Positions 1-676 of a stretch of DNA of 676 nucleotides are shown one piece after another; position 1 is the stretch's first letter, and the number at the start of each line of letters is the position of its first letter. Position numbers and translations under genes: made by a program. Source of the stretch: Escherichia coli (lineage in GTDB: Bacteria > Pseudomonadota > Gammaproteobacteria > Enterobacterales > Enterobacteriaceae); assembly GCF_003334765.1 (NCBI RefSeq), contig NZ_QOWT01000109.1, one strand, 5' to 3'. The notes beneath the pieces were generated by a model, which worked only from the letters and a program-made list of their open reading frames with translations, had not been told where the DNA came from and made no database searches.

Positions 1-133
1 ACTTCCGTCCCAGCCTTGCCAGATGTTGTCTCAGATTCAGATTATGTCGCTCAATGCGCTGAGTGTAACGCTTGCTGATAACGTGCAGCTTTCCCTTCAG
101 GCGTGATTCATACAGCGGCCAGCCATCCGTCAT
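1..133 (-). pseudogene. insB: Remainder of the insB reading frame downstream of the premature TAG (C-terminal InsB-homologous region, continuing off-window)
   Basis: In the same frame immediately after the TAG, codons 133..2 translate to [44 protein letters not shown]. This is collinear with the C-terminal region of canonical InsB and has no further stops up to the window edge. Confidence 0.75.
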
Positions 134-427
134 CTATACCACGACCTCAAAGGCCGACAGCAGGCTCAGAAGACGTTCCAGTGTGGCCAGAGTGCGTTCA
201 CCGAAGACGTGCGCCACAACCGTCCTCCGTATCCTGTCATACGCGTAAAACAGCCAGCGCTGACGTGATTTAGCACCGACGTAGCCCCACTGTTCGTCCA
301 TTTCAGCGCAGACAATCACATCACTGCCCGGTTGTATGCGCGAGGTTACCGACTGCGGCCTGAGTTTTTTAAGTGACGTAAAACCGTGTTGAGGCCAACG
401 CCCATAATGCGTGCACTGGCGCGACAT
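134..427 (-). CDS. insB: IS1 InsB (insB' frame), N-terminal 97 codons only, ended by a premature in-frame TAG
   Basis: The ORF-track translation ...[58 protein letters not shown]...[10 protein letters not shown]...[11 protein letters not shown] matches IS1 InsB over its N-terminal part. It is in the -1 frame relative to insA, as expected for InsAB' frameshifting. It stops at TAG (134..136) where the canonical protein, as I recall it, continues ...[12 protein letters not shown]... Confidence 0.8.
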
Positions 428-621
428 CCGACGCCATTCATGGCCATATCAATGATTTTCTGGTGCGTACCGGGCTGAGAGGCGGTGTAAGTGAACTGTA
501 GTTGCCATGTTTTACGGCAATGAGAGCAGAGATAGCGCTGATGTCCGGCAGTGCTTTTGCCGTTACGCACCACGCCTTCAGTAGCGGAGCAGGAAGGACA
601 TCTGATGGAAATGGAAGCCAC
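346..621 (-). CDS. insA: IS1 InsA, the transposition inhibitor / IR-binding repressor and N-terminal part of the InsAB' transposase
   Basis: A 91-aa ORF with a GTG start at 621..619 and a TAA stop at 348..346. Its translation [91 protein letters not shown] matches IS1 InsA, including the CxxC...CxxC zinc-finger-like motif (CPSC ... CSHC). An AAGG Shine-Dalgarno-like motif sits upstream at 632..629. Confidence 0.9.
364..370 (-). promoter_or_regulatory. A6C (AAAAAAC) programmed -1 ribosomal frameshift motif at the insA/insB' overlap
   Basis: The minus strand reads CAC TTA AAA AAC TCA GGC in the insA frame (H L K N S...), while the insB' frame reads CTT AAA AAA CTC (L K K L...). This is the known IS1 slippery site that produces the InsAB' fusion, and it is intact here. 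Confidence 0.8.
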
Positions 622-628
622 GCAAGCA

Positions 629-647
629 CCTTAAAATCACCATCATA
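629..647 (-). promoter_or_regulatory. insA translation-initiation region with candidate promoter -10 inside or adjacent to the IRL
   Basis: On the minus strand, AAGG (632..629) lies about 8 nt upstream of the GTG start and is a plausible RBS. TATGAT (647..642) is a -10-like hexamer. The IS1 insA promoter is known to overlap the IRL, but the exact -35 cannot be assigned confidently from sequence alone. Confidence 0.35.
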
Positions 648-653
648 CACTAA

Positions 654-676
654 ATCAGTAAGTTGGCAGCATTACC
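654..676 (-). repeat. IS1 left terminal inverted repeat (IRL), about 23 bp, with one mismatch to the canonical IRL as recalled (GGTAATG versus GGTGATG)
   Basis: The minus-strand sequence at 676..654 is GGTAATGCTGCCAACTTACTGAT. The canonical IS1 end as I recall it is GGTGATGCTGCCAACTTACTGAT. The partner IRR is not in the window, so the inverted-repeat pairing cannot be confirmed directly. Confidence 0.8.

What the first reader, a model, noticed from the sequence alone, without database searches (positions are those of the whole stretch)
1..676. Divergent IS1 isoform rather than a canonical IS1 copy
Against the IS1 reference I recall, this copy carries many substitutions along its length. These include a mismatch at IRL position 4 and amino-acid differences in InsA (for example SISIRC versus SVSISC near the N-terminus) and InsB (N-terminus MSRQCT versus MPGNSP; RIRR versus SLRK). 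Most nucleotide changes appear synonymous, which implies a long independent history under purifying selection before the nonsense change. It could correspond to a known divergent isoform class, but I cannot confirm that without a search.
Basis: partly seen in the sequence, partly recalled or inferred. Interest (0 to 1): 0.35.

Follow-up and report, generated by a model that had tools for sequence, protein, structure and literature searches.

The report
Known IS1F isoform, transposase-dead copy
The window is an ordinary, already catalogued variant (IS1F) of the common bacterial jumping gene IS1, carrying the same inactivating stop codon as the copy in E. coli K-12 and found in more than half of complete E. 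coli genomes.

Summary
The minus strand of the window is the first 676 of 768 bases of an IS1 element. It differs from canonical IS1A at 67 positions (90.1% identity), including IRL position 4.

The interpretation also holds. dN/dS against IS1A is about 0.08 in both genes. Downstream of the stop codon there are 12 synonymous and 0 nonsynonymous changes.

The isoform is not new. It is IS1F, the "type IV" IS1 of E. coli K-12. The window is 99.6% identical to the K-12 copy, whose insB7 is annotated as a pseudogene, and shares its TAG at InsB codon 98. The window is 100% identical to chromosomal copies in many E. coli genomes. The TAG allele occurs in 3109 of 5426 complete genomes, usually once. 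An intact Shigella boydii plasmid copy differs by only two bases.

One correction is needed. The InsB "N-terminus" difference (MSRQCT versus MPGNSP) lies upstream of the A6C frameshift site. It is mostly a by-product of changes that are synonymous in insA.

The element cannot make transposase. One identical copy is flanked by an 8-bp target duplication, and published K-12 experiments show mobilisation in trans.

Verdict: already known, low interest.

The parts
1..676 (-). Partial IS1F-type insertion sequence: bases 1-676 of a 768-bp element. The last 92 bases, including IRR and the insB stop, lie outside the window.
   Evidence: Gapless alignment to K-12 IS1F (3 differences), IS1A (67 differences) and identical full-length copies L001 and L003.
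654..676 (-). Left terminal inverted repeat (IRL), about 23 bp. Window position 673 is the isoform-diagnostic A at IRL position 4, where IS1A has G.
   Evidence: In identical full-length copies IRL and IRR match at 20 of 23 positions, against 18 of 23 in IS1A. This agrees with PMC12903888.
642..669 (-). Sigma-70-like promoter match (CTGCCA-16-TATGAT) inside and next to IRL, placed to drive insA.
   Evidence: Consensus scan only. The position fits the known IRL-embedded IS1 promoter (established knowledge, not tested here).
346..621 (-). insA, intact, 91 aa with a GTG start. It has a zinc ribbon and an HTH domain and encodes a repressor that binds the inverted repeats.
   Evidence: ORF list. 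Pfam Zn_ribbon_InsA at 2.7e-19 and HTH_Tnp_IS1 at 2.9e-27. dN/dS against IS1A is 0.088. The protein is identical to InsA of the intact S. boydii copy.
364..370 (-). A6C (AAAAAAC) programmed -1 ribosomal frameshift motif, which fuses insA to insB' to give the InsAB' transposase.
   Evidence: The sequence TTAAAAAACTC is invariant among all aligned IS1 copies. RefSeq notes 'programmed frameshift'. The mechanism comes from the literature (PMC12428005).
137..427 (-). insB reading frame up to the premature stop (97 codons). Only the part downstream of the frameshift site (window 137 to about 364) would be translated, as part of a truncated InsAB' of about 162 aa.
   Evidence: ORF list. NCBIfam NF033558 covers profile positions 1-153 of 199 in the truncated fusion.
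134..136 (-). TAG nonsense codon at InsB codon 98, where intact IS1 has TGG (Trp). The same mutation is present in K-12 IS1F.
   Evidence: The TAG 55-mer is found in 3109 of 5426 complete E. coli genomes.
1..133 (-). insB remnant downstream of the stop. It still reads as an undamaged DDE_Tnp_IS1 domain ([10 protein letters not shown]...RIERHN...).
   Evidence: 12 synonymous and 0 nonsynonymous differences against IS1A. Matches NF033558 profile positions 156-199. Pfam DDE_Tnp_IS1 at 8.2e-57 across the stop.
176..176 (-). Sub-allele marker: the synonymous change GAG to GAA in InsB codon E84 (element position 501). It separates the window's sub-lineage from K-12 IS1F and from the intact Shigella copy.
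   Evidence: The exact 90-mer carrying both this base and the TAG is found in 627 E. coli records.

Best explanation
The window is the left 676 bases, read on the minus strand, of an IS1F-type copy of insertion sequence IS1. IS1F is a long-known isoform about 10% diverged from canonical IS1A/IS1R.

The copy keeps:
- the IRL;
- an intact insA (repressor and IR-binding protein);
- the A6C -1 frameshift signal;
- an otherwise undamaged insB' frame.

A single G-to-A change turns Trp98 of InsB into TAG. This truncates InsAB' just before the second Asp and the Glu of the predicted DDE triad. The copy therefore cannot make its own transposase. It is a non-autonomous element that can still be moved in trans by InsAB' from intact IS1 copies, and can be altered by recombination with them.

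The divergence from IS1A accumulated while the lineage was an active transposon under purifying selection. The nonsense change is recent by comparison. It has been carried to high frequency in E. coli mostly by vertical or island-linked inheritance, in particular next to the fec island and in the mdtM-brnTA-yjiA region.
For: Identity with IS1F:
- 3 differences in 676 against K-12 IS1F, including the shared TAG, and 67 against IS1A.
- K-12 annotation: 'insertion sequence:IS1F', insB7 pseudogene.
- RefSeq: 'IS1-like element IS1F family transposase; programmed frameshift; internal stop' on a 100% identical copy.
- The literature gives 73 mismatches and 90.5% for IS1F against IS1A (PMC12428005, PMC12903888), which I reproduced.

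Family membership:
- Pfam Zn_ribbon_InsA, HTH_Tnp_IS1 and DDE_Tnp_IS1.
- NCBIfam NF033558 at 173.6 bits, above the cut-off of 100.

Purifying selection before a recent stop:
- dN/dS is 0.088 for insA and 0.078 for insB, with 12 synonymous and 0 nonsynonymous changes after the stop.
- The intact S. boydii pSB4_227 copy differs by only 2 bases, one synonymous plus the nonsense change.
- The TGG version of the IS1F-type 55-mer matches exactly in at least 4276 records.

Prevalence:
- The TAG allele is in 3109 of 5426 genomes, median one copy, with 4248 of 4285 places chromosomal.

Movement despite the stop:
- A 100% identical copy between gcl and hyi is flanked by the 8-bp direct repeat GAGAAACG.
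- TAG copies occur at five or more distinct loci.
- In K-12, IS1F does not move on its own. It gave 44% of 48 sequenced insertions when InsAB' was overexpressed in a strain retaining only the four non-consensus IS1 copies (PMC12903888).
Against: - The window lacks the last 92 bases and any flanking DNA. The IRR, any target-site duplication and the genomic location of this particular copy cannot be seen.
- Placing the DDE residues relative to the stop rests on my recollection of Ohta et al. 2002, which could not be opened, and on the Pfam domain span. I have no residue-level test.
- In a strain with an amber suppressor the TAG could be read through, restoring some activity.
- The spread of the TAG allele between loci could owe partly to gene conversion rather than transposition. 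Mosaic copies exist.
Confidence: 0.95

Rival explanations
1. It is a canonical IS1A/IS1R copy, and the apparent differences come from the reader's faulty memory of the reference or from sequencing errors.
For: None beyond the general unreliability of a recalled reference.
Against: Direct alignment to K-12 IS1A shows 67 differences in 676 bases. All of them are shared with independent complete genomes that match the window at 100%.
Confidence: 0.01
2. It is a previously undescribed IS1 isoform.
For: It is not base-for-base identical to the K-12 IS1F reference: there are 3 differences, at element positions 156, 210 and 501.
Against: 99.56% identity is far inside any isoform threshold. Identical copies are annotated IS1F family in RefSeq. 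The exact sub-allele is present in about 627 complete E. coli records. Two of the three differences are positions where the K-12 copy, not the window, has departed from the intact relatives.
Confidence: 0.02
3. The TAG-bearing IS1F is retained because it is useful to the host. On this reading it is an InsA-only locus supplying repressor in trans to restrain other IS1 copies, rather than a decaying, passively inherited pseudo-element.
For: insA is intact and identical to that of active Shigella copies. The allele is in 57% of complete E. coli genomes, usually as a single chromosomal copy at conserved sites. InsA is a known repressor of IS1 transposition (PMC12428005).
Against: Linkage explains the prevalence without selection on the IS itself: most sampled copies sit beside the fec island or in the mdtM-yjiA variable region. 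The K-12 copy has picked up two nonsynonymous InsA changes (H34P in the zinc-ribbon region, T52K), and other copies carry frameshifts (L014). That pattern suggests decay, not conservation.
Confidence: 0.08

Closest known systems
IS1F of E. coli K-12 MG1655 (NC_000913.3 4518472-4519239; insA7 b4294, insB7 b4576 pseudogene). This is the 'type IV' IS1 of Umeda & Ohtsubo 1991, as cited in PMC12428005 and PMC12903888.
   Same: 99.56% identity over 676 bases. It has the same IRL with A at position 4, the same TAG at InsB codon 98, the same A6C site, and the same roughly 10% divergence from IS1A.
   Different: There are three single-base differences. At element positions 156 and 210 the K-12 copy carries InsA H34P and T52K, while the window keeps the residues found in intact relatives. 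At position 501 the window has a private synonymous A. The genomic locus of the window copy is unknown. Identical copies lie at mdtM-brnTA-yjiA and gcl-hyi, not next to fecI.
Intact IS1F-clade IS1 of Shigella, for example S. boydii Sb227 plasmid pSB4_227, transposase WP_094106546.1. From memory, not verified here, this probably corresponds to the iso-IS1 elements of S. dysenteriae described by Ohtsubo and colleagues in 1981.
   Same: 99.7% identity (2 of 676 differences) and an identical InsA protein.
   Different: The Shigella copy has TGG at codon 98 and an uninterrupted 232-aa InsAB' by conceptual frameshifting. It is multi-copy on plasmids and looks like the autonomous parent type.
Canonical IS1A/IS1E (equivalent to IS1R-type) of E. 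coli K-12.
   Same: The same 768-bp architecture: IRL, insA, A6C frameshift, insB' and the same three Pfam domains. The alignment is gapless.
   Different: 67 of 676 substitutions (90.1% identity): 5 amino-acid changes in InsA and 9 in the translated part of InsB, plus the nonsense codon. IRL position 4 is G in IS1A. IS1A is autonomous and mobile (PMC12428005).

Membership tests
IS1 family insertion sequence | Element of about 768 bp bounded by imperfect terminal inverted repeats of about 23 bp | tested here: met
   The IRL is present at window 654-676. The IRR is outside the window. Full-length copies that are 100% identical over the window (L001, L003) are 768 bp, with IRL and IRR matching at 20 of 23 positions.
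IS1 family insertion sequence | Two overlapping ORFs, insA and insB', joined by -1 programmed frameshifting at an A6C motif | tested here: met
   insA lies at 346-621 (-). The insB frame overlaps it in the -1 frame. AAAAAAC lies at 364-370 (-). That frameshifting actually occurs is taken from the literature and RefSeq notes, not tested here.
IS1 family insertion sequence | Transposase with an InsA zinc ribbon, an HTH domain and a DDE_Tnp_IS1 catalytic domain | tested here: met
   Pfam PF03811 at 2.7e-19, PF12759 at 2.9e-27 and PF03400 at 8.2e-57, on the conceptual fusion with X at the stop. NCBIfam NF033558 at 173.6 bits against a cut-off of 100.
IS1 family insertion sequence | Target-site duplication of 8-9 bp on insertion | tested here: inconclusive
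   This cannot be seen in the window, which has no flanks. An identical copy at gcl-hyi (L003) has the 8-bp repeat GAGAAACG. The mdtM-brnT and K-12 fec copies have none, which fits adjacent rearrangement.
IS1F isoform | Near-identity to the IS1F reference, above the usual ISfinder isoform threshold of about 95% nucleotide identity (threshold quoted from memory) | tested here: met
   673 of 676 bases match, 99.56%, against K-12 IS1F.
IS1F isoform | About 90% identity to IS1A/E (73 mismatches in 768), with the distinct IRL | tested here: met
   67 of 676 differences against IS1A. K-12 IS1F against IS1A gives 73 of 768, 90.49%. IRL position 4 is A. Matches PMC12428005 and PMC12903888.
Autonomous (transposase-proficient) IS | Uninterrupted InsAB' reading frame | tested here: not met
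   TAG at InsB codon 98 (window 134-136). RefSeq flags identical copies as pseudogenes with an 'internal stop'.

The most novel reading that the evidence does not exclude
The transposase-dead IS1F allele, found in 57% of complete E. coli genomes, may not be just a hitch-hiking pseudogene. It could be a maintained InsA-only repressor locus that dampens IS1 activity. Alternatively, it could be an unusually successful non-autonomous parasite of intact IS1, favoured by its better-matched inverted repeats.
Probability: 0.1. Interest if true: 0.35.

Novelty: already known. Interest (0 to 1): 0.07.

Why it matters
It matters little beyond correct annotation. The stretch should be labelled as a partial IS1F-type IS1 with an internal stop, that is, a non-autonomous pseudogene copy, not as a new isoform or an active transposase.

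The one mildly useful point is population-level. The same nonsense allele is shared by K-12 and by more than half of complete E. coli genomes, it sits at several loci, and at least one copy has a clean target-site duplication. This is natural evidence for the trans-mobilisation of IS1F recently shown experimentally in K-12.

Tried and rejected
- **Rfam.** A scan of the window at E <= 1 gave no RNA family, so there is no evidence for a structured RNA beyond the known frameshift site.
- **Terminators.** The scan found none.
- **DDE residues.** I tried to read Ohta et al. 2002 (PMC151954) to confirm the DDE residue positions, but the paper is not held. The DDE placement therefore stays an inference.
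- **Shigella iso-IS1 literature.** A search for 'iso-IS1' to link IS1F with the S. dysenteriae iso-IS1 elements returned nothing usable. That link is marked as memory only.
- **Sequencing error or canonical IS1.** Considered and rejected.
- **InsB N-terminal differences as real protein divergence.** Considered and rejected. They lie upstream of the frameshift site, and most of the underlying nucleotide changes are synonymous in insA.
- **Searches not run.** I did not use the large metagenome, genome-collection or protein-database searches. The E. coli, plasmid and phage collections already gave exact matches.

Full report
**What is in the window**

Read on the minus strand, the 676 bases begin exactly at an IS1 left end (GGTAATGCTGCCAACTTACTG...). 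They contain the following features:
- a 91-aa GTG-initiated insA ORF at window 346-621;
- the AAAAAAC frameshift motif at window 364-370;
- an overlapping insB-frame ORF at window 134-427, which stops at a TAG after 97 codons.

Downstream of the TAG the same frame stays open to the window edge. A conceptual InsAB' fusion, with X at the stop, matches three Pfam families: Zn_ribbon_InsA (2.7e-19), HTH_Tnp_IS1 (2.9e-27) and DDE_Tnp_IS1 (8.2e-57). The truncated fusion scores 173.6 bits on NCBIfam NF033558 'IS1 family transposase', above the cut-off of 100. The window therefore holds bases 1-676 of a 768-bp IS1. The IRR and the last 92 bases are missing.

**Checking the observation**

I fetched IS1A and IS1F from E. 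coli K-12 MG1655 and aligned them with the window. The alignment has no gaps.

Against IS1A there are 67 differences in 676 bases, or 90.09% identity.
- IRL position 4 is A rather than G.
- InsA has V4I and S7R (SISIRC versus SVSISC), plus D15E, T69S and I80V.
- InsB has S65R, L66I and K68R (RIRR versus SLRK).
- The insB ORF begins MSRQCT rather than MPGNSP.
- W98 is replaced by a stop.

Nei-Gojobori counts:

| Region | Synonymous differences | Nonsynonymous differences | dN/dS |
|---|---|---|---|
| insA | 16.5 | 5.5 | 0.088 |
| insB beyond the overlap | 29 | 9 | 0.078 |
| insB downstream of the TAG | 12 | 0 | 0 |

The claim that most changes are synonymous, and the inference of purifying selection before the nonsense change, are both supported quantitatively.

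**One correction to the reading**

The striking 'InsB N-terminus' difference lies at element positions 253-265. This is inside the insA/insB overlap and upstream of the A6C site. Of the seven nucleotide changes there, five are synonymous in the insA frame and two produce T69S; one more overlap change at position 293 (I80V in InsA, D15G in InsB) lies further downstream.

The functional transposase is InsAB', made by a -1 frameshift at A6C (PMC12428005, and RefSeq's 'programmed frameshift' notes). This part of the insB ORF is therefore not part of it. The difference is a side-effect of insA third-position changes, not divergence of a real protein terminus.

**What it is**

The window differs from the K-12 element annotated 'insertion sequence:IS1F' at only 3 of 676 positions, and it shares the TAG. 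In K-12 the corresponding gene, insB7 (b4576), is annotated as a pseudogene.

Other annotation agrees. RefSeq labels a 100% identical copy 'IS1-like element IS1F family transposase; programmed frameshift; internal stop'. A phage record labels a 99.6% match 'IS1 family IS1F'.

Two recent papers summarise the classification, citing Umeda & Ohtsubo 1991. K-12 carries four IS1 types, and IS1F is type IV, with 73 mismatches and 90.5% identity to the IS1A/E 'consensus' (PMC12428005, PMC12903888). My own count for K-12 IS1F against IS1A is 73 of 768, or 90.49%.

**How common it is**

- The whole window matches at 100% in many complete E. coli chromosomes.
- A 55-mer centred on the TAG can seed a megablast hit only if the TAG base is present. 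It is found in 3109 of 5426 complete genomes, with a median of one copy. 4248 of 4285 places are chromosomal.
- The same 55-mer with TGG matches exactly in at least 4276 records, often in many copies. Intact members of the IS1F clade are therefore abundant.
- The exact sub-allele of the window, carrying both the synonymous A at element position 501 and the TAG, is in 627 records.
- On plasmids the closest matches are intact Shigella copies at 99.7%.
- The S. boydii pSB4_227 copy differs from the window only at position 501 (synonymous) and at the nonsense base. Its conceptual InsAB' is uninterrupted at 232 aa, and its InsA is identical to the window's.
- The K-12 reference has two additional nonsynonymous InsA changes (H34P, T52K) that the window lacks. 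The window is thus closer to the active ancestor than the K-12 'type' copy is.

**Where the allele sits**

| Locus | Copies sampled |
|---|---|
| Beside fecI/ykiE at the edge of the fec island | K-12 and five of six 'spread' samples |
| Next to virK, with the same right flank as the fec copies | L011 |
| Between mdtM and brnTA-yjiA (exact window allele) | five samples |
| Between gcl and hyi (exact window allele) | L003 |
| Between a truncated HD-domain gene and a truncated hchA | L018 |

The gcl-hyi copy is flanked by a perfect 8-bp direct repeat, GAGAAACG, which is the signature of IS1 insertion. A copy that cannot encode transposase has therefore transposed. This fits the K-12 experiments. 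There IS1F is immobile alone but accounts for 44% of insertions (of 48 sequenced) when InsAB' is overexpressed in a strain that retains only the four non-consensus IS1 copies. The authors suggest this may be because its IRL and IRR match better (PMC12903888). I confirm 20 of 23 matches against 18 of 23 in IS1A.

Recombination also contributes. L009 is an intact mosaic, IS1A-type for roughly the first 250 bases and IS1F-type thereafter. L018 is a TAG-bearing IS1F backbone with an IS1A-type patch at element positions 293-372.

**Mechanism, and how much of it is shown**

Shown here:
- the element's architecture;
- the intact insA;
- the premature stop;
- the absence of post-stop decay;
- the two-base distance to an intact relative;
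- the multi-locus distribution, with one target-site duplication.

Taken from the literature:
- InsA represses and binds the inverted repeats;
- InsAB' arises by a -1 frameshift;
- IS1F is mobilised in trans.

Inferred:
- The stop removes the second Asp (in MTDGW) and the Glu (in RIERHN) of the DDE triad. This rests on my recollection of Ohta et al. 2002, which could not be opened. It is consistent with the Pfam DDE_Tnp_IS1 domain spanning the stop.
- The high frequency of the allele reflects linkage to the fec island and to the mdtM-yjiA region, rather than selection on the IS itself.

**Other checks**

No Rfam family matches the window. A sigma-70-like site at 669-642 (-) lies in and next to the IRL, where the IS1 promoter is known to be. 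This is a consensus match only.

**Verdict**

The object is a well-known, catalogued and extremely common IS1 isoform in its usual transposase-dead form. The finding is already known and of low interest.

Noticed in passing
L003 3001-3768 (NZ_CP030919.1, gcl-hyi intergenic region): A copy 100% identical to the window, with the same TAG, is flanked by a perfect 8-bp direct repeat, GAGAAACG. A transposase-dead IS1F has therefore undergone a genuine transposition in nature, presumably helped in trans.
   Followed up: partly
L001, L002, L004, L016, L017 (mdtM - IS1 - brnT/brnA - yjiA): In several unrelated strains the exact window allele sits between mdtM and yjiA. From my own knowledge, not checked with the tools here, this is where K-12 has the hsd/mcr/mrr 'immigration control region'. 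The copy lies next to a dienelactone-hydrolase gene fragment and a BrnT/BrnA toxin-antitoxin pair, and has no target-site duplication. This suggests an old IS1-associated replacement or deletion at this hypervariable locus.
   Followed up: no
L009 987-1754 (NZ_CP025913.1, next to mutS) and L018 2022-2789 (NZ_AP040249.1): These are mosaic IS1 elements. L009 is intact and is IS1A-type for about the first 250 bases, then IS1F-type. L018 is a TAG-bearing IS1F backbone with an IS1A-type patch at element positions 293-372. Together they show recombination or gene conversion between isoforms.
   Followed up: partly
L007 987-1754 (E. coli O157:H7 PV15-279): This IS1F-type copy has TGG at codon 98 but an independent nonsense change, GAA to TAA at InsB codon 45. 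It also carries the two K-12-type InsA changes. It is a second, separate inactivation within the IS1F clade.
   Followed up: partly
window 1 and window 676 (the window edges): One edge is exactly the IS1 terminus. The other stops one base before element position 677, where otherwise identical copies differ (C in L001, T in L003 and K-12). The window looks like a repeat-collapsed assembly unitig, so it may stand for more than one genomic copy. This is an inference.
   Followed up: no
L006 973-1740 (K-12 IS1F) compared with the window: The K-12 reference IS1F carries two nonsynonymous InsA changes, H34P in the zinc-ribbon region and T52K. Neither is present in the window or in the intact Shigella copies. 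The 'type' IS1F is therefore more decayed than the window copy.
   Followed up: partly
L010, L012-L015 (fecIR - ykiE - IS1F): Five of six evenly sampled TAG-bearing copies sit at the same junction beside fecI/ykiE, followed by IS3 and IS5 fragments. The allele's 57% prevalence is probably largely due to linkage with the fec island.
   Followed up: partly

Follow-up and report, generated by a model that had tools for sequence, protein, structure and literature searches.

A 676-bp stretch from an Escherichia coli-type genome, very probably the left part of a non-autonomous IS1F element with a likely home at mdtM/brnT

The stretch of DNA analysed here, 676 nucleotides in its full length and called the window below, is very probably the left 676 bp of a 768-bp IS1F element from an Escherichia coli-type genome, a non-autonomous copy whose locus is most likely the chromosomal mdtM/brnT site. 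The copy is defective, and it should neither be tallied among active transposase genes nor be taken to signal resistance cargo. An earlier reading made from the letters of the window without database searches, hereafter the sequence-only reading, had recognised an IS1 end and had left its context entirely to the flanks; to this our analysis adds the defective state, the probable chromosomal home, and that no sign of resistance cargo was seen.

Identity and anatomy of the element

The minus strand of the window corresponds to IS1 positions 1-676 of a 768-bp element, with 100% identity over all 676 bases as revealed by megablast against complete E. coli chromosomes. The search covered 5,426 complete E. 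coli genomes, 4,971 of which gave a match, many of them at 100% over all 676 bases (E = 0). The collections compared were limited to these genomes, the PLSDB plasmids and the GenBank phages. No 100% match was found in the GenBank phage collection, where the best, at 99.6%, is a prophage-like record annotated IS1F; a phage origin of the window is not indicated by a best match of this level.

Full-length copies identical to the window are 768 bp long, with the transposase CDS at IS 56-753, the right terminal inverted repeat (IRR) at IS 746-768 and a right end reading ...GTAAGTTGGAGTCATTACC. Window position 1 equals IS 676 and falls within this CDS, which agrees with its earlier placement inside insB; moreover the IRR, which had been expected about 92 bp beyond position 1, ends just there in the full-length copies: exactly 92 bp including the IRR are absent from the window, and the element ends at IS 768. 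The tip of the IS was likewise put correctly at window 676: the left terminal inverted repeat (IRL) occupies 676-654 on the minus strand, and a comparison of copies shows that the flanks of different loci diverge directly outside this base. Of the 23 positions of the IRL, 20 pair with the IRR of those full-length copies that are identical to the window. The features recognised in the window are as follows.

654..676, minus strand: IRL (IS 1-23), reading GGTAATGCTGCCAACTTACTGAT on the minus strand, with window 676 as the outermost base
642..669, minus strand: sigma-70-like promoter match CTGCCA-16-TATGAT, overlapping the IRL (consensus scan, 9/12 matches)
346..621, minus strand: insA, intact, 91 codons with a GTG start, encoding the InsA repressor and IR-binding protein (list of open reading frames and Pfam)
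364..370, minus strand: A6C slippery heptamer AAAAAAC, intact, within TTAAAAAACTC (window 372-362, IS 305-315; motif search)
137..367, minus strand: insB' frame from the frameshift site to the stop, the N-terminal half of DDE_Tnp_IS1, mostly also contained in a 97-aa open reading frame at 427..134
176..176, minus strand: synonymous marker IS 501 = A (GAA, Glu149), which together with the TAG defines the sub-lineage of the window
134..136, minus strand: TAG stop at InsAB' codon 163 (Trp in intact copies), a single G-to-A change at IS 542 (window 135)
1..133, minus strand: remainder of insB after the stop, codons 164-207, which the stop takes out of InsAB' translation and whose conceptual translation aligns with intact InsAB'

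The promoter-like match falls where the IS1 promoter is expected, and published knowledge of IS1 suggests that it functions as such. In InsA, Pfam places Zn_ribbon_InsA at aa 1-36 and HTH_Tnp_IS1 at aa 43-86, the E-values for insA being 2.7e-19 (PF03811) and 2.9e-27 (PF12759). With the predicted -1 shift at A6C, conceptual translation gives a continuous InsAB' frame that is colinear with the intact Shigella protein. This read-through protein (the insA frame, the -1 shift at A6C, and the stop written as X) was used as the profile query, and it reaches 242.9 bits against a cut-off of 100 for NCBIfam NF033558 'IS1 family transposase'; DDE_Tnp_IS1 (PF03400) is found at aa 102-207 with E = 8.2e-57, covering model positions 1-106 of 131, and the window edge cuts insB 77 nt ahead of the normal TAA stop, the CDS of full copies ending at IS 753. 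Those hallmarks of the IS1 family that fall within the window are therefore all seen, namely the IRL, an insA with zinc ribbon and HTH, the A6C site and a DDE domain of the IS1 type. An Rfam scan of the window with E up to 1 gave no match to a structured-RNA family.

Relatives of the copy and its premature stop

On the basis of sequence comparison the subtype is assigned to IS1F, the window being nearly identical to the K-12 IS1F and about 90% identical to consensus IS1; in fact some of the identical copies bear the PGAP name 'IS1-like element IS1F family transposase'. The IS1F of K-12 MG1655 (insA7 b4294 / insB7 b4576, beside fecI) has the same length of 768 bp, the same IRL, IRR and A6C site, and the same TAG at codon 163 as the window copy, and differs from it by 3 mismatches in 676, where the window has A156, C210 and A501 and K-12 has C, A and G. 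At the protein level, InsA has H34 and T52 in the window but P34 and K52 in K-12 (insA7 L006:6528-6803, compared with window 621-346). The H34P change in K-12 InsA falls in the zinc-ribbon domain, and even the insA of the K-12 copy may be decaying.

An IS1 of S. boydii Sb227 on pSB4_227 (transposase WP_094106546.1) is 99.7% identical to the window and agrees with it in its ends and in the whole of InsA; however, it has TGG (Trp163) and GAG (Glu149) where the window has TAG and GAA, and it is annotated as an intact transposase and is presumably autonomous. Two base differences make up the whole distance between them, one at IS 542 (G, against A in the window) and the synonymous one at IS 501. 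Consensus IS1, as represented by IS1A and IS1E of K-12 and by phage P1, shares with the window element the family, the length, the gene layout and the frameshift mechanism, the nucleotide identity between the window and the phage P1 IS1 being 89.6-90.1%. Two 2025 papers on IS1 give 90.5% identity (PMC12903888) and 73 mismatches (PMC12428005) between IS1F and consensus IS1, and describe the IR sequences of IS1F as distinct from those of the consensus (PMC12903888). Consensus IS1 makes a target duplication of 8-9 bp (PMC12428005); elements of this type are autonomous, and IS1A and IS1E account for nearly all the IS1 transposition seen in K-12 (PMC12428005).

The TAG sits in the middle of DDE_Tnp_IS1, immediately before a conserved MTDGW block, and costs InsAB' the C-terminal 70 of its 232 residues; insA and the slippery site are unaffected by it. 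The uninterrupted transposase frame that marks an autonomous IS is consequently broken here at codon 163 of 232. RefSeq (PGAP) annotates the identical copies as pseudogenes ('programmed frameshift; internal stop'), and insB7 (b4576) of K-12, likewise annotated as a pseudogene, has this same base at IS 542. A natural read-through of the TAG was considered, and nothing points to it. It might still be asked whether an error of sequencing or assembly produced the TAG and hides an intact autonomous Shigella/E. coli IS1 variant with TGG, as that variant is only two bases off the window and one error could in principle make the stop. This is exceedingly improbable: the exact 61-mer around the TAG recurs in 2,840 independent records of complete E. 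coli genomes, K-12 MG1655 included, the window links the TAG to a second diagnostic base, A501, the exact 61-mer with both being common to 634 records of complete E. coli genomes, and the window as a whole is 100% identical to many finished chromosomes. Such counts, as well as those of junctions below, are per record (best place), from exact 61-mers or from junction queries at a coverage of at least 80%, and are not a census of every copy.

Probable locus and the question of resistance cargo

Since the source record comprises 676 bases in total, the flank, the target-site duplication and the neighbouring gene all lie outside the window, and as regards its own flanks the context is indeed as unreadable as the sequence-only reading had stated. 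That verdict does not extend to the bases inside, as A501 together with the TAG ties the window to the sub-lineage of 634 records, which are mostly of the mdtM/brnT site. The two edges of the window also merit attention. One edge, at window 676, is the tip of the IS, and the other is the last base before IS 677, a position occupied by C in the copies from the mdtM site, from Shigella and from plasmids and by T in those at hyi/gcl and fecI. For example in KL53, two copies of the window type agree base for base as far as IS 676, and the next base, at 677, is different. The stretch that they share is 678 nt long rather than 676, as two flank bases (CG) match by chance, so that KL53 fits the window at the inner edge and overshoots it by two bases at the outer one, and can serve as an illustration only, not as an exact reproduction. 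In the public collection, 12,113 blocks contain the product of the truncated insB frame, 2,063 of them only on contigs shorter than 2 kb. The window end is thus probably that of a contig limited by a repeat in assembly. If the window is such a collapsed repeat, the source genome has at least two copies of this kind and no single context is to be expected; the extension by 1 kb that had been proposed would be impossible within this record, and the assembly graph or the reads would be needed instead.

The main site of such copies in E. coli chromosomes has the order mdtM / dienelactone-hydrolase remnant / IS1 / brnT-brnA / yjiA. Six of the nine inspected chromosomal matches at 100% are found there (six of ten when all the inspected fully identical copies in complete genomes are taken), a copy at this site is also present in KL53 and in further assemblies of the public collection, and of the 11 copies inspected at this junction, 10 match the window exactly over 1-676. 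The dienelactone-hydrolase pseudogene, which lacks its N-terminus, abuts the IRL, and no target duplication is seen, the sequence being TGGAATCCG on the left and CGACAGCGA on the right. With junction queries of 200 nt of flank and 100 nt of IS at a coverage of at least 80%, the mdtM-side junction was detected in 663 and the brnT-side junction in 1,113 of the 5,426 complete E. coli genomes. That the brnT side gives the higher number is explained by a second allelic form of the copy, 767 bp long, in which one base is deleted at IS 465 and further substitutions are present, the TAG being kept (L023, L024, L025:2834-3600).

Several observations were made around this site. A defective copy of the IS1F type is joined through its IRR to the brnT/brnA toxin-antitoxin pair by yjiA (L001:3904-5528; also L003, L004, L022:38244-39868 and L028-L030), and its IRL side has the truncated dienelactone-hydrolase gene in 663 genomes. 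The IRL-side flanks of the second allelic form differ from one another, and in L023 the IRL borders on an inverted and truncated yjiJ, pointing to an inversion or deletion mediated by IS1. Altogether the mdtM/brnT copy is an old and decaying one, the IRL side of which has been rearranged repeatedly. In K-12 the mdtM-yjiA interval is the site of the hsd/mcr/mrr restriction cluster; in KL53 genes of the McrB/McrC family and for a phosphorothioated-DNA restriction endonuclease are found near nanC and fim (L022:415-4711), upstream of the IS1 at mdtM/brnT by about 34 kb, and the restriction genes of KL53 are therefore placed elsewhere than the K-12 cluster.

Besides the main site, copies related to the window were found at several other loci. 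At hyi / IS1 / gcl in KL53 (L002), a window-identical copy forms a clean insertion with the 8-bp duplication GAGAAACG, an exact junction that is present in only two complete E. coli genomes. In strain C9 (L026), another window-identical copy splits a fimbrial subunit gene near folK, with the 8-bp duplication CAGATTTA; direct repeats of 8-9 bp had been anticipated for the element, and these two identical copies elsewhere bear them out at 8 bp. On the IncY plasmid pHeN100_02, a copy with 100% identity lies beside an autotransporter gene and has no duplication. As a side observation, CFSAN051542 (L027:2501-3268) has the same joint of IS1 to gcl as KL53 (L002:4001-4768), but its IRL directly adjoins allW and a target duplication is absent; hyi and glxR were apparently lost there by an IS1-adjacent deletion.

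The copies beside fecI all bear the TAG and have no target duplication. This locus was rejected as the origin of the window, for all eight inspected copies differ from it at 1-7 positions within 1-676. Their left flank is the same in all strains; on the right, K-12 continues with GACCATG... on the yjhU side (L006:6473-7240), and other strains with TCCTCCCG..., followed by IS3 remnants and an ariR-like gene (L008/L009/L010:2991-3758), so that the region right of the fecI-side IS1F is rearranged. Moreover in ENA ERZ27273564, contig_58 carries two IS1 copies about 29 kb apart (L019, L020), one with the fecI-side left flank, a foreign right end and 48 differences in its 3' part, the other with a decarboxylase/permease left flank and the usual right flank of the fec locus; the pair looks like a flank exchange via recombination between the two IS1 copies.

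Copies identical over 1-676 thus exist at four or more loci, so that any one of these, or a site not among them, could be the source of the window. Judging from the complete genomes compared, the window copy would most likely be the chromosomal one at mdtM / brnT/brnA-yjiA, with a probability that we place between somewhat and well above even; otherwise it could be one of the rarer secondary insertions, at hyi/gcl, in the fimbrial gene or on the IncY plasmid, or a copy at a new site. The assignment is a statistical one throughout.

Consensus-type IS1 forms the arms of resistance transposons. It was considered whether the window represents an active IS1 that bounds a composite transposon as one of its arms, or that lies next to resistance or virulence cargo carried by a plasmid or an island. 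IS1 is certainly abundant on plasmids, as at least 5,000 PLSDB records match the window, 3,374 of these being conjugative, and the copy on pHeN100_02 is 100% identical; but it is the only plasmid record with such identity among the at least 5,000 that match, the next best, at 99.7%, are of the intact Shigella type, and among the best 5,000 plasmid matches 2,454 records lie in the identity band of 90-95%. Furthermore the transposase frame is broken in the window copy, neither a resistance gene nor a second IS1 was found within 2.5-4 kb at any inspected locus with an identical copy, and no other IS1 end was found in a 50-kb region of KL53 around the mdtM-site copy. An active or cargo-flanking element is on these grounds highly improbable, and the common association of IS1 with resistance or virulence cargo, which the sequence-only reading had mentioned, is not borne out for the IS1F subtype, where a single plasmid with 100% identity was met and no inspected context showed a resistance gene or a second IS1 close by.

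Mobility in trans and a possible regulatory role

As a non-autonomous element, the copy would still make InsA, which represses and binds the ends, and a fusion truncated to 162 aa, which would not be an active transposase. As the ends are intact in the identical full-length copies, it may be movable by InsAB' supplied in trans from another IS1, and it could also be a substrate for IS1-associated deletions and for recombination between IS copies. Copies with the same stop in fact occupy several loci, and at two of these a perfect 8-bp duplication flanks the element. The stop is common to these copies and to the diverged IS1F of K-12, and it would therefore predate their spread; the clean insertions would thus have been catalysed by the transposase of another IS1, and for instance KL53 also carries an intact transposase gene of the IS1B type. 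From this we infer that stop-bearing copies are mobilised in trans in nature. Formally, the TAG could also have been acquired at these sites after insertion, through gene conversion. For the sites without duplication, the variable IRL-side flanks and the allW-gcl derivative, an IS1-associated adjacent deletion or inter-copy recombination fits.

Mobilisation in trans is in line with what the two 2025 papers report on this subtype. The K-12 IS1F shows no detectable transposition alone (PMC12428005), and when InsAB' was over-produced in a strain without IS1A and IS1E, 44% of the new insertions came from IS1F (PMC12903888). Both papers ascribe the immobility of IS1F to amino-acid substitutions (PMC12428005, PMC12903888), and neither a term search of PMC12428005 nor the passages of PMC12903888 that deal with IS1F revealed any reference to a stop codon in this element. 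The stop is the simplest explanation of the immobility, and it is already implicit in the pseudogene annotation of RefSeq.

A more far-reaching view would be that the stop-bearing IS1F copies are kept as inhibitors in trans, through InsA and possibly the 162-aa InsAB', and damp IS1 as a domesticated regulator. InsA is described as the IS1 repressor (PMC12428005), the window retains an intact insA, promoter-like site and IRL, and the stop allele has been kept at two old sites, on the fecI side in about half and on the brnT side in about a fifth of complete genomes. Nevertheless, the copy at the brnT site decays further in some strains by the 1-bp deletion at IS 465 and extra substitutions, the insA of the K-12 IS1F has the non-synonymous changes H34P and T52K, and the substitutions are too few for a selection test; the pattern looks like neutral decay, and the vertical inheritance of a harmless relic explains the persistence equally well. 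We therefore hold domestication as a regulator to be very unlikely. It is also unlikely that the stop-bearing IS1F is a successful non-autonomous parasite of active IS1 copies, spread to several loci in wild E. coli via InsAB' in trans, whose insA and truncated, end-binding InsAB' would damp IS1 across the genome. If that were true, the seemingly dead IS1F copies would be genome-wide regulators of IS1 instead of inert relics.

To sum up, nothing in the element itself is new, for IS1F with its broken insB is annotated in the reference genome and its trans-mobilisation in the laboratory is already known. What the analysis illustrates is that even a short contig consisting of an IS only still holds bases diagnostic of its lineage, which permit a probabilistic placement, here next to the brnTA toxin-antitoxin genes, as a relic in the chromosome. 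Moreover, copies that carry the stop have been cleanly inserted at new sites in natural isolates, which agrees with the laboratory mobilisation of IS1F in trans reported in 2025.
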